Program-made: the position numbers and the translations under genes
From: Oceanispirochaeta sp.
GTDB lineage: Bacteria; Spirochaetota; Spirochaetia; DSM-2461
Assembly (NCBI GenBank): GCA_963666275.2
Contig: CAXXOA010000001.1
Span: 1,728,001-1,792,000 of the forward strand
Direction of reading: 5' to 3'
DNA length: 64,000 bases
Notes under the pieces: model-generated
Told to the model about the DNA's origin: nothing
Databases searched by the model: none
Seen by the model: only the letters and a program-made list of their open reading frames with translations
Shown here: positions 1 to 64,000 of the stretch, piece by piece
Numbering within the stretch: position 1 is the stretch's first letter
Layout: the number at the start of each line of letters is the position of its first letter

Positions 1-844
1 AACTGAGAGATGCGGGTGTCATATCTCCGGAGATCTGAGGATAGGCAAGGTGACCCACCATAACTGCGGGAAGCCCCTCCTGAATCATCATCTTATAGGG
101 AATCAGATCATTATTTTCAAGAAAAGTTTTGGTGGACTGAATGACGGGAAGGGTACCATGAGAGTCCTCTTCCGCATTCCCGTGGCCGGGATAGTGCTTG
201 GCCGTACTTATGACGCCTGCCTCATCTTGGCCCTTCAGAAAGGCCAACCCCAGTATTCCCGTCTGGACGGGATCGTGGGAAAAAGCCCGGGGCCCGATCA
301 CATCGGCCAGGGGGTTCAGATAGACATCCACCGTGGGGGCGAAGTTCATATTGATCCCCAGAGCTTTCAGCTCCATGCCGATCAGATAACCCGTCATATA
401 GGCGTCATAGGGAAGACCCGATGCTCCTATCGCCAGATTGCCCGGGGTAATGGAAGTTTCACCTTTTACATGACGAACCCAGCCCCCTTCCTGATCGGTT
501 GCGATGAACAGGGGGATTTCCAGAGAGGATTCAACGGCAGTTTTCTGCATTTCAGTAATAGTCTGTGAAAGGATGTCCAGATCATTGGCATTCCAGCCGA
601 ATACTTTGATTCCTCCGACTTTATGGTCTCTTATCCAGTGAAGGATCGTATCGGAAGCTGTTTCACCCATGTATCCCAGCATGAGTACCTGACCCAGTAT
701 ATCGCTGTTATCCATCTCTTCCATAAGAGCCTCTGCCAGATCTTCTGCAGGAAGGTCGGAATTAAAAGTCGGTAAAGGCTGGGAATATAAAAATACTCCT
801 GCCGTTAAGAGCAGGAGTAGAATCGACAAAAATCTCTTGGACAC
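1..844 (-). CDS. nagZ: GH3 beta-N-acetylhexosaminidase (N-terminal part, runs off the window)
   Basis: Not in the ORF track. Manual minus-strand translation from GTG 844 gives a signal-like N-terminus, IATDQEGGWV, GINMNFAPTVDV and KHYPGHGNAEEDSH (NagZ signature). Confidence 0.85.
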   Translation of the reverse strand, partial: MSKRFLSILLLLLTAGVFLYSQPLPTFNSDLPAEDLAEALMEEMDNSDILGQVLMLGYMGETASDTILHWIRDHKVGGIKVFGWNANDLDILSQTITEMQKTAVESSLEIPLFIATDQEGGWVRHVKGETSITPGNLAIGASGLPYDAYMTGYLIGMELKALGINMNFAPTVDVYLNPLADVIGPRAFSHDPVQTGILGLAFLKGQDEAGVISTAKHYPGHGNAEEDSHGTLPVIQSTKTFLENNDLIPYKMMIQEGLPAVMVGHLAYPQISGDMTPASLS

Positions 845-872
845 TTGGAAACCTCATTTTTTATGATGAGGT

Positions 873-1805
873 TTAAATATAGGCTTCTCCCTTCAGGTCG
901 TCAATATAATTGGCCGCAAAGTGAGCGGCAATTGCACCGTCAGAGGCAGAGACTACAAGCTGCCGGAAAGGTGTGTCTCGAACATCGCCGACAGCAAACA
1001 TTCCTTTTTCCGAAGTCTGCATATGTTCATCCGTAACAATATATCCGGCTTCGTCCATATCAAGATGAGAAACCAGTTTTGTCTGGGGAATGGAGCCTAC
1101 AAAAACAAAAACAGCGTCAAAATCCTCTTCATAGACTTTCTCTTCGTCTGTTTTTGAAAGAACCACTTTCCTGACTTTTGCATCGTCCCCTATAATTTCC
1201 GTGGCAACTGTGTTAAAGCGGACTTCAATATTGGGATTTCTTAAAACCTTTTCGGCCACTGCTTTCTGGGCACGGAATCTGTCACGTCTGTGAATCATAA
1301 CCACCTTATCGGTCAGATTGGCCAGGTAATTGGCCTCATCGCAGGCCGCATCGCCTCCACCGACAACAAGCATTTTCTTGTTCTTGAAGAAAGGTCCGTC
1401 ACAGGTCGCGCAGTAGGAAACGCCTTTTCCTGAATACTCTTCTTCTCCGGGAATTTCCAGATGTCTGTGTTTGGCTCCGGTTGCAATAATCACAGTTTTT
1501 GCCTTTACAGATTCTTTGGATGTCTCCACTGTGAAGCTGTTATTCTCTTTGGAAATGCCTTTTACCGTGGCCGTCATAAATTCTGCACCGAATTTCTGTG
1601 CCTGCTTCTGCATGTCCATGGAAAACTGAAAACCGTTGACAGGTTCGGGAAATCCCGGATAGTTCTCCAGGTCGGCAATCAGGAGGGCCTGTCCTCCCGG
1701 AGCCATTTCCTCAATAACAAGGGTATTCAGATTGGAGCGTGCTCCGTACTGTGCCGCTGATAAACCTGCAATTCCGCCGCCGATGATAACAAGATCCTTT
1801 TCCAT
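873..1805 (-). CDS. trxB: thioredoxin reductase
   Basis: GGGIAG FAD motif, CATCDG active site, GGGDAA NADPH motif, FAVGDV. Confidence 0.95.
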   Translation of the reverse strand: MEKDLVIIGGGIAGLSAAQYGARSNLNTLVIEEMAPGGQALLIADLENYPGFPEPVNGFQFSMDMQKQAQKFGAEFMTATVKGISKENNSFTVETSKESVKAKTVIIATGAKHRHLEIPGEEEYSGKGVSYCATCDGPFFKNKKMLVVGGGDAACDEANYLANLTDKVVMIHRRDRFRAQKAVAEKVLRNPNIEVRFNTVATEIIGDDAKVRKVVLSKTDEEKVYEEDFDAVFVFVGSIPQTKLVSHLDMDEAGYIVTDEHMQTSEKGMFAVGDVRDTPFRQLVVSASDGAIAAHFAANYIDDLKGEAYI

Positions 1806-1929
1806 ATGTTAAATATCTCCTTGATACTATATATACATTTAATCAACAGTTCCAATATAATAAGAGAACTGGTGAGAATCAAATCGGGAATTCAGAATTT
1901 CCAGTTTAATCTGTATTATTATTTAAACT

Positions 1930-3396
1930 ATGCCGTTAACAGCACAAACGAACAAATCCAATTTTTCCTTTAAAAACAAGATCTCCTGTTTTTTAAGAAT
2001 ATGGTTACTCCTTTCTATTATACCAAACCTGTCTGCTCTGAATATCCCCTTTCATACAGAAAATGAACTGGATGAATATGCAATGATGGAAGAACCACTG
2101 GAAACAGAAACCCTTATAAGATTGTTTCTCTATACTTCCGATACGGATCCTGAAAAATATCCTGTCTATATGGAAAGGATCCGCAGGGAAATCGAAGAGC
2201 TTAAAAGTTATATTAATACGATGCAGACCGGAGAAAATGCGGCTCCAGCGGGAGATCTGATCCTTCAGTTTCTTCATCAGGAAAGCCTTGTCAGATATTC
2301 GGAAAACCAGACACGTCTGGATACTCTTCTGGATACGGGAGTCTACAACTGTGTCTCTTCTGCTGTCTATTATATGATTTTCTGCCGTGCCCTGGGGATC
2401 GAGGTCAAAGGGATTCATGCGGCGGATCATGCTTTCTGCTCTGTGACTGTTCCGGGGCAGGAAATCTCAGTGGATGTGGAAACTACGAATAAATGGGGGT
2501 ACAACCCCGGTACGAAAAAGGCATTTCATTCGGAGTTTACCGAAAGTACAGGTTTTATTTATGTTCCTCCCGGAAGGTATTCCAACAGGGTGGAACTGGG
2601 AGACCGTGAAATGGCCGGACTCATTCTTCAGAACCGCATTGTCCTGCATCAGAGGCGGGGGGAGTATGAGAGCGCCCTGGAGCTGGCCGCAGACAGACTG
2701 GCCCTTACGGGAACAGATCAGGCCGGGAAAGACTATTTTGATTCTATTCAGAACCTTGCGGCCATGTACAATCAGACGCAGCAGTATGAAAAAGCCGTGG
2801 ATCTAATAAATCTTGCCGAAACAGGGCCCTTTGAACTGCCCGATTTTCTTGATGAAACCAGGTATCAGGTCATTTACAACCTTTGCAGCACCATTCTGAA
2901 TGCAGGTGATCCGGATCAGGCGGAACGAGTTGTCATTGCCTACAGCGCCCAGCTACCCGAACATATTGAGAAAGACCTCCTTCTGCTGATCGAGGAACGA
3001 CGTCTGGATAAGCTTATCCGGAGCGGATACAGCCTTGAAACAGTACAGAAAATTACCGATTCCAGAGACAAGGGAATTCTGACCTCCAAAAGAGCCGAAG
3101 AGATGCTTGTGTATCTCTATGCCAGAGAAGCTGAGAATATTTCACTGGAAGAGAATTTCCTGACAAGCCTGGAGTTTCTTGATACTGTCCCTGTTTTTCT
3201 GGAGTCCAACAGGGATTTTATCCGCCTCAGAAGTGTTTACGAGAATAATTACGCCGTGGAAGTTCATAATTCAGTCATTCCGCTACTGGAGAATGAGGAC
3301 TGGGAAGGTGCAAAGGATGTTCTCAATAGAGCTCTGGAAAAAATTCCCCGCAACAGAATTCTTCTTCAGGATCTTCAGAGACTGGAATCTTTTTAA
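1930..3396 (+). CDS. secreted transglutaminase-like/TPR protein
   Basis: Hydrophobic N-terminus, NCVSS...HAF...DVETT Cys-His-Asp pattern, helical repeats at the C-terminus. Confidence 0.6.
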   Translation: MPLTAQTNKSNFSFKNKISCFLRIWLLLSIIPNLSALNIPFHTENELDEYAMMEEPLETETLIRLFLYTSDTDPEKYPVYMERIRREIEELKSYINTMQTGENAAPAGDLILQFLHQESLVRYSENQTRLDTLLDTGVYNCVSSAVYYMIFCRALGIEVKGIHAADHAFCSVTVPGQEISVDVETTNKWGYNPGTKKAFHSEFTESTGFIYVPPGRYSNRVELGDREMAGLILQNRIVLHQRRGEYESALELAADRLALTGTDQAGKDYFDSIQNLAAMYNQTQQYEKAVDLINLAETGPFELPDFLDETRYQVIYNLCSTILNAGDPDQAERVVIAYSAQLPEHIEKDLLLLIEERRLDKLIRSGYSLETVQKITDSRDKGILTSKRAEEMLVYLYAREAENISLEENFLTSLEFLDTVPVFLESNRDFIRLRSVYENNYAVEVHNSVIPLLENEDWEGAKDVLNRALEKIPRNRILLQDLQRLESF

Positions 3397-3472
3397 AAAT
3401 CAGATGAACGCAAATTATTCCTAAGTTCCCGAAAGAAATACACCGAAAATAAAATGAAGGAGTATTTCTGGA

Positions 3473-3973
3473 ATGATACCGGATCAACTTATTGATAAAC
3501 TGCTTAGCCTTTTGGAAGATGAACTGACTCTTATTCAATCCTACAATCAGGGTTGTGAGAAGCTTCATCAATATGTCATTTCCAAGGATTGGAAAAACCT
3601 TGAAAAAAAAATTATCTCCTTAAAACAGCAGGCCGCAAAACTGGTAGATGCTGACAATGAACGGGAATGGGTCGTCAATCACCTCAAACAGGAGATGGAC
3701 CTGCCCGAAGAGTGTTCCTTCGGACTCCTTATCAGCCGGTTTCCTCAGGATAAGACCAGGGAAATCAATGATCTGAAAAGGAATATCCGCAGATCTGTCA
3801 TGATCTTACAGGGACGTGTCCGGGGGATCGGCAAATATACCGAAAATCAGGCCGGAGCTCTGAAAGATGTATTGGATATCCTCGTGCCCGATCAGAAGGG
3901 CAAGATTTACAATCGTTACGGATCCGCCAACACGGGAGGGCAGAACCCTCTTCTTGTGAACAGGCATTTTTAA
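3473..3973 (+). CDS. flgN: flagellar export chaperone FlgN
   Basis: Coiled-coil 166 aa protein directly upstream of flgK, with a C-terminal Y..G motif. Confidence 0.75.
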   Translation: MIPDQLIDKLLSLLEDELTLIQSYNQGCEKLHQYVISKDWKNLEKKIISLKQQAAKLVDADNEREWVVNHLKQEMDLPEECSFGLLISRFPQDKTREINDLKRNIRRSVMILQGRVRGIGKYTENQAGALKDVLDILVPDQKGKIYNRYGSANTGGQNPLLVNRHF

Positions 3974-3985
3974 AGGCAGGAATAT

Positions 3986-5863
3986 ATGGGATCTACATTC
4001 AGTGGAATCGAACTAGGAAAAAGAAGCCTTCAGGCTCATACTCAGGGGCTTCAGACAATCGGCCATAACATGAGTAATGCGGCAACCGATGGTTACAGCC
4101 GGCAGAGAGTGCGTCTGTCTGCAACTGATCCCATCTATATGCCTCAGATGAACCGCGCGGAACGCCCGGGCCAGATCGGTCAGGGTGTGGATGTGACCAT
4201 GGTGGAAAGGATTCATGATACTCTTCTTGAAAATAGAATCCTGGCGCAGGGAGATGAAACCGGCTACTGGGAATCCAGGGACAAATACCTGCTGATGGTG
4301 GAACAGATCTACAACGAACCCTATGATACCTCTGTAAGAACCCTTATGGACAAATTCTGGGACAGCTGGCAGGAACTTTCTGTACATCCCGAGGATATGC
4401 CCGCCAGACAGGCTGTTCTGAAAAGAAGTGAATCCCTGATTGACGGGATCAACAGCCGCTACACCCGCCTGAAAGAAACCAGAGTGATGCTCAATGATGA
4501 CATCAATGTTTCTGTGGGAGAGGTAAACGGTCTGCTTCAGGATATAGCCAAACTGAATGTCCAGATCGAAAAATCCCAGGCTCTTCATGACAATCCCAAT
4601 GATCTTCTGGATAAAAGAGATCTGCTTGTTGAAAAATTATCAGGTTATATGAACGTCACTGTGGATAACAGGGATCCCGATGAATTTTTGATTCATACCC
4701 AGGGCATGCATCTGATTCAGGGCAAGCAGGTGAACCTGCTGAGAACAGAACCGAATCCGCAGAATGAAGGTCACTCGGATATCGTCTGGGAACGGACCGG
4801 GGAACCCGTTGATATCAGAAACGGAAAACTGGCGGCTCTTCTGGAACTGAGAGATCAGGATGTCCGGGGAGAAATACAGAATCTTGATATGATGACCGTA
4901 AACTTCACAGATATGGTCAATGAAGTCCATAGAACGGCATTTTCCTCCAATGGACAGACCGGAATAGACTTCTTTTCCGAATATCCCTTTGTCAACAATC
5001 TGGCGGGAAACTACGACCTCAACGGTGACGGGGAATATGATCATACCTATGTATTCCGTATTAACGGAATGAATGTTATGGATCCGGAACAGCAGACAGG
5101 CCTTCAGGGGCAGATCACCCTGGCAGGCGCCGCAGGGGATGTGACTGTCAACTATTTTCCAACAGATCGGGTTTCAGATATTATCGATCGAATTAACAAT
5201 GCCGGTGCGGAGGTCAAAGCCTTTCTGGACCGGGACGGCCATATGGCTCTGAAAGCGACCCATGCGGAGGATCTGAATAATCCGGATTTTGTGATCCGGC
5301 ACGTAGAGGATTCAGGGCAGTTCCTTTCCGGTTATGCCGGGATTCTCAGCGGTTCCGGACCCGAAAACGCCTATGACTGGAATCAGCAGGATGCGGTTCT
5401 GGGATTCAGGGAGGGCGGCGTCCGCTACAGTGTGGCCCCTCTGGCCCATCCCTCCGGATGGCTGAAGGTCAATCCCGCCGTAGCGGCGGATCCCACCACG
5501 ATTGTATCCGGTCTGGGTTCCAATAGTCGTCAGGCTCTCCCCGGAGACGGAAGTGCGGCTCTGGAAATAGCTTCGCTGAGGAATAAAACAGTCATGCTGG
5601 GCCAGTCAAAAACCTTTGATGACTACTTTGCCGCAACCATTGCCGATATCGGATTGAAAGGGGAAGTAGCCCAGCAGGCCAATGAATCCCAGCAGCTTGT
5701 TATGAAGGATCTCAAGGATTTTCAGTCTTCCGTTTCGGGAGTGAATATGGATGAAGAGATGGCTGAAATGATCAAATTCCAGCATGGTTACAATGCGGCC
5801 GCCCGGTTTGTGAATGAAATAAACCAGATGCTGGATACCATAATCAACAGAATGGGAGTGTAA
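3986..5863 (+). CDS. flgK: hook-associated protein FlgK
   Basis: GHNMSNAATDGYSRQRV and SVSGVNMDEEMAEMIKFQHGYNAAAR. Confidence 0.97.
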   Translation: MGSTFSGIELGKRSLQAHTQGLQTIGHNMSNAATDGYSRQRVRLSATDPIYMPQMNRAERPGQIGQGVDVTMVERIHDTLLENRILAQGDETGYWESRDKYLLMVEQIYNEPYDTSVRTLMDKFWDSWQELSVHPEDMPARQAVLKRSESLIDGINSRYTRLKETRVMLNDDINVSVGEVNGLLQDIAKLNVQIEKSQALHDNPNDLLDKRDLLVEKLSGYMNVTVDNRDPDEFLIHTQGMHLIQGKQVNLLRTEPNPQNEGHSDIVWERTGEPVDIRNGKLAALLELRDQDVRGEIQNLDMMTVNFTDMVNEVHRTAFSSNGQTGIDFFSEYPFVNNLAGNYDLNGDGEYDHTYVFRINGMNVMDPEQQTGLQGQITLAGAAGDVTVNYFPTDRVSDIIDRINNAGAEVKAFLDRDGHMALKATHAEDLNNPDFVIRHVEDSGQFLSGYAGILSGSGPENAYDWNQQDAVLGFREGGVRYSVAPLAHPSGWLKVNPAVAADPTTIVSGLGSNSRQALPGDGSAALEIASLRNKTVMLGQSKTFDDYFAATIADIGLKGEVAQQANESQQLVMKDLKDFQSSVSGVNMDEEMAEMIKFQHGYNAAARFVNEINQMLDTIINRMGV

Positions 5864-5866
5864 TAG

Positions 5867-7114
5867 ATGAGACGAATCAGTTCAGCTATGCCAAATACAG
5901 ATATGCAGTATCAGATGCGTCTGCGGGATTTCCGCATGAATGAGATGCAGAGCAGTATCGGCAGCAGCCGTAGACTGAATAATCTGCGGGATGATCCGAT
6001 CGCAGCAGCCCATTCCAGCCGTTTATCCTCTCATGTCACCCATATCGACAGGTACGTAAGGAATATGGACTATGCCAAAGGGGAGTACTCTCTGGCGGAA
6101 ACCTCAATGGATCAGTCGGTTCAGATTGTTCAGAGACTGAGGGAACTGGCGGTCCAGGGCAGCAATGGTACCTATGCACCGGAAGATCTGGAATATATGG
6201 CGGCGGAAGTCAATGAACTCCTTTCTGAACTGATTTCCACCGCCAATGGAAGAACCCCCGACGGGAGAGCTCTTTTCGGCGGAAACGATACCCTGGATGA
6301 CCCGTTTGTTGCCATGGAAGGACGAATCCCGGGACTGGAAAAACCCGGTATCACCAGTGTGGCCTACAGCGGCAATATTGTAGCCAATCAGACAGATATT
6401 TCGGAAAATGCCAGGATTGATCTCAATTTTGCCGGAAATAAAGTTTTCTGGGCGGAACAGCAGTATATCTACTCCCGCAGAGATGCTCTTGAGTATGTGG
6501 TCACCGCAGATTCTAGTATTTCCATCGACGGGAAGGAAATTCCTCTTAAAACAGGAGACAACATTCATTCGATCATCAGCAAAATCAATGGAGCCGATCT
6601 GGCTGTTAAAGCCAGCCTTGATCCTGTGACCAACGGATTCACAATTGAATCCACAGTTCCTCACCAGATCTGGATGGATGAACCGCCTGAAAGCAGAGTT
6701 CTTAAAGATATCGGAATGCTGGCAGAATCGGGTAGTAGACCGCCTGAGAATCTGCAGAGCGATGTGGTCGTAGGAGGGGGCTCTCTTTTTGATGCGGTTA
6801 TTTCCATGAGAGACAGCCTGCTCAAGGGGGATCAGGAGTCTGTAGGGGGAAGAGTCCTGGGAGCTCTGGACAATTCCCTGAATAACCTTCTCTACAATAT
6901 GTCAGATCTGGGAGCCAGAACCGAAAGGCTTGATCAGACATATGCCAGACTGGACAGTGAGAGGCTCAATGTGATATCCATGAATGCCAATCTCACGGAT
7001 CTTGATATGACAGAGGCAATCACAAATCTCAAAATGCTGGAATATACACAGAAAGCCGCCTATCAGTCGGCTTCACGGATTCTTGATACTAAGCTTATGG
7101 ATTTTCTGAGGTAA
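5867..7114 (+). CDS. flgL: hook-associated protein 3 FlgL
   Basis: Flagellin-like termini (DDPIAAA; DLDMTEAI), follows flgK. Confidence 0.95.
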   Translation: MRRISSAMPNTDMQYQMRLRDFRMNEMQSSIGSSRRLNNLRDDPIAAAHSSRLSSHVTHIDRYVRNMDYAKGEYSLAETSMDQSVQIVQRLRELAVQGSNGTYAPEDLEYMAAEVNELLSELISTANGRTPDGRALFGGNDTLDDPFVAMEGRIPGLEKPGITSVAYSGNIVANQTDISENARIDLNFAGNKVFWAEQQYIYSRRDALEYVVTADSSISIDGKEIPLKTGDNIHSIISKINGADLAVKASLDPVTNGFTIESTVPHQIWMDEPPESRVLKDIGMLAESGSRPPENLQSDVVVGGGSLFDAVISMRDSLLKGDQESVGGRVLGALDNSLNNLLYNMSDLGARTERLDQTYARLDSERLNVISMNANLTDLDMTEAITNLKMLEYTQKAAYQSASRILDTKLMDFLR

Positions 7115-7120
7115 AAAAAC

Positions 7121-7579
7121 ATGCTGATTAACACAAAAGCCTATGGCGAAATTGAAATAGATGAAAGACAGATTATTGAATTTCCCACCGGCCTTTTCGG
7201 ATTTGAAACACTCCACAAATACGCTCTGATGGATGCAAGGCAGCAGCCTTTTTACTGGCTCCAGTCACTGGAAATGGAAGAAGTGGCTTTTGTTCTGATC
7301 AAGCCGACAATTTTCCGCCCTGATTACAGAGCGAGGGTTATGAAATCGGATCTTGAATCCCTTGCTCTAGAAAGTGATGAATCCGAAGATGCCCTGGTAT
7401 TCAGTATTGTGTCTTTTCATGATGATAATCATACTATGACGGCAAACCTTCAGGGGCCTGTTCTAATCAACAAACAGAATAAAACAGGTAAACAATGCAT
7501 CTCTATCGACTCTGGCTGGAAAACCCGTCATAATATAGCCGAAGAAATGGCTTCCCAGAAAAAGGATTCGGTATGCTGA
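7121..7579 (+). CDS. fliW: flagellar assembly factor FliW
   Basis: [26 protein letters not shown]. Confidence 0.95.
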
Positions 7580-7800
7580 TATTATCACGTAAAAAAGATG
7601 AAAGTATAATAATAGGTGATAATATTTCCATATCAGTTGTTGATATAAAGGGCGATCAGGTCAAACTGGGTATCAATGCCCCGAATGATGTCAAAGTCTT
7701 CAGACAGGAAGTTTACGAAGCCATCCAGGAAGAGAATAAAGCGGCTGCCGCTATATCTGATATTCCTGAAAATCTGAAATTCCCCGGGTTCGATAAATAG
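7573..7800 (+). CDS. csrA: carbon storage regulator CsrA
   Basis: [16 protein letters not shown]...GINAP..V.VFRQEVY. Confidence 0.97.
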
Positions 7801-8946
7801 TCAGGTATCTTCAGATCTATTGAAGATGCTTTTGAATGTCTCTTCAATCTCAATAAAAGAATCTACCAGTTTCGGATCGAAATGCGTCCCTCTGCCGCTG
7901 AGGATGATCTCCTTTGATTTTTCATGGCTGAAGGATTCTTTATAGCTTCTTTCCGATCTCAGGGCATCATATACATCTGCTATAGCCACAATCCGGGCGG
8001 CCAGAGGAATCATATTTTCAAAGATCCCGTAGGGATAGCCGCTGCCGTCCCATTTTTCATGATGACAAAGAGCAATTTCCCTGGCCATACTGTTGGGATA
8101 GGTACTGAGAATGTAGGCGCCGTTTTTGGTATGCTCATTCATTATGGTCCTTTCCCAGGATTCCAGCGGTCCCTCCTTGTTGAGTATATCGTCGGGTGTG
8201 CCTATTTTCCCCACATCATGCATAGCCGCCAGCATTCCGATATCATCTATGAATGAGGGGGATATTTCCGGAAAGTCGGGATTTTTATAGAGATATTCAC
8301 TCAGGGCCCGGCAATACTCATTGACCCGGGAAATATGGTTTCCCGTATCATTATCTTTCAGTTTTGAAGCTTCAAGAAGGCTTCGGAATGTATTCTGCAG
8401 AATGTCCTTGAATTCCTTCGTTATGATATCCCAGGTACAGGAAAAGAGCGCCGGTAATCCCCTGTCAAATAAAAGGGGCTGAATAAAAAGTTTTATAAAG
8501 GAATCGGTTTCTGATTCATCCTGCTTCAGAAAAACCTGACCATGCCATGAAAAGGCATTCTCGGAATTTTCAAGCCTGGATTTAATAACCCATGTGGTGT
8601 GCTGTTTATTATGAAATTTGAATATTTCGGGCAGACAGTTATAGTCAGAACGGACTGCAGAATCAAATGCATTGTCATAGGCCTGATTTGACCAGAGAAC
8701 AGAAAGATCTATATCACAGAGGCAAAGAGGAATGGGGCTGGATGTATGAATATCTATCCATGACCTGACTGGCTCGGCCAGCAGATCAATTTTCGGGACA
8801 GTCTCAATCTGATCTGCAAAGAGAGACCAGTAATATTTTCGAGAATGGGGGAGGAGTTCTTCATCCTCAAAATCAGAGATTTCTTCCAGTTCCTGTATCG
8901 TTTCATCTTCTTCAATCAATTCAGGATCGGAAAAAAAATCTTTCAT
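7801..8946 (-). CDS. HD-GYP c-di-GMP phosphodiesterase with PAS-like N-terminus
   Basis: HDVGKIG, HHEKWDGSGYP, IADVYDAL. Confidence 0.9.
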   Translation of the reverse strand: MKDFFSDPELIEEDETIQELEEISDFEDEELLPHSRKYYWSLFADQIETVPKIDLLAEPVRSWIDIHTSSPIPLCLCDIDLSVLWSNQAYDNAFDSAVRSDYNCLPEIFKFHNKQHTTWVIKSRLENSENAFSWHGQVFLKQDESETDSFIKLFIQPLLFDRGLPALFSCTWDIITKEFKDILQNTFRSLLEASKLKDNDTGNHISRVNEYCRALSEYLYKNPDFPEISPSFIDDIGMLAAMHDVGKIGTPDDILNKEGPLESWERTIMNEHTKNGAYILSTYPNSMAREIALCHHEKWDGSGYPYGIFENMIPLAARIVAIADVYDALRSERSYKESFSHEKSKEIILSGRGTHFDPKLVDSFIEIEETFKSIFNRSEDT

Positions 8947-8949
8947 GCA

Positions 8950-9612
8950 TCATTCCCCAAACATTGCTATCTCAGCTTCGCTTTTTCTTATGTAAACGGG
9001 GCCTGAATCGATCGGATCAGGTCCGTCACTGTTAAATTTTTGAATTCCCAGATTCAGCAGCTGTCTTGATTTTCCTTCAAAATAGTTTCCATCTCTGAAA
9101 ATACCCGCATCCCTGGAAAGTGTAATCTTCTGGCAGTCCGGGCCGGTCAATAATATAGTCTCATATGTATTGAGAATATTTTCAATTTTTTCGCTCGAAA
9201 TATCAAGATAATCTGTCTTTTTCAGGCCTTTCAGATAAACGGCGCAGTAGTACCTTTTCTTTTTAGCATCGATTACAGGAACCACGGGGCCGTTGAAATA
9301 TTCCAGGCCGCTGGCAAGGTAATCCAGAGTAGGAACTGTTACGAAGGGAATATTCAAACCTGTGGACATCCCTTTCACTGTAGCCATGGCAATGCGCAGT
9401 CCCGTGAAGGATCCGGGCCCTTGTGACGTGACAAGAAGATCGAGATCTGATGGAGTCATCTCCGCTGTTTTTAAAAGATTTTCAATCTGGATCAGAAGAT
9501 TTTCAGAGTGTTTCAGACCGCAATCCAGTGTTATCTCATAAAAGGATTCATTCTGCTTCAGACAGATGCTCAGAAGGTTTGTGGCTGCATCTATAGCAAG
9601 GATATTATTCAT
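8950..9612 (-). CDS. tsaB: t6A biosynthesis protein TsaB
   Basis: ILAID, HSENL, GPGSFTGLRI. Confidence 0.95.
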   Translation of the reverse strand: MNNILAIDAATNLLSICLKQNESFYEITLDCGLKHSENLLIQIENLLKTAEMTPSDLDLLVTSQGPGSFTGLRIAMATVKGMSTGLNIPFVTVPTLDYLASGLEYFNGPVVPVIDAKKKRYYCAVYLKGLKKTDYLDISSEKIENILNTYETILLTGPDCQKITLSRDAGIFRDGNYFEGKSRQLLNLGIQKFNSDGPDPIDSGPVYIRKSEAEIAMFGE

Positions 9613-10030
9613 CAGATGTGTCCTTTAGGCAGATTTTGCGTGAGTTATCGTCCTGGATCCTGATTGTAATAATTTTTCTCTCTTCCGGAAGGTACTCAAG
9701 AATCCGTTCACTCCATTCAATCAGGCAAACTCCCTTTCCAAAAAGGAAATCCTCAGCCCCCAGCATTTCAAACTCTTCAACACTGTCTATCCTGTAAAGG
9801 TCCATATGATAGAAGGGGAGTGTGCCGGAATATTCAGAAATAAGAGTGTAAGTGGGACTTGTGACATTTTCCGTCACTCCGAAAGCCAGGGCAATGCCTT
9901 TCGTCAGGGACGTTTTTCCCGCCCCGAGATCACCTTCAAGACAGACTATATCGCCCTCCCTGAGGGTTTTTCCAATCATTTCCCCGATTTTAAGGGTCTC
10001 TTCAAAGCTTTTACTTGTATATTCGGTCAA
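9605..10030 (-). CDS. tsaE: t6A biosynthesis ATPase TsaE
   Basis: GDLGAGKT, SPTYTL, HMDLYR, IEW. Confidence 0.96.
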   Translation of the reverse strand: MTEYTSKSFEETLKIGEMIGKTLREGDIVCLEGDLGAGKTSLTKGIALAFGVTENVTSPTYTLISEYSGTLPFYHMDLYRIDSVEEFEMLGAEDFLFGKGVCLIEWSERILEYLPEERKIITIRIQDDNSRKICLKDTSDE

Positions 10031-10032
10031 TT

Positions 10033-10290
10033 TCAGAAGTCCTGCTGATCTATTTTCGCTAACTGAGTTTTCAGTATTTTTATGATTGGCAGTAAAGGAT
10101 AATCTATCGGTTCCAGCAGTTCAACAGTCACATCTCTGTGTCCGGTAGGAAGCATTTCAACCGTAGACTGAAATTTGACACTGGCCTGCTTGTTCTTGAC
10201 AAGAGAGAAAAGAGCTGTCCCCTCATACTGGTTTCTGTAGTAAATCAAAGTGTCTTTCTTTTTAATGTCACTTATACCAATCAGTTCCAT
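10033..10290 (-). CDS. hypothetical protein
   Basis: 85-aa ORF with RBS, 2 nt upstream of tsaE. Confidence 0.75.
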   Translation of the reverse strand: MELIGISDIKKKDTLIYYRNQYEGTALFSLVKNKQASVKFQSTVEMLPTGHRDVTVELLEPIDYPLLPIIKILKTQLAKIDQQDF

Positions 10291-10332
10291 TATTATTCCT
10301 AATATTTTTTATATAATAATACTTTTTATCAT

Positions 10333-11427
10333 TTATTCAAAATCATAAACATATTCATTGATTCTATTGAGATTTTTACTGGAAGCTCTTGTGAACATGA
10401 CGTGAACAGAGGTATAAATTCTGCTTTGCACTCTTGTATCGACTATTTTTCCATAAGTAATAACAGGGCTTCCCTTTATAGGCTCAAAATTCAGTTTTAT
10501 AAGTTCCCCTTTTTTCAGGGGTTTGGTGGTCTGAAGAGCGCATCCGCCAGCTGAAAGATCCGTTAATGTACCCATTCTTCCCTGGTTCTTCAAGACAAAA
10601 ACTTCTTTTCTTTCTTTTTTACCGGAACCGCTTATCCGGATCTGGATGGGAAAAAAGTAACAGGGCCTTTTGATGGATTTTCGGCGGAATTTGCGCTGAT
10701 AGGCCCGATTTATTTTATTGGAGTGCTGAAGGAAGGCGCTTGTGATCCCTTTGACAGAGTTATAGCCAATCACTTTTGTGGTAAAGGTGTATTCTTCGCC
10801 GTCGGCCCCCCAGATCAGAACATCCACTTTGGACCCTTTATTCCATCGGACTTCTGTCCCGTTTCTGTTAACAGGCACCCGGGCGCAGTAAAATTCCTTC
10901 AGATTGGCAGTTACCACAGAAGAATACCTGTTCCCGTTGGGCATTTTAAATGTTATGGGCTGGCTGAGTTTCAGTTTTCTTGTTTCCGTAATCTGGGTGG
11001 ATTCGGCATAAACCCTTTCGATCAGCTGTTTTATTCTATAGATATTCAGTTTTCTCTCTTCAATAATGGAAGGGGGAGCCTCCATATGATTGATATCTCT
11101 GAGAGCCTGACCAAGGGTGTTATTCAGGGTTCTTGTATTGCTGAGAAGAGCAAAAGGTTTCGTGACATGATAGGTCTTTACAAGACCCTCCAGAAGGAGA
11201 GTCTGTTTTTTGTTCAAACCGATTCTGGCGGCTTCTTTTCTGAAAATTCTTTTACTGAACTTTTTTGATTTTCCATTCGCACTGTTGGATAACTTATTTC
11301 CGATGATCAGAAGGAGCATTGTTCCAAACATGATTCCCAGAAAAATAAAATTCTGTTTCGGATCGGATGGAGTAAAAAGTTGTCCCTTATAACGGGACGT
11401 TGACTGTAAAAGAGTTATCAGAAGCAT
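10333..11427 (-). CDS. membrane-anchored PilZ (YcgR-like flagellar brake) protein
   Basis: N-terminal TM helix; QRKFRR and DLSAGG c-di-GMP motifs. Confidence 0.8.
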   Translation of the reverse strand: MLLITLLQSTSRYKGQLFTPSDPKQNFIFLGIMFGTMLLLIIGNKLSNSANGKSKKFSKRIFRKEAARIGLNKKQTLLLEGLVKTYHVTKPFALLSNTRTLNNTLGQALRDINHMEAPPSIIEERKLNIYRIKQLIERVYAESTQITETRKLKLSQPITFKMPNGNRYSSVVTANLKEFYCARVPVNRNGTEVRWNKGSKVDVLIWGADGEEYTFTTKVIGYNSVKGITSAFLQHSNKINRAYQRKFRRKSIKRPCYFFPIQIRISGSGKKERKEVFVLKNQGRMGTLTDLSAGGCALQTTKPLKKGELIKLNFEPIKGSPVITYGKIVDTRVQSRIYTSVHVMFTRASSKNLNRINEYVYDFE

Positions 11428-11430
11428 TAT

Positions 11431-12321
11431 TTAATCACCTTTGATAATGGAATCAAAAAAACGGGGAAACCCTTCCATTCGAGGCATAATTTCATATTCC
11501 ATCAAATCGCCAAGAAGAACGGAATCTTCGTTGGAGAAGGCTTCAGCCAGTTCTTTCAGTACTTTTGACATTTCAGAGATCTCTCTTTTCAGGATTTTTC
11601 TCTGTTCCTGCTCAATCTGTTCTTCCGGTATATTGGTATAAATCCGCAGGAGCTTCTGAAATAACTCTGAAAAGCGGATTATTATCTCCATGGCTTCCTT
11701 GTCTTTTCCTGTCTGAAGCATCAGTGATACTTCCTCCATCTGAGGGAGAAGGGACTGAATGGTTTCATAGGTTTCATTTCCAGCTTTGCCAGGGTCTTCC
11801 AGTTCCTCTATTCTGCCCTGAATCACAGCACCCAGCATGATGAATCCTTCGAGAACATTTTTTACATTCTGTTCTGTCCGGTCTCCCTCGGGAAGGAATC
11901 CGTTAGAGCTGAGAAGATTCTGCATATGATTTCTGATGGAGTGACTATTGTCATCAAGAAGAATTTCAAAACTGCCTTCGATGTACTGGTACTCATGGAG
12001 GAGTTCATTCATCAGTTCCAGATTGCCTTCTTTCAGGGAATTCTGAAACATAAGAGTATATTCATACAGGGTTTTCAGGTTTTGAGCTTTAAGCTGGGGC
12101 AGGGTAAGAGCGGTAAAGTGAATTTCCTCCTGTCCTGAAAAAGGTATGCTTTCCCACTCTTCCTTATCTGTGATGAAATACTCTTTATCACTCAGGTTCA
12201 TCTCTGTGATGCTGAATCCCTGAGGGGTTAACCAGGATTCAATGGAGCTGTAAATGTCTCCCAGTGTTTTTTCATTTTCAAATATAAAATCTATTTCATC
12301 CAGGTTTATAAAAATTTTCAA
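11431..12321 (-). CDS. hypothetical protein downstream of fliD
   Basis: Long ORF; likely TTG start at 12321 after AGGAG; C-terminal D.VLLGDLMEYEI. Confidence 0.75.
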   Translation of the reverse strand: MKIFINLDEIDFIFENEKTLGDIYSSIESWLTPQGFSITEMNLSDKEYFITDKEEWESIPFSGQEEIHFTALTLPQLKAQNLKTLYEYTLMFQNSLKEGNLELMNELLHEYQYIEGSFEILLDDNSHSIRNHMQNLLSSNGFLPEGDRTEQNVKNVLEGFIMLGAVIQGRIEELEDPGKAGNETYETIQSLLPQMEEVSLMLQTGKDKEAMEIIIRFSELFQKLLRIYTNIPEEQIEQEQRKILKREISEMSKVLKELAEAFSNEDSVLLGDLMEYEIMPRMEGFPRFFDSIIKGD

Positions 12322-12331
12322 AAAAAACTCC

Positions 12332-14347
12332 TTACTGATTGTTCTGCTGATTGGAAAAACCGTCCAGGGCATTGGAACTGGATTCCAGTTGATTCAGCAT
12401 ACTTTCCATTGTTCCGTATTTTCTTTTTAAATCACTCTCATAATCAGAGAGGTATTCTTTATAGTCATCAATATCTTCATTTGTTCTATCCATATTGCCG
12501 TCAATAATGGATGTCTTATTCGCAAGTATTCCCCCGGTCTGAATATAAGGATTCAGAAAACGGTCCATCTCATAGCCCACACCGCTGTCAATAACAAGAT
12601 CCTTATCGGTATCCATACCGAAAAGTTCGCGTATGGCCGGGCTCATATTCTGAAGGGATTGATCCAGCAGATCTTCATTGATTTCAAGATACCCCCGGAG
12701 TTTACTGGCATTGATGCTTCCCCCGGTCCCACTTGCATTGGTTGAAATCCCTATCTGCGACAGCATGGACAAATCTCTTTCCAGAGATGTATTGTAGGGA
12801 GATGTGACAATCCTCTGAAGCCTGTTCTTCAACTGCATCAGAGTGATATCTCCTCTGAAGGCCCCCAGGTCTTCAAAAGCTTTCTCCCTTTCCTCATCAG
12901 AAAAATACTCGATTTCATTTATTATATCGGTATTATCTGATGATAATATAAGCAATTGTGTCATGGTCTGGTTGTAATTGTAAACAAACTCTATGATTTT
13001 ATCTTTGGCAAGCTCAGTATCTGGCTGTACGGATATATCCACTTCCTCGTCAGGATCTGCCCGATTGAGTTCAAGAGTCACTCCCGGTATAAGATCATCG
13101 ATCTGATTTGTTTCTCTTTCTACCTGAATCCCGCTGAACTCAAGTATGGCATTCTGCGCCGAGGAAAGAGCATTGGTCGGGAGATAGCCGTCAGCTGTCC
13201 GGGGATCCGTAACCCGTATATTTCCGATGGTAATTTCCTTGAAAGTATTTCTGTTATTCAGGAATAACTCATTGATGCTGCCGTTCCCGGAAAGGGGAAT
13301 ACTGACACTTTCAGAGTAGGTTCCGCTTTTCAGCTCAAGCAGATCAGTGGAGCTGCCGGAGTTCGTATCAAAATATCCGATGCTGTTGTCTGTAATCACT
13401 TCGGGAGGTGGCGGTTCCTGCCAGGGGGGAACTTCCGCAGAACTTTCGAAGCTTTCCACCCTGGCTCCTCTGAAAACCGCATCCGGTACATCGGGAAGTG
13501 ACGGTTCGGGAGGAGGTTCCGGTTTGAATTCTTCCGGATCCATCTCCTGAACAGATATATCATATTCCAGAATCATGCCGGTTTCAAAAGGAATGGCAGC
13601 TCCCAGGGGGATTGTCAGGGAGCTTTCCGGTTTCAGAGTCAGTGAGTTTTCCCCAGTCAACAGAATTTTATCTTCCGGGTAGGTAAGTCTCTGCATCTCC
13701 CTTTTAAATTGAATATCCGTAGAATCTGCTTTTGCTTCCTCCAGAATCCCATTATCCAGGGCCCATGAAAGAGTATCGTCCTTGAAGACAAGACGATTGT
13801 TTTCACCTGTCTCCTGAGATTCAAAAAGGATGACCTGTGTTGAGGATGTATCTTTTACAACTGTAATATTCAGAAGACCGTCAGTCTTCTTTTCGAGCCT
13901 TTCTCCAAAGTCTGACAGTTTTCCTCCCCTGTATCTCAGGGTGAAATCTTTCTCCCCTATAGAAATGCTATACGTCCCTTCGGGAACTCTCAGACTGTCA
14001 TCCAGGGGAGGGGATATAAAACGGTCAGCCTGTGCTGTTTTTATAACTTTAAATGTAAGATCCTGATTCGTCGCCTCTCTTGTCGCAGTAGCGGTCAGTA
14101 ATCTTTCGTTCGAGGATTCTACAGTTTTTTCGTTAAAGGGGTTTTCAAATCCGAAAAGGGTTCGGGAGGTACTTCTCAGACCGCTGATTTTACGGTTCAG
14201 ATCCTGCCAGACCTGCTTTTCTTTCTCCATTTCCGAAATAGAATCTTCCATTTCGGTCAGTTTGACTTTTTCTACATCCATCAAACCTTTTATGAGTTCT
14301 TGTGTGTTGTATTTGCTGTTTAAACCAGGGATGCTTATATCAGCCAT
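12332..14347 (-). CDS. fliD: flagellar filament cap FliD
   Basis: IPGLNSKYNT N-terminus, N.IDDLIPGVTLEL, coiled-coil C-terminus. Confidence 0.93.
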   Translation of the reverse strand: MADISIPGLNSKYNTQELIKGLMDVEKVKLTEMEDSISEMEKEKQVWQDLNRKISGLRSTSRTLFGFENPFNEKTVESSNERLLTATATREATNQDLTFKVIKTAQADRFISPPLDDSLRVPEGTYSISIGEKDFTLRYRGGKLSDFGERLEKKTDGLLNITVVKDTSSTQVILFESQETGENNRLVFKDDTLSWALDNGILEEAKADSTDIQFKREMQRLTYPEDKILLTGENSLTLKPESSLTIPLGAAIPFETGMILEYDISVQEMDPEEFKPEPPPEPSLPDVPDAVFRGARVESFESSAEVPPWQEPPPPEVITDNSIGYFDTNSGSSTDLLELKSGTYSESVSIPLSGNGSINELFLNNRNTFKEITIGNIRVTDPRTADGYLPTNALSSAQNAILEFSGIQVERETNQIDDLIPGVTLELNRADPDEEVDISVQPDTELAKDKIIEFVYNYNQTMTQLLILSSDNTDIINEIEYFSDEEREKAFEDLGAFRGDITLMQLKNRLQRIVTSPYNTSLERDLSMLSQIGISTNASGTGGSINASKLRGYLEINEDLLDQSLQNMSPAIRELFGMDTDKDLVIDSGVGYEMDRFLNPYIQTGGILANKTSIIDGNMDRTNEDIDDYKEYLSDYESDLKRKYGTMESMLNQLESSSNALDGFSNQQNNQ

Positions 14348-14364
14348 AACATCCCTGTTTGATT

Positions 14365-14694
14365 CTACGCCATCTGATCAATAAAAATACCGATCGCTTC
14401 CTTAAGGTTTTCATGCAGCCTCTGTAATTCCTGTGAGGGAATTTCCTTAACTACTTTATCGGTATTCCTATCAATGATTTTGACAATAAAGCTGTCAATC
14501 TTTTCATTAATAGAATAGCTAAACCTTGTATTTGAAGTAGCTTCATTCAGAATTCTTTTAGTTTCATTTAAATCAGGATGGGATAATTTAACTTTCTTCT
14601 GTTCCAGCTTTACCTGTTGTTTCACGTTTGCTGTCTGCTGATTCACTTTAGTAATATTAACCGGTCCTGAACTGGTTATTCTACCAATATCCAT
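14365..14694 (-). CDS. flaG: flagellar protein FlaG
   Basis: VKIIDRNTDKVVKEIPS; lies between flagellin and fliD. Confidence 0.9.
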   Translation of the reverse strand: MDIGRITSSGPVNITKVNQQTANVKQQVKLEQKKVKLSHPDLNETKRILNEATSNTRFSYSINEKIDSFIVKIIDRNTDKVVKEIPSQELQRLHENLKEAIGIFIDQMA

Positions 14695-14809
14695 TTAGAC
14701 CTCCGTGTGAAAAATAGAGGAGGGGGAGGACGCGAACTCCCCCTGCAACTATATTGAAAAAAGATAACGTCCAGAAATCTCTTTTCCCGTAGTCATTACC
14801 CTAAATATA

Positions 14810-15664
14810 TTAGCCCAGGAGCTGTAATACAGACTGAGTTCTAACATTAGCCTGAGCCAACATTGAAGAACCTGCCTGATTCAATATCTGATTTTTGGTG
14901 TAATCCACAACCTCACTGGCCATGTCTACATCACGAATCCTTGATTCAGCCGCCTGCATGTTTTCAGAAGCAATGGCTATACCTTTTGCAGCCATTTCAA
15001 ACCTGTTCTGGTAAGCACCAAGATCAGCTCTCTGCTTATTCACAGTTTTAAGAGCCTCGTCGACGATACCGATAGTTCTGTTTGCTTCTTCCACAGATGA
15101 AAGGGTAACAATTCCGCCACCACCCTGTTCATTCTGGAGTCCCAGTGCTTCTGCAGTCATTGTTCCAATAAAGATCTGTTCTTTCTGATCCATATTGGCT
15201 CCGACCTGAAGCGCCATGACATCACCAGTTACAGAGCTTTCCGCAAACCGACCTGTAAGTAGATTCATTCCATTGAACTGTGCGTGTGAAGCAATCCGGT
15301 TCATTTCATCAACAAGTTGTGAAACTTCTACCTGAATCTGCATTCTGTCTTCCGCAGTATAAATACCGTTGGAAGCCTGTACGGACAATTCTCTGACGCG
15401 GTGAAGAATATCCTGAGTCTCCTGTAGAAACCCTTCAGTTGTCTGAATAAAGGACACTCCGTTCTGAATGTTTTTCTCTGCCTGATTAAGACCTCTTATC
15501 TGAGATCTCATCTTTTCAGATACTGCTAATCCAGAAGCGTCATCCGCTGCTTTGTTGATTCTCAGACCAGAAGACAGTTTTTCCATATTCACTGCAGTCT
15601 GCTGCTGAGAAACTCCGAGTTGCCTGTTTGCATTAATGGCACTCATGTTGTGATTTATTATCAT
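14810..15664 (-). CDS. flaB: flagellin (filament core FlaB)
   Basis: MIINHNMSA...[29 protein letters not shown]. Confidence 0.97.
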
Positions 15665-15669
15665 ATCAC

Positions 15670-15748
15670 CCTCCTTGCGAAGTTATTGGCATCCATGCCT
15701 CAAACCTGTATGCACCTGACCATCGGTTAGCAATCTCGCGCCGCTTAA
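15670..15748 (-). promoter_or_regulatory. sigma28-like promoter and CsrA-type hairpin for the downstream flaB
   Basis: Minus strand TAAG-N16-ACCGATGG (15720-15747); leader hairpin GGCATGGATGCC (15688-15699) with GGA in the loop; SD GCAAGGAGG. Confidence 0.65.
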
Positions 15749-15852
15749 CCTGTGAACAGCTGAACAGGGAGATTCTCCGATTTTAGGAAAAATCGAAAAA
15801 TCTCCCAGTCCTGTGCCTACATCGGAAGGTTATGTCAAAGAACAAAACTCCA

Positions 15853-15887
15853 TGATGTTCTATGATAATAATTATCATAGAACATCA
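15853..15887. repeat. perfect 17-bp inverted repeat downstream of flaB
   Basis: TGATGTTCTATGATAAT-A-ATTATCATAGAACATCA. Confidence 0.8.
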
Positions 15888-15904
15888 GTTAACATTATAT
15901 TATG

Positions 15905-16765
15905 CTATTGGAGAAGTTGCAAGACAGATTGTGATCTCTGGTTGGCCTGAGCAAGCATAGCGTTACTGGCCTGAGTCAGTATCTGGTTCTTGGTAAAATC
16001 AACAGATTCTTTTGCCATATCCAGGTCTCTTATTCTGGACTCAGACGCCTGCAGATTTTCAGCACCAACGTCAATGCCTTTGATCGCCATTTCCAGTCTG
16101 TTCTGGTATGCACCAAGATCGGCTCTCTGTTTGTTGACAGTTTTCAGAGCTTCATCAAGAACACCGATGTTCCGGTTAGACTGTTCAGGAGTAGAGATAG
16201 ACATGATTTCTCCGGAACCGATCTGTCTGAGCCCGAGAGCTGTTGCAGTCATTGTTCCGATATAAACCTGTTCTCTCTGATCCATATTGGCTCCGATATG
16301 AAACCACATAGAAGCAGTTACAGTATTGAATCCGCTATCAGCTGCAAATCTACCTGTAAGCATATTCATTCCGTTGAACTGGGCGTGAGAGGCGACTCTG
16401 TCAAGTTCATCAACGAGCTGAGATACTTCTACCTGAATCTGCATTCTGTCTTCTGCAGTATAAATACCATTGGAAGACTGTACAGCCAGTTCTCTAACTC
16501 TCTGAATAATATCTGTAGTTTCCTGCAGAAATCCTTCAGCGGTCTGGATAAAAGAGATACCGTCAGAAGCGTTTCTGGACGCCTGGTTCAAACCTCTGAT
16601 CTGAGACCGCATCTTTTCTGATACAGCAAGACCGGAAGCATCATCACCGGCTTTATTGATACGCATACCAGAAGAAAGCTTAGCCATATTGGAAGCAGTA
16701 CTGGTGTTGGCAATGTTCAGATTCCTCTGAGAAGTCATTGCACTCAAATTGTGATTAATTATCAT
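15905..16765 (-). CDS. flaB: flagellin (filament core FlaB)
   Basis: Flagellin motifs; start reassigned to MIINHN at 16765 after GGAGG. Confidence 0.97.
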
Positions 16766-16769
16766 ATAT

Positions 16770-16860
16770 TCCTCCATGAATATTTAGATAGGGCATCCTT
16801 GCCCGGCGAGGGTTCTCGCCCTCTAAATTTTGTATCGTCAGGAGGTTCAGATAAACTTGA
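16770..16860 (-). promoter_or_regulatory. sigma28-like promoter and CsrA-type hairpin for the upstream flaB
   Basis: Minus strand TCAAG-N16-GACGATAC (16832-16860); leader hairpin GGGCAAGGATGCCC (16791-16804). Confidence 0.65.
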
Positions 16861-16929
16861 AAAAAAATATTAAGTTTTTTTAAAAAAGTCCGATTAGTCG
16901 GGTTTGAATGAAGCGGCTTTAGTTAAATA

Positions 16930-18045
16930 TCATGTTTTTTCCAGAAAATTCAGGTATTCCAGGGCGATAGGATCTTCCGGTTCCAGTTCCAGGACCGTGT
17001 GGAAGAATCCTCTGGCATCCTCTTTCTTTCCCTGTTTGAGTGCGAGGATACCCATATTGGATATGACCTTCACATTTTCCGAATCCATTTCAAAAGCCTG
17101 GAGGAGGTGGGCCTCGGCAGCGGAATAATTTTCCATCTCTATTTCACAGATTGCCAGTTCATTGTAGATATCCAGTTGGGATTTATTCAATTCGAGGGCT
17201 TTCAGAAATGCCTGTTCTGCGCTGGTGAAATCAGAAAGCTTCCGGAGTGCCCAGCCTTTGAGAAACCAGGCGTTCCATACATCAGGATTCCTCTCAAGGA
17301 AAGTTTCTATCTTATCCAGTCCCTCTTTATTCCTGTCGCTCAGAATAAGCTCATGAGCTTCCTTGTAGGCATCATTCTGATGTTTGATTCTGTCTGCATC
17401 ATTGAGGAGTCTTTTAGCTTCTGCCAGTTTAACTTCATCGTCTCCGAATTTAAGATAGGAACTTGCGAGTTCCGAGGTTTGCATGAAATCCTGTTTGTTA
17501 TAGAAAAACCAGGCCGCATTGAAAAATATATCAGCTAAAGTATCTCCGAATTCCAGCATGTCCCGATAGGAGTCTTCGGCTATGTCCATATATTTCTGAT
17601 ACTCTTCGAGTCTATTGAGAGTTTTAAGGTAATTGGCCTTGTTTTCATACAGGATTGTAAGATTCAGCCTATGCCGGATATTCTCAGGTTCCAGACCTGC
17701 CAGGGCTCTGAAAATTTCCTCACCCAGATCAAAGTCCTTCACCTGGGCTTTCACAATGGCTGACTGGGTAAGCTCCTGTACAATCTGAGGTTTTACTGAC
17801 AGAACGAAATTACGATAGTATCCTATATTTTCATTGGATTTATCGTAGGCAAGAATTTTGAGCATACCGGAAAGGATCATTTCCCAGCTCAAATCCTGCA
17901 TTTTCCATTCGGAAGGGGAGATCCCGGCGGGGATTTCCACCGGAAGCAGTATGGATTGATCTATAGTGAGATCGGTATTTTCGATTTTTAGATTTTCCGG
18001 TACAGAAATCAAAACGATGGAACCGAGAGGGTTGTTGGTATTCAT
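16930..18045 (-). CDS. TPR repeat protein
   Basis: C-terminal TPR motifs (AWFLKGWALRKL, NELAICE, NMGILAL). Confidence 0.85.
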   Translation of the reverse strand: MNTNNPLGSIVLISVPENLKIENTDLTIDQSILLPVEIPAGISPSEWKMQDLSWEMILSGMLKILAYDKSNENIGYYRNFVLSVKPQIVQELTQSAIVKAQVKDFDLGEEIFRALAGLEPENIRHRLNLTILYENKANYLKTLNRLEEYQKYMDIAEDSYRDMLEFGDTLADIFFNAAWFFYNKQDFMQTSELASSYLKFGDDEVKLAEAKRLLNDADRIKHQNDAYKEAHELILSDRNKEGLDKIETFLERNPDVWNAWFLKGWALRKLSDFTSAEQAFLKALELNKSQLDIYNELAICEIEMENYSAAEAHLLQAFEMDSENVKVISNMGILALKQGKKEDARGFFHTVLELEPEDPIALEYLNFLEKT

Positions 18046-18060
18046 AATACTCCGTAATAA

Positions 18061-18861
18061 TTATTTATTGAAAAGGTAGCTGTTTATCATCATTTTGTAG
18101 TTAAGAGGAAGATCATCAAGGGCAAAAAATACAGCTACTGCCACAAGATCTCTACGGCCCTGAACTTCTTCATGGCGTAAGATTTTTCCTTTAATGATGA
18201 TATGTTCAGCCTTATCGGTAATCATTTTCACTTCAGCTGTCTTATTTATCAGAAATTTGGCATTACCCTGAATGATAACTTTGCAGCCTGAAAAGGAGAC
18301 ATCTCTGAGGATCCCTTTCCGGGGAATGGAATCAATGGAGAGTACACAGCTTTTCGATCCGAGATGAAGAAGGTTCATAGAATCGCTTGTAATCATGATT
18401 CTTTCTTCTTTTCTCTTTGTCGCATTCACATTGGCTTCAAGAAGGAATCCAAGGATCTCAATCAGGTCATCAGGGGGACGGGTGGAAAAATTTAATGAGA
18501 TAAGATAGAGCTCTGAATCATCTTTGGAAAATTTGGTAAACGAACTGACCCGTGTCTGTATAAAAAAATTGTACTCCACAGGCTTGGGGGTTTCGTCTTT
18601 AAGAAAGCTCAGTCTGAGGGGGATATTTACATCATTATCCTGCATTTCCGCAAGAAAACTTTCTGAGACATTGGCAATAACCCGGGCAGACTCCAGACTG
18701 GAACTGTACAGGATACAGGGACGGCTGCCTTCCCTCAATTTCAGGAAAACTTTTTTAGGCTGCAGCCCCGTTGTTTTACTGACATCTTTATTGAATGTAA
18801 CATCAATGGTTCTGTATTTTGAGTAAAAATCTGTAATAACCTGGTTTGTGACAATGGCCAT
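18061..18861 (-). CDS. PilZ-domain protein (PlzA-like)
   Basis: RKEER and DVSFSG motifs; spirochaete PilZN-PilZ architecture. Confidence 0.8.
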   Translation of the reverse strand: MAIVTNQVITDFYSKYRTIDVTFNKDVSKTTGLQPKKVFLKLREGSRPCILYSSSLESARVIANVSESFLAEMQDNDVNIPLRLSFLKDETPKPVEYNFFIQTRVSSFTKFSKDDSELYLISLNFSTRPPDDLIEILGFLLEANVNATKRKEERIMITSDSMNLLHLGSKSCVLSIDSIPRKGILRDVSFSGCKVIIQGNAKFLINKTAEVKMITDKAEHIIIKGKILRHEEVQGRRDLVAVAVFFALDDLPLNYKMMINSYLFNK

Positions 18862-18936
18862 ATATATTGAAAATACTACTTCTTAAAATTAAGGTCGTCA
18901 ATCTTCTAGGATGTTTTATATCTGAATAAAAATAAA

Positions 18937-19116
18937 ACCCGCAGTGCCGTTTCGGGAGTTCATCCTCTTGAACTCTATTGTTCAAGTGGGATTCCGTTCC
19001 TGAACGTCCTGTTTCTCCTCAGATGGGATAGCAATTCTGTTCAAAGCATTTAGGAAGCCCTTGGATTAGACTTGTCGCAAGAGAAAATTCCCCAAATAAA
19101 CACGAACACCGCAGGT
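18937..19116 (-). ncRNA. ssrS: 6S RNA
   Basis: ~180 nt immediately downstream of zapA. Terminal stem ACCTGCGGTGTTCGT/ACGGCACTGCGGGT and CCCACTTGAA...TTCAAG segment typical of 6S. Confidence 0.85.
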
Positions 19117-19122
19117 AAAAAA

Positions 19123-19443
19123 CTAATTTATTGTGTCATCCAGAACCTGTATGACCCGTTGAAAAGCTCTATCGATCTCCTCCTGAACATTAATACTATC
19201 AGGATCTTCTGTATCAGATACCTTTTTGTACTGATTGTTTTTGAGATTGATAAGTTCATCAACTATATAGATGCTCGACAGGATAGAAAGTTTCAACTGG
19301 TCTACAGATTTATGTTTATCTCTGGTTTCTTCTATTTTTTTATTTAAAAACCAGATGACCTGCTTAAGCTGAGTCTGATCTTCAGCCGACTTCAGCGTCA
19401 GATTCACTCCTAAAATATTTACTTTCAGCAGGTCATCTTTCAT
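19123..19443 (-). CDS. zapA: cell division protein ZapA
   Basis: VNILGVNLTLKS...KLSILSSIYIVDEL; synteny with zapB and 6S; ATG at 19443. Confidence 0.8.
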   Translation of the reverse strand: MKDDLLKVNILGVNLTLKSAEDQTQLKQVIWFLNKKIEETRDKHKSVDQLKLSILSSIYIVDELINLKNNQYKKVSDTEDPDSINVQEEIDRAFQRVIQVLDDTIN

Positions 19444-19444
19444 A

Positions 19445-20062
19445 TCAGAAAATTTCAAGATTCTGGGGGTAACCGGAATCTTTTATTTCCTCTTTTTCCG
19501 GAGTCTCTTCAGATTCCGGTTCTTCTTCCGAAGTTTCATCTGATTCTTCTTCCTCAGAAGGGGAGGAGTCAACCACTACAGTTTCCTCCTCTTCCTCCTC
19601 ATAAGGATCTTCCGCACTAATTTCCTGCTGTTCCGATTGATTGCCTGATATATCACTTATTTCTGAATCTTCAGAACTCTCCTCTTCTTCCGCAGCTGAA
19701 TCATCAACAACGGGGGCGGGCTCTGTTTCTACTGCTTCTTCTTCAACAGAAACAGTCTCATCAGAATCTGCAATTTCAGTATCTTCACTGGCTGAAATAA
19801 ATTCAGAAGCTGAATTGTCTTCTTCGGTTTCGTCCTCTGAGTCAAGCTCCGAGAACTGATTAAGAGCGTCTATGATACCTTTTTCAATCACGGCCTGTTC
19901 ACTGGTTAAATCAGATTTCAGATTTTCCAATTCCGAGATTTGTTCCTTCAGAAGGGTGTTCTCTTCATTGAGTTCCTTATTTTCTGTTTTCAGCTTTTTA
20001 ATTAATTGAACTGCATCGCTTACTTTTTTTTCCAGCAACTGAACCTGATCAAATGTTATCAT
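19445..20062 (-). CDS. zapB: ZapB-like coiled-coil protein with long acidic tail
   Basis: MITFDQVQLLEKKV coiled coil followed by an E/S/D-rich region; upstream of zapA. Confidence 0.7.
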   Translation of the reverse strand: MITFDQVQLLEKKVSDAVQLIKKLKTENKELNEENTLLKEQISELENLKSDLTSEQAVIEKGIIDALNQFSELDSEDETEEDNSASEFISASEDTEIADSDETVSVEEEAVETEPAPVVDDSAAEEEESSEDSEISDISGNQSEQQEISAEDPYEEEEEETVVVDSSPSEEEESDETSEEEPESEETPEKEEIKDSGYPQNLEIF

Positions 20063-20068
20063 AAAACA

Positions 20069-20428
20069 TTAAGCTCCTAAAGATGATTTCGCTTTTTCAA
20101 CAAGTACTGAAAAACCTTTGGGATCTTCAATAGCCATGTTGGACAGAGATTTTCTGTTGATTTCAATTCCGGCTTTGTTCAAACCGTTGATGAAACGTGA
20201 GTAGGTCATTCCCTGTTCTCTACAGGCTGCAGAGATTCTGGCAATCCAAAGCTGTCTGAAATCTCTTTTTTTGACTTTCCTGTCTCTGTAAGCATACTGA
20301 CCTGCTTTTACAACAGCATCTTTAGCTACACGGTGAAGTTTACTTCTTCTTCCCCAGTAACCTTTTGCTTCTTTCAGGATCTTTTTTCTGTGATCTTTTC
20401 TTTTCTTTCCATCTACCGCTCTGGGCAT
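20069..20428 (-). CDS. rplT: 50S ribosomal protein L20
   Basis: AKGYWG...AYRDRK...[12 protein letters not shown]. Confidence 0.98.
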
Positions 20429-20442
20429 AAATTCTTCCTTCC

Positions 20443-20640
20443 TTAACCGTAGGGTAACAATTTTTTCAGTCTGGGGATCTCAGTCTTACTGATTACATCA
20501 GGGTGTCTGAGGTTCCGTTTCCGCTTGGCAGACTTTTTGGTCAGAATATGACGGGTGGCCTGTTTTTTGTATTTTGCTTTGCCTGTACCAGTCATCTTGA
20601 ACCGTTTTGCCGCACTTTTGCGTGTCTTCATTTTTGGCAT
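20443..20640 (-). CDS. rpmI: 50S ribosomal protein L35
   Basis: [21 protein letters not shown]. Confidence 0.98.
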
Positions 20641-20652
20641 ATGAATCCTCTA

Positions 20653-21177
20653 CTATTTTTTGGTTTTCGGGCTCAACAGCATAGACATAAATCTCCCTTC
20701 CATACGGGGGGGACTGTCCAGGTTGAAAGAGCCTTCTTCAAGCAGTTCAATTAATTTATCAAGAACAACCTTTCCGAGCTCGGTATGTGCCATTTCCCGA
20801 CCTCTGAATCGAATTGTAACTTTTACTTTATTACCACCGTCCAGGAATTCCTGAACATGTTTTGTTTTGAAAGCCAGGTCATGCTTTTCAATCTTGGGCT
20901 GCATGCGGACTTCTTTGAGTTTGACCAGTTTCTGCTTCTTTTTCTGTTCGCGGTTCTTTTTATCCAGATCAAACTTGTATTTCCCATAGTTGAGAATCTT
21001 ACAGACCGGCGGTTTGGACTGTGGTGCTACCTCAACCAGGTCAACTCCCGCCTCTTTCGCCATATCGAGGGCTTCACGGATGGGAACAATACCTTTCTGA
21101 TTCCCTTCCTCATCAATCAATCTAACTTCTCTGACCCGAATCTGTTCATTTATTCTCAAATCTTTAACAGCCAACAC
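20653..21177 (-). CDS. infC: translation initiation factor IF-3
   Basis: [31 protein letters not shown]; non-ATG start. Confidence 0.97.
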
Positions 21178-21380
21178 AACTCCTTGGATCTATCTTTAAG
21201 CGATAACATCCCTGCTAACAAATTTCTAAAAAATATAGCATGTCCTGAACGAAGAGTCAAAGGGGTAGAACACCGTCTTTTATCTTCACAGCAAGGGAAT
21301 ATAACGGAATTTTCATTTTGTGTCTATAATTTAAGGCATTGTTGTCTAATCCTTAAAATCATGATAATAGTTATGTTTGT

Positions 21381-22016
21381 ATGAACATATTTTATTTGAC
21401 ATTAATGCCTCTGTTTTACTGGGGTATTCAGAACCTGTTTTCTTTTGAAAAAGTCCGTTTGACTGATGTATTGAAGCCCTGTTTTATCGGTTTATGCCTG
21501 GCTGTGCCCATGCAGCTGCTTTATTGGGCTTTTGATATATATTTTTCGTTAAACTGGAGCGGGACGGGTATCTTTTTCTTCTCTTTTTTTAATAAAGAAG
21601 GTTTCCTCTATCTTCCCTTTGCAGCCTATCTTTTCTTCCATTACAGAAAAAGTTCTGCAGGGAACCTGTATATAAGGGAGATTCTGGGATTTTTTGCAGG
21701 ATACTACTTCCTTTTTGCTTTTATAGATGTTCTCACTGGAGAGGCCCGTACCAGTTATGATCTTATTTATCTGCCCATACAGAGACTTTCTCTTATGCTG
21801 AGCGCTTCTCTGCTTCTGAACCGCTTCCTTGGGGAGAAAGACAGGATAAAATATGCCTACCTGGCAGCTATTCTGCTCCTTCCCTTCCTTTATAATATGA
21901 TTCCGGTTCTTTTCCTTGTGAATCGTCTTCTTATAGGGCATATCATTTTTATACCAATCGTCCTTGCCTCTTTTATTTTTTTCTATCTGGAAATACAGAA
22001 AAGCCAGTCTGAATGA
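21381..22016 (+). CDS. multi-pass membrane protein
   Basis: Several hydrophobic segments. Confidence 0.7.
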   Translation: MNIFYLTLMPLFYWGIQNLFSFEKVRLTDVLKPCFIGLCLAVPMQLLYWAFDIYFSLNWSGTGIFFFSFFNKEGFLYLPFAAYLFFHYRKSSAGNLYIREILGFFAGYYFLFAFIDVLTGEARTSYDLIYLPIQRLSLMLSASLLLNRFLGEKDRIKYAYLAAILLLPFLYNMIPVLFLVNRLLIGHIIFIPIVLASFIFFYLEIQKSQSE

Positions 22017-22888
22017 ATAAGGCCGGGCGGACACATCTCAGGGGATTTTTACTCGCTTTCCTGATTTTCTTTCTTCTGCTTTCCTGCAGTTCAAGGAAAG
22101 TGCTGGTTCTGACAGATCCTTACTGGGAGGACTTTTCGCCTTTATGCGGTAGCCATACTCTGACAAGAGGGCTTGTTTTCCTGAAAAATGGTCTCATCCC
22201 TGTATTTGAAACATACAGGGGGGACGATCAGGATTTTCCTGTCTGGCTGGAAGATATTCTGGAAAAGAGTCAGCCCTCGTCCATTTCTGTTACCTATCCC
22301 TATCTGCGTTTCAGTCAGATACTGCAGAATAAATTTCTTCCACTCACAGTTCTTCAGCTTAATGGTTCTCCCGGAGGAGCAGAATATTCCTATGGAATAG
22401 CAAGACGCCGGAATGCCCTGGAGAATGCCGCTGTCCTTATGAGGGAGAAGTATGAACAGGATGGCGCTCTGCCTATATTGATACTGTACAAAAATGATGC
22501 TGTATTTAACGAAGAGTATCAGGCTGTTCTCAGAGGATGGGGAAGTGATATGGATTTTCCGGAAAAGGGTGTTCTTTTTCTGGAACAGGGAAATAGTGAT
22601 ATAAATGGTCACATCCTGAGGTTTTTCAATTCCTTTGACTGGGAAAATAATTCCTATACTCTTCTGGCGATACCGGACCGCTTTCTGCCCAATCTGATTG
22701 ACCTCTGGCCTGAAGGACAGAATATAACAGCTATTCTGACAAGTCCTGATTATGATTTTCTTCCTGACAATGTGAAGTATTTAATATATCCTGATTTACA
22801 GGGACTTCTGGAGGCCTCTGCAGAAATCTCTTCCGGTAGAGTCGGGGAGGAAATCCTGTATGTGGAATCGGATCTGCATAAAAGGTAA
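22013..22888 (+). CDS. putative lipoprotein
   Basis: Signal peptide ending LLLSC. Confidence 0.7.
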   Translation: MNKAGRTHLRGFLLAFLIFFLLLSCSSRKVLVLTDPYWEDFSPLCGSHTLTRGLVFLKNGLIPVFETYRGDDQDFPVWLEDILEKSQPSSISVTYPYLRFSQILQNKFLPLTVLQLNGSPGGAEYSYGIARRRNALENAAVLMREKYEQDGALPILILYKNDAVFNEEYQAVLRGWGSDMDFPEKGVLFLEQGNSDINGHILRFFNSFDWENNSYTLLAIPDRFLPNLIDLWPEGQNITAILTSPDYDFLPDNVKYLIYPDLQGLLEASAEISSGRVGEEILYVESDLHKR

Positions 22889-23026
22889 AAAAGGTATATT
22901 TGAATATTTTTGTTTCTTCTCCGGAAAGGAATAAAAACTAAAAAAGGTTTGACACGAAATACCTGGAGAAATATAATTCATTTTGAATAAAATATTTTTA
23001 TTTTGTTGAATATTAAGGAGTTTATA

Positions 23027-23809
23027 ATGAGACATGGCCGCCTGGTTCTTGCAGGCTTATTGATTCTGTTTACTCTTTGTGCAGGCTTTTTGTTTGCCGA
23101 TGAGAAAACTCTTAAGCTTGAATCATATGTTATCGATAGTTTTGACGGTCCCGGTTCTGCGTTACATGAAGATGGAAGTCCAATTGTCTGGCAGGTAATG
23201 GGGAGTAAATTCTCTACAGAAGGTTTCCCCAAGATGGTATATGTACCGAATGAATGGCCGGATGATCTCTTTGGTCCCGATCCAGAGAACAGCGACAGCC
23301 TCCAGGTTCTCGGTATCAACTCCAGATTCGATAGAAAAGGTTACAATCAGATTGAGATTATTCCCGGTGCCGGTGAAGGCGACAGCTGGGAAGCGAAACC
23401 CATAAGTCTGCCCGGAAGAATCAAAACAGTTGATCTCTGGGTTTGGGGATCACGCTTCAACTACAGTATTGAAATGCATTTCATGGATTATCAGGGACTT
23501 GCCTACAGGCTTGATCTTATTCCCTCTGATGATAAAAGATCTGTGGGAAGCATCAATTTTTCCGGATGGAAAAATATGTATCTGGATATTCCCAATTACA
23601 TTAAACAGTCTGTTGTCTATCAGCCCGAATACAAAGGTCTGAGACTGACAAAGATTGTTGTTTATACCCATCCTTCAGAAAATGTAAGTAATTTTTATGT
23701 CTATCTTGATCATTTAAAAGTCCTTTCTGATAAGCATGAATCCTATTATGACGGATTTGGTTTGACAGATCCTGAAAGAATTCAGGAAATCTGGGGCGAA
23801 GGAGAATAA
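23027..23809 (+). CDS. flaA: flagellar filament outer layer protein FlaA
   Basis: Signal peptide; FDRKGYN, LPGRIKTVDLWVWG, NFSGWK; start after AAGGAG. Confidence 0.9.
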   Translation: MRHGRLVLAGLLILFTLCAGFLFADEKTLKLESYVIDSFDGPGSALHEDGSPIVWQVMGSKFSTEGFPKMVYVPNEWPDDLFGPDPENSDSLQVLGINSRFDRKGYNQIEIIPGAGEGDSWEAKPISLPGRIKTVDLWVWGSRFNYSIEMHFMDYQGLAYRLDLIPSDDKRSVGSINFSGWKNMYLDIPNYIKQSVVYQPEYKGLRLTKIVVYTHPSENVSNFYVYLDHLKVLSDKHESYYDGFGLTDPERIQEIWGEGE

Positions 23810-23812
23810 ACG

Positions 23813-24520
23813 ATGAAAAAGTTTTTAATCAGTTTTGTGATCGCATCAGTTTTCACCGGTATGATGATCACTGCCCAGGATGCCGGAGAACCGAATGCCG
23901 CTCAGATCGGTATTGATTCCGCTCAGCAGAAACTTCAGGAAGTTTCCGTTAGCAAGTTTGAAGATGCCGGCCTCTGGTATGGTGTTATGGCTGCTGACGA
24001 AGGGATTGTTCAGCTTCGCCGCTTTGAAGGGTCTCCTCTTGATAAGGAACCAATTGAAGGCGAAGTGGCTGCGGGAATACAGGAATCTGATGATTACGTT
24101 CTCGGTGCTAAGGTCTCTTTTTATAGAAGAGGTATGAACTCCTTCTCAATCAGACCTGTTAGGCCTCTTCCCATTGAAGGAATTACCAAAACCATTTCTG
24201 TATGGGTAGCCGGTAGAAATACCAATCATGTTCTGCAGATGGAAATCTCAGATCATTTCGGTAATGTAGCCTACATCAATATGGGAAAACTCAACTTTGT
24301 CGGCTGGAAAAAGGTAACAGTTTCTGTTCCTCCCACTATTGTACAGAGGGATTATCACTATAACAATAAAATGGGAATTACCATTCAGGGATTCAATGTT
24401 CTGTGTGATCTTGATGAGACATACGGAACCTATTACATCTATCTCGATGACCTGCGGGCCGTATCGGATCTGTTTGCTGAAGACAGCAGAGATGTTGATG
24501 ACATTCTGGATTCCTGGTGA
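23813..24520 (+). CDS. flaA: flagellar filament outer layer protein FlaA
   Basis: PIEGITKTISVWVAGRN, GKLNFVGWKK, YIYLDDLRA. Confidence 0.9.
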   Translation: MKKFLISFVIASVFTGMMITAQDAGEPNAAQIGIDSAQQKLQEVSVSKFEDAGLWYGVMAADEGIVQLRRFEGSPLDKEPIEGEVAAGIQESDDYVLGAKVSFYRRGMNSFSIRPVRPLPIEGITKTISVWVAGRNTNHVLQMEISDHFGNVAYINMGKLNFVGWKKVTVSVPPTIVQRDYHYNNKMGITIQGFNVLCDLDETYGTYYIYLDDLRAVSDLFAEDSRDVDDILDSW

Positions 24521-24621
24521 TCTTTGATTTAACCGTATAGGATGATACAGTGTAAGCGTCAAATAAACCGCATCTAATAATTTTGAAGACCTCCCAGTAC
24601 AATCTCACAAGGAGGTCTTCC

Positions 24622-24924
24622 TTGAAACAATATAAAATGGATCAGCGCCATGCTCTTCTGGCAGAATGGGAACTGTCTGGCAAATCAGTAAATCAATTCT
24701 GCCGGGATAAAAACCTGAAAGCAACAACATTCCACGGATGGAGGAAGCGATACAAACGGAAACCTCAACCTTTGGTTGAAATTCCTGTAAAACTGCCCAG
24801 GGAAACATCCATAGGCTCATCCATTGAATTGCAATGGAAATCCTACCGGATAAAACTGGACCGGGATTTTGATACAATCACATTAAAGAAACTGCTTCAG
24901 ACCCTGGAAGAGTGCAATGATTAA
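24622..24924 (+). CDS. tnpA: IS66 accessory protein TnpA
   Basis: SGKSVNQFCR...TFHGWRKR HTH; TTG start after AGGAGG. Confidence 0.85.
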   Translation: MKQYKMDQRHALLAEWELSGKSVNQFCRDKNLKATTFHGWRKRYKRKPQPLVEIPVKLPRETSIGSSIELQWKSYRIKLDRDFDTITLKKLLQTLEECND

Positions 24925-25264
24925 GGATTTCTCCCAGGTCAAAATATTTATCCGCCCCGGTGTTACGGATATGCGGAAAGCCATAAACGGTTTGGCTGTA
25001 GAAGTTCAGGATGAAATGTCTCTTGATCCCTTTTGCGGCTCTCTCTTCATGTTCTGTAATAAACAGAGACGGATTCTGAAGGCCCTCTATTGGGACCAGA
25101 CAGGGTTCTGCCTCTGGCAGAAACGTCTAGAGAAGCACCGTTTTCCCTGGCCGGATACGGAAGAAGCTGCTAAAGCCATCAGCTTTGAAGAACTCTCTAT
25201 GCTTTTGAAGGGTATAGATTTCTGGAGGGCTCATAAATCATTGAAATATTCAGAAATTGCCTGA
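24917..25264 (+). CDS. tnpB: IS66 accessory protein TnpB
   Basis: TDMRKAINGL, LYWDQTGFCLWQKRLE. Confidence 0.93.
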   Translation: MIKDFSQVKIFIRPGVTDMRKAINGLAVEVQDEMSLDPFCGSLFMFCNKQRRILKALYWDQTGFCLWQKRLEKHRFPWPDTEEAAKAISFEELSMLLKGIDFWRAHKSLKYSEIA

Positions 25265-25305
25265 AAGGAATTTACTCAAATTCCAGACTTTGCTAAAATT
25301 CTTTT

Positions 25306-26877
25306 ATGGATATTGCCTCTCTTCCTTTGGAAGCACAAAGAGAATTCCTTTTGCTGAAACAGCAACTCGCTGAATCAAAAGCCCAGAACCAGAACTGGGA
25401 AAAGAAGTATCAGCTTCTTGAAGAGAAACTGGCTTTGGCCCTGCATCGGCAATTTGGCAGAAGAGCAGAAAATATTCCTGATCAGATTGAATTGTTTGAT
25501 ACTGAAGAATCTGTGACTCCAGAGGAAGACAGTTCAGAAGAACAGGAAATATCCACCTACAAACGTAAAAAAACAGGCAGAAAGCCTCTGGATGAGAACC
25601 TTCCCCGTAAAGAACGGATTATTGATATTTCTGAAGATGAGAAAATCTGTGCCTGCGGTATGGAACTGAAGAAGATCGGAGAAGAAATCTCTGAGAAACT
25701 GCATGTGATCCCTCCCCGTATCTGGGTAGAGCGGATTATCCGGTTTAAATATGCCTGTGGTAATTGTGAAGGAACCGCCGATGAAGATGTTCCTGCTGTA
25801 AAGATTGCCCCTCCGGAGCCTTCCATCATCCCCAAAGGGATTGTCACTCCCGGTCTGTTGGCATTTCTGATGATAAACAAGTACGTGGACCATCTTCCTT
25901 TTTACCGACAGGAAAAACGGTTTGAGCGTATGGGAGCCCGGATTAGCCGTCAGAATATGAGTAATTGGCAGAAAAAGGCTTACGAAGCCCTTCTCCCTCT
26001 CTTTGAACTGCTGAAAACACACATAAAATCCGGTCCAGTGCTCCAAATGGATGAAACAACCGTCCAGGTTCTGAATGAACCAGGTCGGGATAACAAACAA
26101 AAATCCTATATGTGGCTGGCCAGAGGCGGTCCTCCGGGACAACAAGCTGTTTATTATGAGTACCATCCGACACGGGCATCGGAATATGCGAAGAATTTTC
26201 TCACTGGTTTTAAAGGGTATCTGCAAACCGATGGATATCAAGGATACAAAACCGCGGTAGAAGGCAATCCCGATATACATCTGGTAGGCTGCTTTGCTCA
26301 TGCCAGAAGGAAGTTCATTGAGGCTGATAAAGCCAGTAAGAAATCTAAAAGTGCTCTGGAAGGAATCAAACATATCAAGAAGCTCTATGCCTTGGAAAAT
26401 GATCTAAGGAGTAGGAAATTGTCTCCTGAAGATTTCCTGGAACAACGGAAAAGCAAGGCTGAACCCATTCTTGATGCATTTAAACAGTGGTTGGATAAAA
26501 GGGCTGAAAATGTTTTACCGGAAAGTGCTTTGGGAAAAGCGGTTCACTATGCATTGAATCAATGGGATTATTTGATTCGATATCTGGAAAGCCCCTATCT
26601 GACTCCGGATAATAATGCCAGTGAAAATGCTATTCGTCCTTTTGTTCTGGGGAGGAAAAACTGGCTATTTTCCGGGAATCCCAAAGGGGCAGACAGTTCC
26701 TGCGGGATGTATTCTCTGATTGAGACTGCAAAACAAAATAATTTGAATCCCTTTGATTATCTGCATTATGTTTTCTCTAAAGCTCCGCTCATCAATAATG
26801 AACAAGAATGGGAAGAATTATTACCATGGAATTTAAAAGATAACATTACGGCTGATAAAGGGCCTGTGTTTATTTGA
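25306..26877 (+). CDS. tnpC: IS66 DDE transposase TnpC
   Basis: Leucine zipper, Zn ribbon, DHLPFYRQ, MDETT, GCFAHARRKF, DNNASENAIR. Confidence 0.96.
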   Translation: MDIASLPLEAQREFLLLKQQLAESKAQNQNWEKKYQLLEEKLALALHRQFGRRAENIPDQIELFDTEESVTPEEDSSEEQEISTYKRKKTGRKPLDENLPRKERIIDISEDEKICACGMELKKIGEEISEKLHVIPPRIWVERIIRFKYACGNCEGTADEDVPAVKIAPPEPSIIPKGIVTPGLLAFLMINKYVDHLPFYRQEKRFERMGARISRQNMSNWQKKAYEALLPLFELLKTHIKSGPVLQMDETTVQVLNEPGRDNKQKSYMWLARGGPPGQQAVYYEYHPTRASEYAKNFLTGFKGYLQTDGYQGYKTAVEGNPDIHLVGCFAHARRKFIEADKASKKSKSALEGIKHIKKLYALENDLRSRKLSPEDFLEQRKSKAEPILDAFKQWLDKRAENVLPESALGKAVHYALNQWDYLIRYLESPYLTPDNNASENAIRPFVLGRKNWLFSGNPKGADSSCGMYSLIETAKQNNLNPFDYLHYVFSKAPLINNEQEWEELLPWNLKDNITADKGPVFI

Positions 26878-26892
26878 CGCTTACGATACAGT

Positions 26893-26922
26893 AAAGGGCC
26901 CTGCGTTGAGGGCCCTTTTTTT
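26893..26922 (+). terminator. intrinsic terminator (flaA operon, possibly bidirectional with tatD)
   Basis: AAAGGGCCCT-GCGTTG-AGGGCCCTTT followed by a T run. Confidence 0.8.
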
Positions 26923-26925
26923 ATT

Positions 26926-27726
26926 TTATAAGTTTAAAAACTTTTTAAAGTTATCTTCCACCTGCCGCATCAGCTGGGATTTCGGAATATCGTATTCCCT
27001 GGCAACAGCTTCATAGGTATGTCCTATATGGCCTGGATGATTCTCTCTACCTCGCAGGGGAACAGGAGAAAGGTAAGGGGCATCCGTTTCGATAAGTACT
27101 CTCTCAAGGGGAACCCATGATACCGCTTCCCGGATATCCGGGGCATTTTTAAAGGTAAAATTGCCTGCAAATGAAATCATCAGTCCCTTTTCCAGGGCGG
27201 TTTCACCCAGTTTCCGGCCCCCGGGAAAGCAGTGCAGTACTCCGCCATAGGGGAAGTCAAGCTGATTCATCCATTTTTCCAGAGCAGTATCCGCTTCTCT
27301 GCAGTGGAAAATCAGAGGCTTTTCCACCTGCAGAGAAATATCATATTGGAGTTCAAGCAACTCCATCTGATCCTGCCTGTTGGAAGTGGTTCTGAAAAAA
27401 TCCAGCCCTGTTTCTCCAACAGCTTTTACGGCAGGGTGGGATGCCTGCTTCATAAGTTGGCTATCCCTGTCTTCTGGCCAGTGATCACGGGAAATATTGG
27501 GGTGGATTCCAGCGGCAAAATATAGCCCTTTATGGTATTGGCGGTACTCGAGGCGTCTTTCAAAACTGTCAAGATCCACACCCGCATCAAGGAGTAAACT
27601 GATACCCCGCTGTTCATATTCAACAAGGAGTTCGTCCGTAGGCAGGCCTTTCCGGTTCATTTCAAGAATATGAAAATGGCTGTCTATCATCCCAGTCTCT
27701 AAATTATATTTCATATAGTTTTCCAT
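26926..27726 (-). CDS. tatD: TatD family hydrolase
   Basis: DSHFH, GIHP, GETGLD, HCREA, HCF, ETDAPYLSP. Confidence 0.93.
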   Translation of the reverse strand: MENYMKYNLETGMIDSHFHILEMNRKGLPTDELLVEYEQRGISLLLDAGVDLDSFERRLEYRQYHKGLYFAAGIHPNISRDHWPEDRDSQLMKQASHPAVKAVGETGLDFFRTTSNRQDQMELLELQYDISLQVEKPLIFHCREADTALEKWMNQLDFPYGGVLHCFPGGRKLGETALEKGLMISFAGNFTFKNAPDIREAVSWVPLERVLIETDAPYLSPVPLRGRENHPGHIGHTYEAVAREYDIPKSQLMRQVEDNFKKFLNL

Positions 27727-27727
27727 T

Positions 27728-27758
27728 AAAAAAATCCCTGCCGCCTGGACAGGGATTT
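27728..27758 (-). terminator. intrinsic terminator after fba
   Basis: AAATCCCTG...CAGGGATTT hairpin with a T run on the minus strand. Confidence 0.65.
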
Positions 27759-27783
27759 GAAAATCAGAATCTAAAAATCAGAA

Positions 27784-28776
27784 TCAAGCGTGACCGGCAG
27801 AACCGAGTACATTCTCATTTTTCAGTTTGTAGATTTCTTTCAGACTGTCTCTTGCAGGACCAAGATATTTTCTGGGATCGAACTCTTCGGGTTTTTCTGT
27901 CAGGACTTTTCTGATGGCAGCAGTCATTGCCAGACGACCATCTGAGTCGATGTTGATTTTACAAACAGCAGATTTTGCCGCTTTTCTCAGCTGCTCTTCA
28001 GGAATACCAACAGCGTCTTTCATTTTTCCGCCGTTAGCATTGATGATGGCAACCTGATCCTGGGGAACAGAAGAAGATCCGTGAAGAACGATGGGGAATC
28101 CGGGGATTCTTTTTTCAATTTCTTCAAGAATGTCAAACCGGAGGGGGGGAGGTACAAGGATTCCGTCAGCATTTTTGGTACACTGTTCGGGGGTGAACTT
28201 GTTGGCTCCGTGAGAAGTTCCGATAGAGATAGCCAGAGAATCAACTCCGGTTTTCTTGACAAAGTCTTCTACTTCTTCGGGTCTGGTATAGGTAGATTTT
28301 TCAGCTACTACATCATCTTCCACACCGGCGAGAACTCCAAGTTCTCCCTCTACTGTTACACCGTGCTGATGAGCGTACTCAACAACTTTTTTGGTAAGAG
28401 CAACGTTGTCATCGTAAGAGTGATGAGAACCGTCGATCATAACAGAAGAAAAACCGTTGTCGATACAGTCTTTACACAGTTCGAAAGTATCACCGTGGTC
28501 CAGGTGCAGAGCGATAGGAATTTCATATCCCAGCTCTTTTGCATATTCTACTGCACCTTTGGCCATGTTTCTCAGAAGAGTCGCGTTAGCGTACTTTCTG
28601 GCACCGGAAGATACCTGCAGAATAACGGGAGATTTTGTTTCTACACAAGCCTGGATAATAGCCTGAAGCTGTTCCAGGTTGTTGAAGTTGTAAGCCGGTA
28701 CAGCGTAACCGCCGGCTACAGCACCTTTAAACATCTCTGTAGTATTTGATAAACCAAGATCTTTATAACTTGTCAT
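27784..28776 (-). CDS. fba: class II fructose-bisphosphate aldolase
   Basis: LHLDHG, SVMIDGS, VEGELG, GTSHG, VLHGSS, KINIDSD; start MTSY at 28776. Confidence 0.96.
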   Translation of the reverse strand: MTSYKDLGLSNTTEMFKGAVAGGYAVPAYNFNNLEQLQAIIQACVETKSPVILQVSSGARKYANATLLRNMAKGAVEYAKELGYEIPIALHLDHGDTFELCKDCIDNGFSSVMIDGSHHSYDDNVALTKKVVEYAHQHGVTVEGELGVLAGVEDDVVAEKSTYTRPEEVEDFVKKTGVDSLAISIGTSHGANKFTPEQCTKNADGILVPPPLRFDILEEIEKRIPGFPIVLHGSSSVPQDQVAIINANGGKMKDAVGIPEEQLRKAAKSAVCKINIDSDGRLAMTAAIRKVLTEKPEEFDPRKYLGPARDSLKEIYKLKNENVLGSAGHA

Positions 28777-28974
28777 ATTTACTCCTTTGAAAGTAAATCG
28801 ATAATTTTTTGTATGATAACTATAGGCTTTTCGATGAAGCGGTGTCAAGGGAATGGGGATTTAAATCCTTTGTATTTCAAAAAATGCAATTAGATTATTC
28901 TTTTTCTGAATTAACTTTTTTACCCTGGAATTCTTGACCAATGGATTAAAGATATATAATATACCAGCAGTGTC

Positions 28975-29059
28975 GCCGGTGTGGTGGAATTGGTAGACAC
29001 CCGAGACTTAAAATCTCGTGGGCTTATAGCCCGTACCGGTTCAAGTCCGGTCACCGGCA
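28975..29059 (+). tRNA. tRNA-Leu(TAA)
   Basis: GCCGGTG acceptor, GGAATTGGTAGAC D arm, CGAGA-CTTAAAA-TCTCG anticodon arm, long variable arm, CCGG-TTCAAGT-CCGG T arm; TTGACC/TATAAT-like promoter upstream. Confidence 0.96.
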
Positions 29060-29060
29060 C
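29047..29060 (+). repeat. attL core (3' end of tRNA-Leu)
   Basis: CCGGTCACCGGCAC, repeated at 63783. Confidence 0.88.
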
Positions 29061-29067
29061 AATTTTT

Positions 29068-29108
29068 AAAAGGCTAATTTATTGCTATGCAGTAAGTTAG
29101 CCTTTTTT
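29068..29108 (+). terminator. tRNA terminator supplied by the prophage
   Basis: AGGCTAATTTATTGC-TAT-GCAGTAAGTTAGCCT plus T run. Confidence 0.8.
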
Positions 29109-29169
29109 GATGTCCTAAATGTAGACAGAAGTGTTGACAATTATTGTATTCAGACCGTAAATTTCTATT

Positions 29170-30291
29170 ATGAAAAAGCCATATCGCTTCTGGAATCGCC
29201 GTGGTAAGTTCTATGTTCAATTCGCCCATACGCCAGGTAAATGGATTTCTACCGGCTGTGATGACCGGGATGATGCCATTCGCTGGGCAGAGGCAAACCG
29301 GCGGGATGAAATAAAAGTAAACAGAAAAATAACTACATTGAATGAGTTTGCTAAAGGTTTTTTTGTTCCTGGAAATGAACTGTGGTTTAAGCGGTTGAAG
29401 AGAAAAAAGAAGACCTACGCATCCGACTATTTCAGAGCGCACCAGGGGCGGCTGGATAACTATATTCTGCCGGAGTTCGGCAGCCGGTTAATTACCAGTA
29501 TCAATACCATGGAAATTGATAATTGGTTTCTGGATCTCCGTTCTGTCCGGACGGATCAGGAGCTTTCCGATAATGCGAAGAATAAGGTACTTCACGCTTT
29601 CCGTATCGTTATGGAGGAGGCCAAGTACCAGAAAGTCATAGAAGAGAACGTGGCGGCCTCTGTAGAGGAAATAAGCGAAGAGAACCGGGAACGCCAGCAC
29701 TTTGATGAATTGGAAATGCAGAAATTGTTTCCGGATGATAAAGATGAACTGCTGCGGATATGGCAGGGGCTAAAATGGACCGTATTTTTCATGATCATGC
29801 GGGATACGGGGTTTCGTCCAGGAGAGGTCGCAGGATTGACCAGGAGGGCTTACTACAGCTCTGTGGGGGGAATCTATACTACCGGGTCGATTGATACGGT
29901 GACAGGGAAATATAAGGATTCTATTAAGACTACGAAGAAGGGGAAGGCGTATAAGCTTGGGCTTCTGGAGGATATAACTGTTAGTTTGCTTAATCAATAC
30001 CTGGAGGAAACTGATCCTGGGATTGATGAATTGATTTTTCCTGCGGCGAATACGGAAGGGATAAAGGTTGAAACTTCATTGAAGCATTTTAAACTTTCTG
30101 CCAGAAGGGCGAAGGTTAAGCTGGATGGTCGGACCCAGTATTGTTTGCGGCATTCTTTTGAAACCAGGAAACTGATGGATCTTGATTTGGAAACTGTGAA
30201 AGAACTGATGGGGCATACTAGGTACCGTAGAGAATATGATCATCGAAGTGGTGAGGAACGTTTAATGAAACTAAAACAATATGTTAATTAG
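29170..30291 (+). CDS. int: phage tyrosine integrase
   Basis: N-terminal arm-binding-like and SAM-like regions; DTGFRPGE, YCLRHSF, LMGH...Y; adjacent to attL. Confidence 0.92.
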   Translation: MKKPYRFWNRRGKFYVQFAHTPGKWISTGCDDRDDAIRWAEANRRDEIKVNRKITTLNEFAKGFFVPGNELWFKRLKRKKKTYASDYFRAHQGRLDNYILPEFGSRLITSINTMEIDNWFLDLRSVRTDQELSDNAKNKVLHAFRIVMEEAKYQKVIEENVAASVEEISEENRERQHFDELEMQKLFPDDKDELLRIWQGLKWTVFFMIMRDTGFRPGEVAGLTRRAYYSSVGGIYTTGSIDTVTGKYKDSIKTTKKGKAYKLGLLEDITVSLLNQYLEETDPGIDELIFPAANTEGIKVETSLKHFKLSARRAKVKLDGRTQYCLRHSFETRKLMDLDLETVKELMGHTRYRREYDHRSGEERLMKLKQYVN

Positions 30292-30303
30292 ATTTTCTTT
30301 CTA

Positions 30304-31857
30304 TTAGTCTGAGTATTCTAACCAGTCATAGATTCTAACTGTTGTTCTATAATGACTACAGAAGATTGGTGGATTTGCCTTTGATACTTCTTCTTTATAA
30401 TTAGAAAATTTTTCCTTTAACAATGATAATAATTTCTCATTGTCAATACTCGACTTTCCATTTTTTCTTATTGCCGCCTTTAAATAATTTGCATCAGATA
30501 TATTATAACTATAGCTTATTGGTTCATTTTTAATTAACATTGAGCGTACAGTAACATTAGGATTATTTATATCCTCATCAATTAATTTATAATATTTTTT
30601 TATTCTCCAGTCTAATTTATTATTTTGAATATCAGACAATTTATTCCCTAATTTTAAATATTTATACAACGGAGTTCGTCTCTGATATTTTAGAATCTGC
30701 GGAAATGCATAGGTTAGTAAATCATTAGGATCATATCCTCCAGTATTAAAAATAATATCTTCAATAATGTCATCTCGATTTAAACCAACCATTCCTTTTT
30801 CATGTAATGATTTCATTCCTACACCGATTACGAAGTCTACATCAACAATATCATCATTTTTCTCAATGTCTATTAAAGCAACTCTATCATGAGGGTCATT
30901 ATTTTTTACAATTTCATAAAGTTGTGTTTTAATTTGTTTAAGATGTTTAACACTTAATTTCCTTTTGTATAATTGCAATGTTTTATATATTATGCTGTAG
31001 TCTTTTACATAGATATGAGTAATAGGGAGATTGCTCCCATCAATATTTATATAAGACTTTTCAATAATGTCAGAAGATCCATCAAAAATTGGTTCTACGA
31101 GAAAAATGCTATTTTCCAGTTTTTTTAGGCCTTCATGAGATATGCATGTAGCTATTGATTTAAGAATCTCTTGAATATTAGAATCACTTATTGAATATCC
31201 TAGAAAAAAAATTGGATGTTCAATGAATATTGATAATAGTTTTGCTGCTAGATAAGCGTTCTTTTTTGTAAAAGAATCATAATCCTCATCTGTTAGAATG
31301 AGAGTATTAAAGTCATCTACAGATCCATGTATTTTGTATATTTCTCCAATTTCTTGGACTATTGAATTGATTAAATCATCTTGACTAAAATATACATCAT
31401 AATCCTGGAACAAACCCTCGATAAAATTATCCCAATTAGTGGTTATGATTCCATCAATGTTTGCTTTTTTTAATTCTTCAACTTCATTTTTTAATTCTTG
31501 ATCATCTATAATTGACTTCGTTTTAAGATATTTACATATTTCATATTTTAATGGAGATGACTCATGCTCCATTATTCCATATGCTTTATATTCATTCCTA
31601 CTATCCAAAAATTTATCATTCTTCCACCATATCTCTGAAAAGTCTTTTGCTAATAATTTAGCTGTTTTAGGAAGGTTAGAATTTGAAGTTGAATAATAAT
31701 AGTCAAAGTTTAAACCATTATCAGAACAAAACTTTTGTAAAAGTCCTTTCCAGTCTTCAAGGCCAATATATCTCCTTGAAAGACCTGATCCAATAAAAAG
31801 AAAAGGTGCTGACGTAAAGTTTTTAAGTTTTTTTTCTAATGTGTCTTTTATATCCAT
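30304..31857 (-). CDS. SIR2-like (SIR2_2) protein, putative NADase defence effector
   Basis: PFLFIGSGLS, IITTNWD, IYKIHGS, FFLGYSISD; visibly very AT-rich. Confidence 0.88.
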   Translation of the reverse strand: MDIKDTLEKKLKNFTSAPFLFIGSGLSRRYIGLEDWKGLLQKFCSDNGLNFDYYYSTSNSNLPKTAKLLAKDFSEIWWKNDKFLDSRNEYKAYGIMEHESSPLKYEICKYLKTKSIIDDQELKNEVEELKKANIDGIITTNWDNFIEGLFQDYDVYFSQDDLINSIVQEIGEIYKIHGSVDDFNTLILTDEDYDSFTKKNAYLAAKLLSIFIEHPIFFLGYSISDSNIQEILKSIATCISHEGLKKLENSIFLVEPIFDGSSDIIEKSYINIDGSNLPITHIYVKDYSIIYKTLQLYKRKLSVKHLKQIKTQLYEIVKNNDPHDRVALIDIEKNDDIVDVDFVIGVGMKSLHEKGMVGLNRDDIIEDIIFNTGGYDPNDLLTYAFPQILKYQRRTPLYKYLKLGNKLSDIQNNKLDWRIKKYYKLIDEDINNPNVTVRSMLIKNEPISYSYNISDANYLKAAIRKNGKSSIDNEKLLSLLKEKFSNYKEEVSKANPPIFCSHYRTTVRIYDWLEYSD

Positions 31858-31908
31858 TTTTATCTCTTTATAAAACTATGCAAAGATATAACTTGCTTAA
31901 AAATCAAC

Positions 31909-32241
31909 TCAACATTTTATTACGGCATAATTTATCAATTGTTTATTGAGTCTCCAAAACTCCTGCTCGCTCACAACCATGATCCCTTTCTGCAAAGCAA
32001 ACATAACAGCTTCAGAATAATCATCCGGATCCGCAGCTATTACCATTTCTGTATCTTCCTGGAATGAGTTATGAACTATAACCCTACCCAGTTCAAGTAC
32101 TCTCTTGATTTCTTCCCAGGAGAGGGGATCCCCGTGGATATCCTTAATCTCAAAGTTACCGTCCAGGCAGACTTTCAATCCTCTGTATTCCGATTTGTAT
32201 TCTGCTATATCCGGGCGGATAACAATTTCTTTTAGTTTCAT
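31909..32241 (-). CDS. stand-alone BRCT-like domain protein
   Basis: LKVCLDG...SWEEIKRVLELG...TEMVIAAD...ALQKGIMVVSEQEF resembles the BRCT pattern. Confidence 0.6.
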   Translation of the reverse strand: MKLKEIVIRPDIAEYKSEYRGLKVCLDGNFEIKDIHGDPLSWEEIKRVLELGRVIVHNSFQEDTEMVIAADPDDYSEAVMFALQKGIMVVSEQEFWRLNKQLINYAVIKC

Positions 32242-32249
32242 CGTTTTTC

Positions 32250-34073
32250 CTACTTTTTTAGAGCATTAACAGTTATATTCTCACTGAGAACACCCGGTTT
32301 AAATAGCCGGTAGGGAAATTCTTTTTTGTTGATGGATTTGTATTCCTCATGAATATTAAAAAGAGTCTCTGCTTCCACCAGGGTCAGATCGAAATCATAA
32401 AATGTTTCACTTTCCTGCTTCATGTCCTCAGTAAATGTACCGGATACCAGCAGACATTTTTCTACGGTAAATCCTTTATTTTCATAGTGTTTATAATAGG
32501 AGTTCATCTGCCGGGTAACAGTTGAAAACTTACTGTAACTTTCTTTGGAAGATTTACACTCCACAATAATGAGTTTGTTATCACCCAAGTCTAGAACAAT
32601 GTCGGCTTTTTCATTTTTGCTGTTTATGGCTGTCCGGAGTTCTTCATTGACGTTGAACCCTAGGCGTTCAAATATCATTTTTGTTGTTCCTTCGAATTCA
32701 AAGCCAACATTGATATTGTGAATACCCTGATTCTTTAATCCATCATAATCATTGTTGGCAATCAGGATATAATTTTCCAGATAGAGATTTTCCGACTTTC
32801 TGTAATTCCCTAAAACGGCATTTACTTTGTTCTTGCCTCTGTAGGAAATTTTATGATCAGTGCAGAAAGATATCAGAGTATTCTGGGGGAGTAGGTAGAG
32901 AATATCTCGGGGTCGGATATTGTAATCCAGCATATTTTCAGCATTGAGTTCAACTGTTTTTTGTATCTGAAATTCTTCCCGTATCATTTGTTCAATTTCT
33001 TTGGAATGAGCAGTTAAATCTCTGAGCAATTTGTCATAACCGTCCCGGGCTATACCTAGATTGGAATCAGTGTCCTGTTCCAGCAGATAGTCAATCAGAA
33101 AGTTTATTCTCTCTTCAATTGTTCTTCCGGTGTTCGGCAGGTGAATTTCCAATTTATTTTCGATAATGTCTTTCAGAAAATCTTTTCTATCCTGCAGCTT
33201 ATCGTTTTGGGAGAAAATCTCATCAGTAAGGATATCATAGATGCTTACTCCCTGTTTTATGATTGCTTCTATCTTGCTGTGTCTCTCTGTTTCCTTAATT
33301 CCATGGAGTTTTTTGACCATGTTGATATTTTTATCAGGGAGTGCTTTCAATATTCGTCTAGTAAATTTATCCGGCAGCTGAATCCCTTTGATGTCTCTCA
33401 GGATTGATATGAACTCATCGGGGATATAGATGGTGTTTTCATTCTTCTTGTAGAAAATTGTGCTTTCATCTTTTGCCAATGTGATGATGTCGTCAATATT
33501 CAGATTATCCAATTCTTTTTCACCGACAACAAGGTAATATAAAGCTCTGGATTCTTCGCTAGATAGTCCAAGTGATGATTTTAGTGTTTGAAGTATTGAA
33601 AGTTCATCAAGGGTTATTTTTTCCTGTGCTCCGTTTTTAAGGTCATTTGTGAAAGCTGTCGATGCACATGCTTTGAATATTTTATAATCCCTTATTCTGG
33701 ATGGATCAGCATCGAAAGGGTTTTCCCCTTTGTCAAACAGAGCTTTAAAATCTTTAATAGTGGATTTTAATTCCTTCACTTCTGCACGGAATAATTCATT
33801 GAACCAGTCCCGGCTCATAATGCAGTTCCCGTCTTTTATGATTATATCTGTAATGAGATCAAGTAGTAGGTTGTTGTTAAGTACGGTCATAAGGCGGTTG
33901 GCGTATAATTTATTAATAGCCGGGTGGGTGAATGCTTTTACAAAATGTTCTGCATCTGTTTTCTTTTCTAGTTCAATTTTTTCATCTATCTGGGAAATTA
34001 TATCGTTCAGGACTTTGTAAAATGGATTGATTTCGATTTGATTGCATTTATTGACTATTTTGAGAAGCTTCAT
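32250..34073 (-). CDS. large protein with C-terminal PD-(D/E)XK (Mrr-like) nuclease domain
   Basis: FEFE...FERLGF...KADIVL...IIVECKS; likely start MKLL at 34073 after GAGGT. Confidence 0.75.
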   Translation of the reverse strand: MKLLKIVNKCNQIEINPFYKVLNDIISQIDEKIELEKKTDAEHFVKAFTHPAINKLYANRLMTVLNNNLLLDLITDIIIKDGNCIMSRDWFNELFRAEVKELKSTIKDFKALFDKGENPFDADPSRIRDYKIFKACASTAFTNDLKNGAQEKITLDELSILQTLKSSLGLSSEESRALYYLVVGEKELDNLNIDDIITLAKDESTIFYKKNENTIYIPDEFISILRDIKGIQLPDKFTRRILKALPDKNINMVKKLHGIKETERHSKIEAIIKQGVSIYDILTDEIFSQNDKLQDRKDFLKDIIENKLEIHLPNTGRTIEERINFLIDYLLEQDTDSNLGIARDGYDKLLRDLTAHSKEIEQMIREEFQIQKTVELNAENMLDYNIRPRDILYLLPQNTLISFCTDHKISYRGKNKVNAVLGNYRKSENLYLENYILIANNDYDGLKNQGIHNINVGFEFEGTTKMIFERLGFNVNEELRTAINSKNEKADIVLDLGDNKLIIVECKSSKESYSKFSTVTRQMNSYYKHYENKGFTVEKCLLVSGTFTEDMKQESETFYDFDLTLVEAETLFNIHEEYKSINKKEFPYRLFKPGVLSENITVNALKK

Positions 34074-34288
34074 GTCATACCTCTGGAAATGGAAGGATGT
34101 ATTCAATGATATTCTTAACAATAAACATTATCAACAATAAAAAATAAAACATTTTTCCAGAATAATAATTTATTACCTAGATGGTAATAATAATATTTCT
34201 ATAAAAAACCCTTGATCTGTTTTTAAATTAATCTTAACGTATGTATAGTGCTGGTAGGGGCACTCGAAAGAGTGAAGGAGTAATCCTT

Positions 34289-34393
34289 ATGAAAAAATCC
34301 AGTACGAAAGACCTTACGGAAGATGAGTTGCAGGAGCTGTTAAAGCGGATAGCAGCCATTGCTGCGAAAAGGCGGAAAAACCGGAGTAAGTGA
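34289..34393 (+). CDS. 34-aa small protein (below ORF track cutoff)
   Basis: AAGGAG RBS, MKKSSTKDLTEDELQELLKRIAAIAAKRRKNRSK, overlapping terminator at 34375-34420. Confidence 0.55.
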   Translation: MKKSSTKDLTEDELQELLKRIAAIAAKRRKNRSK

Positions 34394-34431
34394 CTGGAAA
34401 GGTTACTCTCCGGTTTTTTTATATATATAAA

Positions 34432-34456
34432 AAGGCTCCTACAAAATAGGAGCCTT
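34432..34456 (-). terminator. terminator of the leftward (cI-side) transcript
   Basis: AAGGCTCCTA-CAAAA-TAGGAGCCTT with a T run on the minus strand. Confidence 0.65.
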
Positions 34457-34479
34457 GAAATCAAAAAAATATTTTATGA

Positions 34480-34899
34480 CTAATCGTTGTCTCTTTTATT
34501 ATTGGTACGGACTATCTGTGCAGCATATCCAAGTACAAAACCAACAAGGATCTTCAATATATCCTTAAAGAAATTAAATATCTTATCAATAATTGCATCG
34601 TTATGATCTGAAAGATACCAGATTAGAGCTCCACCACCTAAAAGCAGAATAGCTATCAGAACAGCGCCAAGCTTTACGATCAGTTTTTTGAAATCGAATG
34701 ATTTCTCTATAAACTGGCTTTGAACATCAAGTTCCCTGTTTGCTATTTGGGTTGCTTCTTTGCTTGATTCCCTTGAGGCTTCAAGTTCTTTGGCAACATT
34801 TTCTTCACGCAGACGTTCTATTTCTGTCCTGCTCATTTCTATATCGAGAAACTTATTTATATCTACTTTTTCTGGTAGGTTCTGATTATCTTTTGGCAT
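34480..34899 (-). CDS. membrane protein (coiled coil plus 2 TM)
   Basis: Two hydrophobic helices at the C-terminus; downstream of cI. Confidence 0.7.
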   Translation of the reverse strand: MPKDNQNLPEKVDINKFLDIEMSRTEIERLREENVAKELEASRESSKEATQIANRELDVQSQFIEKSFDFKKLIVKLGAVLIAILLLGGGALIWYLSDHNDAIIDKIFNFFKDILKILVGFVLGYAAQIVRTNNKRDND

Positions 34900-35164
34900 T
34901 CTTACTTACCAATGAGTTTTGTATTCTTTCTAAGCGGTTAATAGCTTTCCCCATACTACTGTTAGGATCAATATCTATGGAATGGAAAGCTCTACTCTTC
35001 ATGCTGTTCTGAAGAGCATTTTTCCTGATACGTGTTGCAAGAATCCCTTTACCAAGACGATAAGAAAAACGATAGAAATATGGATGCTCTACTTGTCTGC
35101 TGATAGAGAGCATATCATTCATTTCATGCATTGTAACTCTCTTTGTTTGCATATTCATCTCCAT
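34886..35164 (-). CDS. hypothetical basic protein
   Basis: 92-aa ORF overlapping the next gene by 14 nt. Confidence 0.55.
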   Translation of the reverse strand: MEMNMQTKRVTMHEMNDMLSISRQVEHPYFYRFSYRLGKGILATRIRKNALQNSMKSRAFHSIDIDPNSSMGKAINRLERIQNSLVSKNAKR

Positions 35165-35294
35165 ATGAAATTCTAAATTAAGTCAACTTAAACTACAACT
35201 GTTTAACAGACCTGTCAATTAGTACCGGATAACAATACTTACTGTATAACTCATATTAGTAAATAAATCAAAATTATTACTGGTTACGGAAAAG

Positions 35295-35651
35295 TTACTC
35301 CCCACCTTTCTTATTTCTTAAAGAAGTAACAACAGCCCCGGCCTCAATCAAATCCAGAAACCTGTCCAGATCCTGCAGCTCCTCCTCAGAAAGGTCATCA
35401 ATCCACTTGTGCATCATAGATTTTAACTCGGACATCCCTTCATATTTGTTTGCTTCAGCATCGGTTAAAAACTCAACACTAACACCAAGTTCTTTTGCTA
35501 TAGCTACTGATTCAGACGCTGATGGTTCAGTATCTCTTTTTATCCAGTTACTTACAGTGCTTCTTGGTCTATCCACAATTCTTGATATATCGGCTTGAGA
35601 TAAACCCTTTTTGTAGAGCAGTGGTAATGTCTTTTCCCAAAATGTACTCAT
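35295..35651 (-). CDS. XRE-family HTH repressor (cI-like)
   Basis: LSQADISRIVDRPRSTVSNW...IAKELGVSVEFL; divergent from the lytic operon. Confidence 0.88.
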   Translation of the reverse strand: MSTFWEKTLPLLYKKGLSQADISRIVDRPRSTVSNWIKRDTEPSASESVAIAKELGVSVEFLTDAEANKYEGMSELKSMMHKWIDDLSEEELQDLDRFLDLIEAGAVVTSLRNKKGGE

Positions 35652-35672
35652 GTTTATTTTCTCGACACATTG

Positions 35673-35759
35673 TACCATTTTTGGGATAAAAAGATAAAAT
35701 TATTATTGACATAAAACCAATAATGGTACATTAATAGTTTATGAATACCAAAATTGGGA
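35673..35759. promoter_or_regulatory. genetic switch: three 14-bp operators and rightward promoter
   Basis: TACCATTTTTGGGA (35673), AACCAATAATGGTA (35715), TACCAAAATTGGGA (35746); TTGACA at 35706. Confidence 0.7.
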
Positions 35760-35914
35760 CAAAGAATATAAAGATCAACGGAAATATTCACATCCGGATT
35801 AAGACAAGAGCTGCAATTGAAGACAGGAAGATACAAGAGGTTGTTGAAGAGGCAATATCTAATTACCTGATTTCAAAAGAGCATGATAAAAACCACAACA
35901 AAATGAGTAGTTAA
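35741..35914 (+). CDS. ribbon-helix-helix (Arc/CopG-like) protein in the Cro position
   Basis: 57 aa, not in the track: TKNIKINGNIHIRIKTRAAIEDRKIQEVVEEAISNYL. Confidence 0.72.
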   Translation: MNTKIGTKNIKINGNIHIRIKTRAAIEDRKIQEVVEEAISNYLISKEHDKNHNKMSS

Positions 35915-35927
35915 GAAATAAAGAAAT

Positions 35928-35943
35928 AGCGCAATATTGCGCT
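35928..35943. promoter_or_regulatory. 16-bp palindrome, candidate parS
   Basis: AGCGCAATATTGCGCT; near-identical copy at 38466 inside parB. Confidence 0.55.
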
Positions 35944-35959
35944 TTTTAAAGGAGCCGTT

Positions 35960-36289
35960 ATGAACATCCCCGACATTGAAGATTTCAAAAGATTGGAAAA
36001 GAAAGTCTCAGCCACTCAGTTCATGATGAAAGAACTCCTGGACCTGGTAGGAGATCCTGTCCTTAACCTTGATGATGTAGCTGCCAGAGAAGGAATTTCC
36101 CGCTCCATGCTTATGAGGGAACGGTGGCGGATACCCAATTTCGGACAGTCCGACTTTGCTACCGGAAGAAAACGCTGGAGATTGAGCTCCTACTGCAAAT
36201 GGCGTGAACGGGATGAACTGGCACGGAAAGAGGAGTGGGATCTGATGCGTATTCATGATCGGGAAAAGATTGTGATGGGGCAGTTTTAA
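35960..36289 (+). CDS. putative excisionase/AlpA-like winged-helix protein
   Basis: LNLDDVAAREGISRSML...RIPNFG...RKRWRLS; AAGGAG RBS. Confidence 0.6.
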   Translation: MNIPDIEDFKRLEKKVSATQFMMKELLDLVGDPVLNLDDVAAREGISRSMLMRERWRIPNFGQSDFATGRKRWRLSSYCKWRERDELARKEEWDLMRIHDREKIVMGQF

Positions 36290-36296
36290 ATTATTC

Positions 36297-36367
36297 GGTA
36301 CCGACCCACAGCAGGTTTCAGACATGCCTGCAGGCGTGGTCAGGCGGTTCAAGTCCATCCGGTGCCA
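36297..36367 (+). ncRNA. tRNA-like module 1
   Basis: Acceptor GGTACCG/CGGTGCC+A; T arm GGCGG-TTCAAGT-CCATC; one long hairpin in place of the D and anticodon arms. Confidence 0.6.
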
Positions 36368-36490
36368 GAAAAATCCAACCGTAACCGGTCATTGCGGCAA
36401 TGGTGATCCTGCTCCCGTAGCGAAGGGGGATTCGCTCAGGATTTTAGAAACCGGTACCCTTCACGGTGTTTCGGCCCGGAGGGTTTATTC

Positions 36491-36565
36491 AGGCTGGTTG
36501 TGTAGTGGCAATGCCCCAGGGATTGAGAGGCCCCCGGCCCCCGGGTTCGATTCCCGGTCAGCCTA
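36491..36565 (+). ncRNA. tRNA-like module 2
   Basis: Acceptor AGGCTGG/TCAGCCT+A; D arm GTGT-AGTGGCA-ATGC; perfect T arm CCGGG-TTCGATT-CCCGG; degenerate anticodon stem. Confidence 0.68.
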
Positions 36566-36623
36566 TTCTTCCTTGGAATGGAATAGTTTTTCGATGTCTT
36601 GGCCGAGACGGATCCGGCCACAA

Positions 36624-36690
36624 TGGCAGGTAATGCGGTAGGAGGGTTTTCTCCTTTTCCCTTCTGGGGGTTCGATTCCCTCCCTGTCAA
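36624..36690 (+). ncRNA. tRNA-like module 3
   Basis: Acceptor TGGCAGG/CCTGTCA+A; T arm GGGGG-TTCGATT-CCCTC; single central hairpin AGGAG/CTCCT. Confidence 0.62.
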
Positions 36691-36818
36691 ATAGATGAGC
36701 CTGACCAGCTCATTCATTGCGACACATGCCCTGCGGCCGCAGGTGAACAGGTTGAAGTTGTGTGACGGGTGCAGAGAGAGGCACATCTTATAAATCCATA
36801 AATCATGTGAGGTCAAAC

Positions 36819-37052
36819 ATGAAAAAGACTCAAAGCCTGACCTGCGGGTTCATGCTGGTAAGAAACGGGCAATTCGGCCCCTGTGGGAATAAAGCAACTA
36901 TGTACTTTAAAAAAGCCCCCCTTTGTGATGAATGCTCGGAATATGTGAAAGGCCGGGGAGAGAACATCTTTCCTATTACGGAAGAGTTCGAGAAAAAGGC
37001 TCATGCTTCGGAAGAACGGAAAGCCAAAAAGATGGAGGGAATACACGCATGA
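36819..37052 (+). CDS. small Cys-rich phage protein
   Basis: ATG after GAGG; C...C...CDEC; stop overlaps the parA start. Confidence 0.65.
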   Translation: MKKTQSLTCGFMLVRNGQFGPCGNKATMYFKKAPLCDECSEYVKGRGENIFPITEEFEKKAHASEERKAKKMEGIHA

Positions 37053-37813
37053 AAACTATTGCATTCAGTTCCATCAAAGGCGGTACGGGTAAATCATCCA
37101 ATGCCATTATGCAGGCCAACTATCTGGCCCAGGCTGGAAAGAAGGTTTTGTGTATCGATATGGATATTCAGAACTCCATGACATTCTACTATGTTGATGA
37201 TCCGGAAGCTGTAGAATACAACTCAATAGCAGAAGCTCTTCACCGGGGAGATCTGATGGATAATGTACTGGAGACTATCTATGCCAATATTCATCTTATT
37301 CCTTCTTCATTTAACCTGGTGAATCTGAGGACTATCAGTATCCTGACTCTCAAACGGCTGTTAAGCCAGGTATCCGAGAATTATGATTTTTGCATCATAG
37401 ATACAGCTCCTACGTGGGACAACATTACTTTGAATGCCCTGTTTGCGGCAGACAGGATAGTAACTCCCTGCTATCTGTCTCAATGGGATTGGAAAGGAGC
37501 CTTGTTTTTCCAGAATCAGATTATTCAGGATCTGGGTGAAGAACACCTGCAAAAATGGAATCTTTTAGTGAACTCCTGGAAACCTCCCAGAACGGATAAT
37601 CCAGATAATATTCTGAACCAGTTGGATACGCTGTTCTTGAATAGTTTTGATAACATCCTTGAAATCCGGATCCCCCATGAAAGCCTGATAAAAAAGTATA
37701 TCGACACTGGGGAGCGGATCTCCATGGCAAAGGATAAGAGCCGTCTATTCCTGGCGGCAGAAGCCCTCTCTCAGCTCTTAACAGGGGAGCGGTTGAATGT
37801 GGAGGCTTTCTGA
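37049..37813 (+). CDS. parA: ParA family ATPase
   Basis: KGGTGKS deviant Walker A, IDMDIQNS, IIDTAP; start MKTI at 37049. Confidence 0.92.
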   Translation: MKTIAFSSIKGGTGKSSNAIMQANYLAQAGKKVLCIDMDIQNSMTFYYVDDPEAVEYNSIAEALHRGDLMDNVLETIYANIHLIPSSFNLVNLRTISILTLKRLLSQVSENYDFCIIDTAPTWDNITLNALFAADRIVTPCYLSQWDWKGALFFQNQIIQDLGEEHLQKWNLLVNSWKPPRTDNPDNILNQLDTLFLNSFDNILEIRIPHESLIKKYIDTGERISMAKDKSRLFLAAEALSQLLTGERLNVEAF

Positions 37814-38658
37814 TGGCCAGGGGATTAACTGTAAAGGCGAATCCCGGCAAAGAGAAAATGACGGGAGGACTGTCTCTGAATCAGCTGAGTGAGCAGATCA
37901 GGGAGCTACGGGCAAAGGTTCCTGTAATTACTTCTCCAGAGAATATTCCTACCGGAGAGCCCTTTGTCAGTCTCTTTCCGATCCAGCAGAGAAACCTGGA
38001 ATCCATTATGGAATCCATCGGGCAGAACGGGTTTGATCCCCGGAAGGCTCTGATAGTCGGGATTTTTCCGGATGGTACCAGCTTTCTTGTGGATGGTCAT
38101 ACAAGACTGTCCGCAGTGAAGGCTCTGGGGCTGGAAGAAGTCCCTATGTGGCACCAGACATTTGATAGTGTGGATGATGCAGTGGATTGGGCACTTCATG
38201 AGCAGATCGATCGTCGGAATCTTTCTGAGTCCGAGCTGTATGACTATGTATTGAAAGTAGATCAGATGAAATCCAGAGGGAGGGGTGACAGTGCATATAA
38301 AGGAAAATCTTCAGAGAGAACTGCCGATATCGTCGGTACTTCTCCCCGGAAAGTGGAGCAGATCAGGACTGTTGAGAGGGATGCTTCTGAACAGCAGAAA
38401 GAGGCGATCAGGTCAGGTGACAAATCTGTTAATCAGACCTACCGGGAAATAAAGGGTAAAGATAAAGCGCAACATTGCGCTAATTCCAGAGAACCAGAAA
38501 GGAACTGGGTGGTCAAAACCTATATTGGGAAGGTTTCTCTTATCAGAAATGGTGAAGAGGTTGTGCTGGTGAATTATACCACCATGGAGACATTGTATGG
38601 TGCCCCAGCTGAGAAGTTGCGGAAGGTGGTGGAACAGTATCTGGAGAAGATTTTGTGA
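37813..38658 (+). CDS. parB: ParB family protein
   Basis: LVDGHTRL, EQIDRRNL, downstream HTH; translationally coupled to parA. Confidence 0.88.
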   Translation: MARGLTVKANPGKEKMTGGLSLNQLSEQIRELRAKVPVITSPENIPTGEPFVSLFPIQQRNLESIMESIGQNGFDPRKALIVGIFPDGTSFLVDGHTRLSAVKALGLEEVPMWHQTFDSVDDAVDWALHEQIDRRNLSESELYDYVLKVDQMKSRGRGDSAYKGKSSERTADIVGTSPRKVEQIRTVERDASEQQKEAIRSGDKSVNQTYREIKGKDKAQHCANSREPERNWVVKTYIGKVSLIRNGEEVVLVNYTTMETLYGAPAEKLRKVVEQYLEKIL

Positions 38659-38909
38659 ACTCTCCCTCCCATATCAGCCGGGATCATTTTTTTCGTATTG
38701 CAGAGGAAATATACCGCTGGGATCTTGTTCCCAGGGAGAAAGATATCCTGGAGGGGATGGCTCGGAAGTTTACCGGAAGTGTAGTTCTGGATAACTGGGA
38801 ATTGTTTCAGAAACGGTTTCCAGGGCATCCGGCGTGGGAGTTTGAGGAATGGTATAACGTGATTATTTCTTACGAGGAGGAAGAGGATGACGATGAAGGA
38901 GATTCTTGA
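38655..38909 (+). CDS. hypothetical phage protein
   Basis: Coupled ORF in the early operon. Confidence 0.6.
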   Translation: MNSPSHISRDHFFRIAEEIYRWDLVPREKDILEGMARKFTGSVVLDNWELFQKRFPGHPAWEFEEWYNVIISYEEEEDDDEGDS

Positions 38910-39120
38910 GTCCGGACAAAAACTGGATTCAGAGGATTTATATACATTTAGATGTAACTTAAATGAGTTTCAAAGAGATCTTGCTGTCATCCTTCTACTG
39001 GATCGATTGACTAGTGAAGGTAAAACTGCTGTCCAGATCTATAACATGCTTGCCAAAGAGGAGGAACAGTTCTTTGGAGTTTTGAACGAAAAGACCGGAG
39101 GGAACTCATGCACTGTATGA
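38887..39120 (+). CDS. hypothetical phage protein
   Basis: RBS GAGG, overlapping neighbours. Confidence 0.6.
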   Translation: MTMKEILESGQKLDSEDLYTFRCNLNEFQRDLAVILLLDRLTSEGKTAVQIYNMLAKEEEQFFGVLNEKTGGNSCTV

Positions 39121-39707
39121 GCTGTGAGCATTTTAAAGAGACCTGTGAATTGGAACAGATATACGCATCAGGCTGTCTGAAAAACTGTCCTATTCTGGGT
39201 AGGTCTGAACCGATCATCAATCCTTCCGGTGCAAACTTCCAGATAATGAAAGAGGTGATCCGAAATCCTGACGGTATTGAGAAAGTGAAAGTTATTCCCT
39301 ATGAAAAACCGGGAAAAAGTGGATGGTATGCGAGGATCTGGCTCTGTTATGAAGGGAAAGGCCTGGTGATAGATTCCGGTTTTACTCCGACCCTTCCTCT
39401 GGGGGCTATCTGGTTCGCCTGGCAGAAAGCGAAAAGGGAGATAGAGAGAATCGGGCATAAAGGGTTGGAAATGCTATTGCCCTATGTTTGCGCCCGTATC
39501 GGGTTTGATTATTCCAGTATTGAGTATCAGGCGATTCAGAAGAATCCTCCTCCAGAAGTTCCGAAACCGGAACCGACTCCACCGCCTCCGAAACCTGCGG
39601 CAAAGAGGATGTTTGTTCCTGTCTCCGAAGAGAATCTTCTGCCGGTTTCTGATCCTGCTAATGATGATAAAAGCCGGGGAGATCAGATGGACCTGTTTGC
39701 GTGTTGA
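39108..39707 (+). CDS. hypothetical phage protein with C-terminal QMDLF motif
   Basis: Cys-rich N-terminus, Pro-rich linker, QMDLF resembling a beta-clamp binding motif. Confidence 0.65.
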   Translation: MHCMSCEHFKETCELEQIYASGCLKNCPILGRSEPIINPSGANFQIMKEVIRNPDGIEKVKVIPYEKPGKSGWYARIWLCYEGKGLVIDSGFTPTLPLGAIWFAWQKAKREIERIGHKGLEMLLPYVCARIGFDYSSIEYQAIQKNPPPEVPKPEPTPPPPKPAAKRMFVPVSEENLLPVSDPANDDKSRGDQMDLFAC

Positions 39708-39722
39708 GAGGAGTACTGAGTT

Positions 39723-40022
39723 ATGAGAAGTAGAGAAAGAGTAAGAGCAATCGATTCCTATATAAAAGCGAATTATCCAACTGACGGCCCCGATAGGGTA
39801 TCTGAAGCCTTGGGGGAGCCACGGGAGTATGTTATGGCCCGGGCGCACCATCTGAAAATCAGAATGCCTGGAAATCCCAGAAAGAAGAAAGCTAAGAAGC
39901 CGTCGAAAACGGGAATTATCAGGAGATTGGAACTGGATAATATGACTCTAAGAAAAGAGTTGATTAGGCAAACTCATATTAACCATCTTCTAAAAAAGAA
40001 ACTGGAGCTGACAAATGCTTAA
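39723..40022 (+). CDS. small basic HTH-like protein
   Basis: YIKANY...VSEALGEPREYVMARAHHLKI. Confidence 0.6.
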   Translation: MRSRERVRAIDSYIKANYPTDGPDRVSEALGEPREYVMARAHHLKIRMPGNPRKKKAKKPSKTGIIRRLELDNMTLRKELIRQTHINHLLKKKLELTNA

Positions 40023-40191
40023 AGATGATATGGATCTGTTTAGAAAGAAGGAAAATCCAAGTCAAAAGGATTACAGAGACCTGGTGGCATTCACATTAAG
40101 GTTAATGAGGCAGCTTAAAAAAGAGAGAGACCTTCGGTCTAAACTCTCTAAGAAGAATAAACAACTGGCGGACCGCTTGGGGACGCTGTAA
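40015..40191 (+). CDS. 58-aa coiled-coil protein (below track cutoff)
   Basis: GGAG RBS; MLKDDMDLFRKKENPSQKDY...LGTL. Confidence 0.55.
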   Translation: MLKDDMDLFRKKENPSQKDYRDLVAFTLRLMRQLKKERDLRSKLSKKNKQLADRLGTL

Positions 40192-40231
40192 GCGAGGAAG
40201 TAGATAAGATGGAAACCAGGAGAAACACAGA

Positions 40232-41395
40232 TTGAGTTCCCACAAGGGAACTGGTAAAGAATGTCCCCAGACCGGGGACTCTTTTTTGACTGAAAATGAA
40301 TTTGCTATGGATCTCGATGATGATTTCATCGTTGTAACAGTCGGCTTGTATAAGTTTTTTATGGCTCATGGAAAGGATGGTCTGGATGCAAAACAGCTCT
40401 ATGACCATCTTGTATTCACGTCCAGAGTCCAGGGTTCAAAGAAGGTTAAAGCGAACCTCCAGTATATTAAAAATGGCCTTGGATGGGGCAATGCAAAAAT
40501 CAAAAAGGCCAAGTCATTTCTTCGTGGTGCTGGTCTGATCGAGTACGTTAAAACTAAAGGTGAATTGGGTCTTTTTGACGGACAGAGTATTATCATCAAA
40601 ACACGGTGGGATGAAGAATCCATGGCCGTCTGGGTGGAAAGGAAGAGGGCCAGAGAGGCTGGTCAATCTGTGGGTGCTGAAAATCAGTCTGAGGAAAACT
40701 TTGTTGAATCCACAGGGTCAGAAACTGAACCTGTGGAACATATGGTGTCTGAAATTGGAACCACACCAGATATCCAGAGGGTCAATTATCGGACCGGTGG
40801 GTTCACGGACCCTCTGGTTTCAAGACACAATTATAAAGGTGTTATAACAAATAATCCTTCCGCAAAGTCTCCGAAAGAGAAAATCAAGGAGGTTGTGGAA
40901 AACTCCGACTCTCCACCGTCTCCGGCGTCCCTTCCGCCTGCGGCGGGCATTACTTCCGTAAATGAGATGAAGAAGTTCCTTCTGGGTATGGTGAAAAAAC
41001 GCGATCCAGAATCTATGCTCTATTTTACTCCTGCCGAATCGGAACAGATCGGTATAGCCTACAGTCGGTTCGGATCCGAATGGCTGATAGAGGTTTTTCA
41101 CGACTACCTGCAGAGGAAGGAGATCTCCCAGATCAATAAGTTTCATAGTGCGGATGTTCCCCGATTTATCAAGAGAGCCATGGACAAAAGCCCCAAACAG
41201 CCGGTGAAGGTGTCGAAAGAACCGAAGTATCACAACTGCCCCGTATGCGGGAAAACCTGGTCAGCTTCCTCAACCTTGAGTATGTGCCCGAAATGCGGTC
41301 TGGAGCTGGAAAACTTCAGCAATCATCAGGAGATTGAAGAGCATCGGAAATGGTGGGAGAGTCCGGATAATCCAAGGCGGCAGGCTGTAGGATGA
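40232..41395 (+). CDS. phage replication initiator-like protein
   Basis: N-terminal wHTH-like region (LGWGNAKIKKAKSFLRGAGLIEY), internal DNA repeats, C-terminal CPVCG/CPKCG Zn ribbon. Confidence 0.6.
   Translation: MSSHKGTGKECPQTGDSFLTENEFAMDLDDDFIVVTVGLYKFFMAHGKDGLDAKQLYDHLVFTSRVQGSKKVKANLQYIKNGLGWGNAKIKKAKSFLRGAGLIEYVKTKGELGLFDGQSIIIKTRWDEESMAVWVERKRAREAGQSVGAENQSEENFVESTGSETEPVEHMVSEIGTTPDIQRVNYRTGGFTDPLVSRHNYKGVITNNPSAKSPKEKIKEVVENSDSPPSPASLPPAAGITSVNEMKKFLLGMVKKRDPESMLYFTPAESEQIGIAYSRFGSEWLIEVFHDYLQRKEISQINKFHSADVPRFIKRAMDKSPKQPVKVSKEPKYHNCPVCGKTWSASSTLSMCPKCGLELENFSNHQEIEEHRKWWESPDNPRRQAVG
40709..40818. repeat. iteron-like inverted repeats (putative phage origin)
   Basis: TCCACAGGGTCA / TGAACCTGTGGA and TCCAGAGGGTCA / GGACCCTCTGG, plus GGACCGGTGGGTTC. 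Confidence 0.55.
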
Positions 41396-41589
41396 CTGAA
41401 ACGGGAGGGGAAATGGACTATTTGACACCTGAAATTGAAGCGCATATCGAAGAGTTGAAAGAACGATTGAGGAAAACACCTTATGGAGATGTGGGATTGG
41501 TATTCACCATGTCAGGCGGTCAGGTGACGCTGATTAAACCAATCAATCTACCAGTAATTCGACCGGGTAAAAATCATGGAAAATCTTGA
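41392..41589 (+). CDS. small phage protein (DUF2292-like)
   Basis: PYGDVGLVFTMSGGQVTLI. Confidence 0.55.
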   Translation: MTETGGEMDYLTPEIEAHIEELKERLRKTPYGDVGLVFTMSGGQVTLIKPINLPVIRPGKNHGKS

Positions 41590-42472
41590 CAAAAATCTAG
41601 TTTCACGGGGAAAACAGCGTGTATTCAGAAATGAACGATATCGCCATATCTGTCAAAGATTTATTACCTGGTGTGCTGAACAGGAGATCCCGGAATCTAT
41701 AGGGAATGAAATTTTGTGGTTGGAATCCCTTCATGATCAGGGATTGAATGCATCGACAATACGACTTTACGGATATGCTGTTAAGGCCTATTTACTGGAC
41801 AATGTTGATACTGAAAGCATGACCATGGATGAGAAACTGTTCCATCAGTTCAAGATTGAGTATGAGTTCCGGACATTCAAGATGCCCAGAGTTTCAAATC
41901 GCAAGGCCGAAGAGTATCTAATCAATCATGAGGAGCTTCATGAAGTTCTAAATCACTCGAAGCTCAAGACCAGGATGATCATAGAATTTCTTGCCAGCAC
42001 CGGCTGCAGAGTCTCGGAAATGACCGGTATTCGGTTGAGGCATATACGGAAAGTGAGAGATTCGGAATATCGAATCCGAGTGATGGGCAAAGGCCGTAAA
42101 GAGCGGGTGATACGTATTAACGGCGGTTTAAGAAAGAGAATATCCAAAGCCTTCCCGGAAACTGAAACCTATCTATTCGAATCTGCTCCTGGTAGGAGTT
42201 ATTCCCGCCAGGGGATTCACGACCTGGTAAAGAGAGCAGGTGAAAGAGCGAAAATCTTCGGATTGCATCCCCATTCATTCAGGCATTTTTATGCCACTTT
42301 CCTGATTGATAAGACCGGGAATATAGATGCTGTATCCCGATATCTTGGGCATTCCGATGTGTCCACAACGCTCGGAATGTATTACCACAGTAAGGATCTT
42401 TCCCTGGAGGAATTGAATCTGAATCTTTACGGTGATCGTGGAAGAAATAAAGGAGTTGCTGCACATGCCTAG
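41576..42472 (+). CDS. XerC/D-like tyrosine recombinase
   Basis: TGCRVSE, GKGRKER, HPHSFRH, LGHSDVSTTLGMY; no arm-binding domain. Confidence 0.92.
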   Translation: MENLDKNLVSRGKQRVFRNERYRHICQRFITWCAEQEIPESIGNEILWLESLHDQGLNASTIRLYGYAVKAYLLDNVDTESMTMDEKLFHQFKIEYEFRTFKMPRVSNRKAEEYLINHEELHEVLNHSKLKTRMIIEFLASTGCRVSEMTGIRLRHIRKVRDSEYRIRVMGKGRKERVIRINGGLRKRISKAFPETETYLFESAPGRSYSRQGIHDLVKRAGERAKIFGLHPHSFRHFYATFLIDKTGNIDAVSRYLGHSDVSTTLGMYYHSKDLSLEELNLNLYGDRGRNKGVAAHA

Positions 42473-42848
42473 AAAAGCTAAGAGACCATGTTCTCATGTG
42501 GGTTGTCCCCGATATGCAATGGATGGATCTTCCCGTTGTGAGTTACATCAGAATGAGGTTCAGTACAAAAGAAGAAAACCGAGACCATCGTACTTATGGA
42601 ACTCTGATTCTAAATGGAAAAAGCTTCGTGTTAAGATCCTGAAAGAGCATGGAATCCCTGAATCACAATGGCAAAATTATGTAATTGATCATCGGCCCCC
42701 GTATGATCCCAAGGTTGAACCTGATCACACGAAATATACACTGGTTCCCATGACACGATCAGATCACTCCAAGAAAACTAACCGGTATGATGGAGGCTGG
42801 GGGAACAAAAAGAAACTCCCAGGGGGAGGGGGGATCGAATCTCTATGA
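42465..42848 (+). CDS. packaging-associated HNH endonuclease
   Basis: MPRKAKRPCSHVGCP...CELH...W.KLR...VIDH...HSKKT; upstream of terS. Confidence 0.8.
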   Translation: MPRKAKRPCSHVGCPRYAMDGSSRCELHQNEVQYKRRKPRPSYLWNSDSKWKKLRVKILKEHGIPESQWQNYVIDHRPPYDPKVEPDHTKYTLVPMTRSDHSKKTNRYDGGWGNKKKLPGGGGIESL

Positions 42849-42927
42849 GGATTTGCAGAACCCTCCACGTCCACAGGAAAAATACCGTGATGTCAGTTGA
42901 GGGGAACCCAAAGGAGGGAAAACGGGA

Positions 42928-43458
42928 ATGAATTATAGAAAGCCGCAGGATCTGAAAATCTTAACTGGGACCTTCCGGGAAGATCGTGATCAGGGAACGA
43001 TTAAAACGGAAACCGACCTTCCAGACAGAGTGGAGACTCCTTCACACCTGGGATCTTCCGGAAAGAAGCAGTGGCGGAAATTGGTTAAGCTGCTCAAGGA
43101 TGAAGAGCTCCTGAAGAAGGTAGATCTGGGGTGTCTGGAAGCCTGCTGTCTTGCCTATGATGAAATGGTCCAGAGTAGTTATGACATGAAGAACCACAGG
43201 AAGAAAATGGAACAGGCCGAGCAGGAACTGCACTTGGCTGCCGACAAGGACGAGTTGAAATCTAAGTTAAGCCTGATTGATCATTACTCCCGGCAGATCG
43301 ACAAAGAGCGGAATGCCAAAAACAAAGCTATGGGGCTGTACCATAAATTTATGAATGAGTTTGGCTTGTCTCCAGGAAGCCGAAAGAGACTGGATATTAC
43401 AGATGATAAACAAGAAGAGTCTGAGTTTGAAAAAATGTTTATAAAAGCAAATGCTTAA
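42928..43458 (+). CDS. terS: terminase small subunit (P27 family)
   Basis: KPQDLKILTGT, PSHL...W, EFGLSPGSR. Confidence 0.88.
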   Translation: MNYRKPQDLKILTGTFREDRDQGTIKTETDLPDRVETPSHLGSSGKKQWRKLVKLLKDEELLKKVDLGCLEACCLAYDEMVQSSYDMKNHRKKMEQAEQELHLAADKDELKSKLSLIDHYSRQIDKERNAKNKAMGLYHKFMNEFGLSPGSRKRLDITDDKQEESEFEKMFIKANA

Positions 43459-43517
43459 ATTGCCTTTTATATATTTTTAAGATTAGAATAATAAATATTA
43501 AGATATGGAGGTATAAT

Positions 43518-43748
43518 ATTAGTCATTCAAAAATTATTATTAATTCTATTGCACATACAAATCCAAAGGAATTATATCCGTTTTTCAGAAAGAACTCATT
43601 TGATGATTTCTTAAATCAAGTAACAGTTCAAATTGAATCATTTTTATGTAATACAAGAGTTTATATGTACTCAGATAACTGTAAATCTCTTGAATCATAT
43701 CAAAAACTTCTGGAATTGGAAATAGATACATTATCAGAATATAGTTGA
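43518..43748 (+). CDS. cryptic 76-codon ORF (ATT start) in AT-rich insert
   Basis: GGAGG 6 nt before ATT; open to TGA 43748 despite high AT; no in-frame ATG near the RBS. Confidence 0.4.
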   Translation: MSHSKIIINSIAHTNPKELYPFFRKNSFDDFLNQVTVQIESFLCNTRVYMYSDNCKSLESYQKLLELEIDTLSEYS

Positions 43749-43779
43749 CACAAAAAATATATGGCTTTAATGTTAAACC

Positions 43780-43927
43780 ATAAACAGTAATATTCCGTAA
43801 CGGGAACAATAGCGGAAAGACCGGATTCCCGTTGCGAACAATGACAGTACTATCATCGTAAAGATGATGTGTTAAATGGAAAGACCAAAGACACATCAAG
43901 CGTAAAGCTTGGTGTGTCTTTTTTTTT
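43780..43927 (+). ncRNA. putative structured small RNA with its own promoter and terminator
   Basis: TTGACA-17-TAATGT (43745-43773), four consecutive hairpins, the last a 14-bp terminator with a T run. Confidence 0.6.
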
Positions 43928-43947
43928 GCCTTCAGGAGTTTGACGGA

Positions 43948-45630
43948 TTGGAAAAGACATACCGCCAGTACATTGATGATGTGATTACCGGGAAGGAAGT
44001 CGCCTGTAAATGGGTGAAACTTTCCGTTCAACGTCATGCAGATGATCTGGTGAAATCAGAAACAGATGAATCCTTTCCGTACTGCTTTGATGAAGAAGCC
44101 GCCGCCCGGATCATCGATTTTATCGGGTTCTGTAAGCACGTAAAGGGAGAATTGAAAGGGCAGTTCATCCACCTGGAGCCAGCCCAGCAGTTTGTACTGG
44201 CCTGCGTGTTCGGCTGGAAGCACAGGGTAAGCGGATCCCGTCGATTCCGTTATGTGTATGAAGAGAAGGCCCGTAAAAATGCCAAGTCCACAATCCTGGC
44301 GGGAATTGGGTTGTATATGCTGTTCCTGGATCAGGAAGGCGGATCAGAAGTCTATTCGGCAGCGGTGGATAAAGACCAGGCAAAAATAGTCTGGGGCGTA
44401 GCTCGTGAGATGATCGGCCAGTCCAAAGACTTCAAGAAAATGCTGAAAGACTATACCGGGTCCATTGTACACCCGTCTTCTGCCAGCTCCTTTAAACCCC
44501 TGTCTCGGGACAACAAGAACAAGGACGGTTTGAACGTCCATTGCGCCCTAGTGGATGAGTACCATGCTCATCCTGATGATTCCATTCTGGAACTGCTCAA
44601 GGGCGGTATGGGTAGCCGTACCCAGCCTCTCCTCTGGGTTATTACCACCGCCGGATTTAATCGAAACTGTGCCTGTAAGCGGGAGCGGGACAGGGTTGAG
44701 CGGATCCTTCAGGGGATTGAAGAGGATCCGGAATACTTTGGAATTATTTATACCCTGGATGAAGGGGACGACTGGAAGGATCCGGAAGTGTGGCAGAAAT
44801 CAAACCCTCTTTTGGATGTTGCTGTTACCAGGGATTTTCTGGAGTCACTGCTACGGGATGCGAAAGTTCGGCCTGAAAAAGAGAATAACTTTAAGGTGAA
44901 ACATCTGAATCTCTGGGTGGATGCCCATACCAGGTGGATCAATCATGAAACCTGGATCAAATGCCGCCGGGATTTCGAAGAAGAGCAGTTGATAGGAAGG
45001 AAGTGCGTGGCCGGATTTGACCTTTCGACCACTACCGACTTGGCCGGGTATGGGCTTTGTTTCCCACCGGTCCATGAAGATGAACCGTATAAGTTCCTCT
45101 GGCGGTTTTTTATGCCCGAAGAGACTCTGGATAACAGAAGCGAAGATGTTCCCTATAGAGCCTGGGTCAATTTGGGGTATATCACAGCGACCTATGGGAA
45201 TGTGATCGACTATAACGAGATTGAAGCCAGCATCCGGAAGGATGCAGAAACGTTTGATATTGAAGAACTGAATTTCGACCCCTGGGGCGCCCAGGGAATT
45301 ATCAATGATCTGACAGCGGAAGACATGAATTGTGTCCGGTTTAGTCAGGGGATGAAGGATATTTCTCCGGCTGTGAAGCATACGGAACGGGGGATCCTCT
45401 CCCAGGAAGTTTCCTATAGCGGAAATCCTGTAATGGATTTTATGGTGTCCTGTGCGGAAATCTACCGGGATTCCAATGACAATGTGAAGCTTGTTAAACC
45501 GAAACGGGAAGAAACATCCTCCCGGATTGACGGTGTGATCATGATGGTCATGGCCTATTATAGGGCGTTCTTACTCCAGGGGGTTCAGGCTGAATCAGTA
45601 TATGAGGCACGGGGGATGAGATGGATATAG
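43948..45630 (+). CDS. terL: terminase large subunit
   Basis: ARKNAKST Walker A, LVDEYH Walker B, ITTAG, GFDLS, RIDG; TTG start after AGGAG. Confidence 0.95.
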   Translation: MEKTYRQYIDDVITGKEVACKWVKLSVQRHADDLVKSETDESFPYCFDEEAAARIIDFIGFCKHVKGELKGQFIHLEPAQQFVLACVFGWKHRVSGSRRFRYVYEEKARKNAKSTILAGIGLYMLFLDQEGGSEVYSAAVDKDQAKIVWGVAREMIGQSKDFKKMLKDYTGSIVHPSSASSFKPLSRDNKNKDGLNVHCALVDEYHAHPDDSILELLKGGMGSRTQPLLWVITTAGFNRNCACKRERDRVERILQGIEEDPEYFGIIYTLDEGDDWKDPEVWQKSNPLLDVAVTRDFLESLLRDAKVRPEKENNFKVKHLNLWVDAHTRWINHETWIKCRRDFEEEQLIGRKCVAGFDLSTTTDLAGYGLCFPPVHEDEPYKFLWRFFMPEETLDNRSEDVPYRAWVNLGYITATYGNVIDYNEIEASIRKDAETFDIEELNFDPWGAQGIINDLTAEDMNCVRFSQGMKDISPAVKHTERGILSQEVSYSGNPVMDFMVSCAEIYRDSNDNVKLVKPKREETSSRIDGVIMMVMAYYRAFLLQGVQAESVYEARGMRWI

Positions 45631-47600
45631 TGATTGACCTGAACAAGATCCGGGCATTTCCCCGTTCTATCGTGTCCTGGGCGGGCAATCTGGTTCCACG
45701 GAAACGGGATATCACCGACTTCAAGTATCCCTTTATGAACCTGGTTTCACCGGACGGAAAGCCTCTAATGAATGAGACTGCCGCTCTGAATATATCGGCA
45801 GTCTGGAATGCGGTGGATCTCTTGTCAGGTCATATTGCCATGCTTCCTCTGATTCTCTATCGGAGAACCGGAAACGGCGGGAAAGAGCGGGCTTATGATC
45901 ACCCCCTATACCCGGCTCTTTCCATTGAACCGAATGAGTTGATGACTAGCTTTCAGATGCGTCAGGCTTCCGCCGTTCATCAGGAAATGTGGGGAGATTC
46001 TTATATCTGGGTATGCCGTCCCGGAAACGGGATTGTGGAACTCTGGCCTCTGAACCCTGGTGTTACTCATCGGGATAAAGAGGGGGAGAAAATTGTTTAC
46101 AAAACTATGGTGGACGGTCAGGGGTACACGATACCCAGGGAACAGATAATCCATATTCCCATTATGACCTTGAACGGGATAGATGGAATCAACCCGATTG
46201 CCAAGCGCCGCCGGTCCTTCTCCCTGATGCAGGCTGCGGAAGAGCAGGCGGAAAGCTACTATCTGAACAGCTCTAAACCGGCAGGTGTGCTGCAGCTTAA
46301 AAAGGCATTATCCGATGAAGCCTTCCGGAGATTGAAAGAGGAATGGACCCAGATGTATGGCGGAGGTGCAGGGAACCATCACAGGACGGCCATTCTGGAA
46401 GAAGAGGGCGAGTTCAAGCCGATCCAGTTCAATGCAGAAGAAATTCAGATGCTGGGAAGCCGGGAATTCTCGGTAACAGAAGTTGCCAGGTGGTTCAATC
46501 TTCCGCCCCATAAGATCAAAGATCTGAGCCGGTCTACCTTCTCTAATATTGAGCATCAGAACATCGACTATGTTCAGGATTCGCTTCTGCCCCGGCTGGT
46601 GCGGATCGAGCAGGCCATGACAAAGACCCTGCTGACCAAAGGGGAACAGAAAGAGTACTTCATCGAGTTTCTGGTAGACGGCCTGCTCCGGGGAGATTCC
46701 AAAACCCGGTATGAGGTGTATCAGATAGCCCGACAGAATGGAGCCATGAGCGCTAATGAGTGGCGGCAGAAAGAGAATATGAACCCTATTGACGATCCGA
46801 GCGGTGACGCTTACTTCATGCCCTTGAATATGATCGAGATGAAACAGGCTCTTCTTCCTGAAGAGTCCAATACGGATATATCGGCTAGGGGTATTCGGCC
46901 CAGCCAGAAGAGAGGCGTGGATCAGCGGCGGATGGTGACGGATCGCTTCAAGAACCGGTATAAGAGCCTTTCCAGAAGCATACTGGAAGAGGAAATCCCG
47001 GCAGTCAGAGAGATCCTTTTGGCTGTGGGTGACAACCTGGATGAACTGACGGATGCTCTGGAGTCTTTCTATGAGCGGTTTGCCGGGAATGCTTCCCGTA
47101 TGTCTGCCGGTTTGATTCAGGTAAATGCTGATGAAATCCGCTCTCTGGCAGAGATGGAGGTCGGATCCTCCATTGCGGATTCTGATTATGAAGCTTTTCT
47201 GAATCGGTTTATTGAAAACTTCGGTCTCCGGTATTCCATCCGGAGCAAACAGGAACTGCGGAGCCGGGAGACAGTAGAGGATATGGCGGCTCAGACGGAA
47301 CACTGGAAGGATGTCCGGGGAGATCAGATGTCTCAGGAGCGGATCCTGGTGGAAAGCGCTATTTCCCGGACCGTCTGGCGGGCTGTGGGGGTTACGAAAA
47401 TTAGATCCGTTGCCAGAGGGGAGAGTTGCCCCTACTGCAATGATCTTAACGGGAAGGTTATCGGTGTAGAAGAAAGCTTTCTCCAGCCGGGCCAGTTTAA
47501 ACCTGACGGAGCTGAAGCACCCCTCCGGGTGTCCAGTATAAAAAATCATCCGCCCTTTCATGACGGGTGTGATTGCGGCATCGAGCCGGTAGTGGAGTGA
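45621..47600 (+). CDS. HK97-type portal protein fused to MuF/minor-head-like domain
   Basis: VARWFNLPPHKI...TFSNIEHQ...NEWRQKENM portal motifs; C-terminal CPYC...HPPFHDGCDC. Confidence 0.88.
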   Translation: MDIVIDLNKIRAFPRSIVSWAGNLVPRKRDITDFKYPFMNLVSPDGKPLMNETAALNISAVWNAVDLLSGHIAMLPLILYRRTGNGGKERAYDHPLYPALSIEPNELMTSFQMRQASAVHQEMWGDSYIWVCRPGNGIVELWPLNPGVTHRDKEGEKIVYKTMVDGQGYTIPREQIIHIPIMTLNGIDGINPIAKRRRSFSLMQAAEEQAESYYLNSSKPAGVLQLKKALSDEAFRRLKEEWTQMYGGGAGNHHRTAILEEEGEFKPIQFNAEEIQMLGSREFSVTEVARWFNLPPHKIKDLSRSTFSNIEHQNIDYVQDSLLPRLVRIEQAMTKTLLTKGEQKEYFIEFLVDGLLRGDSKTRYEVYQIARQNGAMSANEWRQKENMNPIDDPSGDAYFMPLNMIEMKQALLPEESNTDISARGIRPSQKRGVDQRRMVTDRFKNRYKSLSRSILEEEIPAVREILLAVGDNLDELTDALESFYERFAGNASRMSAGLIQVNADEIRSLAEMEVGSSIADSDYEAFLNRFIENFGLRYSIRSKQELRSRETVEDMAAQTEHWKDVRGDQMSQERILVESAISRTVWRAVGVTKIRSVARGESCPYCNDLNGKVIGVEESFLQPGQFKPDGAEAPLRVSSIKNHPPFHDGCDCGIEPVVE

Positions 47601-47603
47601 ACT

Positions 47604-48236
47604 ATGGGAATGCAGAAGAGAAGTAAGCCCTGTGAATTCCGGACGGAACAGCAGGAAGAGGGAAAACAGCGGGCTGATGGCGTTGCTATTTTGTATGAAG
47701 AGACAACCGTCCTGTATGAGGATGATTCTATCCGGTATGAAGAGGTTATTACCAGGGGTGCCGCAGAAGAAAGTCTGAAGAAAGATGATGTCCGGGCAGT
47801 CTGGAATCATAACTATGACATTGTCCTGGGCAGGAGTTCCGCGGGTACCCTCAGTCTGGAGGAGAAAGAGGACGGTGTTCATGTGGGAATCGACTTTCCC
47901 GACTCACAGGAAGGCCGGGATAAATATGAATCGGTCAGCCGGGGTGATGTGAACCAGATGTCCTTCGGTTTTGACATTCTGAAAGAGGATGTTTCTGATG
48001 ACCGGAGCGGAGAGAAAAGGATCATTCGGAGCCGGGTGGACAAGATCAAACTGTGGGAAGTTTCTCCGGTAACCTTTCCGGCTTATGAGAATACGTCAAT
48101 TAATGCCAGAGACAGGGTTTCCACTCTCAGAGAAAAGGCAGCGGCCTTGTCCCCAGCGGGGGAGAATGAAAGTGAAGTCCGGTCCAGGGAAATAGAAATC
48201 ATGAAGATGAGGAGTGAACAGTCATGGAAGAACTGA
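47604..48236 (+). CDS. HK97-family prohead protease
   Basis: WNHN...VLGR, MSFGF, LWEVSPVTFPAY. Confidence 0.93.
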   Translation: MGMQKRSKPCEFRTEQQEEGKQRADGVAILYEETTVLYEDDSIRYEEVITRGAAEESLKKDDVRAVWNHNYDIVLGRSSAGTLSLEEKEDGVHVGIDFPDSQEGRDKYESVSRGDVNQMSFGFDILKEDVSDDRSGEKRIIRSRVDKIKLWEVSPVTFPAYENTSINARDRVSTLREKAAALSPAGENESEVRSREIEIMKMRSEQSWKN

Positions 48237-49453
48237 TCAGGGAGATGGAAGAGTGTCTGGCCACCATGGAGCGGATAAACGGTCTGGTAGCCAAGGAAAA
48301 AAGAGGATATAAGGACGATGAAGAAGCCGAGTATTCCCGTTGCAAGAAACGGTACGGTGAGATTCAGGAACAGCTGAAAGAGAGGGACTACCTGAATCAG
48401 CAGGGCGAGCTTCGGGGCGCTCTCGGCGGGCAGACTGATGAAGGAGCCCAGGGAGGAGAAGAGAGATCTTTCGACTCCATCGGTGATGTTGTTTCTGCTA
48501 TCTATTCCGCAAGGTCACAGCGTGGTTTTATTCACGAGAAGAGGGATCTGTTGGTGTCAGATGGTCCTTCCGGAGCTTATCTGGTTCCGGATAAACAGCT
48601 GACAGATATTCTGAATGTGAAATCGGACATATCTATTGTCAGGCCTTTGGCTCTTGCTATTCCCGGGGATCCTGCCTATCCCGATCAGAAGATTACTATG
48701 CCCGCACTTAAAACCGGAGCTCTGGGAGAGTTCGGCGGATGGGCATTTGAAAGTCTTGCTGATGGCGTGGCTCCCTCAGCTGATAATGATCTGGATTTTG
48801 ATCAGATCGAACTGTCTCCGTTTGAGCAGGTAGGTACCATCAAGGTATCTGAAAAGCTTATGAGAAACACCAAGGGCTTGGATGCTTTCCTGAGAAAAAC
48901 CATTGGTGATGCCAAGAGCGCTATTGAGGACTATCAGTTCTTCAATGGTGCCGGGACTGCCGGTCCTACGGGTATTCTTAATTCTTCGGCTCTGCTGAAA
49001 TTGACCAGAGCCACCGTCGGTGTGATCGGGTTTGCGGATGTTAAGAACATTATCGCCCGGCAGCTGGACCTGAATAAAGCGGTATTTTCCATTACCAGAT
49101 CGGCTATGCCTCAGATTATGAGCCTTGCTGATGACAACGGAAATGCCATTTTTATTGCTGGAGATGCCACAAAGGGCATTTCTGACCGCCTGATGGGATT
49201 CCCCATTAAGTGGAGTACCCATACTCCCGGTGTCGGTGCCCCCGGAGACATTCTGATGAATAACTTCGGTTATTACCTGATTGGTGACGGAACCAGCTTC
49301 CGGATCGATGTGGGGTACTCCGGAGATGACTTTAAAAAGCGGATGGTTACCATGAGAGCCCTCTGGGATGTGGATGGTAAGTCCTGGGTTCTGGCTCCTG
49401 TACAGAGGATGGATGGCATTACTTATGCTCCGTTTGTCGGGCTCCTGGCGTAA
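48224..49453 (+). CDS. HK97-family major capsid protein
   Basis: N-terminal coiled-coil delta domain, GAYLVP, FFNGAG..GPTGIL, LMGFPI. Confidence 0.92.
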   Translation: MEELIREMEECLATMERINGLVAKEKRGYKDDEEAEYSRCKKRYGEIQEQLKERDYLNQQGELRGALGGQTDEGAQGGEERSFDSIGDVVSAIYSARSQRGFIHEKRDLLVSDGPSGAYLVPDKQLTDILNVKSDISIVRPLALAIPGDPAYPDQKITMPALKTGALGEFGGWAFESLADGVAPSADNDLDFDQIELSPFEQVGTIKVSEKLMRNTKGLDAFLRKTIGDAKSAIEDYQFFNGAGTAGPTGILNSSALLKLTRATVGVIGFADVKNIIARQLDLNKAVFSITRSAMPQIMSLADDNGNAIFIAGDATKGISDRLMGFPIKWSTHTPGVGAPGDILMNNFGYYLIGDGTSFRIDVGYSGDDFKKRMVTMRALWDVDGKSWVLAPVQRMDGITYAPFVGLLA

Positions 49454-49465
49454 GGAAGGTTTTGA

Positions 49466-49777
49466 ATGAAGATAATTATTGATTCTGAAAATATGCGGTT
49501 GAACTATGAGCCCCTTGAAAAGGGCAAAGAGTACGATGTGGATCCCCAGATTGCAAAAATCTGGATTGATACCAAAAGAGCGCACCCTGCAGGGGGCAGT
49601 TCTACAGGTGACAGCGGGGATACTGAAAAAGCCTCCGGTGATGATGCAGGTGATAGTTGTAATGCCGGAGAAGAAACTGACGGAGAAGTTGGTGACGGCG
49701 GAGTAACTCTGGGCAAACCTTCTGGCAAGCCTGCTCCCCAGACTACAGCCAATAAAAAGGCGAAGGAAGAAAAGTAA
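49466..49777 (+). CDS. hypothetical virion-associated protein
   Basis: Follows the capsid gene; low-complexity C-terminus. Confidence 0.65.
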   Translation: MKIIIDSENMRLNYEPLEKGKEYDVDPQIAKIWIDTKRAHPAGGSSTGDSGDTEKASGDDAGDSCNAGEETDGEVGDGGVTLGKPSGKPAPQTTANKKAKEEK

Positions 49778-49780
49778 TTT

Positions 49781-50347
49781 ATGGCGGTAGGGGATTTGAT
49801 CACCTGGGCAGAGGTTAAAAGCTTGCTTTCAATTGAGGACGAATACCAGAATGTAACCGAATTCATTATCAGTTCCGCTTCTCTGCAGGCGAAAAGGGTA
49901 ATGGGACGGAATATCCTTCTGCAGACTCTGACAGAACAGCGGCGTGGAACCGGTCAGCAGTCCTTCCTTTTAAAAGAGTACCCGATTAAATCCGTTACCG
50001 CTATTTATATTGATCTGACCTTTCAGTTCGGAGAAGACACAAAACTGGAATTGAACGAATACTGGCTGGATTCTGATCTGGGAGAGATAGAGCTTTTCTG
50101 GAGAGCTTTTCCCGTTCCGTCCTGCGGCAGGACTGTAAAGATTGAGTATCAAGCCGGATACGATGAAGTACCGGTGGATATTAAGCAGGCTATTCTGGAA
50201 ACGGTGAAATGGAACTTCAACCGAATTCTCTATGACGGTGTAGGTGTGAAGAATGAGAAAGTAGACGGGGTCAGTACGTCATTTGAAGTGCGGATCCCGA
50301 CTAATGCCAGGGAGATCTTTGAGGGTTACCGGAGGCCTCGTGTATGA
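49781..50347 (+). CDS. head-tail connector protein
   Basis: LITWAEVKSLL, YQAGY..VP.DIKQAIL. Confidence 0.82.
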   Translation: MAVGDLITWAEVKSLLSIEDEYQNVTEFIISSASLQAKRVMGRNILLQTLTEQRRGTGQQSFLLKEYPIKSVTAIYIDLTFQFGEDTKLELNEYWLDSDLGEIELFWRAFPVPSCGRTVKIEYQAGYDEVPVDIKQAILETVKWNFNRILYDGVGVKNEKVDGVSTSFEVRIPTNAREIFEGYRRPRV

Positions 50348-50853
50348 GTGATAAGGGTGTGAAAATCATTGATCACGGCTGGAATAAGTATAAAAAGCAG
50401 ATGAAAGCTCTCAATGGTTCATCCATCAGGTTCGGTTTTTTCGGTGGTAGTAATACAGGTTTTGCAAAAATTGCCTATACCCATGAAATGGGAGGAGTCA
50501 GACAGACAACACAAAAACAAAGATGGTATCTGCGTTCAAAAGGGATGGATGCGGGGAATGAAATTATTATTCCTGAAAGGTCCTATATCCGTTCATCCTT
50601 TGATGAGAACAAAGAAAGAATTCTCGGATGGATGGAAGATGCCTTTAAAAGAATCGGTGATGGAGGAGATAAAAAGTCAGTACTGAAATCTCTTGCTAAA
50701 AAATGCAAGGGAGTAATCGTTGAAAAACTGGAGTCAGGTGATTTTGTAGAGAATGATCCCTTTACAAGGGAGCAGAAAGGATATGGGAAAAAGCCTCTGG
50801 AAGATAAAGGGGCTTTAAAAGAGGCCATTGATTTTGTGGTTGATGCAGAATGA
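50344..50853 (+). CDS. neck/virion morphogenesis protein
   Basis: IAYTHEMG, IPERSYIRSSFD, KPLEDKGAL. Confidence 0.72.
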   Translation: MSDKGVKIIDHGWNKYKKQMKALNGSSIRFGFFGGSNTGFAKIAYTHEMGGVRQTTQKQRWYLRSKGMDAGNEIIIPERSYIRSSFDENKERILGWMEDAFKRIGDGGDKKSVLKSLAKKCKGVIVEKLESGDFVENDPFTREQKGYGKKPLEDKGALKEAIDFVVDAE

Positions 50854-51200
50854 TGTTGATGAAAGAGAAAGTTATGGTGACCAGGAAAGCAGGACACTGG
50901 GAGGGAAATACCTGGGTTGATGATCCTATTGATCCATTTCCCATAAGAGCGACAGTTTTGCCTTTGCCTGGTGATAGTACCGGATCCGGAGAAGATGGGA
51001 GACGGCGGAATTCTGTGATATCGGTGACAACGAAGAAAGCTCTTTATGCGGTATCTTCAGATCGGAATGCTGATCTCCTTGAATGGAACGGAGAACAGTA
51101 TGAAGTGAAGAGCGTAAAGCCCCTGGGGACGGGAACAAGGCTGGCCCACTACAAGGCAACCGCAGAATCACTGGAGGATCATATCGATGCTCCTCTCTGA
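50850..51200 (+). CDS. head closure protein
   Basis: ADLLEWNGEQYEV...HYKA; position in the neck cluster. Confidence 0.62.
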   Translation: MMLMKEKVMVTRKAGHWEGNTWVDDPIDPFPIRATVLPLPGDSTGSGEDGRRRNSVISVTTKKALYAVSSDRNADLLEWNGEQYEVKSVKPLGTGTRLAHYKATAESLEDHIDAPL

Positions 51201-51666
51201 TCTGAAGGAAGTAATGGAAAACTGGGTATCCGGGCAGTTTGCGGGGAAGGTAGTCTGGGCTAAAAGTGATGCCCCAATACCTCCCAGACCATTTATTCTA
51301 CTGGATCTCAAAAATCCTGTGCCGGTTAACAAACCCTACCAGGGGGCGGCGGATAATCTGGGGAAAATATCCCGTTATACGACACAACAATTCAGTGTAA
51401 CTATTAGCTGTTATGGAGAGGGTGCAAATCAAAGCCTTTTCAATTTGAGAGAAAGTCTTGATCTGCTTTCTGTTCAGAGTCTTTTCCGGGATTCCGGAGT
51501 GTCCTATTTAAAGGATCAGATGGATCTTCAGGACAGTACGGCAATGACGGGAACACGGTATGAGGAACGGGCGGTTTATGAACCGGCTTTTATATATGAA
51601 TCGGTCCAGTCTGAAGAGGTTGGATTTATTGAAGAAGTAAATATTGAGGGGGATATCCATGGGTGA
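51187..51666 (+). CDS. tail completion/terminator protein
   Basis: Directly upstream of the sheath; PPRPFI, YEERA. Confidence 0.62.
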   Translation: MLLSDLKEVMENWVSGQFAGKVVWAKSDAPIPPRPFILLDLKNPVPVNKPYQGAADNLGKISRYTTQQFSVTISCYGEGANQSLFNLRESLDLLSVQSLFRDSGVSYLKDQMDLQDSTAMTGTRYEERAVYEPAFIYESVQSEEVGFIEEVNIEGDIHG

Positions 51667-52729
51667 TGCGGATAGGATAGTTGATCTGTCGATTAGCCGT
51701 GCCACGGCTGTCGTTAGTCAGGCAGGGTTCGGTATCATTGCCGTATTTGATGAATTTGCATCGGACAAAACGACTGTGGCTTTTTCGGAAAGGGTACGGT
51801 ATTACGGGGGAGCGGATGAAATGACCGCCGACGGTTGGAGGTCTGATGACCCTGCCATGATGGCGGCCAGTGTGATTTTTATGCAGAATCCGTCACCGGC
51901 TGAGATTGTGGTCTGCCGGAAGGATGCTGCCGAAACCTGGGTGGAAGCGGCAGCGGCTGCCAAGCTGGAAAATGATGACTGGTACGGCATGATTTTTACA
52001 AGCCGTCTGCAGGCGGATCAGGAAGCTATGGCGGCCTGGGCGGAAGCAAACGGGAAGATTCTCGGTCTTTCTTCCTCCGATGCCAATGTGAAGGATGCCG
52101 GGATTTCGACTGACATAGCCAGCCATTTAAAGACAAACAATTATGACAGGTCTTTTGTGATCTATCATCCCGACGCTGGCGGGGATGATGAACCTTTTGC
52201 GGATGCCGCCTGGATGGCTAACCGCTTTCCCTATACACCCGGGAAAACAACCTGGAAGTTCTGCACTCTGAGTGGTGTCCCTGTGTACTCGCTCACTACC
52301 GGTGAAGTGAATGCTGTTCTGGGGAAAAACGCGAATATCTATACATCTGTTAAAGGTCTATTCATAACCGAAGAGGGGACCGTCGGTAGCGGCGAGTATA
52401 TCGATGTTATCCGGGGGATTGATTGGCTCTATGCCAGGATGCAGGAGAACATCTTCCAGCTGAAAAAAACAGCGACTGACAGAGGAGAAAAGGTCTCGTT
52501 TGAAGACTCCGGTATCAGTCAGATCGACAGCGTTATGAAAGAGACTCTGGATACAGGCGTGGATAATGGCCTTCTGGCGGCGGATCCGGCACCTATTACA
52601 TCTGTTCCTCTGGCGGCGGAGGTTTCAACTGTTGATAAAGGGAATCGCACTCTGAGCAACGCTACATTTGAAGCGTACCTGGCAGGGGCTATTCATATAT
52701 CGAAAATCAGAGGCGTTGTAACGCTGTAG
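51659..52729 (+). CDS. contractile tail sheath (DUF3383-like)
   Basis: QAGFG, PGKTTWKF.TLSGV, GEYIDVIRGIDWL, LAGAIH. Confidence 0.88.
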   Translation: MGDADRIVDLSISRATAVVSQAGFGIIAVFDEFASDKTTVAFSERVRYYGGADEMTADGWRSDDPAMMAASVIFMQNPSPAEIVVCRKDAAETWVEAAAAAKLENDDWYGMIFTSRLQADQEAMAAWAEANGKILGLSSSDANVKDAGISTDIASHLKTNNYDRSFVIYHPDAGGDDEPFADAAWMANRFPYTPGKTTWKFCTLSGVPVYSLTTGEVNAVLGKNANIYTSVKGLFITEEGTVGSGEYIDVIRGIDWLYARMQENIFQLKKTATDRGEKVSFEDSGISQIDSVMKETLDTGVDNGLLAADPAPITSVPLAAEVSTVDKGNRTLSNATFEAYLAGAIHISKIRGVVTL

Positions 52730-52739
52730 GAGGTTATCC

Positions 52740-53162
52740 ATGGATTATGATCCTAAAAAAGTTGTAGTGACGTTCTGCGGTGTTCCCATAACAGGTTATG
52801 CCAATGGTTCTTTTATCAAGATTGAACCGGCAGAAGACGGATTCAAGAAGCATGTGGGAGCAGATGGGGAGGTTTCCCGTTCCAAGGTGAATGATGAAAC
52901 CTGCAATGTCACCCTTACTCTTTCACAAACCAGTAAATCCAATGGCACCTTGTCGGGGCAGTATCAGCTGGATAGAAAATCCGGAAAAGGAAAAGGCCCA
53001 TTGCTTATTAAGGATTTGCTGGGAGCTACCGTTCTTTTTGCAAAGGTGGCCTGGATTAGGAAACAGGCCAGCGTGGATTTCGGTGATGAGATTAACAGCA
53101 AGGAATGGTTATTTGATACCGGCAAAGCGTCGTTTGTAAACGGCGGTAATGAACTGCAATAG
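52740..53162 (+). CDS. tail tube protein (DUF3277-like)
   Basis: YDPKKV...ITGY...VGADGEVSR...LSQTS.SN. Confidence 0.85.
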   Translation: MDYDPKKVVVTFCGVPITGYANGSFIKIEPAEDGFKKHVGADGEVSRSKVNDETCNVTLTLSQTSKSNGTLSGQYQLDRKSGKGKGPLLIKDLLGATVLFAKVAWIRKQASVDFGDEINSKEWLFDTGKASFVNGGNELQ

Positions 53163-53168
53163 GACTGA

Positions 53169-53666
53169 TTGATGAAAGCGCAAAAGAAAAGAATAGACGG
53201 CTATGTATATAAGGTCACTCCATTCACGGGTAGGTCTTCTTTCCGGATCCAGATGAAGCTGGCCAGGCTTCTCTCTCCATCCCTGGGCTTGCTGGCTGGA
53301 ATGTTTTCCGGTGGGAAAAAAGCTATTAAAGAACTGGCGAAGAATCCGGACAACAAGGATCTCCAGATGAAGAGTCTGCTTGATCTGGATTTGGATGGGG
53401 AACTGATTGGGAAGGCTTTCAGCGGCCTTTTTAATCAATGCTCAGAGGATGAACTCCTTGATCTCTTGTTGATGATTCTGGAAAAGACTGAACGGGGGGA
53501 TGAAGGAAATGAAGTTTTCATCACTGAAGAATCTTTTGATGCTTTCTTTGCACAGAATCTTCTCAGTGCTTTCAAGGTTGCTGTCTTTGTTATTCAGGTG
53601 AATTATCCTGATTTTTTCGCACTGGCGGCTCTTACTGGAAGCGAAACGGATCAAACCGATGGTTAA
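53169..53666 (+). CDS. tail assembly chaperone (G); -1 frameshift product extends to 53887
   Basis: Between tube and tape measure; slippery T TTT TTC at 53612-53618. Confidence 0.8.
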   Translation: MMKAQKKRIDGYVYKVTPFTGRSSFRIQMKLARLLSPSLGLLAGMFSGGKKAIKELAKNPDNKDLQMKSLLDLDLDGELIGKAFSGLFNQCSEDELLDLLLMILEKTERGDEGNEVFITEESFDAFFAQNLLSAFKVAVFVIQVNYPDFFALAALTGSETDQTDG

Positions 53667-53883
53667 GGGCCGCTGTTGAAAAGAATCCAAATCTGGGAGA
53701 TGTAGGAAATCTTTCAGATGAAATGAGAGAAGAATGGCCGGTCTGGCGGATTGTCCTGGAAGGACGGTCACTGCATGAAGTGGATTCGTGGAGTTATGTG
53801 GATATCCTGAAATTCAATGACCTTATGGATATGAGGCAGGATTATGAATCGGCAATGAATGCCTGGCAGAACAGGGACTTGGA

Positions 53884-55605
53884 ATGACATTAAGAGAGCT
53901 GATTAACAAGATTAGTTTCCAGGTGGATGAAAAGGGCTTTGAGAAAGCTGAAAAGAAGTTCACCTCTTTGGCAAATAAAGCAAAGTTTGTCTCAGCTGCT
54001 GCTGCGGGAATTGCCTTCGGTATGGTCCGGGGAGCTGCAAAGATTGAATCTATGACAGCCCAGTGGGAAACCTTTCTCGGTTCACATGAAAAAGCAAGAG
54101 CCATGCTGAAGGATATTCAGTCATTTTCTGCATCCACGCCCTTCCAGCTTGAGGACTTGAATGAAGGATCCCAGCGGCTTAAAGCCTTTGGAGTGGAAAC
54201 GGAAAATATCATCGGGACCATGAGAATGCTCGGAGATACTGCCGGTGGTAATGCGATGAAGCTGGACTCCCTTACCCGTGCCTATGGAAAAACAACGGCA
54301 AAGGGTAAAGCTTCCATGGAAGAGCTGAACATGATGATTGATGCGGGAGTTCCGATACTAGGAACTCTGGCAGGTATGTATGGTAAATCTGAGGAACAGA
54401 TAATCAAAATGGCTTCCCAGGGGGCTATTTCTGCCGACATAATCACATCTGCCTTTCAGAAAATGACTTCTGAAGGCGGCCAGTTTTACAAGGGAATGGA
54501 GCGTCAGAGTCAGACTCTGGAAGGAAGGCTGTCCACGATGAAGGATAATTTCTTTCTGTTCGGGGCCAGTATTGGAGAAACCCTTCTTCCGGTAGTCGGA
54601 AAAATTGCTGATAAAACAACCGCCCTGGTTCAGTCTTTTTCAAATATGAATGAAACAGCCAGAAAGGCCATAGTTTTCTTTACATTATTGACAGCCGGGA
54701 TTGCCCCGATGCTGTTGATTATCGGTAAGGTGATCAGTCTTGCCGGGAAAGCTGTTGCTGTTGCCAAAATGCTGAAATCTGCTGTGATTGCCGTGAATGT
54801 CGCTTTATCAGCCAATCCTATTATTTTGATCATTGCTGGCGTTTTGGCTCTTATTGCCGTATTCGTGTTGCTGTTACGGAATTTCGATAAGGTAAAGGCG
54901 AAAGCGCAGGAGTTCTGGCAGAATGTTGTCCGGCTTTTTGAGATGGGGAAAGAGCTGGCCGGTCTGGCTTTTCAGGTTCTGATCAAACAAATGATGCTCT
55001 GGTTTCTTATGTTCTGGAACTGGTTTTCAGAAAAGTTTCCCGGTCTTTCTGCCGCCGTCGAAATGACTTTTTCCTATATCAGGGAACTGGTCTCTAGTAT
55101 CGTCGGTTTTTGGAAAAATATTTTCCAGGGATTGTTTGCCATTTTCAGGGGTGATATTGACGGATTCAAGGACCATTTTTCCCAGGCGTTCGGTTTCATT
55201 AAGGATTATTTTGCAACAATTGTCTCTGCTATGGGCGGTTATATTGATCTTCTCTGGGGCTGGCTGCAGCCTATCTATGACTTTATGACAGGAATATTTT
55301 CAAAAGGCATAGAGAAAATCCAGGGCGGTATTCAGAAAGTCGGAAATTTCCTTGGATTAGGTGAAGGTGGAGCCTCTGCAGAGCCTGCGGCTCATTCTTA
55401 CTCATCAGTTGTTCGGCCTGGAGTAACAAATAATAACAGCCGTTCTGTCAGTGTCCAGTCATCCATCTCTCTGGCCGTCCCTGAAGGAACCCCGCAGTTT
55501 CAGCAGCAGTCTATCCGGGAGAGTGCCGAGAGAGCAGTTCAAGCTGCTTGGGATCGCCAGTTGAAAGGGGTTATGGCAAATGCTGCAGGCGGGGAGGTTC
55601 GTTGA
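53884..55605 (+). CDS. tape measure protein
   Basis: TPFQLEDL, EELNMM..AGVPI..LA, TLEGRLSTMKDN, hydrophobic central part. Confidence 0.92.
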   Translation: MTLRELINKISFQVDEKGFEKAEKKFTSLANKAKFVSAAAAGIAFGMVRGAAKIESMTAQWETFLGSHEKARAMLKDIQSFSASTPFQLEDLNEGSQRLKAFGVETENIIGTMRMLGDTAGGNAMKLDSLTRAYGKTTAKGKASMEELNMMIDAGVPILGTLAGMYGKSEEQIIKMASQGAISADIITSAFQKMTSEGGQFYKGMERQSQTLEGRLSTMKDNFFLFGASIGETLLPVVGKIADKTTALVQSFSNMNETARKAIVFFTLLTAGIAPMLLIIGKVISLAGKAVAVAKMLKSAVIAVNVALSANPIILIIAGVLALIAVFVLLLRNFDKVKAKAQEFWQNVVRLFEMGKELAGLAFQVLIKQMMLWFLMFWNWFSEKFPGLSAAVEMTFSYIRELVSSIVGFWKNIFQGLFAIFRGDIDGFKDHFSQAFGFIKDYFATIVSAMGGYIDLLWGWLQPIYDFMTGIFSKGIEKIQGGIQKVGNFLGLGEGGASAEPAAHSYSSVVRPGVTNNNSRSVSVQSSISLAVPEGTPQFQQQSIRESAERAVQAAWDRQLKGVMANAAGGEVR

Positions 55606-56222
55606 TGGATGAAGAGGCAGCCACTCTTTACTTCAATACGGATAGAGAGTATCTGATTGGGGATCTCAACCTGGATCTCATCCTGTCAGAAGAAGAGCAG
55701 TTGAGCGGCAGGGCTACATCTAATCCGGTAGAAGAAGGGTATGACGTTTCCGATTCGATTGAAACGGATCCGACCGTTTTGAAGCTGAGCGGGTTCATTA
55801 CGAATGCCCCGGTTAAAGATGTGGATGGTTCCCTGGCGACCAGGTACCAGGATGCTGTAAGAACTCTGAAAGAGATCCGGATGAACAAGCTGCCGGTGAC
55901 AATTGTGGCTACTCAGGATGTCTATGAAAACATGGCTATTGAGCAACTGACGATTCCCCGGAATGCGGATCTGGGAGAGTCGGTAGAGTTTAGTTTAACC
56001 CTGAAGCAGATTTCCATTGTGAATTCTCAGTCCGCTGTGATCCCTGTTGCGGTCCTGGATGATAGGCAAGCGCAAGTCGATGCGGATATGGGGCAAACCA
56101 CAGATAACACGGCAGAAGCCCTGGGAGATGAAGAGGAGCAGAAAAGCTGGTTTGAAAAAACCAAAGAGAACCTGGAAGAACAGAATCAAACCCTGGATGA
56201 GAGGTTAGCCCAGTATGGTTAG
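55605..56222 (+). CDS. baseplate/tail tube initiator protein
   Basis: TSNPVEEG..VSD, YENMAI; follows the tape measure. Confidence 0.72.
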   Translation: MDEEAATLYFNTDREYLIGDLNLDLILSEEEQLSGRATSNPVEEGYDVSDSIETDPTVLKLSGFITNAPVKDVDGSLATRYQDAVRTLKEIRMNKLPVTIVATQDVYENMAIEQLTIPRNADLGESVEFSLTLKQISIVNSQSAVIPVAVLDDRQAQVDADMGQTTDNTAEALGDEEEQKSWFEKTKENLEEQNQTLDERLAQYG

Positions 56223-56547
56223 TATCCCTTTGTTCCCGGAAGTGTCTTCCGGATTTGTTCAGAAGATCGAACTGGGCGGAGTTTTCTATCTCATCCGGAT
56301 CCGATGGAACAGCCGAACAGAGAGCTGGTTTCTCCATGTATTCGATGCTGACGGGAATCCTTTGGTTACAGGGAAGCGGCTTGTTCCGAATTATCCCTTA
56401 ATGGAAATCCATACGGATAAATTTTCCGGAGAACTGATGGTGATTGATAAACAGAATGATCTGACAAATGCGGTCATAACATATGAGAACCTGGGGAGAC
56501 GGTTCCTGCTGGTATATCTCTCAAAGGAGGAAGCCGATGGCCTTTAA
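56215..56547 (+). CDS. baseplate plug-like protein
   Basis: IELGG...RWNSR..SW...G.RLV. Confidence 0.68.
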   Translation: MVSIPLFPEVSSGFVQKIELGGVFYLIRIRWNSRTESWFLHVFDADGNPLVTGKRLVPNYPLMEIHTDKFSGELMVIDKQNDLTNAVITYENLGRRFLLVYLSKEEADGL

Positions 56548-57364
56548 ACGGATTGTAATTTGTCAAATCGGATCCCCTGGTGAGATAGGTGTTCAGATTT
56601 CAGATTTGAAAATCAAGTTTGAGGTTAAGAAAAGTGATAAAGAGAGCCTCAATGAAGCGTTAGTGACTATCTATAACCTGTCTGATCACACAATAGGTAT
56701 GATTTCCGGGAAAGGGAAATCCATGGTTCTCCGTGCAGGGTATGAGGATGAGGGTGTGAAAGGGTTATTTTTCGGTACTGTAAAAGATGTCAGTACGAAA
56801 AATGCTGCACCTGATCGGGAAACGGTTATTACTGCCTATGACGGCTATAAAAACGGGAAAGAGCGGGTTATTTCCGTTTCCTATAAACAGGGAACAAGTC
56901 GGAAGGCAGTATTCCAGGATCTGATTCAGGCTCTTGGATTGCCGGTAATAGGAGCAGATCTGATAACCGGATCCTTTTCAAATGGGTTTTCCTACATTGG
57001 GAAAGTTACAGGAGCCCTGGAGAAGGTTGTAAAAGCTGTGGGAGGTTTGGGATGGTCAATCCAGAATGAATCCTATGTGATTTTCAAACAGGGAGAGCCT
57101 GCCAGTGTATCAGGTTTGTATCTCTCACCTCAAACCGGCCTGATCGGATCCCCCGAGGATATTTCCGAAGAATCCGAGGAGGGGGGTGAAGTTCAGAAAC
57201 GGTACAGGGTCACTTCGCTTTTATTTCCGGAGATTCTGCCCAGGAGCAGGGTGGAGGTTTCATCCAAGAAATTGAACGGCTATTTCAAAGTTGAATCGGT
57301 GATTTTTTCCGGGTGCAATATATCTGAGAAATTTCAGGCTGTTGCGGAGGTGAGTCCTGTATGA
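56537..57364 (+). CDS. baseplate hub protein
   Basis: IYNLS, LRAGY, WSIQN, TGLIGSP. Confidence 0.75.
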   Translation: MAFKRIVICQIGSPGEIGVQISDLKIKFEVKKSDKESLNEALVTIYNLSDHTIGMISGKGKSMVLRAGYEDEGVKGLFFGTVKDVSTKNAAPDRETVITAYDGYKNGKERVISVSYKQGTSRKAVFQDLIQALGLPVIGADLITGSFSNGFSYIGKVTGALEKVVKAVGGLGWSIQNESYVIFKQGEPASVSGLYLSPQTGLIGSPEDISEESEEGGEVQKRYRVTSLLFPEILPRSRVEVSSKKLNGYFKVESVIFSGCNISEKFQAVAEVSPV

Positions 57365-57960
57365 ATGAAAATCTTTATGATGTTCTGAAAGATTCTATCG
57401 GGGCTTTTCTCGAAGATCTACACACGGCGATGCCCGGTATCGTCGAATCCTACGATCCCGGTACAAGGACGGCATCGATTGTCCCGGCTATGAAAAAGAA
57501 ATTTAAAACAGGGCAGGAACTAGCCATGCCGGTTATCCATGGGGTACCCGTGGAGTTCTCCGCTTCAAAGAATGCCTCAGTAAGTTTTCCCCTGGAGAAA
57601 GGGGATGAAGGGCTGCTGATCTTTTCAGAGAGATCGATAGATCAATGGATGGAAAGCGGCCAGGCCGAGGCTCCGGAAGACACTCGGCGGTTTTCCCTGG
57701 ATGATGCATATTTTTCTCCTGGTTTTTTTTCCAGAAAGAACACAAGGCCGGGAGCATCTGCAGGTTTGGTTGCAGAGTATAAGAAAACCAAACTGGAGAT
57801 ACTGGATTCAAAAATAGTTATGGGTTTCGGTCTGGTTACCAGTATTACATTTTCAGAGGCCGGAATGGAGATTGTATCAGCTTCCGGGAAGTATTCAGCA
57901 TTGACCCATTTACATAACGATGCGGAACAGAGGCCGACAACGCCTCCTCTGCCGGTATAG
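57361..57960 (+). CDS. baseplate spike (Gp138-like)
   Basis: HTAMPGIV, PLEKGDEGLLIFSERSID.W, C-terminal H-x-H. Confidence 0.82.
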   Translation: MNENLYDVLKDSIGAFLEDLHTAMPGIVESYDPGTRTASIVPAMKKKFKTGQELAMPVIHGVPVEFSASKNASVSFPLEKGDEGLLIFSERSIDQWMESGQAEAPEDTRRFSLDDAYFSPGFFSRKNTRPGASAGLVAEYKKTKLEILDSKIVMGFGLVTSITFSEAGMEIVSASGKYSALTHLHNDAEQRPTTPPLPV

Positions 57961-57968
57961 AGGTTGTT

Positions 57969-58325
57969 ATGAAAGATCTGTTATTGGATGAAATGGGAGA
58001 TATCACTATCAGCAGTTTCGATATGGTTTTTACAGATACCGAGAGTGTTTATGTATCCCAGAAACTGGGCTTTAAATTAACCCTGGTTGAAGGAGAGTGG
58101 TTTCTGAATCGATCAAAAGGGATTTCCTATTTCAAGAATGTATTTAAAAAGAATCCTGATTTGAAGATAGTCGGGGATCTATTTAAAAGAGAAATCCTGT
58201 CTGTATCGGAAGTATCGAAGATAAAATCATTCCTTTTATCACTGACAGCAAAACGGGAGTTATTCCTGGATTTTACAGTACTTCTTGCTTCTGGTGAAAC
58301 TTTGAATTATGAGGGGGCCTTATGA
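57969..58325 (+). CDS. baseplate wedge (gp25-like) protein
   Basis: GEWFLN...GI.Y; precedes baseplate J. Confidence 0.72.
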   Translation: MKDLLLDEMGDITISSFDMVFTDTESVYVSQKLGFKLTLVEGEWFLNRSKGISYFKNVFKKNPDLKIVGDLFKREILSVSEVSKIKSFLLSLTAKRELFLDFTVLLASGETLNYEGAL

Positions 58326-59764
58326 CATACGGATTGACTCCTGAAGGTTTTATTCCAAAACCATTGCAGGTGATCCTGACAGAAATGCGGAACGAATATA
58401 AAGGATTGTATGGTGATGATCTGGATGTTTCAGATGAATCCGTCATGGGTCAGTGGATCGGTGTTTCCGCCAAAAGGGAAGCTCTGCTCTGGGAAGAGAT
58501 GGCAGAAGTATATGCGTCCCGAGATCCTTCCTCTGCAGAAGATGCCCCATTGGATGGTATTTGTGATTATACCGGAGTGAAGAGGTTGAAGGCCAGAAAG
58601 ACCTATGTTCCCGTACTTCTGAAAGGGAAAGAAGGAACCTTAGTGGAAGCCGGAAAAAGAGTGAATCAGTCCTCAGCAACCGACAAGGTGGATTTTCTCT
58701 TGCGTGATGATGTGACAATTTCGGCATCGACTGTTCAGGAAGTTCTTTTTTCTTTTCCGGAGGTGAAAAACTCAACCTTGTATTCCATCTCCCTGGATGG
58801 TGAGTCGTTTGAATATACTTCATCGGCTGAAGCTTCCTTGAATGAGATCATCCAGGCTTTGTATCTGCAGATAACAGAAACCTGGGATGGTGAATGTGTT
58901 GTTAAAAATGATGAAACCATCCTGACATACAATTATGATGAATCCTTTTCTGCAGAGTGTAATGAAGAAATTTCTATGGATGAATTCTGGACGCCCGGAA
59001 TAGCAGATGCCGAATTTACTGGCAAATATCCGGCCCCTGCAGGAACTGTTGATACGATTGTCAGCGCTGTTACAGATTGGGATGAAGTAAAGAATGCCGT
59101 CCAGGGAATCACCGGAAGAGACACTGAAACTAATGCGGAGCTGCGGATCCGCCGGAGGCAGTCTCTCCGGTCGAGTGGAAATGCCACTGATGAAGCAATC
59201 AGAAGCGCCTTGCTCCAGGATGTGGAAGGTGTAGCTGATGCAATAGTGTTTTCCAACCGGAAAGATGGTCCCGATGCAAAAGGACGCCCCGGCCACTCCT
59301 TTGAAACAGTTGTAGAAGGTGGGGATGAAGATGAAATTGCTGCCAAGATCTGGGAGAAAATGGGAAGCGGAATAGAACCCTACGGCCAGATCAGTAAAAC
59401 CGTTCTTGATTCAACCGGTAAAGAGCAGACAATAGGATTTTCACGACCAGTTGCCAAATATCTCTGGATAAAAATTGAATACACCCTTTATGCGGAAGAG
59501 GACTTCCCCGAGAACGGTGAAGAGCTTATGAGGCAGGCAATCCTGGATTTCGCTTTTGATGAATATATCAAAGGGCAGGATGTTATTCGGAAACGGTTAA
59601 TCGGTCCGGTTTATCAGACCTCCGGCATCGAGGAAGTCAATGTATATATCGCTGTTACTACAGCTCCAGAAGATACCCCGTCCTACTATCAAAATAATAT
59701 AGCCATCGATGAAACAGAATACGCTGAAGCATCTGCCGGCAGAGTTATTCTGGAGGCTATCTGA
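58322..59764 (+). CDS. baseplate J/gp47 family protein
   Basis: YGLTPEGF, GRDTETNAELRIR, HSFETVVEGG, FSRP. Confidence 0.9.
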   Translation: MTYGLTPEGFIPKPLQVILTEMRNEYKGLYGDDLDVSDESVMGQWIGVSAKREALLWEEMAEVYASRDPSSAEDAPLDGICDYTGVKRLKARKTYVPVLLKGKEGTLVEAGKRVNQSSATDKVDFLLRDDVTISASTVQEVLFSFPEVKNSTLYSISLDGESFEYTSSAEASLNEIIQALYLQITETWDGECVVKNDETILTYNYDESFSAECNEEISMDEFWTPGIADAEFTGKYPAPAGTVDTIVSAVTDWDEVKNAVQGITGRDTETNAELRIRRRQSLRSSGNATDEAIRSALLQDVEGVADAIVFSNRKDGPDAKGRPGHSFETVVEGGDEDEIAAKIWEKMGSGIEPYGQISKTVLDSTGKEQTIGFSRPVAKYLWIKIEYTLYAEEDFPENGEELMRQAILDFAFDEYIKGQDVIRKRLIGPVYQTSGIEEVNVYIAVTTAPEDTPSYYQNNIAIDETEYAEASAGRVILEAI

Positions 59765-60378
59765 TGGTTCAGATTGATAAATATGATGATGTCATACTTC
59801 CTCTGATCATATCCAAGCTTAGGGACAAAGAAAAATTCAGAGGGATGGTGAGTATTGGTAATGCCAGGGCTGACACAATGGAAACAGCTATGGTTTCTCT
59901 GATAAATGACTCACTGGAAAACTCTTCTGGTGTTCAGTTGGATATAGCCGGTGAAATTGTCGGGATGGAAAGAGGGAACCGGGATGATGAATCCTACAGG
60001 TCTCTGATCTTTCTGAAGATACTGATCAATATCAGCAGCGGAGAACCGGAAACACTTATCCAGGCTATCAAGCAGCTGTATGGTGCCAGTGATGTGGATT
60101 ATCATCCTGTATACCCTGCAAAAGTTCGAGTCTGGCAGGATGGAGAGTTTGGAATTTTCATCACCTATGACATGGATAGTGTTTCCGGAGATGAATTGGC
60201 TTTTATGGACGGGAATACTTTTCTAGGTAGAACGGTGGATGAATCTTCACAGGATCTTCTGGTGGGATTGCTTCCATCCGGAGTGGATTTGATGCTGGCT
60301 CATACAGTAATAGACCAGAAAGATAATGAGCTGGCTTTTTTAGATGGGAATGACCTTATAGGAGTTTTATATGAGTAG
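59764..60378 (+). CDS. baseplate I-like (DUF2612-like) protein
   Basis: GVQLDIAGEIVG..R...DESYR. Confidence 0.72.
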   Translation: MVQIDKYDDVILPLIISKLRDKEKFRGMVSIGNARADTMETAMVSLINDSLENSSGVQLDIAGEIVGMERGNRDDESYRSLIFLKILINISSGEPETLIQAIKQLYGASDVDYHPVYPAKVRVWQDGEFGIFITYDMDSVSGDELAFMDGNTFLGRTVDESSQDLLVGLLPSGVDLMLAHTVIDQKDNELAFLDGNDLIGVLYE

Positions 60379-61111
60379 AAAGACGGTACTGGAATACCCA
60401 GCGGAATCCTCTCCTGGGGATAGTAATATTCTTTACCTGGTAAACGGGCTAACAGACAGGAATATAACGCTCCGGAAATTGAAGGATTATATCCTTGGAA
60501 GTGTTAACCGCTTGGTAAAAGACACCCCGGAAACAGACTCGGATACGGTGCTTACAGCTAATGGCGTGAATAATCTGATTGCCCGAGTTGGGAAGCTTTA
60601 TGTTCAATATCCCTTTATGCCGACTCCGGATGAATTCTATGGAGTTGGCTCTTGGTTGAATATATCAACAAGAGCTGTTGGTTATGGGATTTCCGATACA
60701 AACAGCGGCGATCCAACCAGTTATATTAGCAGGGAAGCTGCTGGTCAGGGGATGGACTTTGCAGATACGGATTTAGCTGTGGATGATCAGATTTCAGGTG
60801 GAACTTATGACGGAAAGTATATCCGGTCGGTCGAGAGTTATTCTGGATTGTTTTTTCGTGTGGAAGGGGGGAACGCTACAGGATTTGAACAAGAAATACA
60901 ATTAGATCAATTACAAGATCATGATCATTATATTTTAGGGCGCTTCAGAGATACTACTTCAGGTGCATCAGCACAATATAAAGGTCTTAATGCTGGTGGA
61001 ACTTATAATTCGAATCAACACACAGATGGATTGTTTGGTAGTAATGCTAGGTATGGAGAAGAGACGAATCCAATAAACAGATCAAATCGTATTTGGTTAA
61101 GGACGGCATAA
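60371..61111 (+). CDS. tail fibre protein
   Basis: VGKLYVQYP, GLFFRVEGG, QLDQLQDHDH, ETNPINRS.RIWLRTA. Confidence 0.72.
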   Translation: MSRKTVLEYPAESSPGDSNILYLVNGLTDRNITLRKLKDYILGSVNRLVKDTPETDSDTVLTANGVNNLIARVGKLYVQYPFMPTPDEFYGVGSWLNISTRAVGYGISDTNSGDPTSYISREAAGQGMDFADTDLAVDDQISGGTYDGKYIRSVESYSGLFFRVEGGNATGFEQEIQLDQLQDHDHYILGRFRDTTSGASAQYKGLNAGGTYNSNQHTDGLFGSNARYGEETNPINRSNRIWLRTA

Positions 61112-61638
61112 TGGAATATATATTCAATCACGATGGAAAGATTCAACATAGCTGTGGAGCGACTCTCCCCAAAGGGGCCATAAAAGTAACTGGGTGGAAT
61201 GGCACTCCTGGAGAACCCTGGGAGTGGTATAAAAAAGGTATTCGGATATCTGATGATGAATTGGTGGCTGATGGTCTCCGGAAGGATTATCGGGGGACCT
61301 ATTATGATCAGGATAAACAAGAGCACAAGATCAACGCCTTAGACAAGGAGCCTGAACCCACATGGACAAAAGAAAACTGGTCACACAATACCGATGTTCT
61401 CGATCTGGAGACTATGACTTGGAAAGAAGACGCTAAAGCCAAGTCTAAATTCGAGAATGCTATCCTCAGAGGCAAAAGAGCATCCGAGTTCTCCCAGTTT
61501 GATAAATACCAGCTGCCTCTTCTCTGGGCAAACCTGACAGAATCTCAACAAACAGAATATACCGAGTGGAGAAACGCCTGGTTAAACGCACCTGAAACAA
61601 AGATTCAGCCTGAGCGGCCAGTGTGGTTTCAGAGATAG
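61111..61638 (+). CDS. tail fibre assembly-like protein
   Basis: Follows the fibre gene; LR..R...D...WRNAWLNAP...P.RP. Confidence 0.62.
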   Translation: MEYIFNHDGKIQHSCGATLPKGAIKVTGWNGTPGEPWEWYKKGIRISDDELVADGLRKDYRGTYYDQDKQEHKINALDKEPEPTWTKENWSHNTDVLDLETMTWKEDAKAKSKFENAILRGKRASEFSQFDKYQLPLLWANLTESQQTEYTEWRNAWLNAPETKIQPERPVWFQR

Positions 61639-61702
61639 CCATGTTGGTTTTTGGGAATTGAGTTCTCCCATTTTATCAACTGGGAGGATCGGGAGGGGAA
61701 TA

Positions 61703-61960
61703 TTGAGTGATGATGAACTGAAAGAAATCCGACCAACTTGCCGGGAAAGGTTTCTGGAGCTAGAACGTGACATGATGGGAGTTCCAGGAGATGAGTATGG
61801 AATACGGAGGAAAGTAGGAGTGATGTGGACGGCTCATTTGAAAAGGAAAGAAACAGAAACTATCAAAAAAGTTGCATGGGATAAGTTACTGCAAACTGGA
61901 TTGGCATTACTGCAGTCAGGATTACTGGTGTATTGGATTTCTGGAGGCAGGGCTTCATGA
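61703..61960 (+). CDS. small membrane protein (holin-like)
   Basis: TTG after GGAGG; C-terminal TM; coupled to the endolysin. Confidence 0.5.
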   Translation: MSDDELKEIRPTCRERFLELERDMMGVPGDEYGIRRKVGVMWTAHLKRKETETIKKVAWDKLLQTGLALLQSGLLVYWISGGRAS

Positions 61961-62511
61961 TCTGGCCATGTCCTGGAAATACTCATATAACAACGCCCTG
62001 GGATGATCCCAGACCAGTTTCTAATCCAGGTAAACATGTTCATGGTGGAATTGATATAGGAACTCCCATTGGATCCACAATCGTTGCTCCTGAAGATGGT
62101 GGGCTGTACCTGTACTTTTCCATCCGGAAGGAAAGCGGTCAGTATTGGCCATCTGGTGAGATGAGTGACTTCCCTTACAGGAATTACTTTTATGATATGT
62201 TCGGCGGAATTGCTGTCCTCCGGGGGAAGTCAGGACTGATCCACTTGTTTGCTCATCTTTATATGAATCCGATGCATAATAAAAACAGGCATGACTGGGT
62301 TTACATAGAGCAGAAAAAGGATACTCGATTCCCTATTTTCTGTTTAATGGCCGGGGAGATACAAGTAAAAGCAGGAGAGAAAATTGGGGAGTCCGGGAAT
62401 AGCGGGTTTTCATCAGGACCGCATATTCATTATGAAACTCATTATGGTTTCAGGTGGCAGAATTGGGGGGATCGTCCAGATCCGGAGAAATTTAACTGGG
62501 AGGTAGCATAA
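61957..62511 (+). CDS. M23 peptidase endolysin
   Basis: HGGID, GESGNSGFSSGPHIHYE. Confidence 0.87.
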   Translation: MIWPCPGNTHITTPWDDPRPVSNPGKHVHGGIDIGTPIGSTIVAPEDGGLYLYFSIRKESGQYWPSGEMSDFPYRNYFYDMFGGIAVLRGKSGLIHLFAHLYMNPMHNKNRHDWVYIEQKKDTRFPIFCLMAGEIQVKAGEKIGESGNSGFSSGPHIHYETHYGFRWQNWGDRPDPEKFNWEVA

Positions 62512-62924
62512 TGGGGTTGTTTGGGAAAATATTTCAAGCTGGTGGTGACACCATTAAAGGAACTCTGGAAGGGGCTGGAGAACTGGCAAAAGATGTCAGG
62601 ACTGCTATTACCGGGGAGATTCCAGCAGAAAAACGGGCTGAAATAGAAAGTAAGCTATTTGAGATTGAAGCAAATATCAAGAAATCTCAATCTGAGATTA
62701 TTATTGCTGAAGCAAAAGGAGAGAGCTGGCTGCAGAGAAATTGGCGGCCAATGGTTATGCTGTTTTTCGCAGTCCTCATCGGAATGACGTTTTTCGGGCT
62801 ACGACCGGAAGGAGTTACGGATGAGATTTTTATCGAGCTTATGGGACTTTTAAAAATAGGTCTTGGAGGGTATGTTATTGGTCAGAGTGCAGAGGTGATT
62901 GCGGATAAGTGGAATAAACAATAA
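62511..62924 (+). CDS. 3TM-family holin
   Basis: AEAKGESWLQRNWRP, LGGYVIGQSAE. Confidence 0.82.
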   Translation: MGLFGKIFQAGGDTIKGTLEGAGELAKDVRTAITGEIPAEKRAEIESKLFEIEANIKKSQSEIIIAEAKGESWLQRNWRPMVMLFFAVLIGMTFFGLRPEGVTDEIFIELMGLLKIGLGGYVIGQSAEVIADKWNKQ

Positions 62925-62933
62925 TCATATTGA

Positions 62934-63575
62934 TCAATAATTATTTAGGAATTTTTCAGCCATATCTTTCCCGCATAAGGTAAAGTGACTTGCCCATAAA
63001 TGATAAAGATCACGCCGATTGTAATCGGTAGTATCGTGAAGTATTAACCCAAGCTCTTGTGCGAGTTTTGCTTGTTCTGCTCTTATTAGATCCATATTGG
63101 CTTGACTTGCTGCATACTCTTCAGCTTGATTTATCTGTACTTGTGCAATTTCTGTTGGTAACTCATCCAAATCAAAATAATTTTTAAGATATGTATAGAG
63201 TCCAATAAATCTTTCATTGTATTGCGCAGCAAGATCCGGTTTATCATCAGCTTCACCCTGAAACCAAAAAAGTCCAGCTATCCTATACTTTTCAAGATTT
63301 TGTTCCTCTATTGAGCTTTCTACTTTTGCAATATCTTCTATAAGATTATTTTGAATTCCATCATTATACCATTGTGTTATTGAATCTCCTGGATGCTTTT
63401 GATGAATAACAACTATGCTTGGATCATATTCGGTTAATACCTCTCGAATCCCATCAGCCCACATTTCATGAGCATTGGATTGGCCAAAGCATAAATATAC
63501 CTCGGTTGTATTATGAGAAAAATTACATGACATAATTAATAGCGAGATCAGTATGAATAAGAACAATTGTTTCAT
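62934..63575 (-). CDS. SGNH carbohydrate esterase (SASA/CE6-like) lipoprotein moron
   Basis: Lipobox LIMSC, GQSN, WFQGEAD, DLYH; AT-rich, opposite strand. Confidence 0.8.
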   Translation of the reverse strand: MKQLFLFILISLLIMSCNFSHNTTEVYLCFGQSNAHEMWADGIREVLTEYDPSIVVIHQKHPGDSITQWYNDGIQNNLIEDIAKVESSIEEQNLEKYRIAGLFWFQGEADDKPDLAAQYNERFIGLYTYLKNYFDLDELPTEIAQVQINQAEEYAASQANMDLIRAEQAKLAQELGLILHDTTDYNRRDLYHLWASHFTLCGKDMAEKFLNNY

Positions 63576-63782
63576 AAGAAATAAAGTATCAGATGTAGTA
63601 GAAATAAACAATTTCCTGACTTAATGAAAACAAAAGATCAGCATTTATTGATAATAATCTGGTAGATAAATGGTTGACAGTATGATAGTTAAGAATTGTC
63701 TTTATTTCTGATTTAATTGCTGCAAAATAGGAATATAATTTGGTTATAGACAGTTGTTTTCTATAATAAGACATCTTTAATG

Positions 63783-63796
63783 CCGGTCACCGGCAC
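63783..63796 (+). repeat. attR core
   Basis: CCGGTCACCGGCAC identical to 29047-29060. Confidence 0.88.
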
Positions 63797-63799
63797 GAG

Positions 63800-63843
63800 A
63801 AAAAAGGCTGATTTAATGCTACGCAGTAAATCAGCCTTTTTTT
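63800..63843 (+). terminator. terminator after attR
   Basis: AGGCTGATTTAATGC-TAC-GCAGTAAATCAGCCT plus T run. Confidence 0.8.
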
Positions 63844-64000
63844 ATGACCTGTCATATTAAACTCACCAGAAAAAATCAAACGTTCCAATCTTAAAAGCAT
63901 ACGACGATGAACTAAAAATGCTCGCTCCCAAAGCCTACTAACTGTATGATATAGATGGCTACCGCATCAAAAAACAGAACAAATCAGGCCAGGAAACCCA

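Follow-up and report, generated by a model that had tools for sequence, protein, structure and literature searches.

The window, by which we mean the whole 64,000-nt stretch of Oceanispirochaeta DNA analysed here, contains a prophage of ~34.7 kb inserted at tRNA-Leu(TAA). The att core is found at 29047 and again at 63783, so we place the prophage at approximately 29047-63796. The gene order is integrase, a defence-like island, a CI-like repressor (minus strand), a ribbon-helix-helix (RHH) protein, a xis-like protein, a non-coding stretch, and a small cysteine-rich (Cys-rich) protein, followed by parA, a parB-like gene, and then replication and packaging genes (Table 1). A 34,978-nt contig, possibly from the source sample, spans the region without any difference, which rules out an assembly artefact as its origin. 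A consensus scan of 35200-37200 found no sigma-70-type promoter. The defence-like island (30304-34121, minus strand), located between the integrase and the repressor, encodes a SIR2-domain protein that matches PADLOC PDC-S25 (E 9e-154). It further encodes a BRCT-like protein of small size and one of 623 aa that belongs to no Pfam or PADLOC family. A palindrome, AGCGCAAYRTTGCGCT, is present at 35928-35943 before xis and at ~38457-38486 within the parB-like gene, and it precedes xis in the two closest prophages (L002 and L003) as well; it looks like a parS-like or operator-like site. A second tyrosine recombinase gene (41576-42472) is flanked by the replication genes on one side and the HNH/terminase module on the other, and one is found at the same position in L033, L034, L035, L037, and L038.

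Table 1. Features of the prophage early operon and related sites, in window coordinates.
Feature	Position	Strand	Remarks
attL core	29047..29060	+	3' end of tRNA-Leu(TAA)
CI-like HTH repressor gene	35295..35678	-	divergent from early operon
RHH (Arc/Cro-like) gene	35741..35914	+	opens rightward early operon
xis-like gene	35960..36289	+	weak phrog_66 match, E 6e-4
Unit 1	36297..36367	+	acceptor, single long hairpin, T arm (one mismatch)
Spacer, originally described as foldable	36368..36490	+	absent from two closest prophages
Unit 2	36491..36565	+	acceptor, D arm, lengthened anticodon arm, T arm; kept in L002 and L003
Unit 3	36624..36690	+	acceptor, 9-nt GG linker, 7-bp hairpin (36640-36665), T arm
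CTCCTTT in unit 3 loop	36651..36657	+	identical to host 16S rRNA 3' tail (anti-Shine-Dalgarno)
Structured leader of Cys-rich gene	36696..36821	+	conserved; begins 5 nt past unit 3
Leader hairpin, invariant loop CTGACCA	36701-36707		
Leader stem	36722-36726/36759-36763		
Leader, candidate pseudoknot partner	36750-36754		
Leader, other parts			GAGAG-loop hairpin; hairpin across RBS and start codon
Small Cys-rich gene	36819..37052	+	no Pfam or PHROG family; kept in both homologues (L002, L003)
parA	37049-37813		directly after Cys-rich gene
Small terminase gene RBS	42910..42922	+	best predicted unit 3 partner, candidate target

The original prediction, made from the sequence of the window, described three units in the non-coding stretch that combine the acceptor stem and T arm of a tRNA. 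A descriptor search recovered all three at the same coordinates, and in each the acceptor stem has 7 bp, the discriminator is A, and a G-TTCRANT-C loop is spaced as in a tRNA. The 5-bp T stems also described are present in units 2 and 3, whereas that of unit 1 has a C-A mismatch and keeps 4/5 pairs. The descriptor found three modules in 36290-36790, compared with none in 4997/5000 dinucleotide shuffles and one in the other 3/5000. On both strands of the 5.27-Mb genome it gave 61 matches, namely 55 host tRNAs, the three units, and three strays; no further convincing modules were found elsewhere in this operon. BLAST against named phages returned a single 32-nt chance match.

Other parts of the description fared unevenly. 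None of the units encodes CCA, as had been pointed out, but this is uninformative because it is the norm in this host, where 1/58 ARAGORN calls in the genome encodes CCA. Folding of the region as a whole was no better than that of shuffles (501 nt, z +0.49), and the single units were only weakly stable (z -0.6 to -1.6). The spacers had been reported to fold, but the spacer at 36368-36490 had a z-score of -0.05 and conservation was lacking in the one from unit 2 to unit 3 (27-47% identity). The TTATTC that precedes units 1 and 2 is lost in both L002 and L003. An Rfam search returned nine matches up to E 10, none of which reached its family cut-off. The expectation that ARAGORN would report a pseudogene or nothing did not hold for unit 2, which was called as tRNA-Leu(GAG).

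L002 and L003 are same-genus prophages that have the integrase and the att gene in common with the prophage in the window, and xis is 58-60% identical. Units 2 and 3 occupy the same slot in both, and unit 1 and its spacer are absent there. In unit 2, 16/16 acceptor, D, and T pairs were kept in 3/3 sequences with three double changes, a pair score equalled in 18/500 shuffles, and in unit 3, 12/12 pairs were kept in 3/3 sequences with four double changes, with 13/500 shuffles scoring as high, although three related sequences provide a weak statistic. Structure-preserving covariation, which the original prediction had named as a check, is therefore present as double changes in units 2 and 3. Identity at the four-fold sites of the xis-like gene was 5/22, 8/25, and 10/26, which is the level of chance, and unit 2 was 71-78% identical. 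These data bear on the possibility that the units are decayed tRNA pseudogenes acquired by the phage, which would agree with the real tRNAs found in the slot of some relatives, with the weak folding z-scores, and with unit 1 being unique and mismatched in its T stem. Because the pairs of units 2 and 3 are kept with compensatory double changes, without a single broken pair, while the silent sites of xis are saturated, we conclude that these two units are not decaying tRNAs and that, judged by the three sequences, their fold is under purifying selection. We consider decay very improbable as an account of the cassette; for units 2 and 3 it is largely refuted, and unit 1 may still be a decayed copy. 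The original interpretation is thus supported in part, namely as a cassette of selected, tRNA-shaped, non-canonical RNAs bearing an RNase P recognition unit, by the covariation in units 2 and 3 and by the presence of RNase P RNA in the host.

Unit 2 scored 26.3 bits against the Rfam tRNA model (RF00005, cut-off 29), and units 1 and 3 were not among the matches of that model. The units have what a canonical tRNA requires of its upper half, namely an acceptor of 7 bp, a T stem of 5 bp (in unit 1 with the one mismatch), a TTCRANY loop, and a discriminator, and unit 2 lacks a 5-bp anticodon stem with a 7-nt loop and a conserved anticodon. Its middle had been described as non-canonical, with a D arm and a broken anticodon stem. 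The D arm and the non-canonical build were borne out, but the anticodon stem is better drawn as 6-7 bp long and closing a loop of 10-11 nt. This loop, which carries the 10-nt ATTGAGAGGC at 36522-36531, is nearly invariant, reading ATTGAGAGGC in two orthologues and TTTTAGAGGCA in the third. The D and T stems are separated by 26, 29, and 27 nt in the three orthologues, compared with 22-23 nt in class I tRNAs. The minimum-energy fold of unit 2 in the window was not a cloverleaf (-30.1 versus -22.8 for the constrained fold). A model of unit 2 matched only canonical tRNAs elsewhere in 150 genomes, the 11 best other matches (at most 51.6 bits) being tRNA-Lys, and a search with an AGAGGC pattern gave no unit 2 homologue in 80 of at least 119 matches.

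ARAGORN assigned the three unit 2 orthologues to Leu, Lys, and Ile. When the loop was read by hand, its central triplet was GAG, GAG, and TAG, and A73 was present in 3/3 sequences. Because all of these triplets are leucine anticodons, we kept open the reading that unit 2 mimics tRNA-Leu (loop U-U-NAG-A-G) and that the set acts as decoys that absorb anticodon nucleases or tRNA sensors, or that unit 2 is an atypical adaptor with frame-shifted decoding. This reading agrees with L327, L332, and L336, which are phage tRNA-Leu(GAG) genes whose variable loop is short and whose anticodon loop is similar, and with a canonical tRNA-Ser and a tRNA-Met-like gene that occupy the slot in other loci. We nevertheless regard it as unlikely, given the D-to-T distance of unit 2, its lack of a long variable arm, the three different ARAGORN anticodons, the absence of an anticodon arm from units 1 and 3, and the full Leu tRNA set of the host.

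The structured leader of the Cys-rich gene kept 24/24 pairs in the three prophages with five double changes, and 1/500 shuffles scored as high; the structure was drawn from the same three sequences, so the pair count leans towards it. The five-pair helix of the CTGACCA loop with 36750-36754 varies by wobble only, and the leader is probably pseudoknotted. The same loop could alternatively pair with an invariant GGTCA that overlaps the RBS of the Cys-rich gene. Because CTGACCA can pair either internally or with this GGTCA, the alternative pairing suggests that the leader may act as a translational switch. The leader had no Rfam match, and a model of it found only its three training loci in 38 genomes; two matches to a leader pattern were rejected as chance, both within coding DNA. 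We consider the leader a candidate for a new cis-regulatory RNA.

The original prediction had raised antisense immunity as a function. P4 CI RNA is a phage RNA that is cut by host RNase P from an early transcript and has a loop that blocks an RBS. The C4 antisense RNA of P1/P7 is of the same kind (PMC5320573, PMC11143913), and we propose both properties for the cassette; as far as C4 is described in these sources, the cassette differs in having a true acceptor and T-loop domain and several unlike modules, and no a'/b' target pair was found in it. RNAs of this type with specific targets in their own leader would suit an early-operon position beside a repressor and a conserved structured leader downstream, and unit 1 contains, at 36337-36345, TGGTCAGGC, which is complementary over 9 nt to the invariant loop of the leader. 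However, unit 1 has no counterpart in the two closest prophages and its 9-nt stretch is paired in the fold, units 2 and 3 hold no conserved complement, the Rfam C4 models gave no match up to E 10, and the prophage already has a CI-like repressor. The antisense pairing originally suggested for GTGGCAATG in unit 2 with 36715 is lost in both homologues. When the cassette was compared with its flanks, no perfect complement of at least 7 nt was common to the three prophages in a way that joins homologous units to homologous targets, and the loops showed no complementarity to conserved targets in their own transcript. A C4/CI-type circuit is therefore without sequence support, and we judge it very unlikely.

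A same-strand T-arm element was found within ~600 nt downstream of the xis-like gene in 11/23 distinct loci (the window, L002, L003, L004, L007, L008, L012, L013, L016, L040, and L055) and was absent from the other 12, where the 23 exclude L017 (contig end), L019 and L020 (a 37-residue match), four repeats, and four weak profile matches, and where L008 passed a first scan and failed a stricter one and the short acceptor of L040 was judged by eye. L007 has a canonical tRNA-Ser only. The remaining positives are non-canonical and range from 40-nt mini elements to more than 100 nt, and the contents of the slot differ between phages. Minimal acceptor plus T-arm elements of 40-44 nt were seen in L016 (1737-1776), L039 (3394-3437), and L040, and two of these overlap the xis stop codon. 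The slots of L004 (minus strand) and L012 hold an array of a 71-nt module and a module with ~100 nt of cargo, to which L004 only adds a tRNA-Met-like gene. Apart from one MAG that bears the label Bacteroidaceae, the named records that have the xis-like gene were from Spirochaetia. Scans of viral sequences that used the xis-like protein, an alignment of it, or the leader 17-mer found nothing, and a metagenome scan gave four loci, of which one ends 23 nt past the gene, two are only 37-residue matches, and one has no module.

Unit 3 has the topology of the tRNA-like domain (TLD) of tmRNA, and its scaffold is kept in L002 and L003. As in the tmRNA TLD and the TLD-only RNA of mycobacteriophage DS6A, in so far as the latter is described in PMC4131195, the acceptor is followed by a stemless GG linker, one helix, and a T arm, without an anticodon. 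Unit 3 differs in its pyrimidine loop and in lacking a tag frame, and the alanine identity of G3-U70 with A73 is not conserved. Titration of SmpB or other tRNA-binding proteins was suggested for the DS6A RNA (PMC4131195), and units that mimic a TLD could likewise weaken trans-translation. In addition to the topology and the G3-U70 pair of unit 3, weak matches to the tmRNA model in L237 (29.7 bits) and L055 (15.6 bits; cut-off 47) are in line with such mimicry, but G3-U70 is replaced by G-C in both orthologues and the window itself scored just 11.4 bits. We consider this explanation highly improbable.

The 12-nt loop of unit 3 contains CTCCTTT, which is identical to the host 16S tail GATCACCTCCTTT, and 6/220 permutations of the loop matched the tail equally far. 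A rival terminator-like hairpin that hides this word is 2.8 kcal/mol higher, and the word had an unpaired probability of 0.56-0.85. The word itself is not conserved among orthologues: L002 and L003 have (A/T)CCAGCTAT at the aligned position and CCCTCCC at the edge between loop and stem. It could derive from complementarity to the adjacent AGGAG. Among the three units, only unit 3 combines an acceptor, a GG linker, a hairpin with a YCUCCUUU loop, and a T arm. L055, which has a distant xis-like gene, contains a 69-nt module of the unit 3 build with the same TCTCCTTT.

The same combination was found in other phages. A pattern of the loop word and the T loop had 95 viral matches, and among the 80 fetched, the unit 3 build was present in 10 with an acceptor found by script and in five more by eye; three of the 80 also carry a D arm. 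Because this query contained the loop word, we used a control pattern in which only YYYYY-TTT was fixed. In 80 of at least 114 matches, YCTCC occurred in 7/22 module clusters versus 2/38 other clusters (Fisher p 0.009), with TTT fixed in both viral patterns and G+C content uncontrolled, and in 6/16 of the modules without an ARAGORN call. The two other clusters with YCTCC look like modules overlooked by the acceptor rule. A model built from four phage RNAs unrelated to the window, a training set drawn from the pattern seeded by the window's own loop, placed L055 and unit 3 at the top of 13 matches in 247 kb, with 30.7 and 26.9 bits. A unit-3-class model gave no match in 150 genomes at E 0.001, and at this threshold it missed the window's own copy too, so the negative result carries no information. 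Rfam offered no family for the elements in the 20 loci scanned, where L187 and L244 exceeded the tRNA cut-off and two weak tmRNA matches appeared. Taken together, these comparisons indicate that unit 3 fits into a broader class of undescribed phage RNAs, tRNA scaffolds with an anti-Shine-Dalgarno loop.

A family of 21 phage loci (L103, L105, L125, L144, L168, L186, L191, L197, L206, L231, and kin) carries an anti-Shine-Dalgarno-loop tRNA scaffold ~90-105 nt behind a gene for an SSB-like protein. In 12/21 of these loci the loop fits the RBS of its own upstream gene better than those of others (p 0.0014), and variants of loop and RBS partly track one another. Kinship among the loci and discordance in several of them make this a hint only.

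The arrangement could also serve as punctuation, with the modules acting in cis as cleavage marks for RNase P and 3' nucleases and the released pieces being nearly idle. The cuts would separate xis from the Cys-rich and parAB genes and set the 5' end of the leader, and the leader does begin 5 nt past unit 3. A conserved slot between two genes, the smallest forms of 40-44 nt without cargo (L016, L039, and L040), and a unit 3 whose stems are kept while its loop differs among orthologues all speak for punctuation. However, one module would be enough and two or three are present, the loop of unit 2 is nearly invariant, the loop word is enriched across phages, and the operon has no other convincing modules. 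We therefore give punctuation as the sole function a small chance.

We conclude from these comparisons that the cassette is real and selected, that it combines tRNA-shaped RNAs of non-canonical build with a structured leader that is conserved, and that it sits in a variable slot of spirochaete-type temperate phages. Two of its elements, both identified by sequence, go beyond the original prediction: the loop of unit 3 with its anti-Shine-Dalgarno word, and the leader that follows. With two units conserved in related prophages and one unit displaying a copy of the 16S tail with which the ribosome docks on mRNA, the cassette probably encodes phage regulatory RNAs. A transcript running early through the xis-like gene would carry the tRNA-shaped modules, and host enzymes (RNase P at the 5' end, 3' trimming, and CCA addition) would release them as stable RNAs of ~70 nt. 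Both RNase P RNA and two genes of the CCA/poly(A)-polymerase family are present in the host. For RNase P, an acceptor with a T arm is enough of a substrate, C4 RNA is matured by RNase P (PMC11143913), and the b' loop of C4 blocks RBSs (PMC5320573). The acceptor and T-arm half would then be a scaffold for processing and stability only, and the replacement of the anticodon arm a swappable cargo loop. By copying the 16S 3' tail, the loop of unit 3 would pair with strong Shine-Dalgarno sites and dampen translation initiation, as the anti-Shine-Dalgarno loops of NfeR1 repress translation (PMC10746234), most plausibly at the packaging genes of the phage in early induction, or else across many genes. 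That the modules are released by host tRNA processing and mask ribosome-binding sites with their loops is a possibility to which we assign somewhat less than an even chance, and we infer each of its steps, transcription, processing, pairing, and effect. The masking mechanism covers at most unit 3, because units 1 and 2 have no anti-Shine-Dalgarno loop.

Predicted targets of unit 3 varied among the prophages. In the window, the loop and 3' strand of unit 3 paired best with the small-terminase (terS) RBS, which ranked 1 of 37 genes (-20.4 kcal/mol; 11 bp for the loop alone). In L003, the adjacent HNH gene ranked 1 and terS 6 of 23 genes, and in L002 neither an HNH gene nor terS was found among 11 genes. 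No target was shared across the three prophages, the cross-tables had no steady cognate preference, and no cognate preference was seen between unit 3 and its own xis RBS. RBS masking is thus plausible for the class and no more than a candidate mechanism in this prophage.

Several described RNAs resemble parts of the cassette. The 'cuckoo' sRNAs NfeR1 and alpha-r14, as outlined in PMC10746234, carry an anti-Shine-Dalgarno word in a hairpin loop with varying stems; they are chromosomal, consist of several hairpins that each have CCUCCUCCC, and lack a tRNA scaffold, whereas unit 3 has a single CUCCUUU loop and no Rfam match. RNAC and RNAD of T4 have tRNA-like ends. They are stable phage RNAs of unknown function tied to tRNA-type processing, and, by the account available in PMC9697503, they are late and longer than the cassette RNAs and belong to a lytic phage. 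The topology of YrlA, a bacterial Y RNA, differs from that of the units as far as it is described in PMC4201824, and no Ro60/TROVE gene (PF05731) was found in the host genome, which is 97% complete. The mascRNA model gave 17-19 bits, compared with a cut-off of 42.5. By the comparisons above we rejected membership in the tRNA, C4, tmRNA, YrlA, and cuckoo families. RNA-based prophage origins next to parABS showed no link to the cassette in the part of PMC7157519 that was available, and the list of 10,006 candidate viral RNAs in PMC10690425 may include these families. In the literature searched, mostly outside subscription papers, neither a cassette of this kind nor a tRNA-scaffolded anti-Shine-Dalgarno RNA from a phage was described, and within it the combination of tRNA scaffold and anti-Shine-Dalgarno loop in phages fits an undescribed class.

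A broader and more doubtful reading is that temperate phages have made the upper part of tRNA into an all-purpose plug-in chassis, with an early-operon hot spot that collects interchangeable tRNA-scaffolded RNAs and one widespread cargo that mimics the 16S tail. Every such RNA would be matured by the host for free, each with a different cargo loop, and the 16S-tail mimic would compete for Shine-Dalgarno sites and so time phage expression or throttle host translation. If this were true, engineered tRNA scaffolds would have a natural equivalent in the chassis, and a layer of phage translational control would have gone unrecognised under wrong tRNA calls. Because tools miss these RNAs or give them arbitrary anticodons (Leu, Lys, and Ile for unit 2), phage tRNA counts are distorted and an RNA class is hidden. 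The cassette also bears on the role of odd tRNA-like stable RNAs in phages. Should the prediction for the loop of unit 3 hold, phages would possess RNAs of 70 nt that are matured by the host and block ribosome-binding sites. Because each unit is short and complete in itself, processing and repression are accessible in E. coli and in vitro. As a separate observation, tRNA-like genes of 111-113 nt were seen in phages (L283, L295, L316, L333, L338, L339, and L359); ARAGORN gives no call for them, and they have normal D and T arms with a hairpin inserted at the anticodon region.
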